Shown in pieces: positions 1 to 64,000 of a stretch of 64,000 bases of DNA; the stretch's first letter is position 1, and the number at the start of each line of letters is the position of its first letter. This DNA comes from Candidatus Poribacteria bacterium (GTDB taxonomy: Bacteria > Poribacteria > WGA-4E > PCPOR2b), in contig OZ244587.1 of the NCBI GenBank assembly GCA_965218095.1, positions 5,920,001 through 5,984,000 of the forward strand, read 5' to 3'. The position numbers and the translations under genes are program-made. The notes below the pieces were generated by a model. The model was not told the DNA's origin, searched no databases, and worked only from the letters and a program-made list of their open reading frames with translations.

Positions 1-1
1 G

Positions 2-646
2 CCCATTGAGCATCGACCCAGACTTTGCACGCTGCTGGACGACGCGCGGATTTTAGGCGTTGCCGGCGGAGTCATGAGCGAAGACTTCAACTACGCCAGC
101 GGGGATGGCAATTATCACGCCGGTGATACCGGCTGGCATCCGGATGGCAGTTGGGGACAGCTTTTTTCCTGCAAGATCGCGTTCTATCTCGATCCACTCA
201 CACGCGATACGGGCTGTTTGCGAGTCATCCCCGGCAGCCAGCGGCCCGATCATTTCGTGCGAGCACAGCAGATTGATCCGAACAGGTCTCAGGAGTTTTT
301 CAGCGTCGCACCGCGTGATTTCCCCGGCAGCATCGCGCTGGAATCGAATCCCGGAGATCTGGTCATATTTAATCACGACATCTATCACGCTTCCTTCAGG
401 GGCGGCGCACGCCGGCGGATGTTCACGATGAACCTGACCCGCAACTGCAAAACCGAGCCAGACCTCAAGACGTTGCATCAGTATCTGAGGCTTCACTCTC
501 CCGGCGGGTACAAAGTTGACACCGGCGGAGGTATGTACTTTCCAACCATACTCGATACCGCCGACGAAACACGAATGATTCACCTCCAGCAGTGCGCCGA
601 CATTCATGATGAATTATTTCCGCAGTACACCCGGCAACGAAGCTGA
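2..646 (+). CDS. Phytanoyl-CoA dioxygenase (PhyH) family Fe(II)/2-oxoglutarate oxygenase, 5' end outside the window
   Basis: The frame is open from base 2. Motifs WHPD (HxD), GCLRVIPGS and PGDLVIFNHDIYHAS (distal His). Confidence 0.85.
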   Translation, partial: PIEHRPRLCTLLDDARILGVAGGVMSEDFNYASGDGNYHAGDTGWHPDGSWGQLFSCKIAFYLDPLTRDTGCLRVIPGSQRPDHFVRAQQIDPNRSQEFFSVAPRDFPGSIALESNPGDLVIFNHDIYHASFRGGARRRMFTMNLTRNCKTEPDLKTLHQYLRLHSPGGYKVDTGGGMYFPTILDTADETRMIHLQQCADIHDELFPQYTRQRS

Positions 647-661
647 AAGACGGAGTACGTT

Positions 662-1137
662 ATGACTGAACTTGATAAATACCTTTTTGATCTTCGGGGA
701 TATATGATTCTGGAAGATGTTTTGAGTCCAGAAGAAGTTGCCGAACTCAATCGTCTTGTTGACGGGCAGAACTTGCCCGAACCTCCGCTGGAGAGTGGAA
801 AGGAGAATACGGCGGCTTCTGCTGCATCCCTGGTAGTCATAAAGCTAACTATCTGTGTCCGCCGGAAATTCGAGAGGCGCACGTCAACGCGGATTGTGTT
901 ATCGTGCCAGAAGTAAGAGCAGGCTCGGTGGTGCTCTTTACCGAAGCCCTGACGCACGGATCTGCGCCGTGGGCTGCCAAGCATCAGTGACTTTCGTTGC
1001 TTTACAAGTACAGCCCGGCGCAACAGTCATGGTCGAAACACCACATCAAACCGCCAGAAGGCGTCGAGTTGACCCTACGCCAGCAACTCCTGTTTGAGCC
1101 ACCTTACTTTAGCGGCAGAACTTCTCTGTTTGAGTGA
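662..1137 (+). pseudogene. PhyH-family dioxygenase pseudogene (internal deletion, frameshift and TGA)
   Basis: N-terminus KYLFDLRGYMILEDVLS is followed in another frame by GGFCCIPGSHK...GSVVLFTEALTHG...HQ*LSLLYKY. Paralog of 58501..59292 with the middle missing. Confidence 0.8.
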
Positions 1138-1250
1138 GAAGGGGGCAGGGGAAGGATTATTAAGTATCAGACGTGAAGCATGATGGGCAAGGGGTTGCCT
1201 TATCCCTCATGGCAGGCACTAGCATGGTTTTGCTACAATAGCAACGGGAT

Positions 1251-2636
1251 TTAAGTCGATTCACAGTCATAAACGACTTCTGTATCGTCATATAGCGGAC
1301 ATTTGCCTTTGGAAAGAATGAGCACAGAATCGCGCGGGACAGAATCAACCATATTGGGATGACGCTTCTGGTTAAATAATTGGCTTGTGCGACGGTTAAG
1401 GTTAATACCATCATCATCGAAGATTGTAATAACATTGAAGCCAACTTCTAATGCTAGCCTTGCCAACCTATAAGTTATGCGATAGATGGGTAGCCCTTTG
1501 ACTTTGCGTGTGACATTCGCCGCGATGATGATGCAGGCACGATTGTGCTTGAGGACACGGTACAATTCGCTCAAAGTCTGTTTCATAGCGAGTTCGTAAT
1601 CTGCTATCGTTGATGTCTTCAACATCTTCTTGGTTTCGGTTTGCCTGTCGCTGCCCAATAACCAAACGCGAATCCAGTTGTCATAAGCATAATCACGGAC
1701 ACCCAAGTAGGGCGGTGAAGTCACAATAAGGTCAACGCTTGCATCCTTGAGGTTGGGCTTGCTTGTTGTGATGTTGCACCTGTAGATGTTGCCCTTCCTT
1801 TGTGGCAAATGCTCCGCGTAAATTCTTTGTGCCTTCCGCTCCAGACAGGTAAAGACATCACGAGGCTCATACTTGAGGCCGTATTTTGCCACATACTCAC
1901 GCACGTAACGCACGCTCGCCGACCAAGTGTCCTTCGTCCGCACTGAAAGAAACATCGGACCATCGCCATGCAAGATGCCGCAGAGCATCGCTTTCACAAA
2001 CAACGCTACATCATGCTGCCTATCACGTTCGACATCGTTGAGTGCAGAGCGCATGGCTGAAATTTGGCGTAATGTCTCAGAATGGTAATACACTTCTTGT
2101 AGGTTTGGCAACATCGGGTCGTCATCTAATTGTCCCCGCTTTAGCCGTACGTCCACCTCCGACTTCAAAAATGCGATAAAATCATCGTATTCCTTTCGGT
2201 TCAGCGGACGCACCTTCGCGTGTGAGAGAGTATAGGCATAGATGAAAATGTCATTGCCAATTGCTTCCCGACCGAGTAAGCAGGCTTCCAGTGGCACAGT
2301 TCCCGATCCGCAAAACGGGTCATACACGACCTCACCTTCTTGGCTAAACTTGCAGATGAAGTAGTGGGCAATGGCAGGCGGAAATCGCCCCAAGTAGGAA
2401 GATAGTTGATGCAGAGGATGATACCAGTATCGCCGATGAACGTGCTTCCAACCGTCAACGATGTCTTCTGATTTGAAGGCGGCAACGGAGGCGTCCGCAA
2501 CAAACTTATCAGCCGCAATTGGCTGCAAAAAGCATCTGCTGTGGCCATCAACGGACGTGGGCAACAGTTGCGAAAGTTTTCGACGTTGCGATGGTTGGCT
2601 TCCGCTGTTGTTACGACTAGAAGTCTTCGTCGTCAT
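1251..2636 (-). CDS. DNA methyltransferase, amino (N4-cytosine-type), motif I before motif IV
   Basis: SAM-binding motif VYDPFCGSGT, catalytic motif DLIVTSPPY and LYRVLK. Start at 2636 (or 2663) overlaps the stop of the upstream frame at 2617-2619. Confidence 0.85.
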   Translation of the reverse strand: MTTKTSSRNNSGSQPSQRRKLSQLLPTSVDGHSRCFLQPIAADKFVADASVAAFKSEDIVDGWKHVHRRYWYHPLHQLSSYLGRFPPAIAHYFICKFSQEGEVVYDPFCGSGTVPLEACLLGREAIGNDIFIYAYTLSHAKVRPLNRKEYDDFIAFLKSEVDVRLKRGQLDDDPMLPNLQEVYYHSETLRQISAMRSALNDVERDRQHDVALFVKAMLCGILHGDGPMFLSVRTKDTWSASVRYVREYVAKYGLKYEPRDVFTCLERKAQRIYAEHLPQRKGNIYRCNITTSKPNLKDASVDLIVTSPPYLGVRDYAYDNWIRVWLLGSDRQTETKKMLKTSTIADYELAMKQTLSELYRVLKHNRACIIIAANVTRKVKGLPIYRITYRLARLALEVGFNVITIFDDDGINLNRRTSQLFNQKRHPNMVDSVPRDSVLILSKGKCPLYDDTEVVYDCEST

Positions 2637-3024
2637 TATCTGGTTCTTCAACCTCCTCCGCATGATTTACAATGTATTCCGCCCGATCGTGGAGTGTCAT
2701 TAGATACTGGATGGATGGTGTTTTCCCAAAGAGAGTTTTTGTATGCACCGGTTTCATGGTCGTGTTGATGTCATTGATATGTTCTCGGAACAGATCAATG
2801 ATTTCCGTCGGGGCATTTTCATTTCTATTCCCGGCATTGGCAACAATGGGGCGTAGAACACGATCGAGGCAAGCCAGAGTTTTGGAATGTGTAACCTCCT
2901 CAACGCCGAGGTCAAAGTAAAGGTTATACTGTCTTTCTTGGTTTGAAGATGGTGTTGCGTACCGGATGTAAAGGCTAGGATCATCAAGAACCCCCTTAAT
3001 TTTACGCGCTTATAAGGTTTAGGC

Positions 3025-3053
3025 TTGCAAGTTTTGTGTAAATTTGATACAAT
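3025..3053 (+). promoter_or_regulatory. Sigma70-like promoter inside the left inverted repeat, driving the transposase
   Basis: TTGCAA-17 bp-TACAAT, followed by RBS AAGGAG before the ATG at 3093. Confidence 0.6.
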
Positions 3054-3092
3054 ATAGGCATCAAACCCTTATGAATAAAGGAGTTGAGATGA

Positions 3093-3974
3093 ATGAACTT
3101 GTTTGATGCTGTAGAACGATTTTCTGACCAAGAGAGTTGTATTAAACACTTAGAAACTATCCGCTGGGGTGGCAAACCTGAGTGTCCATATTGCGAAAGT
3201 AAAAAGGTTGCACCGAAGAATGAAGCTAGCATAATTGGTCGTTGGAATTGCCATACTTGTAAGTCAAGTTTCAATGTGTTACAGGGAACGATATTTCAAG
3301 GAACACAGATTCCACTTCAGAAGTGGTTTATGGCTATCCTGTTAATGAACGATGCGAAGAAAAGCCTATCAAGTTGTCAAATGGCTCGTCATTTGGACTT
3401 AACGCAACCCTCAGCTTGGTTCATGATGAAACGAATCAGGTCTGAGATGGGTAGAAAGGGCAAGGTTTTACTGAGAGGAATTATTGAATGCGATGAAACC
3501 TACGTGGGCGGTAAGCCCCGACGACGAAAAGACAAGGACGGGAACTTGCCTCCACCGAGCAAGCGAGGTAGAGGCACGAAGAAAACGCCCGTTATCGGTG
3601 CTGTTGAACGGGCTGGGAATGTTGTGGCGCGTGTGGCTACGAGTTTGAGTCGTAAGGGCGTTTTGGGGTTCATCAAAGGCGTTATTGAGAAGCCGAAGGA
3701 TTCAGTTCTAATGACAGATGAGTTCTCATCGTATGAGGCGGTTGATGGGCTCATGCCTCACCATGTCATCAGACACAAGAACTGGCAGTACGTGGACGGT
3801 AATACCCACACAAACACGATTGAAGGGTTCTGGTCGCTGGTGAAACGTGCGTTTCATGGTACACATCACCACTACAAGCATGTTTCGCTCTACATCGCTG
3901 AGGCGTGTTACAAGTACAACAACCGGAAGAACCGGAACATCTTCAAGAAGTTTATCAGGGAATGCTTTGTGTAG
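3093..3974 (+). CDS. IS1595 family transposase
   Basis: Zinc ribbon CPYC...WNCHTC, HTH region, and DDE motifs ECDETYVGG, MTDE and HTNTIEGFWS. Confidence 0.95.
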   Translation: MNLFDAVERFSDQESCIKHLETIRWGGKPECPYCESKKVAPKNEASIIGRWNCHTCKSSFNVLQGTIFQGTQIPLQKWFMAILLMNDAKKSLSSCQMARHLDLTQPSAWFMMKRIRSEMGRKGKVLLRGIIECDETYVGGKPRRRKDKDGNLPPPSKRGRGTKKTPVIGAVERAGNVVARVATSLSRKGVLGFIKGVIEKPKDSVLMTDEFSSYEAVDGLMPHHVIRHKNWQYVDGNTHTNTIEGFWSLVKRAFHGTHHHYKHVSLYIAEACYKYNNRKNRNIFKKFIRECFV

Positions 3975-4012
3975 GGTGGGAAAACCTCTGGAGACTCCAT
4001 AGAAGGATTAGA

Positions 4013-4207
4013 TTACACTATTTCCAACCTTTTGAAAATGGTTGTAATTAGTGTGTAGTCATTTTTAAGTAACTGAATTGCAACTCTTAAATCTTCTACG
4101 GTTGCAGTAGAGGTAAATAACCTCTCTTCAATTCGGTGGGTTTTATCAGCATGTTTTTGTAGATGTTCTTTAACACGTTGAATATCCACCTTCCTTTGTG
4201 ATGACAT
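4013..4207 (-). CDS. Small hypothetical passenger protein (64 aa)
   Basis: RBS AAGGAGG upstream; helical-looking sequence; flanked by a perfect 14-bp inverted repeat. Confidence 0.55.
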   Translation of the reverse strand: MSSQRKVDIQRVKEHLQKHADKTHRIEERLFTSTATVEDLRVAIQLLKNDYTLITTIFKRLEIV

Positions 4208-4338
4208 AACATCTGCCTCCTTTCTGAGTCATATTTTCAGAGGTTTTCCCATAAGGGAGTGTCCGGTGGGAGCCGGACACTCTAGCAACAAAATATCAGG
4301 GAGTGCTTTGTGTAGCACCCCCTGATATTGCCTAAGAG

Positions 4339-4449
4339 TTATTGCTTAGGCGTAGCCGTATAAGGACTGCTATACGGCGTTTGATTACCCTTACGTTTAG
4401 CGATTTTGAGTACGATAAACGTAAAGGTTTTGCGTATTTTTATAAACAC
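4339..4449 (-). CDS. Possible 36-aa basic/hydrophobic peptide (MFIKIRKTFTFIVLKIAKRKG...)
   Basis: Strong RBS AAAGGAGGG before a GTG start; below the ORF-track size cutoff. Confidence 0.3.
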   Translation of the reverse strand: MFIKIRKTFTFIVLKIAKRKGNQTPYSSPYTATPKQ

Positions 4450-4576
4450 GATAATCCCTCCTTTCATTGGAATAAGTCGTGATGCAGAGGGTGTTATCAG
4501 CAGTTGTCCGTATATGTGGACTTACAAGCGTGCCGTCTTTACGCCTGTAAGACTTGATGTATTTGATGCGTGGCAT
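4397..4576 (-). CDS. Small 59-aa protein with an SYxRKDGTxVxxHxR motif
   Basis: Hand translation MPRIKYIKSYRRKDGTLVSPHIRTTADNT...; RBS AAAGGAG upstream. The motif is familiar from small hypothetical and phage proteins. Confidence 0.5.
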   Translation of the reverse strand: MPRIKYIKSYRRKDGTLVSPHIRTTADNTLCITTYSNERRDYRVYKNTQNLYVYRTQNR

Positions 4577-4641
4577 GGGGGGTCTCCTTTGCCATGTTGT
4601 GGCGGTGGGGGTGCTATAACACCCCCTCGCCTGTTTTATGT

Positions 4642-5082
4642 CTATCTCATGTGCAATCTTCTAGCAACATTTCGGAGGGTTGTTTCGGTTTGCCCAAATC
4701 GTTCCTCCATTTGGGCATAACGCCCCTCTATACTATCTATTGACTTGATGACTGCTACATGAGTTGCAAGGGTAGTTGTCATGTACCTGTCCATTCTCGT
4801 TACTGACTGTTGAAAAGAATCAAGTTTCTTGTCAATATCTTCAACAGGTACGGTTTTCTTCGCAGTTGCATCTCTAGTTTTCAGATTCTCTGCGATGTTG
4901 GTAAGCTCTACCCTTCTTAAATTGACGACTTCTTCTTTCAGTTGTTTTGCTTCATCTCTGAAGTCTATGAAGGACTTTCTGATACTATACAAATCGTCAC
5001 TACTGGGAATGTGTTTCCAAATGAACTTTCCAGCAGCAATGATAATGAGTATATCCGCTACTACACTAAGAAAATCACTCAT
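4642..5082 (-). CDS. Passenger protein with an N-terminal transmembrane helix and coiled coil
   Basis: Hydrophobic N-terminus FLSVVADILIIIAAG, heptad-like remainder, RBS AAAGGA. Confidence 0.6.
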   Translation of the reverse strand: MSDFLSVVADILIIIAAGKFIWKHIPSSDDLYSIRKSFIDFRDEAKQLKEEVVNLRRVELTNIAENLKTRDATAKKTVPVEDIDKKLDSFQQSVTRMDRYMTTTLATHVAVIKSIDSIEGRYAQMEERFGQTETTLRNVARRLHMR

Positions 5083-5166
5083 TGGGGTGTCCTTTACTTT
5101 GGCGAGGAAAGGTAAAACAAGCCAACGATTTAATAAACTTCAGAATCACAGGCTTGTAACACCCCA

Positions 5167-5195
5167 ATAATATCACATATTCAAAGAATCTGCAA
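5167..5195 (-). promoter_or_regulatory. Sigma70-like promoter inside the right inverted repeat, driving the passenger genes
   Basis: Minus strand reads TTGCAG-17 bp-TATTAT with TG just upstream of the -10. Confidence 0.5.
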
Positions 5196-5994
5196 GCCAA
5201 TTATTTATAAATGCGTAATTTTATTGGTCTCCTGGATATGGTCAAGGAGCGTTCCTTTCCTCATTGGGTCACGCTTGAGGACGCGAAGGCCAATGCGGGT
5301 GAGTTCCCCCGATATGATATCCGGATAGCTCTTGATGTTATTCGTTGGGTCAACCTGAATCTTGAGTGCCTCTTCGCATCGTATTGCCCCATACATCAGA
5401 AGGAACAATGCTAACGAAATGTTGAACGGACTCAAACTTCGGCTGCGTTGCACACTCATGCTGACTTTCTTTACGAAGGCCTCCAATGTGCAATGACTAT
5501 GTTTCTGATGACACTCGTCGATCAGCCTGTCGAAGTCCTGAACACCCATGGTTTCCTTGTCGGTCATTGCATCAATCCTCCGATAAACAAACAGCCCCAG
5601 AGGCAGCACGAGAACCTTTGATGACTCGGTATAGCGGCTCTTGTCCAATTCCACCTCGTGAATCAGCCTCCACTTCTTCAACTGCTGTATAGCCTCCTCA
5701 ATTGTGTCTGCCATCCAATCTTCATTTATATCCCTGTCAAACAGGTCCATCGGTGTGCGGACATTTTGTATAAGCTGCTGGCATGAGTGTAGTTTGTCAA
5801 AGGGGGGCTTCAACTTGTTGACACGCCACATTTCAAAAAGGGCTTCGGCAGGCTCATCAAGATCAAGCGCCTTTCCTATCTGGTGCATCATATCTTCTTC
5901 GATTACAAGCCGCAAGATACGGTGAACAAGGCGCAAGTCCAGTTCTGTTGTATTTTGTCGCGAATTTCGCATTATCCTCACTCCTGAAAATAAA

Positions 5995-8343
5995 TCAGTT
6001 CATTGCCTGTGCAGTAAGTTCTGGAATCTCTTCAACCTTGACGAATACAGCAGCTAAGATATTATCCATTTGCTTTAACTCATCATACAGTGGTTCACCA
6101 ATCTGTTCGACGTCACCCCACTCGTCCACAAGTAGAACAACTCCGAAAGCCTTGGACGAAGGTCGCGACACAAGGCTGCGAACGGTCATAACAGATTCTG
6201 TTCCACCGCTGAGATTTGCTCTGTTGAGATCTCTGTCTAATCCGCCTACCCTGAATCTAGGCGTATCACGTCCAATCTGCTCATAGATAACCGCTTCAAG
6301 TGGTAAAGGGTTGCACGTCTCCCCAGAGTTATCATAGTAGTATTGGCAGCGCTTGGTGATTAGGCTATCGATGGTCTCCTTGAGTAATTGCGCCAACCCA
6401 ACCTCGTCAAGATATCTCAACGCCTTCTGAACGTCTTCCGATTGGCGATTCTCGTCTGTCCTTGCATTGGCAACTTCTATTACATAAGAGACATTTTCAA
6501 TGAATTGTCTAATGTGGTCGGCTCGTTCGGCGGCTTTCTCTATCTGAGTTGATTGTGCTTTCATCAATAATTGCTCCTCAAGCTGGTACTTCTGCTGCTC
6601 CAACTCACGCTGCTGTCTCCGTAGGCGACGCAAAACACCCTCAACTTCACGCTCTCGTTCTTGCAAATAAGAGATAGCATTCGCTGACCAAACCCTGTTA
6701 AGGTGCTCGTCTGAAGGTCCTTCCAGGGTTTTAACTGTGTCCTCAAGATTCTCCCTTGTCTCTTGTACCTCCTTGGTCAAGGACTTCCTCATTTGCTCGA
6801 TTTGAGTTCTGAGCGCATTGGTGTCTTGTTCCCCTGCTACCATGGGTTGAGTTTGCTGTTCCTCCTTCAACTCGCCCTCTGCCTGCTGCAACTCTTTAGC
6901 ATAATCTGAAACCTCATTTTCGAGGGTTTGGTAGTCAAGGGGTGTCATCCCCAAATTGATGTCCGTTTTCTGCAAACGCTGCATGAACTTTTCGATGGCT
7001 TCGTTTATAGGAACGAGATTTTCTGCTTTCTCCAAGTGCTCCTGAAGACGAGACAGCAAGGAGGCAGCGTCACGAATGTCATCTCCTAACGGCAAGAGAA
7101 CGATTTCAGGAGAAGCATTATCCTCAACAGCACGAATGAGAGAACGATAGACTTCAAGACTCTCGGTTCCAAGTCCTTTGTGAAAGGCGTTACAGACACC
7201 CTGTACATCTGAATTCTTTATATATGTAAGGAAATCCTCTTCGGGCGATGTACTAATGCGTCGCTGATCGAGTAGCCTATCAATCTCAATTTGCAGTCCC
7301 CCGAAAGCATCACCAACAGCTTTCTTTTTCGCGTCTAGATCCTGATATCTTCTTTTCAGTTGTTTGACTTCCCCTTCTTTCTCCTGTAGACGCTTTTGGT
7401 GATCAGCCTTCTGGTGCTTTGCATCCTCAGCCGCATGTAAATCACGCTCAAGGCGGTACAGCCTCTCAATGGCCTGACGGCTATCTCCACCCAGTTGCTT
7501 CAGATAGCCAACAATGTCATGAATCGCGGCGCGTTGACCTACATAGTGCTTTCTTTCATCCTCTTTCTGTTGGAGTGTAGTCTGGACATCTCCTATTTGG
7601 CTTTCAATGGCTTGCCTGTCCATTTGCCCCGCTGTCTGTCGCTGCCGCGGACGCGCGCTTTGAAGTATCAGCCGTGTAAGAGCTGGCTGGCTGTCCCCAG
7701 TTAATTTTTCACCGAGCACTTTTATGTCATTCAGGATATCCAACTCCACTCGCTCAATGAAGTTCCTTCCCTTCGACACTAATTGAACGTCTACCAGACT
7801 ATTCATGTAATGCTCGAAGGGTTCCCAGCCCCTGTGCAGATTAAACGAGCGCTCATCAGAGCTGTTAGCAACACCATAAGCGACGGAAGCCTTACCGTCT
7901 TTCACATCAATCACCAAAAGATGATTGCCTTTGACAATCTCCATGTCCGCTGCACGGGTCTGACTAAGAGACTTACGTAGCGCCTGTCCTTTCTTCACAA
8001 ACTCCTCATCGCCCAAGAATCGCACGTTGTCATGCTCATCCCAAGAATAGCCAAGCAGCGTTGCCATGCACAAGAGCACAGTTGTTTTGTTCCTCTGGCT
8101 CTCGGCGGATAGCAACATCGCGTTTCCGTCCATCGTGCAATCAAACGAGGCCTTGTATTCGTCTTGAAGATGGAACTTGATTTTGGTGGGCTTCTTCTCT
8201 AAAACGGTAGGTTGCCCAGGGGAGATGTTGAAGATGGAGTTGGCATCCGCGTTATCTACGCCAACTTTCCGCGCAATTTCCCTGTAGAAGTCAATTATGC
8301 TTTAATCAAAGACAGGATTGGTATCCGTCGCCATTTCGGGCAT
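5995..8343 (-). CDS. SMC/Rad50-like coiled-coil ABC ATPase; 783-codon frame with an in-frame TAA at codon 14 (712-aa ORF from 8133)
   Basis: Degenerate Walker A LLSAESQRNKTT, long central coiled coil, ABC signature LSGGTES and Walker B VLLVDEWG. GAGGAGG RBS plus ATG at 8343 is in frame with 8133 except for TAA at 8302-8304. Confidence 0.75.
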
Positions 8344-8356
8344 TGTAATTACCTCC

Positions 8357-9754
8357 TCATATCTGCAAAAGTTGTGCAAGCATGTTCTTCAACCGGTGGC
8401 CGACCACCTCAACGTTCGGAATTTGCATCGGGGTGGTGTCATCTACATCCATACCAAAGCGCACAATCGGGATAGTCTCGTCTTGGTACTGCGTTATAGG
8501 CGAAGTCTTGTCCTTTTTCAAGATCTTCGTGTCCAGATATTCACGCACGACTTCGCTGCTCCTCGGGTGCCGTATTGCTGCGAAGTAAAGTCGGTCTATA
8601 CCTTGTCGCTCGCTTGGTGTCCAACATTTATGCACCACGATGGGAACTAAGGCAATGTCATAAGTCACCCCCATCCACATGTATCGCCAGCAATCAAATC
8701 TCCAGAGCTGTTCACGAAATTCTGAGGTGTCCTGCTCCCTATAAAATTTGGCGATCTCTTTCGAGCGTCCATAACGTGGATTTGGGTTGACAGAAACAAA
8801 CAGCAGGCTCAGGTCATTCACGAGGGGCAGGGAAGCTTCGACCATTTGATGAATATCCTCGAATGGATCAACGTCAATTATATCAAAGCGCCATCCTGTC
8901 TGCTGAATTTCAGATATTATTTTGTATGCATTCATCGCGTTTGGTGGCATCAGAACCCTGAAGCGCTGCTCATGCTCATAGCGCGAGAGCAACTCTTCAA
9001 GGGGCCACTCTTCGTTCACGTGTTCCAACAAGTCAGCGGCATGATGTTTGTGAGCATCGAACGCCTTCGTAAATCGAACATCTTCCTTCTCGACCGAAAC
9101 GACCAGACCATAGTTTGCGAATATTCGTGTTCCATCACCATAACCCTGGGTGGGTTCAAAGATAGCAAGTGACTTCTTTCCAGGAATACGGCAGAAGGTC
9201 TCACACAAGATTCGATTGAGTTCATGCTTGGTCTCAGTAGCAGGCAAGACTGCCCCTAAACCTGATTGTTCTTTCCCGTAAGTGTACGCATAATCCTGCA
9301 AGCTTTGAAAATGCTGCTTATTCGCCCCCAATATCATTCGTATCGCCCACTGTGTGTTCTTGAGCTCCTCACCATTCCTCAGTTCCTCGTAAGCCAAGCG
9401 TCTCGCTTCCCGTTTCCTCAAACCTTGCTTCGTCCTTTTATACATTGGCACGTCTTTGTCCAGTGTGTTTGCTTGCTCACGGAATAGAGGACTCAGGGTA
9501 CTGCTGGCACAAAACTTCTCTAATTCGTCAACAGGAACTTCAAGGGTCGCGGCGATTTGTACGAGCGGCAGCCCCTCCATAATCATGCGCTCCAATTGCT
9601 TGCGCTCGCCCTCTATCTCGCGTTGCCAATCAGTTGATTCAGCAGCCATTGTGCGTAGAATCGCTCTTATACGCGGCTTATCCTCCACACTGCTGATAGT
9701 GAAGTACTTGTGCAAAATCTGAACTACATCGTTTGTTACTACTCGCAAAAGCAT
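8357..9754 (-). CDS. HTH plus class I SAM-dependent methyltransferase-like protein
   Basis: HTH-like EGLPLVQIAATLEVPVDEL, motif I-like IFEPTQGYGDGT, acidic strand end VVSVEK and motif IV-like FDIIDVDPF. Confidence 0.55.
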   Translation of the reverse strand: MLLRVVTNDVVQILHKYFTISSVEDKPRIRAILRTMAAESTDWQREIEGERKQLERMIMEGLPLVQIAATLEVPVDELEKFCASSTLSPLFREQANTLDKDVPMYKRTKQGLRKREARRLAYEELRNGEELKNTQWAIRMILGANKQHFQSLQDYAYTYGKEQSGLGAVLPATETKHELNRILCETFCRIPGKKSLAIFEPTQGYGDGTRIFANYGLVVSVEKEDVRFTKAFDAHKHHAADLLEHVNEEWPLEELLSRYEHEQRFRVLMPPNAMNAYKIISEIQQTGWRFDIIDVDPFEDIHQMVEASLPLVNDLSLLFVSVNPNPRYGRSKEIAKFYREQDTSEFREQLWRFDCWRYMWMGVTYDIALVPIVVHKCWTPSERQGIDRLYFAAIRHPRSSEVVREYLDTKILKKDKTSPITQYQDETIPIVRFGMDVDDTTPMQIPNVEVVGHRLKNMLAQLLQI

Positions 9755-9809
9755 TGTATATCAAAATATAACGTCAGCAGTGGGGGATGTCCTGTCACTT
9801 TGTACCGCC

Positions 9810-9838
9810 ATTATATATCCGTTGGTGCTTTCTGTCAA
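9810..9838 (-). promoter_or_regulatory. Consensus sigma70 promoter for the 9754-1251 operon
   Basis: Minus strand reads TTGACA-17 bp-TATAAT, an exact consensus match. Confidence 0.8.
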
Positions 9839-9894
9839 GTGACCAAATTGGGGGAGCGTGTAATGGTGCTTCTATGCCTTGGATCAGATTCATG

Positions 9895-10665
9895 TTAGAA
9901 TCTCGCAGCTAGCGCATCCCGTCGGACCGGCGAATTAATGAACAGCGAGTCACCGCCGTCAATCGTGACCTCTAATCCCGTTGCCCACGCCGCCTCGTCG
10001 GAACAGAGCCAGAGCGCGGCGTAAGCAATGTCAATTGGGTTGCCGAGCCGCTCAAGTTTCGGCTCGGCGGGACGGACAGCGCCGCCGGGCAGCGGGTCCC
10101 AGATGATGCCGGGAGAGATGGCGTGGGCGCGGATGTTTTTGTCGTAGAGTTCCCTCGCCAGATTCTGCGCTGCTGCTATCATTCCCGCCTTTGCCGTCGC
10201 ATAAGCGCTGTTGGCGTCCTGACGCACACGAGCTCCCGCCGAGAGCGTAATGATGCAGCCTCCGCCCCGTGATTCCATTATCGGTACAAGACGTCGTACA
10301 GGTAAGAACAAGGTTCGTAAATTGTTCTGTAGTGCCTCGTCCCAAAACGACGGCTCCATGTTGGCGATGTCATGGTCGGTCGAGAAGAAACCGCCTGCGG
10401 CGTGGATAAAGCAATCCACACCACCGAATTCGTCCACTGCCGCTTGAACGAGCGCATCCACCTGAGCCTCATCGGTCAGGTCGGTTTGGAGCGTCAACAC
10501 CTCACCGCCTGCTGCACGCACACGGTCTGCGGTCTCGTTCAGCTTTTCCGCTGTCCGCGCAGCCAAGACCAGTTTTGCGCCTTCCTGCGCAAACAGTATT
10601 GCAGTTGCACGACTCATGTTCTGGCCTGCACCGCCAATAAGCACAACTTTGTCTTTCAATCTCAT
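9895..10665 (-). CDS. SDR family oxidoreductase
   Basis: Rossmann N-terminus LKDKVVLIGGAG, catalytic YATAK, NIRAHAISPG and TIDGG. Confidence 0.9.
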   Translation of the reverse strand: MRLKDKVVLIGGAGQNMSRATAILFAQEGAKLVLAARTAEKLNETADRVRAAGGEVLTLQTDLTDEAQVDALVQAAVDEFGGVDCFIHAAGGFFSTDHDIANMEPSFWDEALQNNLRTLFLPVRRLVPIMESRGGGCIITLSAGARVRQDANSAYATAKAGMIAAAQNLARELYDKNIRAHAISPGIIWDPLPGGAVRPAEPKLERLGNPIDIAYAALWLCSDEAAWATGLEVTIDGGDSLFINSPVRRDALAARF

Positions 10666-10692
10666 GATATATTCCTCCGTCAAAGTTTAGTG

Positions 10693-10726
10693 AAACCTTG
10701 CAAAGGTTTCAAACCTTCGCAAGGTT
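10693..10726. repeat. REP-like palindrome AACCTTxCxAAGGTTTxAAACCTTCGxAAGGTT
   Basis: Related copies at about 25500-25532 and 47128-47158, all intergenic. Confidence 0.7.
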
Positions 10727-12074
10727 AGGGCATCCGTTTCACGTAAGAGATTGCTTCTCTCATGAAGCCCAAAGCTGCTTTGATCCGATCTGGTTCCTCA
10801 AACCCATAAGATAACCTGAATTGTCTTTTCCCAACCTCAACGATGTCGCCTTTTGGGTGAACACAGTGCTCGCCGGGGATGTAGACGACTCGCGGATATC
10901 GAGAAGCTGGCGGGCCATTGATTTCTTCCCTTTCAATCGTTCTTGCGAGGAAATTGAAAAACGGCGAACCTTCGTACGTTTCAACATCATCCAAAGTCAA
11001 ATAGAAGTAAAATCCCGCCTTACCTCCCCGACATTCTAAAACCGCATGACCTAAAAGCTGTTCGATCCAGCTTTTGACTTGCTGCGCTTTCTTCCGATAC
11101 CCCCGATTGACCGCTTCAATTTGATCCTTGATGTGGTAATCTAATAGATAACTGGCGATCTCTTGGTTAATCAACGGCACACTAAACCCGACATCACTCG
11201 TCCTTTGAATCATCGCACTTACAAAGTGCCCATCTGCTCCAATTAGATAGCCAATCCGCAGCCCCGGCGCCAAGATTTTCGACAACGTTCCAATTTCGTA
11301 AACAATCCCAATTTCATCATAAAGGAACCCAGATCTTAACGGCTCCACCGTTGGGTCATGGACAAGATCTTCGTAGGCTTTATCGAAGAACAGCGGCACT
11401 TTCCTGCCGAGGTCACGGGATAATCGGGTTGCAATTTCAACCACTTCTCTCCTTCGTGCATTCGAGAGGATGGTGCTGGTTGGATTATTAATCGTGACGA
11501 TATAAAAGCACCGAATTGCACGCTTCTGATCGCCGAGCTCTTTGAGCTTTGATCTTAATAGTTCTGTTTGTATTCCGTTCTCATCTTCAGGGACAGTGAC
11601 AACCCGGAAGCCGATCCTTTCGAGGTAATTGCAATAGATATAGTACATCGGATCGGACGTGATGATGATTCCGGGGGGCAACAAATGGGCGATGCCTTCC
11701 AGCAAGCTCGTGGCACCGTTTGGCCCAATGATAATCTCTTTCTCCCGCAACCCCTGTTCGGTAAGCCCGCCAATCTGATTCTCAATGTAGAACCTTCTAA
11801 TCGATTCAATCAGGTTTGGGGACCCCTGCGTGCCACCGTAATTCAATGCCGCCCGATATTTCTGGGGGTGAGCAAGTACCTCCCGGCAAGCTACCTCAAT
11901 TAACCGAGGAGGAATCGTTCTTTCGTTGACATACCCTACACCGAGATTAATATCACAATCATCCCGAAAATTAACCGCAAAGGCGGTCATCATTCGATTG
12001 ACGGGGGAAGGGATACTTGAAGCCTTTCCGTATTCAGATAATGAAATTTCTTGGAGATTCATAATCACGTTCAT
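10725..12074 (-). CDS. PLP-dependent aminotransferase class I/II
   Basis: Motifs NNPTS, FFDKAY and GTLSKILAPGLRIGY. Confidence 0.9.
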   Translation of the reverse strand: MNVIMNLQEISLSEYGKASSIPSPVNRMMTAFAVNFRDDCDINLGVGYVNERTIPPRLIEVACREVLAHPQKYRAALNYGGTQGSPNLIESIRRFYIENQIGGLTEQGLREKEIIIGPNGATSLLEGIAHLLPPGIIITSDPMYYIYCNYLERIGFRVVTVPEDENGIQTELLRSKLKELGDQKRAIRCFYIVTINNPTSTILSNARRREVVEIATRLSRDLGRKVPLFFDKAYEDLVHDPTVEPLRSGFLYDEIGIVYEIGTLSKILAPGLRIGYLIGADGHFVSAMIQRTSDVGFSVPLINQEIASYLLDYHIKDQIEAVNRGYRKKAQQVKSWIEQLLGHAVLECRGGKAGFYFYLTLDDVETYEGSPFFNFLARTIEREEINGPPASRYPRVVYIPGEHCVHPKGDIVEVGKRQFRLSYGFEEPDRIKAALGFMREAISYVKRMP

Positions 12075-12092
12075 TTGATGAAAAAACGCAAA

Positions 12093-12641
12093 TCAAGTAT
12101 TGCATATCACGTATTGCGTATTGGCAGCGTTGAGTGTAAGCTTTTCACTCTGTGACAGCTTCAGCGCTTCAACGTCGTCTAAAGGATAAAAATGCGATTC
12201 AATCTCGTAGTCGTCAACACGCTTGGCGCCAGGTATAAACCTATCTGCTTGTGCCATATAGATCAGTTGTATAAAGTCCGGATGCAGATATTTATAGTCC
12301 GGTGGTTTGGATTTGAGATGGTGAAAATGCATAAATCCAAGCATGGATACACCAGTAATCGTCCAGCCCGTCTCTTCCAGCACTTCACGACGGAGCGTTT
12401 CCTCAAAAGTCTCGCCCACTTCACACTGTCCGCCGGGGATGATGTGAACCTCGTCTGGATTCCGAACCACAAGAATTGAATCGTCCCGCAAGACCAGCGT
12501 GCGTACCGGCGTGATATAGTCGAGCGGCGGCAATTCATCGGTTAGATAGCTAGTCGTGCGAATGGGAAGATCTCCCCAAACCGCTACATCCTCGACAAGG
12601 GCTTTATGACGTGCCAGAAATTCAGCAAGATCGGCCTTCAT
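12093..12641 (-). CDS. NUDIX hydrolase
   Basis: Nudix box PGGQCEVGETFEETLRREVLEETG. Confidence 0.9.
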   Translation of the reverse strand: MKADLAEFLARHKALVEDVAVWGDLPIRTTSYLTDELPPLDYITPVRTLVLRDDSILVVRNPDEVHIIPGGQCEVGETFEETLRREVLEETGWTITGVSMLGFMHFHHLKSKPPDYKYLHPDFIQLIYMAQADRFIPGAKRVDDYEIESHFYPLDDVEALKLSQSEKLTLNAANTQYVICNT

Positions 12642-12665
12642 TACATCAGCCTCGCTTTCTCGGTA

Positions 12666-13973
12666 CTATTCTAAGATTTTCACGTAGGAAACCATCTCTT
12701 GAACGATGGGCAAAACATCCTTGGGCTGCATGATACCCTTCTCCGTGACGATGGCACTGATTAGCTCATCCGGGGTGATCTCAAAGTAGAGATTCCTGGC
12801 GCTCACATTCGGCAGCGTCTCTGAAAAGACTTCTTGGCTATCCTTTTCTTCCAATTCGACGGATGCACGGACATGAAATTTATCCGTTTGACAGAGGACG
12901 TATGCCGGGACGCACTGCTTTTTAGCCGCGAGGGCAATTAGGTAAGTCCCCGCCTTGCTGACCACGGCGCCATCGGGAAGCACCGCGTCTGCGCCAATGA
13001 ACACAATATCCGCCCTTTGCATGAAATGTCCCGCCTGTGCATCGGTGATGAGTGTGACCGGATATTGCTCCGACAGGAGCCTGGCGGTTTTGACGCCTTC
13101 ATTTAATGGTCTGGATTTCGTGACAATAATCTGAAACCCTTTTCGGCGTGCGTCCAAAATTGCCGCCACGACCGTCGAACTATAGCTATGTGTGAAAATC
13201 ATCATGTTATCAGATAGCAGATCATGCGCCTTTTGCACAATAATCTGAGACGCCTTTCGGGCAGTCGTTCGGTATTGATCGATAAGTTCAGAAAAGTGTG
13301 CCTTGAAATCAGATGCAGACTTCCCTTGAGACAGACGCTGCTTGGCATGATACAGCACAAAGGCAACTGCGTTTGTCAATAGGATCATGGTCGGTCTTGC
13401 GTTGTGCAGATGCCAACCCACGTTTGATAGATACGCAAAGGGCTCATCGGGGGCTTTACCGGAGGCTTCCTCCACTGTCGTTTTCAATACTTCCAACGCC
13501 ATTAACACCAACTCGGACGCCCCATGCACCCGATCCTCTCCGATTTCAGCGATTTGGGTTACAACCGGTTGCCCCAGATAAACGCTGTCTAAGGTTTGCT
13601 TGAGGTTTGGAACGGTTGGGTATGATGTAATCTGGTCCGGCTCAATCCACTGCTTCTCGACATGTTCCCAATCCGTGCGGATTTCCGCTGGTTCGGGGAC
13701 ATGATAGAGAAACGGGTAAACCCTCCAAAGGATACTCCCATCTTCAATCTGCAGCGGTTTTCCCTTTCTGACAAATTGGACTGCTTCGGGAGAAAGCCCT
13801 GTCTCCTCTTCGATTTCTTTGAGGACCCGCTCATCAGGAGATTCATGCTCTTCTATCGAGCCGCTCACACCCGCCCAATGATAGGGATATGTTCTAACTT
13901 TGCCGCTACGCTTGAGCAGCAGAATTTTCCCTTGATGCTCTAAAAACGCAGTCACAACACACCTTTTTTTCAT
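12666..13973 (-). CDS. NUDIX domain fused to an eIF-2B alpha / ribose-1,5-bisphosphate isomerase / MtnA-like domain
   Basis: N-terminal GSIEEHESPDERVLKEIEEETG; C-terminal HGASEL, RPTM, THSYSSTV, SRPLNEG, GADAV, KAGTY and FEITP. Confidence 0.85.
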   Translation of the reverse strand: MKKRCVVTAFLEHQGKILLLKRSGKVRTYPYHWAGVSGSIEEHESPDERVLKEIEEETGLSPEAVQFVRKGKPLQIEDGSILWRVYPFLYHVPEPAEIRTDWEHVEKQWIEPDQITSYPTVPNLKQTLDSVYLGQPVVTQIAEIGEDRVHGASELVLMALEVLKTTVEEASGKAPDEPFAYLSNVGWHLHNARPTMILLTNAVAFVLYHAKQRLSQGKSASDFKAHFSELIDQYRTTARKASQIIVQKAHDLLSDNMMIFTHSYSSTVVAAILDARRKGFQIIVTKSRPLNEGVKTARLLSEQYPVTLITDAQAGHFMQRADIVFIGADAVLPDGAVVSKAGTYLIALAAKKQCVPAYVLCQTDKFHVRASVELEEKDSQEVFSETLPNVSARNLYFEITPDELISAIVTEKGIMQPKDVLPIVQEMVSYVKILE

Positions 13974-14011
13974 TTTTACTCCGGTTCTGTGGTTTCCTTC
14001 GGGGGCAAAAC

Positions 14012-14563
14012 TCACGAACTGAGTGGCAGTCCAGGTGCTTTAATCCGGCAACGGAACGAGTTTGAGTGGCACTTCAACCAATTTAACACGAGCCTGACAG
14101 CATACACAATCCCCCGGCGCAGCGGCTCGAATGGCACAGGTTTCGCAATAGTTTCGCAATAATAGTAGAGCTCATGAACGACCTCGTTATAAACGGATTG
14201 GAGGCTAATCGCTTCAAGGATCCGCGTTTTTGGAAAGGTTCTTCCCTTGATGATCAGTTCCTTTTCGCACAGGTGTTCATCAACGAACAACGCCTCCGAC
14301 AGATTCGTGCGTAGCAGCGTGTAGAACACGCCTTCTCTTGTCTTGAAACCATACAGGTGTTCGTGTTCGGGGGGGAGGTCTGCATTGTACAATTCGTGCA
14401 TCTCCTCCGCGAGGCAGACCACGCTGCCACGGATCTGAATCTCTTGAGCTTGCTGATTATCTTTTTCAGAATTTTGAGGCTGCGTATTGGCAGCGGCGAT
14501 CATCGCAAGGGCAAAAATCAGCCCACCCATCCAGAAAATTATGCGATTGTGTCTACGAGACAT
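14012..14563 (-). pseudogene. Secreted protein with a C-terminal Cys-rich metal-binding motif, frameshifted
   Basis: Signal peptide present. An 11-bp tandem duplication (14140-14161) shifts the frame off YYCETCAI...PGDCVCC. Confidence 0.6.
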
Positions 14564-14634
14564 CGGTTGCTGCTCCTTGCCTTTTTTATTTGACTAGGCG
14601 TCCTTTTCTCACGTGTATCCTTGCTTTATTCCCC

Positions 14635-15900
<1,266 letters not shown>

Positions 15901-15901
15901 T

Positions 15902-16040
15902 TATACTACCCACCGCCCGAAACTGCGCTTTTTGGCCGTCATTCTGAGGCTTTGCGAAGAACCTCAGCGCCAAAGGTCCTTCACTTCGTTGCGGATGACA
16001 GATGCCCTTAGAAGCGCAATTTGACGCGGTGTTAAGTATA
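15902..16040. mobile_element. MITE-like element enclosing a GTCATTCTGAG-type REP
   Basis: 29-bp imperfect terminal inverted repeats (22/29) beginning TATACT, with an internal GTCATTCTGAG...GATGAC palindrome. Confidence 0.55.
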
Positions 16041-16183
16041 TCATATATTGCATAGTGCGTAAAACGTAATGCGTAAAACGTGAAGGGCTGACTCGGAAAT
16101 TTGCGGATTAGCCCATTGGTTGATGCAAAATGGTATCATCAGATCGATGAGGAAGCCAAAATTTTGATGGCGACGAGGAAAAT

Positions 16184-16744
16184 TCACCACCGCATGGCTG
16201 CCTCACGATAGAGCGTAATCTGCTGCATATTGCGGGGAATCTCAAGATGAACAGATTTTCGTTTCCGGTTGGCGTCTTTGATGACAATCAGAGCACGGAG
16301 TATATTGGTCATCGTTACAGCCCCCGATTCATAGAAAACCCACATCCGTTGCTCAGTATAAGGGTTGACGATGTACTCCTGGGCGGGATGAAACAGATCA
16401 TACTTTGGGTATTCGAGCCCAATCGTTTTGTCGTAGCTATCTAAAATCAGCTCTGGCGGATTTTCTTTGGGTGAATAGCCGCTGAGTTTGCATTTCTGAA
16501 TCCGAATCGGGCTGCCGGATCTGTTGATGAGACGGAGGGAAACAATGATTGCCAGTCGGTGGTTGTCATCGCGGTTGATAAACCAGGTCTCTTCCGGGAA
16601 GGCTTCGATCGTAAATTCGGGAATCTGTCGCTTCTGATGATAGACAGCCACAAGTGCAATGAAGCCACCGACTCCGATTAACGTCCAGAAGCCGGTCGGT
16701 GTTGATAGAAACTGAAGGAGCTCTTTTAATGCTTGTTGAAGCAC
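16184..16744 (-). CDS. Hypothetical membrane-anchored protein
   Basis: N-terminal transmembrane helix followed by a beta-rich domain; RBS AAAGGA. Confidence 0.6.
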   Translation of the reverse strand: MLQQALKELLQFLSTPTGFWTLIGVGGFIALVAVYHQKRQIPEFTIEAFPEETWFINRDDNHRLAIIVSLRLINRSGSPIRIQKCKLSGYSPKENPPELILDSYDKTIGLEYPKYDLFHPAQEYIVNPYTEQRMWVFYESGAVTMTNILRALIVIKDANRKRKSVHLEIPRNMQQITLYREAAMRW

Positions 16745-16865
16745 GTCATTTCCTTTGGCACGGATGTGTAATAATTGGTTTGGTGGAAACGGATAAGTCG
16801 TGAAATGAAGTTCAGACGTTCAAAAGTTCATTTGTTCAAGCATTCATGACCTCATTCCCCGTCTG

Positions 16866-17546
16866 TCAATCCGGCGCACCGGTCATCGGCACAAAGCGGA
16901 CGCCACTAATTGTTTTTCGCTCGATGTCATGTTCGGTTTTGCGAATACGCACCAGATCTTGATAGTAGTCACCGAGAGGAAGCACCATGAGTCCGCCATC
17001 TACCAACTGTTCGATAAGACGATTCGGCATTTCCTTTGGCGCAGCAGTCACGATAATCCGGTCGAAGGGGGCATGTTCCTCCCATCCGTAGTAGCCATTG
17101 CCGAGTTTTTTATGGATGTTGCGATAACCAAATGCGTCTAACTGCTTCCCCGCGCTTTCCACGAGCCCCGGGATAATCTCAATGGTGTAGACCTGTTCAA
17201 CAAACTCCGCTAACACGGCGGTTTGATACCCGCACCCCGTACCAATCTCCAGCACTTTCGACGACGCTTCCAACTCCAGTAATTCCGTCATCAGGGCAAC
17301 AATGTAGGGTTGAGAGATCGTTTGTCCACACTGAATCGGCATCGCATTGTCTTCGTAAGCATCAGCCATGGAATCTCGATTAACGAACAGATGACGAGGT
17401 ACTTTTCGCATTACTTTGAGCACTCTTTTGTCTTTGATACCGCGTCTTTGAAGCTGTTCACGCACCATTTTCTCGCGTAAATCGGTGTAACGATCATCTG
17501 CTGGCTTGTCTCCGTTTTGCAACGAATTCTGGCGTCGGAAACGCAT
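16866..17546 (-). CDS. pcm: Protein-L-isoaspartate O-methyltransferase
   Basis: Motifs VPRHLF, GQTISQPYIVA, VLEIGTGCGY, APFDRIIVTAA and VRFVPM. Confidence 0.95.
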   Translation of the reverse strand: MRFRRQNSLQNGDKPADDRYTDLREKMVREQLQRRGIKDKRVLKVMRKVPRHLFVNRDSMADAYEDNAMPIQCGQTISQPYIVALMTELLELEASSKVLEIGTGCGYQTAVLAEFVEQVYTIEIIPGLVESAGKQLDAFGYRNIHKKLGNGYYGWEEHAPFDRIIVTAAPKEMPNRLIEQLVDGGLMVLPLGDYYQDLVRIRKTEHDIERKTISGVRFVPMTGAPD

Positions 17547-17679
17547 TGTGATTCACCTGACCTTCCGATGTATGTCCACAAATACAACATGGAGAAATAG
17601 CCAATTCACTGAACATCATAAATTCTGATGATGACTTCTGCACAGTTCTCCATCACAGAATCGACCCATTAACTTCCGA

Positions 17680-18342
17680 TTAAGCATCACTCAACGGATA
17701 AGGGCACTGATGAAGTAGCACACACGCCTCACAACGCGGTGTTTTTCGACACGTTCTCGCGCCATGACGCACAATCAAGGCGTGATATTCATTGAACAAC
17801 TGAAGGTCATGGGGGAGAGATGTCATGAAGATTTTTTGGAGCCTGCCATAATGGTATCTGCCATCAAACCACCCCAACCGCTTGGACAAACGGTAGGTGT
17901 ATGCATCGATGACAAAAATCGGCTTTTCAGCCGCGTAAAGCAGGATGGAGTCTGCTGTCTCCTCCCCGATTCCATAAATCAAGAGCAACTCTTTCCGAAG
18001 TGTTGGCAGATCTTTTTCCAACAACGAATCCAACCGATTACGATGGTATTCTTGTAAATGATCCAGAAATGCTCGGACCTTCTTCGCTTTGGCACGGTAG
18101 TATCCTGATGGACGGATAAGCATCTCCAGTTCAGCCTGGTGAACTTTGACCAATCGATCGGGAGTTAAGAGTTCGGCAGCTTTGAGGTTATTAATTGCCT
18201 GGACAACGTTTCCCCAGGCGGTTGATTGGACGAGGATCGCACCGATAATCACTTCAAACGGCGTTTCAGCGGGCCACCAATTCTGTGCGCCGTACCCGGC
18301 ATAGAGATCATCGTACAGTCTGAGGAGCTTTTCACGCATCAC
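17680..18342 (-). CDS. Endonuclease III-like HhH-GPD DNA glycosylase
   Basis: Motifs WWPAETPFE, GIGEETADSILLY and the 4Fe-4S motif CRKTPRCEAC...C. Confidence 0.9.
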   Translation of the reverse strand: MMREKLLRLYDDLYAGYGAQNWWPAETPFEVIIGAILVQSTAWGNVVQAINNLKAAELLTPDRLVKVHQAELEMLIRPSGYYRAKAKKVRAFLDHLQEYHRNRLDSLLEKDLPTLRKELLLIYGIGEETADSILLYAAEKPIFVIDAYTYRLSKRLGWFDGRYHYGRLQKIFMTSLPHDLQLFNEYHALIVRHGARTCRKTPRCEACVLLHQCPYPLSDA

Positions 18343-18345
18343 ACC

Positions 18346-20358
18346 CTACTCTGCATTCTTGTTGTGGTGATTATTCAATCCCATTTCCTCCAACGAATTG
18401 GCAGTGATAATTTTCTGGAGAAAACCATCCACTTCCTCTATCCGATCAATAGCAAACACACGCTGAGGAATTTCAGATGGTAATTGACTAAATTTTATCT
18501 GCGACTGATCGAGTAGAGTCTCCTGTTTAATCTCTCGAGTCATCTTCCCTTCATACGTAAGTAACATGTTTCTCATCTCCTCTACAAATGGACTTGCCTG
18601 AACCAGAGCATCAAATCCCTGCTGCTCTGAACCTGAAATCCAGATAGGTCATCATCCTCAATTAATCGAGGGTGGTTCATAATTAAATTTAACGAAATAG
18701 AATAATGATGTGGGTCACATTTCTCAAAGGTAACCTCCAGATGGAATTCATCAACATCGCCAGTTGCAGCAGCATCACACCTAGTACCAAAAAGGTGACC
18801 CCATTCGCTTTGCCACTGACCGGCAGTTGCTTGTGGTTACTGGGTGTCGATAACAGCATCTTCAGCAAATCAAATATTGGCTCGATAGCCACCTAGCGTT
18901 GGCTCTGGTAGGCTTGCAACTCAGGTAGATTGAGATATTCAACGTAACGACTCCCTTTGTCACCGATTGCCCCAATCACCGGGGTGATTAGCAACACCCC
19001 CGCTTGTGCCAATGCCTCGGTTCGCCTCAAGTTCGGTGTACCCGGCATCGGCAACCAGATACCTGATATTCCGTTGAAGAAGTGGCACCGTTGTTTGGTC
19101 GAGAACTGCTTTTTCACTCACTGACGCCGTATCGGCTATACCCATTATTGGAAATCCGTATGCGGTCACGGTGGTATGAAGTCCATAGCCGTAAACCCAC
19201 CCGTGATACCCGCTCTTAGACCACGTGGCATCTCGGTCGAGATTTCTCACCCTCTCTGGCACTCGGTTTTGTTCTCGGTCTTTGTGGTGCCAAACAGGCC
19301 CTTTTAAACAAGTTCTTATCTTGATAAACCACTTCTCGGCTAAAGTCGTTCCCCAGAGGCGTCGCCCAATCCCCAAGGAAAGTGATAAATTCGGCGAGTT
19401 TGGGGGAAAGGGCTTTGTATCGCCGCAAAAGGGTCATCCGAGACGGGATTTTTTTGAGCTTGAGTGTGCAAAGCGCCAGCGGGTGGGCAATAAGCCACCG
19501 GTGTTGGACTCGAAATTCATTAAGTCCCTTGAGCGTCATGATGGCAAAAAAGACAATCAATGAGGCATCGGTATAGGCTTTGGAGCGCCCGGGCTTGTTG
19601 GGTTGCTTCGAGTCGGTTGCCACCTCAAAATCTTGTAGCCTTTGAAACAGAAATTGGATATAATCTGATTCGTCAGGATAACACATGTTAATCTCCTTTG
19701 ATTTAGATTAGACTCTATCAAAGGATAACCGTTATCCTGACTCAATTGCAATTATGTTCCACCCTCAATTAATCAAAAGCGATTGCCGCGCCTCATCCAC
19801 ATCACACCGTGCAATGCGAGACAGACATTCGTACTTCAAACGTGCTCTCGACCAATTCCCTCGTCTCATCTGAGAGGCAAAGGCAAAAGCGAGTGGATTG
19901 CTCGTTGCCAGATTTTGTGCCGAATCAAGCCCCGGCAGCCCGATTGCATCATAATCAAATTGGACAGACTGTTTTCCGGTTAGCTCTTCACGATGCGTTT
20001 CCCTCCATATCCCTTCTCCCTGCTTTTCGAAGTACAACACAATTGAGAATACCAAGATTTGGTGACGTAATCGCAAAGCGATGTAATAATTAAACATCCG
20101 CTCCGGAAAGTTGGTTGGATACCTGGATTCCGCCTCAATGTGAACAAGGATCACCAGTGGTCTACCTGAGACGGTTTCAACTTTTGCCAGCATATCAAGG
20201 ACCTTCCGTTCTCCCAGCGGGAGGTCTGTAAAGGTCTCTTTGTCTAAAAATTGTGCGCTCTCCGCATGGATTTCCTGGGCGAGCGCTTTCTGAAAGAGAT
20301 CCATGAACTCGGCAAAGAACGCAGTCAGAATGGTTTTAATCAATTGGACGTGATCCAT
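18346..20358 (-). pseudogene. Rpn/YhgA-like PD-(D/E)xK nuclease (putative transposase) interrupted by an IS
   Basis: Motifs DHVQLIK, FLDKETFTD, VHIEAES and FPERMFNY. The ORF stops at the IS junction; a C-terminal remnant lies at 18346-18660. Confidence 0.75.
18668..19766 (-). mobile_element. IS982/IS5-like DDE insertion sequence, defective (copy B1)
   Basis: Terminal inverted repeats GAGGGTGG..CATAATT and 8-bp duplication AATTAATC. The transposase is broken by frameshifts and a TAG. Near-identical to 36546-37643. Confidence 0.9.
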
Positions 20359-21149
20359 TAACTTCTCCTGAAGTTTTCATTTCTATGCCGCCAAGAGTTT
20401 ACCAGCACGAAAAGCTCCTCTAAGAAGACATTATAGTCGATCTGACCAATACCAATAATTTCCATTCTTTGGGCGATTGGCATCCCGATGGTGCGTGCGA
20501 GTTGTTGCTGCCGACGTATTGACAAGGCACGGCGGCGAGAGAGATACTCACGAATTGTGGACAATTCCATATCTGTCACCTGATCCAGTTGAATCCCATC
20601 CGCATAGCTAAACTGATGCTTTGCTGTAACATTGGCAGCTAGTTGGCTCGGATTGAGATCCGTATGTTCCCTGATAACAAGCGTTCCGGCAGCAAAGTCA
20701 CCGAGCCGCCGCCATTTTTTATCAATCATCATTGTGATAACGCCAATTCCATAGAACGCCGGGAGAAAATCGACAACCCGCACGAGATTCCGGATCGCCG
20801 AATCCGCAAAACTAATCGGGTAACCGTTCTCTTTAATGACCCGTAACTTTAGCAGGTGCTTTCCCGGCGATTGACCATTGCTAGTCAGATCAAACAGAAT
20901 ATAATATCCCCAAAGGCTGGCGAACGTGACGACACCGATTATAGCAACCAACCAATTGCCGATTTCGTTAGATAGGTCGAAACCAAGCGTCTCAATAATC
21001 ACAAGCCCACCGATGGTGACGACGAGAGTAATCAAAAAGGAGTCGATAAGTGATGCGCAAAAGCGGGAGCCGATTCCCGCGGTGTCGTAATTTAACTCGA
21101 TTTGCTCTGGCGTATCAATCGATAGTTGATTATTCATCATGAAACTCAT
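20358..21149 (-). CDS. RDD family membrane protein
   Basis: Motifs TPEQIEL, AGIGSRFCASLID, GQSPGK and RRLGDFAAGTLVI. Confidence 0.9.
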   Translation of the reverse strand: MSFMMNNQLSIDTPEQIELNYDTAGIGSRFCASLIDSFLITLVVTIGGLVIIETLGFDLSNEIGNWLVAIIGVVTFASLWGYYILFDLTSNGQSPGKHLLKLRVIKENGYPISFADSAIRNLVRVVDFLPAFYGIGVITMMIDKKWRRLGDFAAGTLVIREHTDLNPSQLAANVTAKHQFSYADGIQLDQVTDMELSTIREYLSRRRALSIRRQQQLARTIGMPIAQRMEIIGIGQIDYNVFLEELFVLVNSWRHRNENFRRS

Positions 21150-21194
21150 TGTGAGCTTGGAAACTTGAATCGGATATTGGAGGATTATAATCTA

Positions 21195-22055
21195 TCAAAC
21201 CTCCGGTTTTTGCGCTAAAATGCAAAATGAAGACGCACAGTTTGGATCTTGTTTTACAAGCCAGGGATCGAAGTATTTGAATGGCTGAAGCGCCCACGCT
21301 GTACACCATCGGGCGATGAATCCCAGTTTGCCGGAAAAAATCTCAGCAATCCGCTCAGAAAAGAGTGCGCCGGCTTTGAATGGTCCCGCGCTTGGGCCAA
21401 CTGCCACAACATCCAGATCACTAAACAAAGATTTGAATCCTTCCGCTGTGTAGCGAAAGTAATCATAGGGCTGACCGTGGATCGGGTATACAAATGGTAC
21501 GTTGCACCACATGACTCCCTTTGGTTTCAGTATTCGCGCAATTTCTTTGGCCACGCGAAAGGGTTCACGAATATGCTCAAAAACACTTGTACTACACACA
21601 GCGTCAAAAGAATTGTCTAAAAACGGAAGCCAGTAGGCATCTCCAACAACCTCGCAGTTATTGTGCGGTACAATGTCCAGACTGATCCAGTTGTCTGCGA
21701 TTCTACTGTGTCTGTATCCTGAACCAATGTTCAAGATGGTTCCCTGCCCGATTAATTCGTTGAAACGATTGCGATAGGAGCTTCCTATATTTGTTACATT
21801 CGTCTTTGGCATCTTGCGGGCTTCTCGGTAGCCCTTTTTCCTTGTTCCCACAGGTTCCGTTCTTTGCCAACTGCCGTAATTTTCCCGCATGAATTTGGAA
21901 TCGAAGGAGAGCAAAATGGGCAGGTTCTTATCAGCAACTACAGGATACCCACGACGACACGCCGAACAACATAGATGGTCGTCTGCCACGTTCAATTTTT
22001 GTTTGCAATCCGGGCATGCAATCCTTTTGGCCACTTTATCTGGAATATTCATCAA
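21195..22055 (-). CDS. Class I SAM methyltransferase with a Trm112-like zinc-ribbon N-terminus
   Basis: CPDC...CSAC, ILNIGSG, LPFLDNSFDAV, FEHI and HGQPYDYFRYT. Confidence 0.85.
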   Translation of the reverse strand: MMNIPDKVAKRIACPDCKQKLNVADDHLCCSACRRGYPVVADKNLPILLSFDSKFMRENYGSWQRTEPVGTRKKGYREARKMPKTNVTNIGSSYRNRFNELIGQGTILNIGSGYRHSRIADNWISLDIVPHNNCEVVGDAYWLPFLDNSFDAVCSTSVFEHIREPFRVAKEIARILKPKGVMWCNVPFVYPIHGQPYDYFRYTAEGFKSLFSDLDVVAVGPSAGPFKAGALFSERIAEIFSGKLGFIARWCTAWALQPFKYFDPWLVKQDPNCASSFCILAQKPEV

Positions 22056-22224
22056 TTTTTTCCTTTAGTTGAAACTGTTGTCTACTTTTCGTTTTGTCGA
22101 TCCAGATCCGTCTTCGAGAGAGTCCATTTTGGGGTAAATGCCTTGAAAATCCGATGATTTTGACCCTCAAATGACCAAAAAATGGCTTTGACACCTACTT
22201 TTCAAACAGGCTCTTAGTATCATC

Positions 22225-23187
22225 ATGACATTAGAAGAATTCGTAAATGAAAAACGGAGTAGTTGGTCAGAACTTACCGATCTGTTGACTCGAATCAAAT
22301 CCGGGAATATGCCAGTTCTATCAGCCGCTGAACTGGATCGATTAGGCTCCCTATACCGCCGCGTGACCTCCGATCTGGCAATTGCGAGGCGAGATTTCCC
22401 AAATGAGCGTGTGGTCAGATACCTGAACGATCTGGCGTCTCGGACACATGCGAATGTCTACCAAACGCAACCCCTTCAAAAGAATGCGTTTCGGGATTTT
22501 TTTCTGTCTGGGTTCCCTCAGTTGTTTCGTGAGGACATCATTTTCATCGGGATAGCGTTCCTACTCTTTGCCCTCGCCTTCACGACAACCTATCTCGCGG
22601 TTTGGGCTGAACCTGAGTTGGGTGAACGCCTTGTACCGAGCCACCTCGTCGAAACGATTCAGCGCAAGGAGATGTGGGCGGATATCCCTGAAGAACAAAG
22701 AAACATCGCGGCGTCCTTCATCATGACCAACAACATTCAGGTAGCTTTCCTGGCGTTTGCGCTGGGCATCACGTTTACGCTTGGAACAGTATATATTTTG
22801 CTTTTCAACGGCGCGTTAATTGGAGCGGTTGGTGGTTTATGTCACGTTCATGGACTCGCGCTTCCGCTCTGGTCATTTGTCTCGCCGCACGGCTACATCG
22901 AGTTGACCGTGATCTTTATCGCTGGTGGCGCGGGGCTAAAAATGGGATACGCCCTGATTGCGCCCAAACTTTTTACCCGAAAACACGCCCTAACCGGCGC
23001 TGCCAAGGATGCGGTGAAGTTGATTGGCGGCTGTGTGCCGTTGCTGGTCCTTGCTGGCACAATTGAGGGATTTGTGTCGCCTTCCGGTCTGCCTCCACTG
23101 GTCAAGATTGTGTTAGGAGTGGTGAGTGGGTTGTTGTTGTATAGTTACCTGATTCTTGTCAGAAATAGAAGCGTGCACGCTAATTGA
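22225..23187 (+). CDS. Stage II sporulation protein M (SpoIIM-like) membrane protein
   Basis: Motifs LYRRVTSDLA, IMTNNIQVAF, PHGYIEL and AGTIEGFVSP. Confidence 0.9.
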   Translation: MTLEEFVNEKRSSWSELTDLLTRIKSGNMPVLSAAELDRLGSLYRRVTSDLAIARRDFPNERVVRYLNDLASRTHANVYQTQPLQKNAFRDFFLSGFPQLFREDIIFIGIAFLLFALAFTTTYLAVWAEPELGERLVPSHLVETIQRKEMWADIPEEQRNIAASFIMTNNIQVAFLAFALGITFTLGTVYILLFNGALIGAVGGLCHVHGLALPLWSFVSPHGYIELTVIFIAGGAGLKMGYALIAPKLFTRKHALTGAAKDAVKLIGGCVPLLVLAGTIEGFVSPSGLPPLVKIVLGVVSGLLLYSYLILVRNRSVHAN

Positions 23188-23634
23188 CTAAAAATCAGTA
23201 TCGTACACCCTGTGAGCCTGGGGCTGATTGTAGCAACTGCACAGAATGCGGCGTTCGACGGGTTGGATTGAGATTTCGGGTTGGTTAGTTTCTTTGGTCA
23301 TGAGGATCCTTTTGCGTTAACTTGGAAATGCCCAACACAATGCAAATTCGATTCAGGCAAAAAGTGGGATAATATCCTTATATGCCTACAATTATGATTT
23401 CTACCCGTCGGTTCTCTGGCTCACTCTCCTCATCGGCGGTTAACTCAGGCAAGCCACTTTTTCCTTATTTATCCATGGTTTATCTCTCCTGTGGAAAAAT
23501 AATTTGAAACGATAACTTACCACCGTGCCCGCAACTCATGTACCCACATCACCTCATCCCCGCGGGGGCAATTGTCTTCACCACGATACCACCAATGAGA
23601 CAACCCCTGTCCTCCGCCTCGAAACGCGCACGCC

Positions 23635-24018
23635 CTATTCCCATTTTCTGGCCAGGTAACGCTTGACCCATTGTGACACATCCAGGTAGGGATGCGTCAC
23701 CGCCCGCTTGCCCGGGGCCCATCGGACGACACAATATTCGCCGGTCTCCGATTGAGATTGAGTATCAAACACATGACTCTCAAACCCATCATCGTGAGAG
23801 AGTAGAAATGAATCGGGTAAAAATTCAGCAATTTTGTAGGCTCTGGTTTCGATTAAACTCCCAATCCCCTCGACTGTTCTTTGGGTCCCGAACAACTCAT
23901 CAGATTCGTAGAGGAGCACGCCGTTGCTAAATTTCAGAAACGCGACATACGAATCGGGGAGTTTCAGATGGAATGTCTTTCTTAATAAAACTGTATTGGT
24001 CAGGAAGATGGCAGACAA
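23635..24018 (-). CDS. SMI1/KNR4 family protein (possibly 5'-truncated)
   Basis: Signature LKLPDSYVAFLKFSNG, then FDT...GEYCVVRW. Confidence 0.65.
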   Translation of the reverse strand: MSAIFLTNTVLLRKTFHLKLPDSYVAFLKFSNGVLLYESDELFGTQRTVEGIGSLIETRAYKIAEFLPDSFLLSHDDGFESHVFDTQSQSETGEYCVVRWAPGKRAVTHPYLDVSQWVKRYLARKWE

Positions 24019-24161
24019 TTTGCGGCTTGGATTTGGCGAGCAAAAGTGTCGATCATCCCATTGACCATTACACTTTCTTAATAAAATGGATTAATTCATT
24101 CATCGGATTGTATTGGAATCATCGAAAACATGAGTAGCAACCCAATAACCGAATCGTTCCC

Positions 24162-25478
24162 TCAAATCCGAGATTTCGCCTTCAGTTCAAGGTATTTGTT
24201 AATCACCGCCATCGTCAACTGGTGCGCCGGAACATCGAGGGCGATTGCCCCTCGCTTCACAAGGACTTCCAAGGCTTCTTGCTTTTCGTGCAGCAATTTT
24301 TCGGCAATCGCTTTTTGATAAACCGACTTTGAATCCGTGAGAGGTTGTTGCGCCAGCGCCAAAATATTGGAGTCACTCAGCGTCACGCAGATCACAAGGT
24401 GGCGTCTCCTGAATTGTATTATGTAGTTCGATAGTGTCCGCGCGGATTCGTTGTCAAGGATGTCGGTGAAGAGGATGAACAACGCCCGTTTTCTCTGCTT
24501 CGACGCCAGGTACGCAAAAGCGTTCTCAAAACTTGGTTCAATCCACTGCACCCGGACATCATATAGCAGTTCAAGCATTGCGTGAAACTGCTTCTTGCCG
24601 GGCTTTGGGGGAAGATATTGGTGAACCATATCTGAAAACGTGATCAATCCCACTTTATCGCCCTTCAGCGTGGAAACGTAACTGGTCATGAGGCTCGTAT
24701 TGATGGCGTAGTCGAGTTTAACGAGATCGCCAATCGGTGAAGCCATCAATCTGCCCGTGTCGAGCATGAGGATAACCTCCTGGCTGCGTTCCGTCTCAAA
24801 CTCGCGTACGATCGGTTTGTGACGCCGTGATGTTGCTTTCCAGTCAATCCGGCGGAAATCGTCATCGGGGTGATATTCCCGCAGACGTTCGATTTCCGTC
24901 CCTTCCCCAAAGCGGCGTGAATGCTTGAGCCCGATCTCGTGCAGCATACCCCGCCGAACCAGTAATTCGTATTTTCGCACCTCCAGCAGGTTCGGATAGA
25001 CCTTCACCTCTGCCTGCGACGGAGATCGACGTTGGCAGATAATCAGCCCCAAAACGCCCCAACATCGCAGGTGAATGTCCCCAAAGCTGTAAAGTCCACG
25101 CCGGAGGGGTTTGAGATGATAAGTCAGCGTGTGTGTCGAACGCGGCTCAATCTGAAATTCATGAACGACTAGCCCAGAAGCTATCCACGATTTTCGTGGA
25201 TAGTCGTCTCTAAGATGAATTCGTAACGTATAGCGCGAACGGTTAGTGATACGAATCGTGACCAGATTATCGGCGCCGAGTGAGAATTTTGAGTCTATTT
25301 CACGGATAAGGTCGATCGCTTTGAACAGCGGCGAGGTGAGATAATCGAGCGTGCCAACGCCGAGCAGCACCAACAAATATCCGAAGCTAACGTACAACAA
25401 ATTTGGCGAAACACGGTAAAACGCAATCGGAATCGCGGCGATCAGCAGCAAAAGCACAGCACGGTTGCTCAGTTGCAT
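24162..25478 (-). CDS. DUF58 family protein (vWA-like MoxR partner)
   Basis: Motifs RRGLYSFG, VKVYP, LREYHPDDDFRRIDWKATSR and LDTGRLM. Confidence 0.9.
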   Translation of the reverse strand: MQLSNRAVLLLLIAAIPIAFYRVSPNLLYVSFGYLLVLLGVGTLDYLTSPLFKAIDLIREIDSKFSLGADNLVTIRITNRSRYTLRIHLRDDYPRKSWIASGLVVHEFQIEPRSTHTLTYHLKPLRRGLYSFGDIHLRCWGVLGLIICQRRSPSQAEVKVYPNLLEVRKYELLVRRGMLHEIGLKHSRRFGEGTEIERLREYHPDDDFRRIDWKATSRRHKPIVREFETERSQEVILMLDTGRLMASPIGDLVKLDYAINTSLMTSYVSTLKGDKVGLITFSDMVHQYLPPKPGKKQFHAMLELLYDVRVQWIEPSFENAFAYLASKQRKRALFILFTDILDNESARTLSNYIIQFRRRHLVICVTLSDSNILALAQQPLTDSKSVYQKAIAEKLLHEKQEALEVLVKRGAIALDVPAHQLTMAVINKYLELKAKSRI

Positions 25479-25540
25479 TAGTTCACCTCGTCTGCCACTA
25501 ACCTTCCAAAGGTTTGAAACCTTCGGAAGGTTGGCGGTTC

Positions 25541-26494
25541 TTATCTTGGCACTTCAATCGATGACAGCAATCTCTCAATGACGTGATCGGGCGTCAATCC
25601 CTCGATCTCCGCCTCTGGCTTGAGGATGATGCGATGACGATAAACATGGGGAGCTAGAAACTTTACGTCGTCAGGGATGAGGTAATCTCGTCCTTGCATT
25701 GCCGCATAAGTTTTCCCCGCTGAAAACAGCATAATCGACGCACGCGGACTGCCTCCCAGTATTAAATCGCTCGATTGGCGCGACGCTTCAGCCAGATCGA
25801 TGACATAATTGAAAATCGCTTCCTCGACTGTTACTCGCTGAATCTCCGCTCGGCATTGTTGGAGCAACTCGCTATCTATCATCGCTTCGACGCCGACCTC
25901 CTCAAGCACGTGCGCATCAAAGCCATTATGGTAATTAAGCAAGATTTGCCGTTCCATTTCTCGCCCCGGATAATCAACCAACAACTTGAAAAAAAATCGA
26001 TCCAGTTGCGCTTCGGGAAGTGGGTAAGTCCCTTCGTACTCCACCGGATTTTGCGTTGCCAAAACCATGAACGGTTGACCCAGCTCATGGCGAATCCCGT
26101 CAATGGTGACCTGACGTTCCTCCATGCACTCCAACAAGGCTGCTTGGGTTTTCGCGGGTGCCCGGTTAATCTCATCTGCCAGCAGGACATTTGTAAAGAT
26201 AGGTCCACGCTTGAGATTAAATTGATTCGTGGCGAGATCATAAACGCTCGTGCCAAGGATATCGGACGGCATGAGATCTGGCGTAAATTGTACCCGTGTA
26301 AATTCGCCAGACACAATCAGAGCTAAAGTCTTCGCGATCAAGGTTTTCGCGGTGCCGGGAACACCCTCCAGCAAGACATGTCCGCCTGACAAAAAGCTGA
26401 CCACCACTAATTCAAAGAGCTCTTCCTGCCCCACGATGACCTTTTGGGATTCAGCCTTAATCTTGTCGAACAAGGATTGTGCTAGAATGGACAT
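25541..26494 (-). CDS. MoxR family AAA+ ATPase
   Basis: Motifs [34 protein letters not shown] and [13 protein letters not shown]. Confidence 0.95.
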
Positions 26495-26619
26495 ATTGAG
26501 AAGTTCTCCATGCGTGGAACGTAAAACGTGAAGCATATTGCGTAAATGGAAGCAATGGATGCGCGAAGTTGAAATTAACCAATCTCCATTCCCCTCCCCT
26601 CACGTGCTCCCTTTCTTCC

Positions 26620-27265
26620 GGTCACAGTATGCATCAACCTTTTGGGCGAGTGTCAGAAGGCGCAACTCGGACAGCGGTGCCAGCCGATCTAGTTCCATCA
26701 AGAGTCTTTAAAGTTCGTCGGGGTCAATTTCTTTTCGCCTAGCAATTTCCGATATACAAAGCTGGGTGTATCCAACATCGGATTGATATGCCATTGCGCC
26801 GCCAAGTTGCGACGAAATTCATCTTGGATATGCTTCAAGGTCGCGGAACGTTTTCCGCTTTTCTGGTAGAGATGCGCCATCGCACGCACATATTCCGATG
26901 AAAGCCGCCTGTGCCGGTGCGTCATGCGGTTGCAATAGAAACAAGGCAGTCAACTCGTCAGGCAGCGTATACGGTTCAGCATGTATCCGCTCAAGGCGAA
27001 AATCAAACTTTTCCAGGAGATCATAGAACACTTTCGTCCCATCTGAATAATCTGAATACGTTGAATATGGCACGTCGGCTGACGTGTTCGGCCTCAGGCG
27101 AGACAGCACGAAAAACATGATCGCAATCAGACTGACAAATAATACTATGACGAGGAGTATGTCTCTGGAAATTGTTATGGGGCGTATTGCGTAATGCGTG
27201 AATGAATGAATGAACCCTTGAACCACTGAAGGCTTAAACAGAGTTCTCGTACGCCAATCTGCCAA
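26620..27265 (-). pseudogene. DUF4350-like membrane protein remnant
   Basis: Transmembrane helix plus PYSTYSDYSDGTKVFY; C-terminal SEYVRAMAHLYQK in another frame. Most of the middle is missing. Confidence 0.55.
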
Positions 27266-27779
27266 CGGACAGCCTCGTACACCTTTTGCAGAAGACCGCG
27301 GTATGCAGTCACTGTTTCTTCATCGAACGGTTTGTATCCATACCAAACCTCATCGAAAGCATGGATAACCGGGCGCAATGCAGCACGCGATGTAACCGGC
27401 GAATCTTCAGTTGATTGAGGCATTTCTTCCTCGGTGCCGCTGATGAAATGATGACGAATCTGCCGGGCAAAAAAGGCAACCACCGCTATCAGGGCAAGCA
27501 CTCCGGCGGTCAAGAGAATGGCATTGAGCAGCCGCCAATTGCCCACGTTGTCAAAAGGTTTAAAAAACTGAGAAAGCCACCGCCACAGACTGAATCTTGG
27601 CTTTCGATCCAGGAGCTCGGACAAGGTCTTCTGAATTGTTCAAATGATAAATCTGCCTGATTGGTTCTAGCGATGAGTTCCTCGCGGAATGCGCGCATTG
27701 CGGTATCGCTGTCCTGTCCGCGAGCGATTGTTGGACACAATAAGGCGGATGCCAACAAGACCGATAGCAAGATTACCAC
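27246..27779 (-). pseudogene. DUF4129-like protein remnant
   Basis: Signal peptide frame 27779-27510, then transmembrane helix and FDEVWYG motif in another frame. Confidence 0.55.
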
Positions 27780-27821
27780 ACTATATCTTCTAGCACATTT
27801 GATAAGATTGGGAGTACATGA

Positions 27822-28238
27822 CTATTTCTTAACAACCAAACAACCAGTGATAATGTCGTGAAAGGCTTGCTTTTTTTCAGTAAATGCTGCCATGAAGAAG
27901 CCAATAAGCAGAATTACAGACGAGATGATTTTCCCGAAATACCTTCCGGTTGCGCGCCCAAAGGAGATCTTGTTCCCGTTTAAATCGGTAACGATAATTC
28001 CAATTGCCATTTTACCGAGCGTTGCTTGATTATCAGAACATTCCATCCCTGCAAAATAAAGCTATCCAATCACGGCACCCACAACACCACTGACATCTCC
28101 AATTATTGCATGGACAACAACATGAACAATACCGCCGACATCTCCAGTTATTGCACGGACAACAACATAAACAACACCGAGAAGAAGACCATCAAGCAGC
28201 ACTGCTAAAAACCGCTTCCAGAAGCCGGTATACGTCAC
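27822..28238 (-). pseudogene. RDD family protein with an in-frame TAG
   Basis: YTGFWKRFLAVLLD...G*LYFAGMECS, then QATLGKMAIGI, RATGRYFGK and KQAFHD. Confidence 0.75.
28081..28179. repeat. 45-bp imperfect tandem repeat (about 2.2 copies) inside the RDD gene
   Basis: ACAACACCACTGACATCTCCAATTATTGCATGGACAACAACATGA followed by ACAATACCGCCGACATCTCCAGTTATTGCACGGACAACAACATAA. Confidence 0.8.
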
Positions 28239-28252
28239 TTCTCTTGACGAAT

Positions 28253-29149
28253 CTACAGGTTGTTGAATGTCTGCCGCTGTTGTAGTATCTGCCTGGAGCC
28301 TAGCACCACAGGCTTGAAAAACCTCGCTTGGCTATCGCTTTCTCTTTGACCCGTTGGACATATGATAACACCATTAACATTCTTCGCCATCATTTCGATG
28401 TCGAATGCCTTTTTGCGGATGCGGAGATCGAAATACAAGAGCGTAGTATCAATCAACGCGATTGGGATCGTGATAATGAACAGGACAATTACCAGGCCGG
28501 ACTCTAGAATCTGTACAATCACCGGGTCTCTTCCCATGATCGCCCCTAAGATCGCCGTTAAAATAGATGGGGGCATCTGTGAGATTAAAGTTACCAAAAT
28601 CCACAGCACCAACCCAATACCAAACACACGCCACCACGAACCTTTGACCAACTCACTACTCCGCCTGAGAGAACCGACAGCATTGTAACCTTCGACCATG
28701 ATGCACGGGCAAAATAAACTCCATCGAACAGCAAAATATATGGCGAAAGGTATGCCTATAACTTACCTTTTACATTATTTCGGAACAGTTTTTCTAATTT
28801 TTAGATCCAGTCGTAGCAAAGGTTCCCAACATCTCAATTCGATAGATTGCCACATCACCGCAAAGGTCGTGTTTCTCAAGTGAAACGGCCGATTATTAGA
28901 TCTGTGCTACGTGCGGGTTCGGACTCCGAAATTAAAAAAACTTCCTCGGGATTACGCGAAAGGTCAGTACAAAGCTACCGTTATTCCGATAAATAATCGA
29001 AAATTGCTGCGATATAGGCTGAACGTGGTGTCCAGAATATCCGCGAACCCCATTTCACGCAGCGGTCGTCCTGTTGTGGTTGGCGGGCCCGAACCATCAC
29101 CTGTATTTCCTGATGAACCCGCCGACGCATTATGAGTTTGATCTAACAT
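28253..29149 (-). pseudogene. Integral membrane protein of the MoxR cluster, fragmented
   Basis: N-terminal LREMGFADILDTTFSLYRSNF and C-terminal SLRRSSELVKGSWWRVFG...LLYFDLRIRK are separated by unrelated sequence. Confidence 0.65.
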
Positions 29150-29285
29150 TTTTTCCTCCTCAGTACATAAGGTTTCGTTGGACTTCTCACGCAGGTCTAA
29201 CGGATGCAAGTTCAGTCCAACATAACTATTTTTCATCTTATCACACTGTCCATGGAATTGCAAGGATTAAAGCGCGGAATTCTTG

Positions 29286-29314
29286 TTGACACTTCTGCGG
29301 AAACGGGCTATAAT
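29286..29314 (+). promoter_or_regulatory. Consensus sigma70 promoter of the acyl-CoA ligase gene
   Basis: TTGACA-17 bp-TATAAT, an exact consensus match. Confidence 0.8.
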
Positions 29315-29370
29315 TCAATAAGGATAATTGGTAACGGACAAATCAGATACGCAATACGGAGAGATCGACC

Positions 29371-31173
29371 ATGCACAAAATAACAATTAACCAGATGCTA
29401 CAAAATACGATCCAGCAATATGGGGCGAAGGCTGCGTTATCCTGCAAAATTGACGGGGCTTATCAGGACATCTCTTACGCAGAGCTCGCGAATCAGGTCA
29501 AGTACTTCTGTTTAGGCTTGATCGAACTTGGGATTCGGAAAGGGGATCGGGTCGCGCTTCTATCAGAAAACCGCCCAGAGTGGGCAATTACTGACCTAGC
29601 GATTCTTGCTGTGGGTGGCGTTACAGTCCCGCCGTTTTCGACGTTGACGTCCCCACAGATAGAGTACATCGTCAGGGACTCAGGCGCAAAGCTCATCTGT
29701 GTATCCAGCGAAAAACAGGTGCAGAAGGTGAAAGCCTTTGACAACATGCCAACCAATCTTCAGCAGGTGATTATCTTCGATTCCATAGAGAGAGAAACCG
29801 ATGATTCGGTCCTCACCTTCGATCAGGTTTGCAAGCTCGGGAAGAAGGTTGAAAACGGCGATCAGGTTTACCAACAAGCCCGTGATGCTGTTGAACCAGA
29901 TGACCTCGCTTCGATTATTTATACCTCTGGGACGATGGGCGATCCAAAGGGGGCGATGTTGACGCACAACAACTTCATGTCGAATGCACGCGCCTGCAAC
30001 GAGATCGTAAGCTTTACCCACGAGGAGGTTTTCCTGTCCTTTCTGCCTTTAGCGCACGTATTCGAGCGAATGGGGGGACACTATCTGCCGTTGGGTTGCG
30101 GCGCGACCGTGGCCTATGCGGAAAGCCCATTTACAGTCGCTCGAAATATGACGGAAGTCCGTCCAACTGTCATGATGAGTGTCCCACGTCTGTATGAAAT
30201 GATGCACGACAAAATTATCCGTTCCGTCAAAGAAGGTTCTCCAACCAAACAGAAGATTTTCTACTGGAGTGTCGGGGTTGGCGAACAAGTGAGTCAGGCA
30301 GTACAACAGAAAAGGAAGCCATCTCCCATCTTATCGCTCAAGGCAAGTCTTGCTAACATACTGGTCTTCAAAAAACTTCAGGGAGCAACAGGCGGTCGCT
30401 TACGGTTCTTCGTCTCTGGGGGCGCCCCGCTGCCGAAATCGATCGCAGAGTTTTTCCACGCGGCAGGCCTCCTGATCCTCGAAGGGTATGGCTTGACAGA
30501 AACTTCACCGGTAATCAGTGTGAATCGTCCGGATCAGTGGAAGTTTGGCGCTGTTGGTCCCGTCATTCCGGACGTGGAAGTGAAGATTGTAGAAGATGGG
30601 GAGATCTTGACGCGAGGACCTCACGTCATGCAGGGCTATTTCAACAAACCAGAGGACACACGGGAAGTCATTGACGCAGATGGGTGGTTCCACACAGGTG
30701 ATATCGGGGAGCTCGATGCGGATGGCTTTCTGAAGATTACGGATCGGAAAAAGAATCTGATCGTCCTTTCCAACGGGAAAAATGTCGCTCCACAACCGAT
30801 CGAGAATCAACTCAAGCAGAGCCAGTACATCAACGAAATCATGCTCATCGGCGATCAACGCAAAAGCATTACCGCGCTTATTGTGCCAAATTTCGATGCG
30901 ATTCAGGAGTACGCAAGAGAGAGCCAGCTTGAGACTGAGGACGTCGCTGGGCTCATCAGGACGAAGGAGATTCAGCAACTCATTCGGCATGAAATTAACC
31001 AGTATTCGACGAGTTTTGCTGATTTTGAGCGGGTCAAGATGTTCACCTTACTGGAGCGGGAATTTACGCAGGAAGCTGGAGAGGTCACGCCAACGCTTAA
31101 ACTCAAGCGGAGGGTCATTGTCCAAAAGTACAAAGATCTGATTGAGGCGATGTATGGTGAGGAGGGTGAGTAA
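29371..31173 (+). CDS. Long-chain fatty acid-CoA ligase (AMP-dependent synthetase)
   Basis: Motifs IIYTSGTMGDPKG, FLPLAHVFER, EGYGLTETSP and GWFHTGDIG. Confidence 0.95.
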   Translation: MHKITINQMLQNTIQQYGAKAALSCKIDGAYQDISYAELANQVKYFCLGLIELGIRKGDRVALLSENRPEWAITDLAILAVGGVTVPPFSTLTSPQIEYIVRDSGAKLICVSSEKQVQKVKAFDNMPTNLQQVIIFDSIERETDDSVLTFDQVCKLGKKVENGDQVYQQARDAVEPDDLASIIYTSGTMGDPKGAMLTHNNFMSNARACNEIVSFTHEEVFLSFLPLAHVFERMGGHYLPLGCGATVAYAESPFTVARNMTEVRPTVMMSVPRLYEMMHDKIIRSVKEGSPTKQKIFYWSVGVGEQVSQAVQQKRKPSPILSLKASLANILVFKKLQGATGGRLRFFVSGGAPLPKSIAEFFHAAGLLILEGYGLTETSPVISVNRPDQWKFGAVGPVIPDVEVKIVEDGEILTRGPHVMQGYFNKPEDTREVIDADGWFHTGDIGELDADGFLKITDRKKNLIVLSNGKNVAPQPIENQLKQSQYINEIMLIGDQRKSITALIVPNFDAIQEYARESQLETEDVAGLIRTKEIQQLIRHEINQYSTSFADFERVKMFTLLEREFTQEAGEVTPTLKLKRRVIVQKYKDLIEAMYGEEGE

Positions 31174-31266
31174 GATTGAAGATAATCCCTACCTATTCCA
31201 ATCTCGGTTCGGAAGGATGGAAGGAAAGAAGAAGCCGATTTGCAAATTCGCCCGATTGCCGATTGT

Positions 31267-33078
31267 CTAAAACGCATGTCCGATTGCATAGGTGAGGACC
31301 GGTTTGAACGATGACTTTTCCGGGCCATCCAATGGGTATGCTAGGTCTACACGGTAGACCCGTGATCCACTTAGCTTGGGAATGCTAACTCGCAAACCAA
31401 ATCCGACACTCCGTTTTGGATCCCCCAGGTCGAAGGCATCTCCAGTCCAAATATAACCGACATCTGCAAAGATGGCAGTTCCAACCACAATCAGCGGATG
31501 TTGCCAGAAAATCGTTCGGCTTTCGATGTTCAGTCGAATTCTTTTGTCACCGCTGAATTGTCGGGAAGCATACCCTCGCAGTCCGCGATTTCCACCGAAG
31601 AGGACTTGCTCTTCGCCCTCAAGTCCGAATTGCATTTCTGTTGAAATTTGTGCAGCAAGGGTTTGATGCAGAAATAGATTCTTGCGTACAATTTTGATAT
31701 TTACGCTGAATACCGAGTCCTCCGCTTGCTGCTTGACAAAACGGGTTGCAAAGTCTGTGCGGGCGCGGAGGAAGAACATATCCTGATATGCTTGGGATAG
31801 GTTGAAGGACAAATCCAGTTTTGTTTCGGAGCGATCTGAACCATATAGTGGCGAAGCGTGACCAATTAATACGCCGTACCCATACCCGACGCCAATATCT
31901 TCGACACGTCCCATCTTATTGAGAAACCGTGTGCGGATAAAATCAAACTTTCTGTGATCAAGCGAGACGCCAATCATTTTCGCGTTTCTATCCTGAAAGT
32001 TAGCATTTGAAGGTGCGAATTTTTCAATCAGATTGAACTTGGATCGCTGGGATACAGCCCAGAGCGCGACTCGTGTCTGCTGACGACGGTCGCCAAAAGA
32101 GCGGATGACCCTTCCTGAGCCGGCCTGTGTACTATGCTCAAAAGTGTCTGTTTTTGTACCGTGGTCATACCAGCGGACTTCATCAACAGATTCGGAGGCG
32201 ATAAAATCTGCGCTCCACCGGGTCTGTAGTGAGTATAGGGGACGCTGCAGAGTCACGTTCCATGAGTTTCCCTCCCGCTTTTGCGTGTACACGCCATCAA
32301 ATTCCCAATGCGAATTAAACAGACGAAATGCATTGTATCGGCCGCTAGTTAGGTGACGTGGCTCTTCGCCATCTTCGCGAATTTGTTGATAACGGACACG
32401 GGCACGGTCTCCAAATCCGAACACATTTGAATCTGAGAGCGATATTAAAAAACTAGATTTGTTGTTACTAAAGGCGGGTAGATCCAGGGCAGGAAAAAAT
32501 GTCCACAGATCTGTGACTTCGACTTGGATCCAAACAAGTTTCGTTTCCGGATCGCGCGTGGCAAGAATCTCTGCGCTGCCCAGATATCGCTTCCGACGCA
32601 GGATACGCTCGCTTTCCAATTCATCTTCCGATGTGTAGGTGTCACCCTCTTGGAAGAGTAATTCCCTTTTGATTACATGTGCTTTGGTTCGCTGGTTCCC
32701 CTTGACCGTGATCTTGCCGATGGTCCCCTCATCAATGTGAATTCGCAGATAAACCCCTTCAGCGAACTTTTTGATAAAGGACCGGCTTTCATCAATCCGA
32801 GCAAACTGAAATCCATGCTCCTGGTAAAAGGAAATGATCCTATCGAAGTCCTGTCGCAGCAGATCGTCACGGTAACTTTGACTGATTCGCGTCTGCATCA
32901 AGCTCCTGATCTGCTCGTTAGAGAACGATTCATTCCCAGTCAGAACGATGTTGCGGATTCCGGCTGAATCTGCCGGTAATGTCTGAGGAAGGGTGATTAA
33001 GATGATAAGGGTCAGTGGATAAAGGAACTTCATCGGTGAATAAAAAAAGCGAAAGGTAAATGAGTTGATGGGTCTCAT
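31267..33078 (-). CDS. Omp85/BamA-TamA family outer membrane protein with POTRA domains
   Basis: POTRA-like ITVKGNQRTKAHVIKREL, GLRGY motif and C-terminal aromatic residue (GHAF). Confidence 0.85.
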   Translation of the reverse strand: MRPINSFTFRFFYSPMKFLYPLTLIILITLPQTLPADSAGIRNIVLTGNESFSNEQIRSLMQTRISQSYRDDLLRQDFDRIISFYQEHGFQFARIDESRSFIKKFAEGVYLRIHIDEGTIGKITVKGNQRTKAHVIKRELLFQEGDTYTSEDELESERILRRKRYLGSAEILATRDPETKLVWIQVEVTDLWTFFPALDLPAFSNNKSSFLISLSDSNVFGFGDRARVRYQQIREDGEEPRHLTSGRYNAFRLFNSHWEFDGVYTQKREGNSWNVTLQRPLYSLQTRWSADFIASESVDEVRWYDHGTKTDTFEHSTQAGSGRVIRSFGDRRQQTRVALWAVSQRSKFNLIEKFAPSNANFQDRNAKMIGVSLDHRKFDFIRTRFLNKMGRVEDIGVGYGYGVLIGHASPLYGSDRSETKLDLSFNLSQAYQDMFFLRARTDFATRFVKQQAEDSVFSVNIKIVRKNLFLHQTLAAQISTEMQFGLEGEEQVLFGGNRGLRGYASRQFSGDKRIRLNIESRTIFWQHPLIVVGTAIFADVGYIWTGDAFDLGDPKRSVGFGLRVSIPKLSGSRVYRVDLAYPLDGPEKSSFKPVLTYAIGHAF

Positions 33079-33132
33079 GCGTACGCTCGTTCATTGGTCG
33101 TTTTCTATCGACTGAACGCTTGAACTCACGTT

Positions 33133-35229
33133 TCACACTCGACCTGGCATAGAATGATCAGCAACTGCACTTTCGAGATTGGATAGAATTCCTTCAATTA
33201 ACATGAGGAGGAGCGCAATCAGTAAAAGCTCGCTCCAGATCTCTTTGCCAATCCGATAAGTATTGAGCGTCCGATCTAACGCTTCCGATTCCGGGATGGT
33301 GTTCATCTGCGCACCGATTCGCTCTGCTGCTTCTCGAATTGAGATGTGTTGTAACTCAGATTCTGTTGTATCGACGTTGACGGCAAAAAAATCTCGCAGG
33401 AGTTGATCTTTGCCCTGCACCTCAACCTGATAAATACCGGGGGCATTTGTTCCACTAAACACGAGTGAACCATCTTCTCCAAGCAAGATAGTCTCCGGCG
33501 AATAGGTCGTGTCCCCAACGCGCTCCACCCGTGCAGTTACCGCACCACTCTGACGGTAGTTTGCGGTGTGAGATTGACCGACGATTAAGTTTCTCTGGTG
33601 CGTTGACTGAATTGCCTTTGCGTATAGGACAGTTTGTTGCAACAGGGGGAGGAAATGCGGATTGACAAGCAGATTCGATGCACTTAACCGGGTTGCAGAT
33701 ACATTAAATAGTATCGCTATCCCCAGGTCAGTTGGGCGTTCAATCAGGAAAGGCGTACCATCACTCAGTTGTGCAACGACCCTCGCATCTTCAGCAGGCT
33801 TTAAGATCAACCCACGATAAAACTGCGGGGCATACTGTCCCGCAAAATCTTCTGGCTTAAACACCTCAAAAACCGGATAATCTGCCTGGTAGCTTGACAA
33901 CCTTAGCGGTGGCTGCCACGTTGTCGGTTGTCCGACACTTGCGGGCACCCAATCGTCGAACGAGTTGTAACTCGCTGTATCAACGTCAGCACTCACAAAG
34001 TAGATTACGCTTTTTCCTTCACGCATAAACGCTTGCAGTTGTTGCTGAACGCGGACTGAGAGTATCGGCACATCCGCTAAAATCAGGATGTCATAGTCTG
34101 TTAGCGGTAGATTTTCCAACTCCGCCGGGGAAGCAGTTGCAGGCAAAATGGTATAATCGGCGTTTGGTTGCTGCCGGATCGCTGGGTTTAATGCGAGGGT
34201 CAGGTACACCGTTTGAGCCCCCACGCAAAGGACATGAATTTGGCCGTAGGCATTAAGTGCAAAGTAACGCCGGTTGTCGATAGTCAGCCGATCCGGGGTC
34301 AATTCTAGATAACCGGTGTACGTGCCGGGGGCCTCAAATTGGTGCGTAAAAGTCGATGTGATGGACTCATGTACTTCCCCTCGCAGGCTGATAGATCTCC
34401 GTTTCCGATCACCGATAAATAGTGTCAGTGTCGTTTCTTCCAACGGGGCATCCGAATGGTTACTCACCTGTACCCTCAACTGAATGGGGAGGTGTATACC
34501 AATTAGTTGGCTGGATGCTCGAACTTCTTCAATGCTTATATTGTCTGCGACTTCATCATCAACGGGAAGCAGGAAAATCCTTGCGCCCGATCTATTCGGT
34601 ATGCGATCCCAGCTTTCCCAACCGTTTCGATTGAAATCCGAGATGAGGTAGATCTCTTTGTTCGGATCATTGGACGCTTCGAGGATTTCGTGCGCCATTT
34701 CGAGACTCGGCTGGACAAGCGTCGAACGGTAAGAGATCTGGGCGTTGCGTATCGCGTCTTTGACCTGCTCCAGGTCCTTCGTCAATTTTCGGAAGATCGG
34801 ATCGGGAACATCAGACATCAAAATCACGGCGGCGCTATCGCCGCGTCGAAGGGATTGAGCGACTTCAAGCGCTATCTCCTTCGCTTTCTCAAACCACTGT
34901 CCTTGAATGCCTTGATACGCCATGCTGTAGGAATTATCCAGAACGATGACAACACTGGTTTTCGCTCTTGCACCGGCGAAGGAGAATTGGTTCTTGAGCA
35001 GTGGGCGAGCCAAGGCCAGGGCAATCAGTATAATGATCATTATCCGCAGAAACAAGATTAGCAGATTTTTGAGTTGAATGCGTCGGACATTTTGCCGATG
35101 CGCTACCAACAAAAACATCAAGCTGCTAAAGTCCACAGTCTTCGCTTGACGACGACTCCAGAGGTGAATCAACAGCGGCACAGCAGCCGCTAGCATGCCA
35201 AATAGAAAAAGCGGGTTAAGAAATCCCAA
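33133..35229 (-). CDS. BatA N-terminal domain plus vWA domain membrane protein
   Basis: FLNPLFL...PLLIHL, LALARP, MIDAS motif LDNSYSM, ISDF, FAVNVDTTESEL and a C-terminal transmembrane helix. Confidence 0.88.
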   Translation of the reverse strand: MGFLNPLFLFGMLAAAVPLLIHLWSRRQAKTVDFSSLMFLLVAHRQNVRRIQLKNLLILFLRIMIIILIALALARPLLKNQFSFAGARAKTSVVIVLDNSYSMAYQGIQGQWFEKAKEIALEVAQSLRRGDSAAVILMSDVPDPIFRKLTKDLEQVKDAIRNAQISYRSTLVQPSLEMAHEILEASNDPNKEIYLISDFNRNGWESWDRIPNRSGARIFLLPVDDEVADNISIEEVRASSQLIGIHLPIQLRVQVSNHSDAPLEETTLTLFIGDRKRRSISLRGEVHESITSTFTHQFEAPGTYTGYLELTPDRLTIDNRRYFALNAYGQIHVLCVGAQTVYLTLALNPAIRQQPNADYTILPATASPAELENLPLTDYDILILADVPILSVRVQQQLQAFMREGKSVIYFVSADVDTASYNSFDDWVPASVGQPTTWQPPLRLSSYQADYPVFEVFKPEDFAGQYAPQFYRGLILKPAEDARVVAQLSDGTPFLIERPTDLGIAILFNVSATRLSASNLLVNPHFLPLLQQTVLYAKAIQSTHQRNLIVGQSHTANYRQSGAVTARVERVGDTTYSPETILLGEDGSLVFSGTNAPGIYQVEVQGKDQLLRDFFAVNVDTTESELQHISIREAAERIGAQMNTIPESEALDRTLNTYRIGKEIWSELLLIALLLMLIEGILSNLESAVADHSMPGRV

Positions 35230-35432
35230 CAGTTGCTCTCCTTAAAAATCATGCTGCAAATATGCGACGATGCATAGATGCAAGGATACCTGACTGAATC
35301 CCTAAATCGTTGTATCTCCGATCACGTTTCATGTCGAATCCCGTCTGGCAATCAGAAGTTCCACCTCAACCTTGGAACTATTTCCCTATCCTGAAGGATT
35401 TTTGCTGTTTCGATTGCACCTGTCAATTATAT

Positions 35433-36537
35433 GAGGGGTGCTCATAAGTAGACTTGAGTCAGGATAACGGTTATAATCTAATCTAACGTGCAAGAAAGAG
35501 AGGATTATAACATGGGTTATCCTGACAGTACGTATTATATCACATTTTTGTTTGAACAACTTGACCATTTCAACGCTTCCAGCCATGCACCGCCACCTGA
35601 GAGCCATGGACGTCCGAAATCGTATACAGACGACTGCTTGATTGTCCTTTTTGCCATCTTAACGCTCAAAGGCCTCCATCGCTTTAAGGCACAACACAGA
35701 TGGCTCAAGCTACACCCGCAGTGGCTGTGTCGTCTTAAACTGGCATGTGTTCCGTCTCGGGCAACCCTTTGCCGACGCTACAAACAACTCGCTTACCAGC
35801 TAGAGGCGTTCATCGGGTATCTCGGTGATGTGGGAATGACTTTGATACCTGACTCACCTCCAGAGGTGGTTTACCAAGACAAAAGTCTGTTTAAGGCAAA
35901 AGGAAGCGTCTGGCATCAGAAGGATAGAAATGCCAATCGCATCCCAACTGGCATCCGTGCCATTGACACAGACGCCAGTTGGTCAAAGAGTCACTATCAC
36001 GGTTGGGTTTACGGCTATGGGCTTCATCTGACCGTCTCTATAGAGGGATTGCCTCGTATGAGTGCCATTGACACCGCGTGTGTGAGTGAAAAAGCCGTCC
36101 TTGACCGACAACTCGACACACTGCTTGAACAGAACATCGGGTATTTAGTCGCTGATGCCGGCTATACCGACTTGAAACGTACCCAACACTTGGCGAACCA
36201 GGGACTGTTGCTAATCACTCCCGTCAGAGGCGCAAAGAGTCAGCGGGCACGGCGTTATGTTGAAGCGGTGAATCAATCGGCGCAGTTGCAGACCTATCAA
36301 CACAAGCGCAAGGTTGCTATTGAACCTATCTTTGGATTGTTGAGCCAATTACTATCGACCCATACCAATCATAAGCAATTGCCGGTGAGTCGAAAAGCGA
36401 ATGTCTCTACCTTTTTGATGCTGGGGGTGGTTTTACTGCAACTGGCTATGTTAGTCAATTCTATTTGGGGAAGACCCCTGAGAAATGTAACACATCTGAT
36501 TACACTCTTTCGATAAGGGGACTTATGCACACCCCTC
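35433..36537 (+). mobile_element. IS982/IS5-like DDE insertion sequence, apparently intact (element A)
   Basis: Inverted repeats GAGGGGTG..CATAAGT; flanked by AATTATAT at 35425-35432 and 36538-36545. Confidence 0.9.
35512..36516 (+). CDS. DDE transposase (DDE_Tnp_1-like)
   Basis: Uninterrupted ORF with YQDKS, GWVYGYGLH, VADAGY and IEPIF. Confidence 0.9.
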   Translation: MGYPDSTYYITFLFEQLDHFNASSHAPPPESHGRPKSYTDDCLIVLFAILTLKGLHRFKAQHRWLKLHPQWLCRLKLACVPSRATLCRRYKQLAYQLEAFIGYLGDVGMTLIPDSPPEVVYQDKSLFKAKGSVWHQKDRNANRIPTGIRAIDTDASWSKSHYHGWVYGYGLHLTVSIEGLPRMSAIDTACVSEKAVLDRQLDTLLEQNIGYLVADAGYTDLKRTQHLANQGLLLITPVRGAKSQRARRYVEAVNQSAQLQTYQHKRKVAIEPIFGLLSQLLSTHTNHKQLPVSRKANVSTFLMLGVVLLQLAMLVNSIWGRPLRNVTHLITLFR

Positions 36538-36545
36538 AATTATAT

Positions 36546-37643
36546 GAGGGTGGAACATAATTGCAATTGAGTCAGGATAACGGTTATCCTTTGATAGAGT
36601 CTAATCTAAATCAAAGGAGATTAACATGTGTTATCCTGACGAATCAGATTATATCCAATTTCTGTTTCAAAGGCTACAAGATTTTGAGGTGGCAACCGAC
36701 TCGAAGCAACCCAACAAGCCCGGGCGCTCCAAAGCCTATACCGATGCCTCATTGATTGTCTTTTTTGCCATCATGACGCTCAAGGGACTTAATGAATTTC
36801 GAGTCCAACACCGGTGGCTTATTGCCCACCCGCTGGCGCTTTGCACACTCAAGCTCAAAAAAATCCCGTCTCGGATGACCCTTTTGCGGCGATACAAAGC
36901 CCTTTCCCCCAAACTCGCCGAATTTATCACTTTCCTTGGGGATTGGGCGACGCCTCTGGGGAACGACTTTAGCCGAGAAGTGGTTTATCAAGATAAGAAC
37001 TTGTTTAAAAGGGCCTGTTTGGCACCACAAAGACCGAGAACAAAACCGAGTGCCAGAGAGGGTGAGAAATCTCGACCGAGATGCCACGTGGTCTAAGAGC
37101 GGGTATCACGGGTGGGTTTACGGCTATGGACTTCATACCACCGTGACCGCATACGGATTTCCAATAATGGGTATAGCCGATACGGCGTCAGTGAGTGAAA
37201 AAGCAGTTCTCGACCAAACAACGGTGCTACTTCTTCAACGGAATATCAGGTATCTGGTTGCCGATGCCGGGTACACCGACTTGAGGCGAACCGAGGCATT
37301 GGCACAAGCGGGGGTGTTGCTAATCACCCCGGTGATTGGGGCAATCGGTGACAAAGGGAGTCGTTACGTTGAATATCTCAATCTACCTGAGTTGCAAGCC
37401 TACCAGAGCCAACGCTAGGTGGCTATCGAGCCAATATTTGATTTGCTGAAGATGCTGTTATCGACACCCAGTAACCACAAGCAACTGCCGGTCAGTGGCA
37501 AAGCGAATGGGGTCACCTTTTTAGTACTAGGTGTGATGCTGCTGCAACTGGCGATGTTGATGAATTCCATCTGGAGGTTACCTTTGAGAAATGTGACCCA
37601 CATCATTATTCTATTTCGTTAAATTTAATTATGAACCACCCTC
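36546..37643 (+). mobile_element. IS982/IS5-like DDE insertion sequence, defective (copy B2), in tandem with element A
   Basis: Same inverted repeats as 18668-19766; a third AATTATAT at 37644-37651; frameshift near 37010 and TAG at 37416-37418. Confidence 0.9.
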
Positions 37644-37811
37644 AATTATATGCGACGCGCCCACAAAGATCAAGCTGAAAACAAAAAAGCCCCAAAAAGT
37701 AATCACTTCACCTTATTTAGTGAAGGATCCAAATGTGTTGTTAAAATTTACGCAAATTTTTCAATTTTAAGGGAAAATCCAGGAATTCAATAGAATTTTG
37801 GATAAAATATG

Positions 37812-37840
37812 TTGACAATTTATTCATCATGTGATATATT
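37812..37840 (+). promoter_or_regulatory. Sigma70-like promoter of the DUF2089-DUF4097 operon
   Basis: TTGACA-17 bp-TATATT. Confidence 0.6.
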
Positions 37841-37953
37841 TTCAATTAATCTCCGTCCGGTGTGAATCCGAATGCTTGGATTGACTCGGAGGAAATATAA
37901 ATTTGCTTAGAAGACCACTAATTTTTACGTTTATCCAAAGGAGTGAGATAACC

Positions 37954-38340
37954 TTGCGAAAGGTATTAGAGAAATGTCCAACATGCGGCGGCGAACTGAC
38001 GATAACCGGGTTACACTGTCGCTCCTGCCACACTAGGGTTGAAAGTCAGTATTCGACCTGCCGCTTTTGCCGTCTATCACAGAACAGCCTCGATTTCATT
38101 GAGATCTTTGTCAAGAATCGAGGGAATATTAAAGAGATGGAACGAGAACTCGGAATCTCCTATCCAACGGTTCGCAGCCGTTTGAACGCTGTCATTGACG
38201 AGCTTGGCTATAAGGTCAAGCCGGAGTCACTGCACTCGGAGGAGGTTGCAGAAAAACGTCGCGACATCCTCAAGCGCCTGAATGAAGAGGAAATTTCTGC
38301 AACAGAGGCAGCTAAATTAATAAATCAGCTCAAGAGATAG
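37954..38340 (+). CDS. DUF2089 family zinc-ribbon/HTH protein
   Basis: CPTCG...CRSC and GNIKEMERELGISYPTVRSRL. The start codon is uncertain (TTG at 37954 follows AAGGAG). Confidence 0.85.
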   Translation: MRKVLEKCPTCGGELTITGLHCRSCHTRVESQYSTCRFCRLSQNSLDFIEIFVKNRGNIKEMERELGISYPTVRSRLNAVIDELGYKVKPESLHSEEVAEKRRDILKRLNEEEISATEAAKLINQLKR

Positions 38341-38366
38341 CTGGCGCTTATGAGGAGGAAATAGCA

Positions 38367-39767
38367 ATGAACGAGGAAAGAATGCTTATTCTCAAAATGG
38401 TGGCTGAAGGAACAATCACAGCAGAGGAAGCGGAGTCGCTTCTGCAAACCCTTGAAGACATAGATGAATCGAAACGCGGTGTATCGGAACAATCATCCCC
38501 CGGCAATCAGCAAGCGGGTGTGGTTGAGTTGCTGAAGGCTGGCGCTGAAGTCCTCAGAGATCAAGCCTTAAGCATTAAAGCGGAAGTGTTGAAAAGCCAG
38601 CATAAGTTTCTGCGTAATCAGAAACGCGCTTTGAGAAATTCGCTTAGAGAAGTGCAGCGGGAAAAGCATCGAGATCGCGATCATGGTGAAAGCCGTAGAA
38701 CCCGTCACGAGGAGCCGAGAATACGGCATCGTATTGAAACAGGTGAAAGGGTCGATCTAGAAATTGATCATCGACACGGGGATATCGAGGTGGCGTCATG
38801 GGCAGGAAACGACCTCGAAATTATGTATCAGAAGATAGTGTGGGCGGAGGATGAGGAAACCGCTAAAGAAATCGCTTCGGCGATTGAAATCCAGATTGAC
38901 CACGATGAAGCTTCTTCAAACACGGGAACGCGGGTGTCGATCACGACGGACTATCCGGAAGACCGGGAATTGTGGCGAGATAATCGGCGCCGGGCGCGAG
39001 TCAATTATTGGCTGCAAGTCCCACAGCAGACGAACCTGCAAATCGATAATCAGCACGGTAATGTCTCCGTACGCGATCTGCGCGGGACAACCACCGTTGG
39101 CAACCAACACGGCGATGTCTCCGTCCATGCAATTGATGGCGATCTGAACCTGGACACGTGCCATGGAAACGTTGAGGTTGACTCGATTCAAGGAAATGTG
39201 CAATTTAAGGGCGGGCATGGAAATGCCGATTTCGGTAAAGTCGGAGGTAGCCTTGAAGGCGATCGCGCACATGGCAACCTGGAGCTTCACGGAATCCAAG
39301 GTGATCTTACGCTGACGCATCGCCATGGACATGCCGAAGCAGATGCAGTGCATGGCGTGATCCGGATCGACAAGCACCATGGGCATATTGAACTGAAAGG
39401 GGTACGCGATACATTCCACATCAATGCGCATCACGCAAACCTCCACCTCAATGTGACCTCACCTTTGAGCGGAGATTGCTTAATCAAAGGGCATCACGCA
39501 CAAGTGGATCTGATCGCGCCCGCAAATGCGTTCGCATTGATTCAGGCATCAACCCATCATGGGAGTATCTCCTCAGAATTCGAGGGTGATCTCATCAAGA
39601 AGAAACATGATCAACAATTTACGGCAACCCCGAACGACAGCGGGGCAAACCTTGAGATCACTGACCATCACGGGCGAATCAACCTCCGTCGGCGTGGCGC
39701 GGTGATTACGGCAGATGATCAAGAGATAGTTGAACAAGAAGAAACAGGAGGAGAAAGCGATGAATAA
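38367..39767 (+). CDS. SHOCT-like N-terminus plus DUF4097 beta-solenoid protein, His-rich
   Basis: EERMLILKMVAEGTITAEEAESLL, followed by about 12 repeats with xxHG turns. Confidence 0.8.
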   Translation: MNEERMLILKMVAEGTITAEEAESLLQTLEDIDESKRGVSEQSSPGNQQAGVVELLKAGAEVLRDQALSIKAEVLKSQHKFLRNQKRALRNSLREVQREKHRDRDHGESRRTRHEEPRIRHRIETGERVDLEIDHRHGDIEVASWAGNDLEIMYQKIVWAEDEETAKEIASAIEIQIDHDEASSNTGTRVSITTDYPEDRELWRDNRRRARVNYWLQVPQQTNLQIDNQHGNVSVRDLRGTTTVGNQHGDVSVHAIDGDLNLDTCHGNVEVDSIQGNVQFKGGHGNADFGKVGGSLEGDRAHGNLELHGIQGDLTLTHRHGHAEADAVHGVIRIDKHHGHIELKGVRDTFHINAHHANLHLNVTSPLSGDCLIKGHHAQVDLIAPANAFALIQASTHHGSISSEFEGDLIKKKHDQQFTATPNDSGANLEITDHHGRINLRRRGAVITADDQEIVEQEETGGESDE

Positions 39768-40842
39768 TGAAGAAAGACGGGAAATCTTGAGAATGCTTGC
39801 AGAGGAGAAAATCAACGTCAAGGAAGCAGAGATGCTGCTGCGTGCTCTCAGTGAAACTGCCGATGCACGCAAACAACCTGACACCGAAGATGAAAAATCC
39901 AAAGAGGGAGAAGAGATCTTTCAAGAAGTAACAAAGATCTTTCAGGGGGTTGGGCGAGAGATTGAGGGTGAGGTGAGTAAGGCGGTTGAATCGGTACAGC
40001 GGTTTGATGTTGGGAAGATCGTCAACGAGGTGGTTGAGCAGGTGAAGTCATCTGTCTCTGACGCTATCGACATAACGGAAGAAGGGGATGGAAAACGGAA
40101 GGTCCGGGAACAACTGGACTGGACGTTTGATGGCGCCGGCGTTTCAAGGATCGATGCGCAAACCGTCAACGGCTCAATCTCGCTCAAAGGCTCAGACCAT
40201 GATCAGGTCATCGTGCGTGCATGGAAGAAGGTTCGCGGAAAAAGATTCGGTGCAGAGGAATTTGCCCAGGAGGTCGAAGTTTGTGTCGAGCAGATCGGAG
40301 ACGAGATTCGGATTTACCACGAACACCCCAAGCCCCCGAAAGGGGTCAATGTCATTGTGCGTTATGAAATCGAGAGCCCGCGGACAGTAGATGTGAACCT
40401 TCGCACCGTCAACGATAAGGTCCAAATCAGCGGCATTGATGGTGCGATTGATGCGACGACCGTCAACGGCCCAATCAAATTGGAAGGGGAGACAGGCCCC
40501 ATTCATGCGCATACCACCAACGGGGAGATTGAGACGGACATCGGGCTGCTCATCAACAACGCAAAGTTTTCGACCACCAATGGATCGATCGATGTGAAGG
40601 TGCACGCCGGCGTCGCCCCTGTGATCGCAACCACGACTAACGGCTCTATTGATCTGACGCTCCCTGCAGATTTCGCTGGGCGCCTCGACGCTAAAACCAA
40701 TAACGGGAGGGTCCATTCCGATTTCCCCATCCTTGTTGCCGGGAAGATCAAAAACCGGCTCGAAGGCAAAATTGGTGAAGGCGGCGAGGCGCTTGTCAAA
40801 CTGCGGAACTTGAATGGAAGCATTCATTTGAGACAGCGATAG
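39760..40842 (+). CDS. SHOCT-like N-terminus plus DUF4097 beta-solenoid protein
   Basis: EERREILRMLAEEKI, followed by repeated T(V/T)NG-x-I turns. Confidence 0.85.
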   Translation: MNNEERREILRMLAEEKINVKEAEMLLRALSETADARKQPDTEDEKSKEGEEIFQEVTKIFQGVGREIEGEVSKAVESVQRFDVGKIVNEVVEQVKSSVSDAIDITEEGDGKRKVREQLDWTFDGAGVSRIDAQTVNGSISLKGSDHDQVIVRAWKKVRGKRFGAEEFAQEVEVCVEQIGDEIRIYHEHPKPPKGVNVIVRYEIESPRTVDVNLRTVNDKVQISGIDGAIDATTVNGPIKLEGETGPIHAHTTNGEIETDIGLLINNAKFSTTNGSIDVKVHAGVAPVIATTTNGSIDLTLPADFAGRLDAKTNNGRVHSDFPILVAGKIKNRLEGKIGEGGEALVKLRNLNGSIHLRQR

Positions 40843-40900
40843 TGAAGATTATGAACCAATGTGTTCAGAAGTTCATGGGTAAGCCTTCAGAGGGTAGACC

Positions 40901-41165
40901 AGAAACCGAGTTTTTTAAGCCATGAGCCGGAAGCTCGACCTCAGATCGTTTTCTGTTGTGCCGCAATTTATTTCTCCGTGTGAAAAACTCGGTTTCTTTG
41001 CCTGGGGTGAACGGTTACGTTCATGGGTTCAGTGAACTGAGAGCAACCGTTCAAGACTAGCCGGAGTGAGTGCTGATTGAGTAACCGCAGGTGTTCGAAA
41101 CCAAGAACCAGGCATATGTCGCTCACTGAGTTTCAATATGTCGCTGCCCTCCGACTCAACCGGCG
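40901..41165. repeat. Cluster of intergenic palindromic repeats
   Basis: Inverted repeat AGAAACCGAGTTTTT / AAAAACTCGGTTTCT, plus a TTGAGTA...CGAAACC...CTCAACCGGC unit related to 48338-48445. Confidence 0.6.
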
Positions 41166-41195
41166 TTCGCTTGCCTTAAATGATCTGTATGCACT

Positions 41196-41978
41196 CTATT
41201 TCTCCTCCCGTTTCGCTTCTTCCCAAATCAGATCCAGCCCTGCCAGATCATAGTCTTTGAAAGTTTTGCCGCGCTTTTCAAGTTCCACCTCCATTTTTTG
41301 GAAGCGGTCAATAAACTTGCGAACCGCTTTGCGCAGCGCCTCCTCCGCCTGCAGATTTAGAAAGCGGCACAGGTTCACCACTGAAAACAGCAAATCGCCA
41401 ATCTCCATCTCCATCTCCTCCGTATCCCCCTTTGCCACACTCGCTTTAATCTCCTCAATCTCCTCTTCCACCTTAGGCAGCACATCGGCAACCCTATCCC
41501 AATCGAAGCCAACGCGGGCAGCTTTGCTCTGAATCTTCTGCGCTCTCAGCAGACTCGGCAGACCGTCCACAACCCCGTCGAGGACAGATTTCCGATCTTC
41601 ATAGCCTGCTTCGCTCCGTTTGATTGCCTCCCAAATTTTAAGAACCTCCTCCGTATCGTTCACATCGACATCTCCGAAAACGTGGGGATGGCGGCGGATG
41701 AGCTTATCCGTGATGGATTGCATAACTTCGTTGATACTGAAATCCTCCTGATCTTTTGCAATTTGCGCGTGCAGCATGACCTGCATGAGGAGATCGCCAA
41801 GTTCCTCCTGCAACTTTCCCGGTTCTTTGGCATCGATCGCTTCGATCACTTCGTAGGTTTCTTCGATGAGATCTGACTTCAGTGTTTCGTGAGTCTGTGC
41901 TTTGTCCCACGGACAGCCGTTTTCACCCCTCAACGTGGCGACAACCTGGACGAGTTTATCAAATAGTTCTTTGTGCAT
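41196..41978 (-). CDS. mazG: Nucleoside triphosphate pyrophosphohydrolase MazG
   Basis: Motifs GCPWDKAQT, EELGDLL, KLIRRHPHVFG, GFDW and EIGDLLF. Confidence 0.95.
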   Translation of the reverse strand: MHKELFDKLVQVVATLRGENGCPWDKAQTHETLKSDLIEETYEVIEAIDAKEPGKLQEELGDLLMQVMLHAQIAKDQEDFSINEVMQSITDKLIRRHPHVFGDVDVNDTEEVLKIWEAIKRSEAGYEDRKSVLDGVVDGLPSLLRAQKIQSKAARVGFDWDRVADVLPKVEEEIEEIKASVAKGDTEEMEMEIGDLLFSVVNLCRFLNLQAEEALRKAVRKFIDRFQKMEVELEKRGKTFKDYDLAGLDLIWEEAKREEK

Positions 41979-42033
41979 GTATCCAATATCCTTTACGATT
42001 TCAGTAATACCATTTTGCAGCGGAATGGAGAGC

Positions 42034-42697
42034 TCAGAGCAACGTATCCGCCAATTCTGTGAAATCCTTGACTGTCACATCCGGCAGGTACGGCGAGTCC
42101 TCATACGGCAGCGCGTAGCGATTGACAAATGCGGCTCTGTAACCGCAAGCTCTTGCCCCCATCACGTCGAATGAATTCGCGGAGACCATCAGGCATTCGC
42201 CGACCTCAAGGCGGAGTCTGCTGATGGCAGCGTAGCGGTAGACGCCGGGGTGTGGCTTGAAGGCACCGATGTCCGTAACGGAGATCACGTCATCAAAGTC
42301 CCATTGGACGCGGTTTTTCACAAGGTGGTCAAGGAAATCCGGATCGCCGTTGGAGAGAATAACCAACTGGTATCGGGATCTGAGCCGCTCCACTGCGGAA
42401 AGGACTTCAGGAAAGGGAGATAGCTCCTGCCACGCACGCATAAAATCCTTCACCTCGTTGCTTGAGGCTTGCACGCCATTGAGGTTGAGGGTGTAAACAA
42501 ATGCGCGGCGTACTGTCTCCAGGTAGCCACTGTGACCGAGCATCATCAATGTGTCCTGATACTGCTCAATGCGCTGCCGCGCCCGCCACTGCTCCCAAAA
42601 CCGATCGGGCGATGAAAGGCGTTAGGCTGCCGCCGAGGTCGAGGATGGTACCGAACAGATCAAACGTAAGCGCCTTGACATTTGAGAATTCTTCCAT
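42034..42697 (-). pseudogene. Haloacid dehalogenase type II, frameshifted
   Basis: N-terminal LTFDLFGTILD is out of frame with LSNG...FKPHPGVY...SANSFDVMGA. Confidence 0.8.
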
Positions 42698-43300
42698 TGA
42701 TTTTCCCTTTTCTGATAGGAGTTACGCAGTTGGTGTTAAAGTGTAAAGCGGTTGAGCCAGATAGGCACGAACCGCTTCTCCGATAATCAAGATTTTCGCT
42801 TCAAACCACTCGCAATCCTAGTCCAATATGATTGCGTTGCGCAACTCCCTTGCGAACCAGGCACTGCTCAACACCGACAAATTGATTGATGCCTCGATGG
42901 TATCGTTCGTCCCAGGCCCAATCGGTACTATGAGTGTAACTGGCAAAAGTAGCTATGTCAGGTTTCAGCATAAGATTACAACTTTATTTGTTCCTCCCTC
43001 TATTTTGGGAAATCAAATGAACCATCTCTTCGTGATGTACGAAATTTTAGCACACAAATGACTGATGGACAAGATAAAAGGAAATCTTTCATTGACTGTC
43101 TAGGCAGACTATGCTATACTGCATTATCAGCATCAGATTTATACGACTTTTTCAGTTAGAGGTAAAAATCAGGTATATCATGCCTCCAACCGCTCCCGTC
43201 GGATTGCCAAATCCGATAGTGGGTCAGGACTTGACAATCTAGACCGAGCGAAGTGAAAAACTCGTGAGATTTATCGCATTTTCAGGAGGAAAGATTTGTT

Positions 43301-43762
43301 ATGCAAATAGAAAAGCGACTTGAGGAACTCGGGATTGAGTTGCCGCCGCCAGCGACACCGGCTGGGAATTATGTGACGACGGTGCAAACAGGAAATCTGG
43401 TATTTACCTCGGGGCATGGTCCCGGTAGGGGCAAGGGCAAACTTTATGAAGGTCAGGTGGGCACCGATCTGACGGTTGCGGAAGGGTATCAATCCGCAAG
43501 ACAAGTTGGGCTCTGCCTCCTCAGCACGCTCAAGAACGCCCTCGGCGATCTAGATCGAATCAAACGGATCGTAAAAGTGGTCGGCTTTGTCAATTCCGCG
43601 CTGACTTTCACCGAGCAGCCCGCCGTGGTCAACGGGGCGTCGGATCTGTTTGGGGAAGTGTTCGGCGATAAGGGTAAACACGCTCGGTCGGCTGTCGGGA
43701 TGGTGCAGTTGCCCGGCAGTATTCCGGTTGAAATCGAATTGGTTGTGGAGATTGAAGGGTAA
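43301..43762 (+). CDS. RidA/YjgF family protein
   Basis: Motifs GNYV, VFTSGH, NGASDL, GKHARSAVG and VEIE. Confidence 0.92.
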   Translation: MQIEKRLEELGIELPPPATPAGNYVTTVQTGNLVFTSGHGPGRGKGKLYEGQVGTDLTVAEGYQSARQVGLCLLSTLKNALGDLDRIKRIVKVVGFVNSALTFTEQPAVVNGASDLFGEVFGDKGKHARSAVGMVQLPGSIPVEIELVVEIEG

Positions 43763-43800
43763 TATCGTTAGGCATCAGGCGGTATCCTGGCCCCTAATGC

Positions 43801-45150
43801 CTAATCCCTAATAACCGCCAACACCTCATCCCGTTTTTGTTCCATTAGCGCCTTTAATTTCGCTTCAAGGTTAAGACGGAGCAGCGGTTCAGTGTTGGAG
43901 GGACGCACATTAAAGTGCCAATCGTCAAAGCTGATGGAGACGCCATCTAACCGTTCAACTTTGCCCCCTATACTAAAGATCTCCGCGATTTTTTGCATCT
44001 TGGCTTTCGGGTCCTAGGAGATGTGTGTGTTAATTTCACCGGAGATAAAATAGGTAGATTCCAAAGGCTTCAGCAGATCGGAAAGTTTCGTCCGCTTTTT
44101 GGAGAGCATCTCCATAATGACAAGAGAGGGAAGAATCCCAGAGTCTGCAAAAAAGAAATCCTTGAAATAGTAATGCCCAGTCACCTCTCCGGCGAAAACG
44201 GCGCCTTCTTTCGCCATGCGCTGTTTCATAAGGGCGTGCCCCACCCGCTCCACTAATGGCGTGCCCCCGTCGGCGGTGATAAGATCTCGCACAACCCACG
44301 AAGCGCGAACATCGTACAGGATTTTAGGGCCGGGGAATCGTTCCAAGAGGTGTCGCCCTATCAGCACCGTCATAAAATCGCCGGATACGAACTGCCCACG
44401 GTCATCAATGGCAAAGAAGCGATCCCCATCACCATCAAAGGCGAAACCGACATCAGCGCCTTGGCCGACAACACGCTGTTGTAACTCCGCCCGGTTCTCT
44501 GGTTGCAGCGGATCTAGACCGTGGTTGGGCAGACTCCCATCCGGATCCAAATACATACCTGTCAGGTCTACAGTGAGAAGACGGGCATAGATGCGTCTGA
44601 GGATGGGACCGACCATGCCGTTGCCGGTATCCGCAATCACCTTCAGTGGCGCTAAAGCGTCCACATCAATTAAGCTCAAAACCATCTCGACAAAATCTTC
44701 GGTCAGATCTTTTTCGGTCATTTTTCCCTGACGGGTTGGTTTTGCGAAATCGTCTTTTTCGACGATGTGACGCAGATCTTGAATGCCTTCGTCGCTATTG
44801 AGGAGTTGGGGCATCCGTTTCACCATTTTGAAGCCGCTGTATTGGGCGGGGTTGTGGGAGGCCGTCACCATGATGCCTGCTTGTTCGAGGGTTGCACAGG
44901 CATAGTAGTATTGATCGGTGCTGACCATGCCGATATTAATCACGTCCGTATCGCTTTCCATCAGCCCACGCGTCAGCGCATCGAATATTTGAGGACTGGA
45001 AAGACGCATGTCTCGCCCAACAATGACCTGATCAATTTTGAGAAATGTGACAAAAGCACGACCAATCGCGTAGCCAACCGCTTCGTCCAGCTGATCGGGG
45101 TAAATCCCCCGAATATCGTATGCCTTGAAGATTTCTGGATTCACTTGCAT
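43801..45150 (-). pseudogene. Phosphomannomutase/phosphoglucomutase with an in-frame TAG at 44014-44016
   Basis: Motifs IFKAYDIRG, TASHNP, FDGDGDR and GEVTGHYYF; C-terminal NVRPSNTEPLLRLN continues in frame after the stop. Confidence 0.88.
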
Positions 45151-45244
45151 TTTTTAACCCCTTGAATATAGCACCCTGAGAGTCGAGAGCCAACTAACGG
45201 ATTCACTACGAACTATACAAATTATTCAGGTAGAGAGGAATACT

Positions 45245-46441
45245 ATGGCAGTTCAAGTCGTTAAACCTCGGATTCGAGGCTTCATCTGCACCAGTGCGCA
45301 CCCGGTCGGGTGTCACAAAAATGTGCAGAACCAGATTAATTATATCAAAGAAAACGTCCCAACGAAACAAACAGATCTCAACGTCCTCGTGGTCGGTGCA
45401 TCGACCGGATACGGACTCGCCTCCCGTATTGCCCTCACATGGGCTTACGGCGCGACATCAATCGGGATTTTCTATGAACGCCCGGCTGACGAGAGACGTA
45501 CCGCTACTGCGGGCTACTATAACTCGGCCGCCCTCCACCAACTGGCGCAACAGGATGGCTTTTTCGCCGAGAGCATCAACGGCGATGCCTTTTCTGATGA
45601 AATCAAGGAAGAAACAATCGATCGCATCAAACGGGGCATGGGGAAGATCAATCTGCTAGTTTATAGCATCGCGGCGCCACGGCGCATCCACCCCCGCGCA
45701 GAAGCGGAACATAATTCCGTGTTGAAGCCGATCGGTCAATCCTATACCAGCCAGACAATCGATCTGAACCGGGAGATTGTCGCCGAGACCGTCATTGAAC
45801 CGGCGAACGAAAAGGAGATTGCCGATACCGTCGCCGTGATGGGCGGGGAAGATTTGGAATTTTGGGTCAATGCGCTGCTCGCTGAGGACCTTCTCGCTCA
45901 AGAATTGACGGTGGTCACTTACTCCTACATTGGGCCTGAGGTAACATGGCCAATATATCGCAGCGGCACAATCGGCAAAGCGAAAGAGGATTTGCAAGCC
46001 CGCGTCAACGCGCTCAATGAACGCCTCGCGGATGGGCTTGGGGGACACGCTTATTTATCCATCAACAAAGCGATCACTTCACAGGCTTCAATGGCGATCC
46101 CTGTTGTTCCGCTTTACATGAGCATTCTCAATGATATTATGGACGCAAAAGGGATTAACGAAGATCCGATTGCGCAGATGGGGCGACTTTTCACGGAACA
46201 CCTGGGACCAGATCAATCCCCAACGCTCGACCCTGAGCGCCGCATCCGGCTCGATGACCGAGAACTCCGCTCCGACGTTACTGCTGAAGTGATGGAGCGA
46301 TGGCGGCAGATTAACACCGATAATTTCCGTAATCTCTCCGACTACGACGGTTTGAAGCGCCGTTTTCGCAATCTGTTCGGCTTTGAGGTTGACGGCGTCA
46401 ATTATGACGAAGCTGTGGAAACTGAGGTTAGTCTGCCATAG
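45245..46441 (+). CDS. fabV: Enoyl-ACP reductase FabV / trans-2-enoyl-CoA reductase
   Basis: Motifs GFICTSAHPVGC, GASTGYGLASR, VMGGED and YRSGTIGKAK. Confidence 0.92.
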   Translation: MAVQVVKPRIRGFICTSAHPVGCHKNVQNQINYIKENVPTKQTDLNVLVVGASTGYGLASRIALTWAYGATSIGIFYERPADERRTATAGYYNSAALHQLAQQDGFFAESINGDAFSDEIKEETIDRIKRGMGKINLLVYSIAAPRRIHPRAEAEHNSVLKPIGQSYTSQTIDLNREIVAETVIEPANEKEIADTVAVMGGEDLEFWVNALLAEDLLAQELTVVTYSYIGPEVTWPIYRSGTIGKAKEDLQARVNALNERLADGLGGHAYLSINKAITSQASMAIPVVPLYMSILNDIMDAKGINEDPIAQMGRLFTEHLGPDQSPTLDPERRIRLDDRELRSDVTAEVMERWRQINTDNFRNLSDYDGLKRRFRNLFGFEVDGVNYDEAVETEVSLP

Positions 46442-46620
46442 GTTTACTCTGATGGGGCGGTGAATTTCAGGTGGAATTATCTTCCTTATATACACCCTCA
46501 TTGACAGCAACTTCCTCATCATCGGTAGCCTCGTACTCTCCGTAATCTCCATAAAAATTCAATTGCACCGCACTCAGTGTCACTTGAAAAAACATCACCA
46601 CACGAGTTTTTGTGGGTGAA

Positions 46621-46714
46621 GTAGAGCATGCTGCCAAGTTGCTTTGAATCCCGATCTATCGGGGCTTGTTCTTGCGATCATCCCATACACAGAACGAGCA
46701 AGCTGCACGCTCTA
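46621..46714. repeat. GTAG-type REP-like inverted repeat
   Basis: GTAGAGC...GCTCTAC termini with internal imperfect pairing. Confidence 0.5.
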
Positions 46715-46751
46715 CGATGCAAACTGAAAAAGTTGTATCACTACCACTGAA

Positions 46752-47081
46752 TCACAGCTTCGGATTCTCCTGATGCCGCTGTCGATCCCGCTTCGTTTTC
46801 TTCTCAATTGACTTCCGAAAGGCATCCTCCAGATCTACCCTGGACTGATTCGCTAGACAGATCAGCACAAATAGCACGTCCGCCATCTCTTCCGCCAGGT
46901 CTACCGCCTTGTCCGATGCCTTAAAACTCTGGTCGCCATACCGGCGTGCCATAATCCTCGCCATTTCCCCAACCTCTTCCATCAAGATTGCGGTGTTCGT
47001 CAACTCTGAAAAATAGCTCACCCCAACCGTGTTAATCCATTCATCAACCAGCTTTTGGCAATTTTTGATCGTATATTCCAT
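46752..47081 (-). CDS. MazG-like nucleotide pyrophosphohydrolase (YpjD-like)
   Basis: Motifs YFSELTN, LMEEVGEMAR and EEMADVLFVLICLANQ. Confidence 0.9.
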   Translation of the reverse strand: MEYTIKNCQKLVDEWINTVGVSYFSELTNTAILMEEVGEMARIMARRYGDQSFKASDKAVDLAEEMADVLFVLICLANQSRVDLEDAFRKSIEKKTKRDRQRHQENPKL

Positions 47082-47256
47082 ACATTCACCCCGTGTCTGC
47101 GTACCAATTAAGTAATTTTCAAAAAAAAACCTTGCGAAGATTTGGAACCTTCGCAAGGATCAAACCCTTTCTTCGAAGACCAGAAACAATCTTCCAAAGG
47201 TTTGAGTCAAGCTTTCTTGATCTCATAGAAAGAAACCCTGCACGGACTTAAAACCA

Positions 47257-48105
47257 TTAAGCCCGCCAAGATGTCCGCTTCAGCGGGTCATGGACATCAA
47301 TCGTCAGGGAAGGCCCGAGGCCTTCGATCTCCAAGCGCAGATTATCACCGTCATAGATGGGCGCCAGTGCGTGGTGATGCGTTCCGGTGGAGACGACGTC
47401 TCCTGGTTCAAGCGTCAAGACTTTTGTAACTTCCTCCAGCACTTCGGGTATGAAGCGACCCATTGAGTTGGTGGAGAAGTCGTGTCGGAGGTCATCGTTG
47501 ACCCAGAGGCGTATCCCAAGCTGGTTTGGGTCGGGGACATCATCAGCCGTGACCAGCGCTGGTCCCATCGGAGCAAAAGTGTGCCAGCTTTTCCCCAGGA
47601 AAAAGCCGCCGGGAAGGCCGCGGGCTGAAACGTCTATGAATTGGGTATAGCCGAAAACGTGATCCATCGCTTCAGCTTGTGAAACGTGGGTGGCAGTTTT
47701 GCCGATGACCACGCTCAACTCCGGTTCAAAGTGGAAAACAGTGACGTCTGCCGTCGGGAGTTCAACGGTGTCACCTTTGCCGATGGTTCCAGTAGGGGAC
47801 TTGAGGAAGGCGTTGAATTCCCCCCGATCCGGATATGCAGGCTCTATGTAATTGCCTGCGAGACAGACCAATTGACTAGGTCTGGGGACCGGTGGCCTGA
47901 GACGAACATTGTCGAGTGACACGCCGTCAACTCCTTCGACAGCCTGCTCGATTTTGGGCTGTAGGTCGCTCCAGTCTTTGATGAGCATTTCGATAAGTTC
48001 CTGAGGGCTATGGTAGGAAATCCCCTCCAGCGCAGATGCGACATCAACAATCTGATTACCGCTAATTACACCCAGTTGGTAGTCGTTGAAAAAGGCAAGT
48101 TTCAT
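47257..48105 (-). CDS. Fumarylacetoacetate hydrolase family protein
   Basis: Motifs HFEPEL, DVSARG, GKSWHTFAPMGP and LEPGDVVSTGT. Confidence 0.92.
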   Translation of the reverse strand: MKLAFFNDYQLGVISGNQIVDVASALEGISYHSPQELIEMLIKDWSDLQPKIEQAVEGVDGVSLDNVRLRPPVPRPSQLVCLAGNYIEPAYPDRGEFNAFLKSPTGTIGKGDTVELPTADVTVFHFEPELSVVIGKTATHVSQAEAMDHVFGYTQFIDVSARGLPGGFFLGKSWHTFAPMGPALVTADDVPDPNQLGIRLWVNDDLRHDFSTNSMGRFIPEVLEEVTKVLTLEPGDVVSTGTHHHALAPIYDGDNLRLEIEGLGPSLTIDVHDPLKRTSWRA

Positions 48106-48491
48106 CTTGTTCCTTCCTTTCAATCGTTCGTGATAGTGACAAGAAAATAGCCTGTTTGAATTACAGAAAGCCAACGGCGTGGCTCCTAACAGATTTCATT
48201 ATAGCACGAATCATGGGGATGTCAAGGACTTTTGTAGCGTCAATGACCCGTCTAACCAATCTTCAGGCTCCGGTCGGCCAGGGGGAGTTCGATTTTCTCA
48301 CCACCTCAGAGTTTTTCAGGTATCACCGGAAGCGATTGCCGGTTGAGTAGCGAAGCATATCAAAACCAAGTGAACAGACGCACAGCTTGGTCTCGATACG
48401 TCACGCCGTTTATCCCAATCTTATCGGAGCTCCTACTTGACCGGCGCAATTAGGATCTAAGTGGAAAAAGTCGTATCATGTATCCTGAGAA

Positions 48492-49607
48492 CTACATGCA
48501 GAACATCGCGATCATCCGCTGGTACACACCGACGGCTTCTGAAAGCTGCGAAATCTCAATCCATTCACCGACTGTGTGCGCCTGGGCGATGTCGCCGGGG
48601 CCCAAGATCACGAGCTGAAGGTCATCTTTGAAAGCGTGTGCGTCCGTGCCGAAGGGCACCGTCCCCGGTTTCGTGGTGCCGGTGGCTTTAAGCCCCGCCT
48701 GAACAATCTCGGCATCGGGTAAGATGTAGAATGGCGCCCCTTTGCGCGCTGACACTTCAAAACCGTACTTCTCCGCCCTTTCTGTTACCATTGCAATGAC
48801 ATCGTCGCTGCGATCATTTGGCATTGACCTGAAGCCGAGGGTGCAGACCGTTTTGGCTGCGGAAACATTCGGTCTGCAGCCACCGTCATCAAGGATCATG
48901 TTGAATCCATTCGTCGGTGGATGGAATTCGTGATTCATGAACGACTCATTGGTCTTAAAGCGTTTCGCCAACTCTGCCATCTCAGCGAGAAAGGGCGCGA
49001 TGAGGAAGTTCGCCGAAATCCCCTTATCCGTGCTCGTATGCGCCGCCCGACCGTGTGCAGTCACGATGACTCGCCCGCCACCCTTGTGGGCGTAGACAGG
49101 CGTCAAGCGTGTCGGCTCTGCAATTACGCCGTGTTTGGGGCGTTCCGTGTTAAAGAGGTCTGACTCTTCCGCAACTTGGCGTGCCCCAAAACCGCTGATT
49201 TCCTCGTCCGCTGTGGCGATGATGAAGAACGGCTTCTTCAACTTAGCGGCGTCGATGGAAGCCCCTGCGACGATTGTGGCAGCCAGTGGTCCCTTCATGT
49301 CACAACTCCCACGACCGAAAAGGCGACCATCCTCGACCACTGGATCGAACGGATTCCAATCTCCCTCCAGGCCGGGGACGGTATCTGAGTGGGAGAAAAG
49401 TCCGAAACCATCGGCGCCCTCCCCTTTCTTCCCTACCAGACTCACCTTTCGCTCGCCGTTGTCATCAATGAATTCCAAACGCTCTACCTCAAATGCACAC
49501 TGCTTTAGCGTCTCTTCGAGAAGATCAGAGACCGCTGCATTACTCCGCTGGCTGACAGAGTTGATCGCCACAATATCCTTAGTCAGTTGAACGACATCAA
49601 GTTTCAT
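48492..49607 (-). CDS. M20 metallopeptidase, acetylornithine deacetylase ArgE-like
   Basis: Motifs SHSDTVP, GRGSCDMKG, DEE, AEPT and GPGDIAQAH. Confidence 0.88.
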   Translation of the reverse strand: MKLDVVQLTKDIVAINSVSQRSNAAVSDLLEETLKQCAFEVERLEFIDDNGERKVSLVGKKGEGADGFGLFSHSDTVPGLEGDWNPFDPVVEDGRLFGRGSCDMKGPLAATIVAGASIDAAKLKKPFFIIATADEEISGFGARQVAEESDLFNTERPKHGVIAEPTRLTPVYAHKGGGRVIVTAHGRAAHTSTDKGISANFLIAPFLAEMAELAKRFKTNESFMNHEFHPPTNGFNMILDDGGCRPNVSAAKTVCTLGFRSMPNDRSDDVIAMVTERAEKYGFEVSARKGAPFYILPDAEIVQAGLKATGTTKPGTVPFGTDAHAFKDDLQLVILGPGDIAQAHTVGEWIEISQLSEAVGVYQRMIAMFCM

Positions 49608-50115
49608 TGAAATTAACTCCCATCTAAAATTTACTTCTTGAGAACAGGTTCTGTAATACCGACTTTTTGCAATTATCATCTTTGCAATTCCACATTTGTT
49701 TGGGCTATGCTATCATATACTCAACAGAAGATCTACAAAAAATGGCTCTACGTGGATTCAAGGGGTACGGCAACCCTCCACTCGGCTCGTGAATGATGCG
49801 TGAGTAGTGAGTGGTAGTGGGGTATTTCTCTACTTTTCTACTCCCCTACTTCCCATTCAACTTCCCTATTAGTGCTTTTTGCGCCCTTTCCATTCCAGTT
49901 CTTGGCCAGCAGGGCAAAATGATAACAGTCGTTGTCAAGGAAGGACAACACATCCAAGATCTCGCGGCGGAGTATCTTAATGACGCTAACCTTTGGACAG
50001 AAATTCTTAGAGTCAATAGTTTGAGCTCCGTGAGTCAGGTCAGGGTCCTGATCTTCCTATCAGAATTGGTCGAATTTGCTGGCAACGAAACATCGTTTGA
50101 GGAGGTATTTTTTCT

Positions 50116-51848
50116 ATGGCATTAAAAGAAATTACCCACGCAACACCGTTCATCGTTGATAAGAATTTGGGCTCTAGGTTCTGTTGACATTTCAAGGGAG
50201 CCATATAAGAGTGGAGACAAAGCTGAGAAATCCAAAATAACGGACAGCTAGCTTCTCAAACCGAGAGAAGATACGACGATACCATTTTATCTTGTTGATG
50301 AAACATTCAACCCGATGTCTCTCTTTGTATAAGTGTTTGTCATACGTTCTTTGGTCAACACGATGACTTTTTGGCGGTATCACCGCAATCGCTCCATTCG
50401 CCTCAATAACCGCGATAAAAGCGTCCGAATCGTACCCCTTGTCTCCAATCACATATTCACTGTTATATCCGATTATCAACCCTTCCGCCTCAGTTATGTC
50501 ATGTCTCTGACCGGGTGTCAGATGAATTCTTAGGGGATTGCCTAGTCCGTCAACGGTGATGTGAATTTTTGTACTGAAACCGCCCCGAGACCGACCTAAT
50601 GCTTGGTTTTCAGTGCCACCGTTTTTTTAAGGCACCAGCCGCAGACGGGTGAGCGCGGCAGATGGTACTGTCCACAATAAGCGACTCGATATCGGGGTCA
50701 GAGGCGAAGTGGGGGTGCATCTGTGTGAAGATACCTTTGTCGCACCATCGAGCAAAACGCTTGTAGCGGGTGTTCCATTTGCCATAGGTGTCTGGTAGAA
50801 GTCTCCATTGAGCACCGCTACGAGTCACCCACAGGACGGCTTCGACGAAGCGGCGTGTAGCAGCTTCGTCGCCAACATAGATGGTGGGACAGCTAAGAAG
50901 AAACCGGTATATCTTATTCCATTGGTCATCAGGTAAGGTTATTGGCGTCATTCTTCTATTATGCCACAACCTTATACTCAAATGTCAACAGAACCTAGTT
51001 TTGACCTGGACTCAGCGGACTTAACCCGAACCAACGCAGACTTAACCCGAACCAACGCAGATGGTAAACCGGTCATCGAACTCACCCAGGAACAGAAATA
51101 CATATTCGATACTAGAGGGTGGCTTGTGATTCCAGGCGTGCTGACGGGGGATGAGATCGAGGAGATGCGGGATTTCTGCTGCCGTCTGCAGCAGGACCCG
51201 GACTCCATTTCTGAACACGAACGATCGGCCCTCAGAGGTCCCCTACAGAGATTGGCAGATCACCTGCTCGCCGTCGGCTTTATGAACGAATTTGTGGCGC
51301 ATCCGCCGCTGGCAAGCCAGAATTGCTATGGCTTCCGGATGGAATCTTGCCGCCTATTCTATCGCACGGTCGGTGATGGGGCATTCGGCCCGCACAACGG
51401 AAACGAGATGTTGCGGTTTCCAGGCGATTCGCACCTCTACCGATGCATCCCCGGCAAGGCACACAGTGGCCTAACCCGTGTTGCCTGGGAGCTGAATCTG
51501 GTGAAGAAAGGACAGGGCGGGACACTGTTCATCACTGCCAGCCATAAGTCGGTATATACCGCGCCTGAGAGTGTTCGGGGTGCGAACTCACTACTTTGGG
51601 AAACCTATTCCTGTCCTGCCGGTTCATTGATCTTTTTCACAGAGGCGATCACGCATAGCGGTACACAGTGGATCAACAGGGAGAACGATCGGGTTGCTAT
51701 CTTTAGTTGCTATAACACGGTTAGCAGCAAGTGGCACGACTGGGACCCACATCCAAAACTGCTCGCCTCCATGCCACCTAAACGCCAGACTCTTTTCCGC
51801 CCTGTCCATGCTGCAAACAACTTAATCGACGCCGAATATCGTCACTGA
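50116..51848 (+). pseudogene. PhyH-family oxygenase with its 5' end interrupted by IS5; coding body 50996-51848 is open
   Basis: RBS plus MALKEI... at 50116 and PFIVDKNLGS join SFDLDSADL across the IS. Body motifs QKYIFDTRGW, PHNG and FFTEAITH. Confidence 0.7.
50177..50995 (-). mobile_element. IS5-family element with a two-ORF transposase (programmed -1 frameshift)
   Basis: Perfect inverted repeats GGTTCTGTTGACATTT in a CTAG/TA target. orfA contains GAQWRLLP...WNT...RFARW; slippery A7C; orfB contains GDKGYDSD and YKERHRVECFINKIK. Confidence 0.92.
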
Positions 51849-51977
51849 TTAAAGGGGGTGTTGGTATTTCGTATTGCGTATCTTCTACGCGCTACGCAAT
51901 ACGCAGCACATCGGAGCTGCATTTCCAAAGCGAAGACAAAATGTCAACTTAACTCTCTGGGGAAATGAACCCTTTCC

Positions 51978-53300
51978 CTATAATTTTTCTAAAACCTTTT
52001 CCGTTATGTCTAAAGTGCGTTCAATATCTTCTTCCGTATGGGCAACAGAAATGCTCCCTTGCTTTGTGGGAAGCGGGAAATGAAAGACACCTTCTTCAAT
52101 TAAGACCGTCCTGTATTTTTTATCCCTATCCATATCGTGGGATTTTGCAATGGCCAGCCAATTGGTGGGGGCTCTTTCCATGAAGTAAACGACAAACGCC
52201 GAACCCTGTCGGGCAACCGTCGATGGGAAGCCTGTTCTTGCCAATAACGGATTTAAACCATCTTCCATCATCTGGCCGAGGCGTTCCAGATGACCGTAAA
52301 TCTCCTGCTGCCGTATCTTCAATTTCTTGAGGGTCGCGATTGCTGCTGCCGTTGGAACCGGATGGGCGTTATAGGTTCCCGCGATCATCACTTTCTTAGC
52401 GGGCTCTGAATGGTTAAAGTATTCCATATATTCCCTTTTGCCCCCGATTACGCCCAATGGGTATCCGTTGGCAACTGCCTTTCCGAAAGCGGACAGGTCC
52501 GGCTGTACTCCACACAGAGACTGATAGCCTCCTAGGGCATAGCGGAATCCCGTTTTCACCTCGTCAAAGATGAGCAGGGCGCTATATTGATCGCAAAGGT
52601 GACGAAGCCCCTCAAGGTATCCTGGGTTGAGCTTGACAACACCGATGTTCTGTAAAATCGGTTCCAGGATGATGCACGCGATATTTCCTGTCTTCATCAG
52701 GTTCCCGACGGCTTCCAGGTCATTGAATTGCACCACATGAACATGGTGAGAAGCGGATTTCGGCATGCCTGCGGTAATTGGATGAAGGGGTAATTCCTGG
52801 CCCGCTTGATAACCTGCGATTCTTTCATAGCTGTCCATCAAATTAAAAGCTACATCATTATGCCAGCCGTTATATCCGCCCTGCATAATAATCACTTCGT
52901 CACGGTCAGTGACAGCGCGAGCAATCCGTAAGGCGCAAAAAGTCGCTTCCGATCCGGTATTGGTTATCTGCACCTGATCTAGCGTAGGAATACATTCTAC
53001 CAGTAAATGCGCCAACTCCCCTTCCCAGGGGGTCGTCCCCGCACCTATGAGGGACTTTTCTTTCTTTATCGCTTGAGTCACCGCAACATCAACATCCGGA
53101 TCGCTGTAACCAAGCAAATAGGGGGAAAAGGCGGCGTGATAATCGATGTATCGCTTGCCGTCGCCATCCCAGAGATAAGCCCCCTTTGCCTTCACAAAAA
53201 CGCGCATCGGATCGATGACCCGATTCAGCGAAACAACGCCCCCCGGTATCACCTTCTTTTGCTGTTCCCAAATATCTGTTGCTGTGTTCTTTGTTGTCAT
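51978..53300 (-). CDS. Class III aminotransferase (glutamate-1-semialdehyde aminomutase-like)
   Basis: Motifs GAYLWDGDGKRYIDY, NTGSEA, LIFDEVKTGFR, FGKAVANGYP and GTYNAHP. Confidence 0.9.
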   Translation of the reverse strand: MTTKNTATDIWEQQKKVIPGGVVSLNRVIDPMRVFVKAKGAYLWDGDGKRYIDYHAAFSPYLLGYSDPDVDVAVTQAIKKEKSLIGAGTTPWEGELAHLLVECIPTLDQVQITNTGSEATFCALRIARAVTDRDEVIIMQGGYNGWHNDVAFNLMDSYERIAGYQAGQELPLHPITAGMPKSASHHVHVVQFNDLEAVGNLMKTGNIACIILEPILQNIGVVKLNPGYLEGLRHLCDQYSALLIFDEVKTGFRYALGGYQSLCGVQPDLSAFGKAVANGYPLGVIGGKREYMEYFNHSEPAKKVMIAGTYNAHPVPTAAAIATLKKLKIRQQEIYGHLERLGQMMEDGLNPLLARTGFPSTVARQGSAFVVYFMERAPTNWLAIAKSHDMDRDKKYRTVLIEEGVFHFPLPTKQGSISVAHTEEDIERTLDITEKVLEKL

Positions 53301-53396
53301 TGTCTCTCCTTTTTAGGTGAGGTGTGAAACGTCAAAAATGTGCTCCTCACTCAATACACAATATCCAGTACGAATTTATAGAAAGGACAGAAATCG

Positions 53397-54101
53397 ATGT
53401 CAATAGCAATGACGCAACAGCAGGGGAAAGATTTCGAGGAAATGGGATACATCGTCCTTGATAACTTTTTGACCCAAGAGGAGTTAGACCGATTACTAGC
53501 AGCTGTCGATGAGGCGGGCGTTAAGGCCTGTCGCGCCGAAGGTATCGGGCCCAATGGCCCCTTTGCCATCCGCAATGCGTTAGCCCATCACGAGGCGTTC
53601 CTCGACCTGATTGACCATTCCAGAATGCTGCCGTTAGTCGTTGACGCCATCGGCTGGAACATCCAGATTCGAACCACTCACCTCGACTATCGGCCACCTT
53701 ATCCAAAAGACCTGCAGGCTGGCGATGTTGGCGTTGGGAATGGAGCAGACCATCAAGCCGGCTACCGCAACCTCGCCTGGCATCCGGACCTGGCGAGCGA
53801 TTTCCTCTTCGAGGCACCTTCGCTCAACAGACGGCTGCCTTTCATGGAGATCAAGGTATTCTACGTCTTCTCGAATCTGAGTGAATCCAATTGTGGTAAC
53901 CTCTAGTTCGTACCGGGCAGCCACAAGCGCCCCCCATAAGAACTGCGGGAGATGCAGCGCAGGGTAGATGCCTCCGAGGCGGTCGAACTCAGGCTGCCAC
54001 CAGGGACTGTGGCGCTGTGGTGCACAGCCACTTGGTACTGTGTCAGCCCGAACCTGTCGGACAAAACCTGTAAGATCATGCACGTTGGCTACTACGAATA
54101 A
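53397..54101 (+). pseudogene. PhyH-family dioxygenase pseudogene
   Basis: WHPD motif; GNL*FVPGSHK with TAG at 53904 and a further TAA downstream. Confidence 0.8.
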
Positions 54102-54204
54102 AGGCGAGTCAGCTTTTTTGAAATTTTGAGATCATGTGGGTGTACTACAAGCCGTGTGAACACAAGTGAAGAAGGCAGAATGCCACACAAGTAGGGGTAT
54201 TGGC

Positions 54205-55812
54205 TCATCGAAGGACGTTGCTCTCAATACGCAACGCCGTGCCTTGCGGTTCTACCGTTGTTAATATCACCCGATGAATCTGCGCATCGTTTTCAGAGGC
54301 ACCGTCCTTGATATTATTCATCATGAACTTGACCGGTCCTCGGCTCCGATTGGGCAGAAAAACTCGATAGGTAACGTGTTCCTGCATCCGGTGAGGGGCG
54401 GAGAAGCCGGGAACGGTGAAAACAAGTTGATCCTCCACGTGCAATTCCAGCGCCAGCCGGGGTGTGAATTCGCCGAAAGACAGTGCTTCATTGAACATGC
54501 TGATCTCAAACTCAATCATATTAAATGAGTTTTGCATGGTCGGCAATTGCCACCCTGCAACCTTTCCGCGTTTGGCTAACGAAAATGATTTGTCGCGCGG
54601 CCCAAAAAGCCCGTCCCTGCCGACGTCGAAACACAGTCCGTCCTGTTGAATCAAGTCACACTCGGGACCAGGCAGGGGTTGCCAACCATCAAAAAATCCA
54701 TGAAAAGTCAAAATCTCTTGCGCTATTTCGGGCGATTGTCGCTGAAGGGGAAAAATCGTTACGCGGGACTCACTAATAGTGGCGCCCAGCGGCGGCGGCA
54801 ACGCTTCTACACCTTTGTTCGTGAGGTGAAAACGATTCCCGATAATCCTGGCCCCGGGGCCATTGGTATTATAGGCGCAAAGGAATGTGCCATCCGGCAG
54901 TTCAACGACGCTTGAGTGGCCGCCGCCCTCATTCAGTTCGAACGGTTCCGACCATGTGCGGCCTTCGTCACTGCTCAGACGTATCCTGGGCCCGTGCTCA
55001 GTCATAACGATCACACCTGATTTCGCCCGTAGCAGGAATGGCGCGTGAACCGTGAATGGCAATCGCTGTAACCCGCTCCAGGTTCTGCCGTAGTCGTTGG
55101 AATAGGAGGAGTATGCCCTAAACCAGTGATTGGGTTTGGAGGTGCCTTCTATAATGCACAGCAGCCTACCGTCCTTGAGGACAATGATGTCGGGTTCGGA
55201 ACTGTTAAAACCGGCATCCTTGCCAATCGTGGCCGAGTGCATCCAGGTCTCGCCGCTGTCGTGCGATATGACGGTTGCGCCAAACGATGCCCTCCCAGCT
55301 TCGATGGTATATAGATAGTAGGGCATGATGACGGCTCCGTTGGGCAAAAGACGCGGGGGCGAAAAGCAGGCAGAGCCCATGCCGAATTGGTCGCATGCCT
55401 TCACCCGCCAGGGTTTGCTCCAAGTCTTGCCGTTGTCGCCGGATTTCGCCTGAAATGCCGCGCAATGCGTTGTCTTGCCCGGCGGCGTAATATATTCACG
55501 TGCCGGCCAATGCCAGATCACAAACCATATCGCGAGGAGCGAGCCATCCTGAAGCTGTGTGACACTGGGCCCCCGGTCGTCATAGGGCGTGTCGGCGAGC
55601 AGGTGGGGTTGGCCCCAGGTGACGCTGTGATCCGTGGATCGTACGTATTCGATCCAGCCGCCCCTGGGTAAGTCAACTCCGGGCCGGTCGATGTGTTCGG
55701 CGAGCTGCGGATTCCATCGCTGCGAGTAGTACACGCACAACAGATCGCCGTTCTTGAGTTGCACCAGCTTTGGTGTCCAGGTTGCCCGCCCCGGCTCCTC
55801 CTGGGCGATCAC
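54205..55812 (-). CDS. Sialidase-like BNR/Asp-box beta-propeller protein (5' end possibly degraded)
   Basis: Five Asp boxes: STDHSVTW, SGDNGKTW, SHDSGETW, SNDYGRTW and SSDEGRTW. Confidence 0.8.
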   Translation of the reverse strand: MIAQEEPGRATWTPKLVQLKNGDLLCVYYSQRWNPQLAEHIDRPGVDLPRGGWIEYVRSTDHSVTWGQPHLLADTPYDDRGPSVTQLQDGSLLAIWFVIWHWPAREYITPPGKTTHCAAFQAKSGDNGKTWSKPWRVKACDQFGMGSACFSPPRLLPNGAVIMPYYLYTIEAGRASFGATVISHDSGETWMHSATIGKDAGFNSSEPDIIVLKDGRLLCIIEGTSKPNHWFRAYSSYSNDYGRTWSGLQRLPFTVHAPFLLRAKSGVIVMTEHGPRIRLSSDEGRTWSEPFELNEGGGHSSVVELPDGTFLCAYNTNGPGARIIGNRFHLTNKGVEALPPPLGATISESRVTIFPLQRQSPEIAQEILTFHGFFDGWQPLPGPECDLIQQDGLCFDVGRDGLFGPRDKSFSLAKRGKVAGWQLPTMQNSFNMIEFEISMFNEALSFGEFTPRLALELHVEDQLVFTVPGFSAPHRMQEHVTYRVFLPNRSRGPVKFMMNNIKDGASENDAQIHRVILTTVEPQGTALRIESNVLR

Positions 55813-55915
55813 CCACTAGGGTTGTTCGCGTATCGGGTCAGTTTCTGAAGGCCATGTGGCCATAGCATCCACGTTACACTCCTTTCAGAGAACAATTCGT
55901 AACATCGGAATTATA

Positions 55916-57215
55916 CTACCCCCTCTTGATCCGATCTGCGATGTGCTCGGCGATCATCACCGTGGTCAGATGCGTATTTGCACGTGGAACCTCGGGCATA
56001 ATCGATGCATCAACCACGCGCAATCCCTCCACACCAATAACGTGACAATCCGCATCCACAACAGAATCCGAGTGACCGACAGGTCCCATTCGACAGGTGC
56101 CGGCAGCATGGACCCATGTGAAACACTCTCTGAACATCCATTCGTCGATCCGGCTCTCCTCAGTGAAGGCATCGATTCCTTGGCCGGTCCTGCCGACGAG
56201 AACCTTATCCGAAATCTCCAAAACAGCAGGATGTCGGCAGATCTCAAACAGCCATCGGACGCAGTCGCGCAATCGCAGAAGGTCCTGCTCATCGGAGAGC
56301 AGTCGAAATTCGACCTCGGGGGCCGTTTCAGGGTCCGGCGTCGTGATGCGCAACCTACCGTGTGAGAAGGACTGAACCGCTGCTCCAAGGATAATACCCT
56401 AGGAGAGTTGGTTCTCTGCAAAAGGAGACATGTTGACACAGTTGAAGATCATGTCATTGGGACCTGCACCCGCGAGACCGGAGCTATACCGAACATAGCA
56501 GTTGCCCCACCGCACGTGTACAGATGAGGAACGCGACTCCGGCAGCAGATGAATCGTCATCCATATGAGGGGGTGCTCACAGAGGTTCTGCCCGACCTCC
56601 GGCGCATCCAAGATCGCGTCGATACTAAGCCTGCTCAGCTCCGGAGCTTGCCCGATGCCTGAACGCATCAAAATTGCTGGAGAATGGAATCGCGCCCGCG
56701 CTGAGTATAATCTCATTGCCGTGGATATGTGTTGATTCCCCAGAGATCCGGACGCGTACCCCAGTCGCACGTTGGCCATCAAATTCGACACGGTCGACTA
56801 GCACATCTCCAATGATTTCAAGATTGTCACGACCTCGTGCCGGTTCAAGGTGAGCGTCATTTGTAGAGACGCGGACGTTATCCCGGATGGTCATGGCGGC
56901 GGGTGAAACCCCTGTACTCCCTGGCGCGTTGTAGTCGTCTGACCAGCCATAGCCAAGGTCAAGGGTAGCTTCTCGGAGCGAAAGATCTACGGCCCCCCAT
57001 TTCTCAAGTGGTGTCCGAGAGACAGGGATGGGGCCGCCATGGCCGTGGTAGGGCTCATCTCCGAAATCGAGATCGTCCTCCAGACGGATGAAGGATGGTA
57101 AAACCTCCTCGCTTGACCAACCGATGCAGCCGAGCTTCGCCCAGATATCAAAGTCCTCGGGCATCCCCCGGAGGGCGAGCATGCCGTTAATCGCGGAGCT
57201 CCCTCCCACGCCCAC
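55916..57215 (-). pseudogene. GMC oxidoreductase (choline dehydrogenase-like), truncated and frameshifted
   Basis: GGSSAINGM, LMRSGIG, VGQNLCEHP, HAAGTCRMG and GLRVVDASIMP are spread over three frames; the N-terminal FAD motif is absent. Confidence 0.85.
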
Positions 57216-57844
57216 GCCATGAGAGTAGGCCAGCCATACTTCTCATACTTTTCCTTTTGGAGGATTAAGATGCCATCAGGAGATCGGATCTCTGGTGGGG
57301 CCTCCCTCGAATTGATGCCTGTCGATTGTGCCCTGAAACATTGTAAACGAACTTTTCAAAAAAAGCAACAACCAATTTCACCTAGAGCTATTTCACCTTA
57401 AGTCAGTGCCATTCTCCCATGACTGGATTACCTTTGGGTCATGTTTTTGGAGAAATCAAAAACCTAAATCGGTATAAGGGGTAAGGAGGGATTCTAACCC
57501 ATTACCCTGCGTGACACGAAAGTACGGGGTTTTTCGTCCAATACCAACAGCCATCTATTTTGCCATGATGCGTGGTGAAAGTCAAGAAAACGCCTGTATC
57601 GTTAGCAGGGCGAACTATCAATACTGTCCGGCGTCTTTCCACTAACGATGATAAACAAGATCCTTTTTCGATCTTTTTTTTGAGCAATTCTTGCTATAAT
57701 GTCCACCATGCGAATGGACGGCAAAATGAAATGCGATCTGCACAGGAGTAGCTATGTCGATTAGCGGCAATACGGCGGCATGCCGTAGGCTGAATCGGTC
57801 CGGATTGTGGGACCGTCAAAAAGACGAACGAAAGGAGTTCTATC

Positions 57845-58433
57845 ATGATCGATCAACAATACCTCCTCAATGATGAGGAGATGCGGAACTTCATCAAAAA
57901 CGGGTATGTCACCGTTCATCCCGATTTACCCGATGTCCACGAGGAAATCTACCGCGAGACCGAAGCTATATTTGAGACAGAGGGCGATCTGCAGAACCAT
58001 ATCCTTCAGAAAGTTCCTGCGCTGTACCAAGCCTTTGCCCACCAGATTATTCGTGGCGCCTTGACCAACCTTCTGAGAGCGAATTACGTCATGCATCTAC
58101 ATTGCCATGCACATATCAAGCGGCCAGGACAAAAAGGCGGCGCCTGGCATCAAGACGGTCGGTCGAAAAAGTTCACAACGAAAGACCACGGATGGCTTTT
58201 TGAATGGAGACAGCATCATTGCTTTCGGTCAGTTTGGGCGTGATATTATCTGCAGGAGGCAACTGAAGATATGGGCCCGACAGCGGTTATACCCGGCGTG
58301 CAACGTGGCTGATGGCAGGATTGATGCGGCTGTGCGTGCGCTGTCGGAGGTGATGTATAACGATGAATATGCGATTATCCGCGAGTATGCAATTGCTGCG
58401 TTAGAACAGATAGACCCACCGTCTGGCACCTAA
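57845..58433 (+). pseudogene. PhyH-family (plus HEAT-repeat tail) gene remnant
   Basis: FIKNGYV and WHQD, then a stop and a HEAT-like AVRALSEVM...IREYAIAALEQI fragment. Confidence 0.65.
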
Positions 58434-58500
58434 AGTCCGATCAATTTCGGGATACGTGTAATTTCGACCCATTCTGGAAAAAATTGGATCGATACAACCT

Positions 58501-59292
58501 CTAACTTTCAACTCCTTCAAACAGGGATGAGAAGTGGCGATATGGATCTCCAGGCTCACCGAAGAGAATCTGCTGACGTGGTGTCAGTTCCACATTCTCA
58601 GGCGGTACAACGCGCCGCGAAGTCCACGCCATCTGTGACACACAATATTTATACAGCAGAGACCGTCTCTCATGCTTTCCTAGCCAAGCTGTCGTTCCAT
58701 GTGTCAGGGCCTCGGTAAATAGAATTACTGAACCTGCCGGCGCATTTGGGATGACCACACACTTAACCTTGTTGGGGGCATCATATATCTGTTGCGGTAA
58801 CTTAAAATGGCTTTTATGGCTGCCTGCAATACAGCAAAACCCGCCAAAGTCTGGCCCTGTGGCAGACAGATTCCATGCCACGACGACAAACCCGCTGGAA
58901 ATCTGGTTATCGCGAAAAGGATAGTATTCCCCTGGCCGAGATCCCGCGGTTGGGGAAGTGGCACCGTAGTCGGCATGCAGCCGCCCTGCCGGCATCCCCT
59001 CACGCATATATATCCCGTAAAGCCGATCCAGGCGAAAGCAGTCGCCCAACCGGAATCGAAGAATTGGCATAATCTTTTGATGAGTTAGTAAATCACAAAA
59101 GGGTTTTCCCCATTGTAGAAAACCCGATCCCTCTGGTGCACTGCCAAATCTTTGAATCTTTCCTGGCGCGGGTAGTTCTTGCTGGTCGATTAGCTGGTTG
59201 AATGTTGCGATTTGTTCTGGACTCAAGACATTTTCAATCACCAAGTAGCCTTGCAAATCGAAGAGGTACTGCTGCATTTGAAGATCATTCAT
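58501..59292 (-). CDS. PhyH-family dioxygenase
   Basis: Motifs YLFDLQGY, LHAD, GGFCCIAGSHK and LFTEALTHG. Confidence 0.88.
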   Translation of the reverse strand: MNDLQMQQYLFDLQGYLVIENVLSPEQIATFNQLIDQQELPAPGKIQRFGSAPEGSGFLQWGKPFCDLLTHQKIMPILRFRLGDCFRLDRLYGIYMREGMPAGRLHADYGATSPTAGSRPGEYYPFRDNQISSGFVVVAWNLSATGPDFGGFCCIAGSHKSHFKLPQQIYDAPNKVKCVVIPNAPAGSVILFTEALTHGTTAWLGKHERRSLLYKYCVSQMAWTSRRVVPPENVELTPRQQILFGEPGDPYRHFSSLFEGVES

Positions 59293-59573
59293 GATGTTGC
59301 CCTCCTGTTGACCTCCGAGTTTCAAACAGCTTCTCAAGGGGAGTTATTTAGATTTTTATTCGTATGACCTTGACGCTGTCATATTTGCCGTGCATCCACA
59401 TTTTGTCTCGGTTCCACAACGTCTTGATAGGGTATCAGCGTTCAATTGAACGTCTCTCCAGCTAGATCGCATTTCTAATGTGACGAAGGCAATTCTGGGG
59501 ATTATCGCGATATGACTTTCCATAATCTGCATAATTTCCAGTGAATCTAGTTATACTACGCTGTTAAATTGAT

Positions 59574-59702
59574 TAAGATTTACGCAACCGATGTGCAGAA
59601 CCTGCGATTTCACTGTATCCTGTGCATCTTGAATCCTGAACCGGATACAAGATGCACAGGAGGTTAGGGACATCATCGGACGGTTCAATTGCGTAAGCCC
59701 TA
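59574..59702. mobile_element. MITE-like element with an internal hairpin
   Basis: Termini TAAGATTTACGCAA / TTGCGTAAGCCCTA and a 13-bp perfect stem CCTGTGCATCTTG / CAAGATGCACAGG. Confidence 0.55.
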
Positions 59703-59954
59703 CTTAATTTTCTCTGGTCGTGTTGAGAATACAAGTCCCTTAATTTCGAAAGGGGGCTTGATATCTGTTAATAAGGGATTTGCAGTGAAGGTTAGTAAGC
59801 AATCTGGGAATTAGACTCCCGATTGGAGCTTGCGTTAGACATTGAGGTGTTGCGAATCTCAGATTCATTGAAGGTGAAAAAATATCAGTCTCATTTTGAA
59901 CTATCCCCTACAAGGCTAAATTTTATCAAGAATTTAGGGATAGTAACCATGCTT

Positions 59955-60965
59955 TCACCGCGTGCGATAATGGGCAATTGCGTCTGTGTCCAGCGTGATT
60001 CCTAACCCATTTCCCGTCGGAACAATAAAGTGTCCCGCCTCGAATTCTAGTGAGCCGCCAATTAAGTCATTATCGCGCACGAATGGCAGTTCGTCGCATG
60101 GCAAAAGGTCGTTGGTCAAGGTGGCCTGCAGATGTGTTGAGAACGCTGCCTGAATCCCCAAACACAATCCACCGGTTTGCAGCCAGATCGGGCATCCGGC
60201 CGCCTCGGCAATGGCAGCGCATTTTTTGATCGTTGCGACGTTGCCGCTGATATTGAAGCGGTCTACTGCCTCCCCCTTGACCGCACGGAGCACAGCATGG
60301 GGATTGAGGAGGTGCAGCGCCTGCGGGATGTCAGTCTTGTGGCGCAACAACGAATACCACGCCACATTGAAGTTTTCTTTCTCCACCGGATCTTCAAAGC
60401 ATTCTATATTGTAAGGCGCAAGTTCCCGGGCCAAGCGAACCACCGTGGCGGGATATTTGAACCCGCAGTTGGGATCCACGCGAATTGCGTAATCCACTCC
60501 CTCCGTTGCTTTAGTCATCAGTTCTGCCTGCCGCACGATGTCGTCGGAGTGTGCTTTGAGTTTGTGAACGGTGAATCCGCGCGCTGCTGCCTTTTCCGCT
60601 TCCTTTGCTGTCTCCTCGGGCGCCATGTGGCATGACCAGTAGGCGACCGGTACTTTGTCGCGCACTTTGTCGCCAAGCAGCCGCCAGACCGGTATGTCCT
60701 TTGCCTGCGCGACGATGTCGTACAAGGCGGACTGCCATGGAGCACTCGCGCTTTCCAGTTCTATTGTCAATGGATCTTTGCCGATGAATCCATCTACATC
60801 CCGCTCAATTGCATCGCGCGGTTGCCAGATTTCCCCCATACCAATCAGACCCTCGTCGGTATGGACCTGTACAATGGTATGTTCGAAATCGCTGTGGCCA
60901 ACATTGCGGATGGGGGCAATATACGGGATGAACACTTCGATCAGTTCGACATTGGTTATTTTCAT
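59955..60965 (-). CDS. Mandelate racemase/muconate lactonizing enzyme (enolase superfamily)
   Basis: Motifs VHTDEGLIGMGE, PVWRLLG, HKLK, RVDPN and FEDP. Confidence 0.9.
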   Translation of the reverse strand: MKITNVELIEVFIPYIAPIRNVGHSDFEHTIVQVHTDEGLIGMGEIWQPRDAIERDVDGFIGKDPLTIELESASAPWQSALYDIVAQAKDIPVWRLLGDKVRDKVPVAYWSCHMAPEETAKEAEKAAARGFTVHKLKAHSDDIVRQAELMTKATEGVDYAIRVDPNCGFKYPATVVRLARELAPYNIECFEDPVEKENFNVAWYSLLRHKTDIPQALHLLNPHAVLRAVKGEAVDRFNISGNVATIKKCAAIAEAAGCPIWLQTGGLCLGIQAAFSTHLQATLTNDLLPCDELPFVRDNDLIGGSLEFEAGHFIVPTGNGLGITLDTDAIAHYRTR

Positions 60966-61169
60966 TAAAATCCTCGCGGCGAAAGCCCTGCTTTACGCAT
61001 AGGAACGCGCCACGCTCCTTTGTTACCAGGTGAATAAGGTGGCACCCATTTTGTGCCTCTAAATGGTTGTCATAAGTACCAAGTGCTTTGAAGCATAAAT
61101 ACTCGGGCAGTTGCCCTAGATCCCGATCGAAGATTCGGGATCAACCATTGTCCATTTAACTGTCCAAAT

Positions 61170-61712
61170 ACTCCTGATGGTCAGTTCACAGTCTGCTAGG
61201 CGAATATTGACATTTCAGAAACGCGACAACTCGTTTTAAAGAGGAATTGGATGATTAACTTCGTTTTGCGCGACTGAGCGGCATCGATAATTTGCTTGAC
61301 TTTATCTTCTGTCAAGTATTGGTCGGGGAAAATGACATTATCGAGATGATAAGACGGTATCTGCTCAAAAACTTTCTCAATGGCCATGTTCAACCAGATA
61401 TTGTTTTCCCCTAGTGCGGCCTTGATGGACTTCATCAATGCCGATTTTCGCACGTTTAACGTGGCGGCTCTTAACCGTGGCCGAATCTCATCAAAATACA
61501 AAGAAAGCGCCCCTTGCAAGACATGCAAGCCATGAGCGGCCAAAAATCGATTGTAGTCCCGGATAACCGATCGATACGTTGCCTTTGAGTTTTGTGAAAG
61601 CCCATTTTCTTGTTTTGATGAGAGAGCTTCTCAACGATGTTTTCATCCAACTGGTAAATCGGTTGTGTGATCTTCCGGTTGTTCGGCAAATGACTGAGAT
61701 TTTCCATTTCAA
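61170..61712 (-). pseudogene. Tyrosine recombinase/integrase remnant
   Basis: YLTEDKVKQII...LIIQFLFKTSCRVSEM (catalytic-Arg box). Frameshifted, with no C-terminal H-x-x-R/Y found. Confidence 0.6.
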
Positions 61713-61946
61713 CCCTTCCGTTTGGGGCGGAATATCTATATAACAAAATTGACTTTATGATATAGAATAGCAGATTTCACCCCTACCGTCAACACTTTTT
61801 CGTTGACACCAAGGGGCAATTTTGCTACGATGGCATCCATCTTAGCACAAAAAAGAGGGATATGCAGAGAAACCCAAATTGCTCAGACTGAAAAACTCAG
61901 TCTCTTATTGGTTCCTTGTTTGCAAATTCAAAAGCTGGGGGCAGAA

Positions 61947-62713
61947 ATGTCTGTTCAAACCGATTTGAATCAGTGCGCGATCCTCACCCCGGAACAACGA
62001 GAGTTCTTCGACACCAACGGATACCTCGCAATCGAAAACGCGCTGCCTCAAGACGTGGTCGCTGAAATTGACGCGGCCATTGACGAGATTCATGAACGGG
62101 AAGAAAAGGCTGGACACCTTGAACCGAGCGGACAACTGAATGTGCGCAACTGCATTACGCAACACGACGCCTTTTTCCAGTTGCTCGATTGGCCCAGCAC
62201 CGCACCGCTCGCGTGGGGCATCCTCAATTGGAATATCCAGATGATCACCTCGCATTTACTCGTGCTCCCCTCAAAGGAGGAGCCGCCGCCGGAGGTCAAA
62301 AACAAGATTGGGCTGCACCGCGATGGTGGAACCTCTCCCCGCGAGATGCAGGAGCCCCATCCGAGAATCCTTCTCAAGATTGCTTACGCTATCAGCGATC
62401 AGTCAGATACGGCGTCGGGGGCAACCGTGCTTGTCCCTGGCAGCAATCGACTCACCGGCACCCTCGCCGTAGATTCGGAGACAGGCATGGCCCAGGGCAC
62501 AACTGGTCTGGAAAACCGAGAAAAACCATTTTCATGGGCTACGCTTACCGGTGGGTCAAACCGGTGGACTATATTGCAATGCCAGACAAATTGATTGCCA
62601 AGTGCACGACTCCGATACAGAAGCAACTGCTCGGCGTCGTCAGCGACCCGTTGAGCTATTATCTGCCCGAGGACGAAGATGTGCCGCTGAAGGGGCTAGT
62701 GAATCAGGTCTGA
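61947..62713 (+). pseudogene. PhyH-family dioxygenase with internal deletion and frameshift
   Basis: FFDTNGYL, LHRDGG and GATVLVPGSN, then a jump to NWSGKPRKTIFMGYAYRW in another frame. Confidence 0.8.
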
Positions 62714-63238
62714 AACATGATGCACGTTGCGCCACCTTTCAGACAACAGGCTGGACTTTGACGGCGCCGCAGTCGATAAGAGCACCAGGTAGAAATGTCT
62801 CGACGTTGAGTGTGTACAAAGGCGACACTTCGACTTTGCTAAGTATCGGAAACTCAATGTTTATTAGGGTTGAGTTTTTGTCGTTTGTTGTGATTGACAA
62901 TGGCATTGGTGTCTTACCAAGCACTGTGCCTGCGTTGATAGCGGATAGATCTATTCACGGAGGTTATCTATACAAATTATTAAACGAGGCTTGGTCATAG
63001 ACATTTCTGCCCACGATACATGAGGAAAAAGGGAGGATGCCCAGATGTGCGTAACATGTCACTTGATAGTGCAGAAACCCAAGAAAAAAGTCTCAATTCA
63101 ACCTGCAAATCCATGTCCTTTCCACATCCACAGCCGGCGTGGGAAGGAGTTCGTGTCTTGAGCAAGGGTTGCGACAACAGGTAAGCATCTCAATGAGAAA
63201 TTCCGTGAGATAAATGCCGGCTGGGAGAGGTTAAGTTG

Positions 63239-64000
63239 ATGCTCTACTCACTACCAGCAATGACAATACCGCTTATTTTGCTTGGGGAGACAGGTATTGC
63301 CCAGCCTATTGAGGTGAACAATGACCACCAGGTTTTCGTTGACGACTACCTGGTTGAGAGCCAAGATAACGTCACACGCCGGCTCAACCCGGACCAGAAG
63401 CATCCGGACAACCCCCTTTTCCCCCCGGAGAAGCCATGGGAGAGCAGCGGCGTGGTCCTAGGCGGCTCGGTTCTTTACGACGATCAGGAGCAAGTCTTCA
63501 AGATGTGGTACGGCGCCGGCTGGGAAAAGGAGACGCTTAACTACGCCACCTCCTCCGACGGTATCCACTGGGAGCGGCCCAATGTAGGGCTTATTGAGTT
63601 TGAAGGCTCAACAGACAACAATGTACTGCTGTTGGCTGAGGAGCGGATGAAAAGCGCCACGGTCATAAAAGATTTTGATGAACCGGACGAAAACCGTCGC
63701 TATAAGCTGTTGGTCTGGGTGGCAGTGCCCAACGATGCCTCCGCGCCGCCAATCGGCCCCGGGGCCGGCGGACACTATATCGGCTGGTCACCGGATGGCA
63801 TCCACTGGACTTTGTCGGAGGAGCCTGTTCTGACCTATCGAGGTGACCGGGCCTTTGATGCACTGTCGTTGATGTATGACCCGCGGCGCAAAAAGTACGT
63901 GGACTTCACCAAAAGCGACCACGTCAGCGAGCGGCGGGCCCGCTACATCTGCGAGAGCAACGACTTCCTAGATTGGACCAAACCCCGTCTCATCCTGGCC
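63239..64000 (+). CDS. Secreted five-bladed beta-propeller glycoside hydrolase-like protein, runs off the window end
   Basis: Hand translation gives QVFVDDYLVE, HPDNPLF..EKPWE, FKMWY, YATSSDGIHWERP and SPDGIHW; the frame is open to the end. Confidence 0.8.
   Translation, partial: MLYSLPAMTIPLILLGETGIAQPIEVNNDHQVFVDDYLVESQDNVTRRLNPDQKHPDNPLFPPEKPWESSGVVLGGSVLYDDQEQVFKMWYGAGWEKETLNYATSSDGIHWERPNVGLIEFEGSTDNNVLLLAEERMKSATVIKDFDEPDENRRYKLLVWVAVPNDASAPPIGPGAGGHYIGWSPDGIHWTLSEEPVLTYRGDRAFDALSLMYDPRRKKYVDFTKSDHVSERRARYICESNDFLDWTKPRLILA

Follow-up and report, generated by a model that had tools for sequence, protein, structure and literature searches.

Among the described systems closest to the locus reported here are those built on DndD or other CxC-clade ABC ATPases and DndE, which include PbeABCD. 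In the available text of PMC10853773, these systems pair an obligate partner gene with a coiled-coil ABC ATPase that has an insert of about 400 residues, and the ATPase–partner core recruits DNA-modifying enzymes; a self-marking logic is proposed there for cores that recruit cytosine methylases. MANTIS (Gao_RL) and BREX are multi-gene operons in which an ATPase and a co-factor protein are needed for self-marking by the methyltransferase. As far as the available text of bioRxiv 10.64898/2026.09.23.753747 goes, an ATPase-loaded methyltransferase has been demonstrated for MANTIS, which has an AAA+ ATPase, a helicase–nuclease effector (MtsD), and one methyltransferase. The methylation-associated defence system (MADS) is likewise methylation-based and, according to the available text of PMC13662399, comprises eight genes, with SMC/Rad50-like P-loop ATPase modules, a kinase, and two ATPase–nuclease modules (MAD3/4 and MAD7/8). 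Lamassu (LmuABC) and Wadjet (JetABCD) are small operons of patchy distribution that encode an SMC-like ATPase and a partner protein. To our knowledge, neither contains methyltransferases.

The present locus lies in a 64,000-nucleotide window (the whole stretch of DNA that was analysed) from a Candidatus Poribacteria bacterium, and consists of four genes, all on the minus strand and forming one operon. Its features are as follows.

9810..9838, minus strand: sigma-70-type promoter TTGACA-17-TATAAT, upstream of gene 1
8357..9754, minus strand: gene 1, 465 aa, intact; helical N-terminal region and Rossmann methyltransferase-like domain
5995..8343, minus strand: gene 2, 782 codons, codon 14 being an in-frame TAA; motifs of a divergent coiled-coil ABC ATPase
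5216..5981, minus strand: gene 3, N-terminal piece; runs into the insertion sequence (IS) and stops after three foreign codons at 5205
3005..5215, plus strand: IS1595-family element in gene 3; imperfect terminal inverted repeats
3093–3974, plus strand: transposase of this element
4642–5082, minus strand: passenger open reading frame of this element
2617..3004, minus strand: gene 3, C-terminal piece with an acidic tail; BLASTP match to homologue P0008, residues 252–374, E 3e-19
1251..2663, minus strand: gene 4, 470 aa, intact; predicted DNA N4-cytosine/N6-adenine methyltransferase with permuted motif order

Genes 1–4 are a real operon, with a single strong promoter and translationally coupled spacing. 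The promoter matches the consensus at 12 of 12 positions, and none of the other promoter-like sites between 900 and 10100 (13 in all) is perfect; by our own arithmetic, chance would yield about 0.001 perfect sites per 9.2 kb, both strands included. Between the stop codon of gene 1 (8359–8357) and the start codon of gene 2 (ATG at 8343) lie 13 bp that include GGAGG. Another 13 bp separate the end of the gene 2 stop codon (5995) from the GTG of gene 3 at 5981, and the stop codon of gene 3 (2619–2617) lies 44 nt within gene 4 (ATG at 2663), the two genes overlapping by 47 nt. The original prediction of a co-oriented set behind an exact promoter, between unrelated metabolic genes (PhyH, SDR, aminotransferase, and NUDIX), is upheld, and all the motifs it named (EPTQGYG, DVDPF, LSGG, LLVDE, DPFCGSGT, and SPPY) were found; the tight spacing it described exists only once gene 2 and gene 3 are repaired. 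No RNA contigs covering the four genes were found. A 7-nt inverted repeat (GTCACTT/AAGTGAC, 9794–9800 and 9837–9843) on either side of the promoter may be due to chance.

The operon copy in the window is disabled. Gene 2 carries its in-frame TAA at 8304–8302, and contigs from both run X1 and run X2 show the same codon with 0 differences. Gene 3 is interrupted by the 2,211-bp IS1595-family element, which matches the Pfam families DDE_Tnp_IS1595 (E 1.6e-34) and Zn_ribbon_IS1595 (E 3.6e-08), both past cut-off, and is bordered by the 8-bp target duplication TAATTTTA. Nine full-length copies of the element, at 100% identity, are listed in the genome, eight of the nine with an 8-bp target duplication, while a contig of a close relative (run X4) has the empty site (joint 2996->5216, skipping 2219). 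Gene 3 was split by a recently active IS, and the close relative keeps it whole. The inserted transposable element had gone unrecognised in the earlier reading of the four genes, and this copy is inactivated.

Gene 4 is, on its profile matches, a bona fide DNA methyltransferase of the N4-cytosine/N6-adenine type with permuted motifs, in agreement with the predicted amino-methyltransferase. It matches Pfam PF01555 at E 2e-18 (67.6 bits, cut-off 26.7) and the PADLOC model MTase_II at E 1.4e-37 over residues 81–374. It resembles the Type II and orphan beta-class N4-cytosine and N6-adenine DNA methyltransferases (PF01555) in passing that cut-off and in its FxGxG and SPPY motifs. However, its motif I (DPFCGSGT, about residue 105) precedes motif IV (SPPY, about residue 320), and no restriction endonuclease gene adjoins it. 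Its nearest solved relatives are the DNA cytosine-N4 methyltransferases 8s9m and 8s9n (E 2e-6), in which the two motifs stand in reverse order. Plasmid relatives of gene 4 (17 records with a match) adjoin ATPase or nuclease genes in two of the three contexts opened, the neighbours being DUF87/HerA in Halorarius and DUF87 with NurA in Deferribacter.

Gene 1 encodes a putative methyltransferase-type protein with motif I (IFEPTQGYG) and a motif IV (DVDPF) of the Trm1 ‘DxDPF’ type. Both motifs are kept in three homologues (44–55% identity), that is, in all four family members, and this Rossmann N-methyltransferase layout bears out the predicted SAM-methyltransferase likeness; the helix-turn-helix also proposed was confirmed by no tool. 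The window protein matched no family in Pfam, NCBIfam, PADLOC, or PHROG at E<=0.1. The sole family signal, a weak one, is to Trm1 (tRNA N2,N2-dimethylguanosine methyltransferase, PF02005/TIGR00308), which gene 1 resembles in the DxDPF catalytic-loop region: PF02005 matches two of the four members (best E 0.0022) and the window protein at E 0.18 over residues 271–321, the motif IV region, and homologue P0005 matches TIGR00308 at E 0.013. In contrast to Trm1, gene 1 has an unlike N-terminal region and is located in a DNA-methyltransferase/ATPase operon, and no match reaches a curated cut-off. The protein may methylate RNA instead, or may lack activity.

The product of gene 2 has the motifs AESQRNKT (Walker A-like), DVQLVSKGRNF, LSGGT, and LLVDEWGD, in the order Walker A-like, a helical middle of about 430 residues, LSGG, Walker B DE, and D-loop. 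Homologue P0002 (770 aa, 42% identity) spans the full frame, also the stretch that precedes the annotated methionine. With 72 representatives among 1.84 billion proteins and no Pfam domain, gene 2 is the founder of an unannotated family of its own. In an alignment of 40 members, there is little or no variation at K72/T73, at the signature GG, and at the Walker B D-E, and we read the signature-to-Walker B distance as SMC-like. The Walker A of the family is often non-canonical (NKT/FKT/YKT), and ATP binding is not assured because its last glycine is missing in 28 of the 40 members.

In hhalign comparisons, gene 2 aligned weakly, in register on the right motifs, with the SMC of its own genome (E 1e-4), and further weak in-register matches were obtained with an SbcC-like ORF (E 0.0047), the RecF P-loop (E 0.0056), SMC (E 0.025), and RecN (E 0.09). 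Probabilities were <=56% across this range of E-values. P0002 matches NCBIfam ASRP at E 4e-4, beginning at the P-loop. The window protein matched nothing in Pfam at E<=0.1, SMC and AAA domains included; no Pfam family was common to more than two of the 40 members, and SMC_N gave no match to gene 2 in a six-frame search. Motif order and sub-threshold matches weakly suggest an ABC ATPase, with no statistically significant family match. Of the predicted ‘SMC-like ABC ATPase’, the coiled-coil ABC ATPase motif order stands, while ‘SMC-like’ comes down to motifs and these matches.

With the IS and one duplicate removed, gene 3 has 381 codons and no internal stop, close to the reconstructed length of about 390 aa given earlier and to homologue P0008 (383 aa), which aligns to both halves; P0009 is a second homologue. 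Gene 3 is a predicted 381-aa partner of no known family. Its only match, and all that speaks for the winged helix once proposed for it, was to JetB (PADLOC, E 0.018); no tool confirmed that fold.

A search of 175 further genomes from the phylum recovered neither gene 1 nor gene 2. The module is rare and patchy in metagenomes, and many of its close homologues are fragmented. Homologues of genes 1 and 2 appear together on ENA contigs of 7,245 bp (P0004, gene 1 type, with P0012, gene 2 N-terminus) and 21,936 bp (P0010, gene 1 type, with the gene 2 pieces P0081, P0013, and P0027), and homologues of genes 2 and 3 on one of 17,017 bp (P0082 and P0009, respectively). These pairings in two other lineages are inferred from identical source and equal contig size rather than from DNA read. 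The lineages concerned are 42–70% identical to the window and to one another. Linkage among the genes does recur in other genomes; gene 4 was seen with genes 1–3 within this species group only.

This last pattern would fit a set that is not one system, in which gene 4 is a DNA methyltransferase of the usual orphan or Type II kind, gene 1 is perhaps an RNA methyltransferase, and the ATPase–partner pair beside them is unrelated. Gene 4-type methyltransferases are common alone (84 of the 175 other genomes, E<=1e-20), and the only family signal of gene 1 is to a tRNA methyltransferase. However, the single promoter, the 13-bp gaps with a Shine–Dalgarno sequence, the overlap of genes 3 and 4, and the shared contigs all speak against such a chance assembly, which we regard as the least probable of the explanations considered.

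In line with the earlier prediction, the set matches no system in PADLOC, and its four proteins include no JetD, no Dnd sulfur enzyme, no PglZ, and no helicase. Unlike the DndD/CxC-clade ATPases, none of the 40 gene 2 family members has a CxC or CxxC motif in the middle, and DndD and PbeC each match one of the 40 (E about 1e-3). Gene 3, at 381 aa, contrasts with the small two-RHH DndE and does not match it, and the HKD-SF2 helicase, the small disordered protein, and DndA/B/C are missing. The module differs from MANTIS in its ABC-type putative ATPase, and among the Gao_RL and BREX components in PADLOC the four proteins match only generic methyltransferase models. None of the MADS partners is present, and neither are an LmuA-type effector, the JetA kleisin, or the JetD Toprim.

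Weak PADLOC matches of the gene 2 family to LmuB (10 of 40 members, best E 7e-8), mad8 (6 of 40), and JetC, together with the JetB match, nevertheless recall MADS, Lamassu, and Wadjet. Those of the gene 2 family would favour a complete anti-phage or anti-plasmid system in which, on the model of Lamassu or Wadjet, foreign DNA is detected by an SMC-like ATPase, a cryptic effector resides in gene 3 (or gene 1), and the methyltransferases only protect self DNA. The absence from the 175 genomes and patchiness elsewhere are typical of defence genes, and the nonsense codon, the IS, and the fragmented homologues point to quick decay. However, the matches are sub-threshold and fall in coiled-coil regions, not the heads; the four proteins show no domain of the nuclease, Toprim, Sir2, TIR, or a similar effector type; and the GC content of the operon (47.7%) is no more extreme than the 12th percentile of the genome, with neither tRNA nor integrase adjacent. 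We consider such a complete system unlikely.

The damage to this copy is uneven: both methyltransferase-type genes (1 and 4) are intact, while the putative ATPase and its partner (genes 2 and 3) are broken. This would be expected if methylation alone were valuable or harmless, as in an ATPase-driven epigenetic or chromosome- or element-maintenance system that methylates for regulation or replication control, not restriction. The missing restriction component in cis and the N-terminal region of gene 1, DNA-binding in look by eye, agree with such a role. Rarity and patchiness misfit housekeeping, though, the genome holds no paralogues or partner loci of the module, and relatives of gene 4 adjoin HerA/NurA-type genes, making a non-defence system quite improbable.

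By its make-up, the locus would be a DNA-marking or defence module not described before, and is best read as a candidate of the ABC-ATPase-centred DNA-modification/defence type, with a logic like that of Dnd/Pbe and MANTIS. Tentatively, and at a little under an even chance, we propose a single operon for a rare, unnamed four-component module, disabled in this copy, whose intact form would mark self DNA epigenetically in an ATP-dependent way. In that form, a gene 2 ATPase dimer with gene 3 would make a DNA-loading or scanning complex that positions or licenses both methyltransferases on DNA, and the N-terminal helical region of gene 1 may act as a DNA-binding autoregulator at the consensus promoter. 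A restriction partner would either be lacking in cis or reside unrecognised within gene 3, and the methyl mark would most likely serve discrimination against foreign DNA.

The four genes lie together on the minus strand, behind one promoter.

9838-9810, minus strand: perfect TTGACA-17-TATAAT promoter, the sole 12/12 match among 13 promoter-like sites in 900-10100
9754-8357, minus strand: gene 1, methyltransferase-like, 465 aa, ending in TGA
8343-5995, minus strand: gene 2, predicted SMC-like ABC ATPase
5981-2617, minus strand: gene 3, partner protein of no known family, interrupted by an inserted element
2663-1251, minus strand: gene 4, DNA amino-methyltransferase

Shuffles of the region 900-10100 yield 11.3 ± 3.2 promoter-like sites at the looser threshold. 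The spacer between genes 1 and 2 is 13 bp long and includes GGAGG, after which gene 2 opens with an ATG at 8343. Gene 2 ends at 5995, gene 3 starts 13 bp further on at 5981, and the stop codon of gene 3 (2619-2617) is located within gene 4. The flanking genes encode PhyH-type dioxygenases on one side, and SDR, aminotransferase and NUDIX proteins on the other. The coordinates, spacers, single promoter and flanking genes therefore bear out the original prediction of a compact four-gene operon amid metabolic genes.

Several smaller features surround this operon. A 7-nt inverted repeat, GTCACTT/AAGTGAC (9794-9800 and 9837-9843), lies on both sides of the promoter, and one of its arms overlaps the -35 box. 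It could serve as an operator for the N-terminal region of gene 1, and so short an arm can also be chance. No Rfam family or tRNA was found in positions 1-11000 / 1-14000 of the window. Downstream of the operon, a second PhyH-type gene at 662-1097 on the plus strand is spread over two frames (ORFs 662-916 and 855-1097), and looks like a frameshifted pseudogene, which fits gene decay in this genome. An ORF at 604-1023 on the minus strand was ruled out as a fifth gene, being Arg/Ser-rich and antisense to this PhyH pseudogene. An empty site of the whole operon was sought in a relative and none was found; genome G005 keeps the IF2B-NUDIX-aminotransferase order, and synteny breaks before the SDR gene.

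The anatomy proposed for the operon stands, and its two lesions had been only half seen. The first is an in-frame TAA at 8304-8302, which is codon 14 of the 782 codons of gene 2. The gene 2 homologue P0002 (770 aa) and the close fragments P0081 and P0011 align through this position. Consequently, gene 2 truly begins with the ATG at 8343, and the TAA represents a nonsense change rather than a frameshift. Contigs from public sequencing runs X1 and X2, both of which may be the source sample, span the TAA with no difference, so that it is no error private to this assembly. A contig from run X4, which represents a close relative, has 14 differences over 6002-9900, and among the 13 that are listed none falls at 8302-8304.

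The second lesion is a 2,211-bp element (3005-5215) that cuts gene 3. It encodes an ISXO2-like DDE transposase with an N-terminal Zn ribbon, both Pfam models scoring above their cut-offs. Its ends are imperfect inverted repeats, and it is flanked by an 8-bp target duplication, TAATTTTA. Nine full-length copies are present in the genome, listed at 100% identity, and the 8-bp duplication was found at eight of the nine. The transposase, Zn ribbon, ends, duplication and copy number place the element in the IS1595 family, and the identity of its nine copies suggests a recent burst. With the element removed, gene 3 has 381 stop-free codons, and both of its halves can be aligned with the 383-aa homologue P0008. 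Run X4, which is labelled as a different organism and study, contains a 2,879-nt contig that joins 2996 to 5216 and omits exactly the element and one duplicate (2,219 bp). The flanks of this joint differ from the window at 8 of 597 letters on one side, and at 7 of 795 letters plus a 9-bp insertion on the other. A close relative thus has a whole gene 3, and the insertion is recent. The observation of the operon is real, and this copy of it is dead; genes 1 and 4 themselves are intact. The related strain sampled by X4 shows about 1% substitutions over the operon and a 9-bp in-frame insertion in gene 3 at 5745.

The element also holds a 146-aa ORF (4642-5082, minus strand) with a hydrophobic N-terminus and a coiled-coil-like remainder, a 71-aa ORF (4013-4228), and a strong hairpin with a 16-bp stem (4292-4329). 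RNA runs X8-X11 contain only the element part of the window, and are uninformative on expression of the four genes. Contigs from RNA libraries labelled as sponge metagenome cover the element alone, with variants in common with X4. In contigs from X1 and X2, position 3027 is followed, after 9 other letters, by position 3937, the shorter side of the joint being only 25 letters. There may thus also be a shorter derivative of the element that has lost most of its transposase gene; alternatively, this joint may come from a repeat or from another organism.

Gene 2 belongs to a rare and unannotated protein family. A word-indexed search with gene 2 returned one homologue only. An exhaustive HMMER search with the gene 2 alignment A1 found 72 representatives in 1.84 billion proteins, 58 of them at E<=1e-10 and 21 at E<=1e-30. 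The family alignment A4 comprises the window protein and 39 of these representatives, leaving out P0001, which is the window's shorter annotation, and 32 fragments below 650 aa. Pfam searches of its 40 members gave no domain beyond coiled-coil noise and no family common to more than two, and for the window protein nothing at E<=0.1. Examples among the 72 are WP_087458030.1 of Tumebacillus avium, WP_326080209.1 of Paenibacillus graminis, HYF79328.1, and proteins from ENA contigs of 7,245, 17,017, 21,936 and 39,989 bp. The source annotations read ‘hypothetical protein’ for Tumebacillus avium, Paenibacillus graminis and a Symbiobacteriaceae MAG; one member is labelled ‘chromosome segregation ATPase’.

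Several conserved blocks emerge from A4. An N-terminal strand is followed by G-x-N-Q-x-[GNFYH]-K-T-T-x-L-x-x-x-A-x-L-L-G, with DVQFVSKGRNF approximately 100 residues further on. A poorly conserved, mostly helical middle of some 430 residues then leads to the C-terminal blocks, [LI]SGGTxSxMTVxSLAS and VLLVDEWGD. Judged by motif, this order is that of the Walker A, Q-loop-like segment, arm, signature, Walker B and D-loop of coiled-coil ABC ATPases. In the C-terminal head, an LSGG signature is followed approximately 28 residues on by a Walker B of the form hhhhDE and a D-loop; in the window this segment reads LSGGTESVMTVRSLVSRPSSKAFGVVLLVDEWGD. Conservation in A4 is complete or at least 90% at G699, G700, D726, E727 and D730. 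Signature and Walker B are spaced as in SMC, and the segment is in register with RecN, SMC and an SbcC-like ORF.

The Lys and Thr of the Walker A-like motif are invariant in all 40 members, the downstream ‘LLG’ spacing is SMC-like, and the window reads AESQRNKT. The last Gly of the motif is variable: 12 of the 40 members keep it, and the others have N (15), Y (7), F (5) or H (1), P0034 being read as NKT by eye. These variants track the clades of a quick tree, which puts the window protein and P0002 in a separate NKT clade. The signature also differs among clades, being LSGG in some and HGG or GGG in others. Variation of this kind, dependent on clade in the Walker A residue and present in the signature as well, is unusual for an ABC ATPase family.

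No curated-family profile (SMC_N, AAA_23, RecN and others) matched gene 2 significantly, and a six-frame search found no PF02463 match at the locus. Profile comparison with hhalign aligned gene 2 to the genome's own SMC at E 1e-4 (probability 56%), the alignment running to the C-terminal head, and to a 30-sequence RecN alignment at E 0.008, where signature and Walker B line up. The heads alone matched an SbcC-like ORF (E 0.0047), the RecF P-loop (E 0.0056), SMC (E 0.025) and RecN (E 0.09). The NCBIfam model ASRP matched P0002 from the P-loop onward (E 4e-4), and the NCBIfam SMC model matched gene 2 in the coil only (E 3.5e-6). Apart from the coil match, these alignments are statistically weak and always in register, which would be consistent with a coiled-coil ABC ATPase. 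Composition suggests putative helical arms at residues ~225-345 and ~460-640, around a conserved middle piece. A C-x(1,2)-C motif was found in the middle region of 0 of 40 family members.

Gene 4 is a DNA amino-methyltransferase by PF01555 (E 2e-18, 67.6 bits against a cut-off of 26.7) and by the PADLOC model MTase_II (E 1.4e-37). As in N6_N4 DNA methyltransferases, motif I (FxGxG) is present, as DPFCGSGT, and so is motif IV ([DNS]PP[YF]), as SPPY. The SPPY form tends to mark N4-cytosine enzymes. The closest solved structures are the DNA cytosine-N4 methyltransferases 8s9m and 8s9n (E 2e-6), in which SPPY precedes FxGxG; gene 4 has the reverse order, that is, a circular permutation. This methyltransferase type is common: among 175 other genomes of the phylum, 84 have it (E<=1e-20), as do 17 plasmid records. 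Three of the 17 plasmid contexts were examined, and in two of them the gene adjoins DUF87/HerA-type ATPases, one with NurA; in the third it does not. The two are L058, from a Halorarius plasmid, and L059, from a Deferribacter megaplasmid, with gene 4 relatives of 31-35% identity; the Deferribacter locus is the one with NurA, and also has IS200/IS605 insertions. This hints that the permuted methyltransferase type is a module common to several ATPase-based systems.

Searches of Pfam, NCBIfam, PADLOC and PHROGs gave no family for gene 1 at E 0.1, and a search of 5.8 billion clusters gave three homologues with 44-55% identity. All four proteins keep IFEPTQG(Y/V)G and, approximately 90 residues on, FD(I/V)IDVDPF. 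By spacing and pattern, these are interpreted as motifs I and IV of Rossmann N-methyltransferases. The sole family signal is Trm1; it stays under the cut-off and is confined to the motif IV region. PF02005 matched two of the four members (best E 0.0022), with the window protein at E 0.18 and 11.4 bits against a cut-off of 27, and TIGR00308 reached 14.9 bits against a cut-off of 280 (P0005, E 0.013). By the curated cut-offs, gene 1 does not qualify as Trm1. The phylum sample had no real Trm1 genes from which to make a comparison profile: of 61 genomes, three passed the cut-off, each with a generic methyltransferase-like match. The N-terminal 190 residues of gene 1 include a conserved PL(V/L)QIAAxLxVPxDELEKF segment, which by eye looks like a putative helix-turn-helix.

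Two homologues of gene 3 were found, and neither these nor the gene 3 pieces in the window matched any family; PHROGs, too, held no match for gene 3. Weak matches to JetB (E 0.018, 12 bits) and, for P0008, to DpdG (E 0.007) are best taken as noise. All three proteins share an acidic C-terminal tail.

Genes 1 and 2 are rare in the phylum. Searches with the A4 and A2 (gene 1) profiles matched the window's genome alone among 176 genomes; gene 2 is absent from the 40 nearest relatives and has no paralogues in its own genome. Profile searches with A1, A2, A3 and A4 over genome, metagenome and viral contigs found no related loci, the genome and metagenome scans predating A4. Searches by tblastn with gene 1, gene 2 and three distant family members against plasmids, and with gene 2 against phages, found none, and A1, A2 and A3 gave only chance-level matches to PDB sequences.

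The expectation that homologues would co-occur elsewhere appears to hold for pairs of genes 1 and 2 and of genes 2 and 3, in two lineages, and finds no support for gene 4. P0004 (gene 1 type) and P0012 (an N-terminal fragment of gene 2 type) both come from a 7,245-bp ENA contig; P0010 (gene 1 type) and three gene 2-type pieces, P0081, P0013 and P0027, from one of 21,936 bp; and P0009 (gene 3 type) and P0082 (gene 2 type) from one of 17,017 bp. We infer co-location here from shared source and equal contig size, rather than from a reading of the DNA. The 7,245- and 21,936-bp contigs represent near-identical organisms, and together with the 17,017-bp contig make two lineages besides the window's, with 42-70% identity. 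Close homologues of genes 1-3 from other lineages, namely P0006, P0009, P0012, P0013, P0027, P0081 and P0082, are also truncated or split over several ORFs, with foreign C-terminal residues. Such breakage could reflect repeated decay of the module, or indel-rich assemblies.

In line with the original reading that the operon fits no system named there, PADLOC assigns genes 1-3 to none. No Toprim/JetD, LmuA-type effector, DndA/B/C/E, PglZ, helicase or kinase is found among the four proteins. Wadjet combines a JetA kleisin, a JetB KITE protein, JetC and the Toprim nuclease JetD, whereas the operon has no Toprim or JetD gene; gene 2 matches JetC at E 1e-3, in the coil. Lamassu pairs the ATPase LmuB with the effector LmuA and with LmuC, and the operon differs in having no LmuA-like effector domain. 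LmuB matches were obtained for the window (E 1.2e-5) and for 10 of 40 gene 2 members, all in the coiled-coil part, and mad8 matches likewise fall in the coil. BREX, DISARM and MADS are distinguished by PglZ with BrxC or BrxL, by DrmA/B/D helicases, and by kinase and nuclease modules, respectively, none of which was found in the operon and its immediate flanks. PADLOC matches of gene 4 are to generic methyltransferase models, including PglX (E 8e-13) and mad2 (E 1.8e-9).

[quoted passage not shown] In contrast to the Rad50/CxC clade, the predicted gene 2 ATPase has no CxC hook. The cognate DndE of the Dnd/Pbe core is small, with two RHH domains, whereas gene 3 encodes 381 aa and is not DndE-like; DndE/PbeD models in Pfam, NCBIfam and PADLOC did not match the gene 3 pieces, P0008 or P0009. 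The 13-bp gaps in the operon leave no room for a small ORF. Experiments on MANTIS show that methyltransferase loading can depend on an ATPase together with a co-regulator (bioRxiv 10.64898/2026.09.23.753747), and MADS, as outlined in PMC13662399, combines methylation with Rad50/SMC-like ATPase-nuclease modules. No system of such gene composition was found described in the literature; an earlier mention in ABC-ATPase classification work is possible.

The module is best read as an ABC-ATPase-centred type of DNA modification or defence. The original reading, a methylation-linked, SMC-based defence or DNA-modification module, is plausible in outline, with its mechanism unproven. A model in which a loader serves the methyltransferases is tentative, and we give it slightly less than an even chance. 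A bolder version, which we consider improbable, would make the intact module a new, nuclease-free and ABC-ATPase-driven machine for DNA methylation. Here, a coiled-coil ATPase from a family in which most clades have Asn, Phe or Tyr for the last Walker A Gly would act with a novel-fold partner to load two different methyltransferases, one of them a Trm1-type enzyme moved from RNA to DNA, and so set a new epigenetic mark of self and non-self.

In this genome, the locus is a decaying relic, inactivated by a nonsense codon and by one of nine identical IS copies, with other broken genes nearby. If the four genes cooperate, they would represent a new family among ATP-dependent, methylation-based discrimination systems, alongside restriction-modification, BREX, DISARM, MADS, MANTIS and Dnd/Pbe. 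The gene 2 ATPase family has no Pfam or NCBIfam model, and its members in cultured Bacillota such as Tumebacillus avium and Paenibacillus graminis are labelled hypothetical. Its apparent Walker A variation, with G, N, F, Y or H before an invariant Lys-Thr, may be regarded as an unusual natural experiment on nucleotide binding by ABC ATPases.
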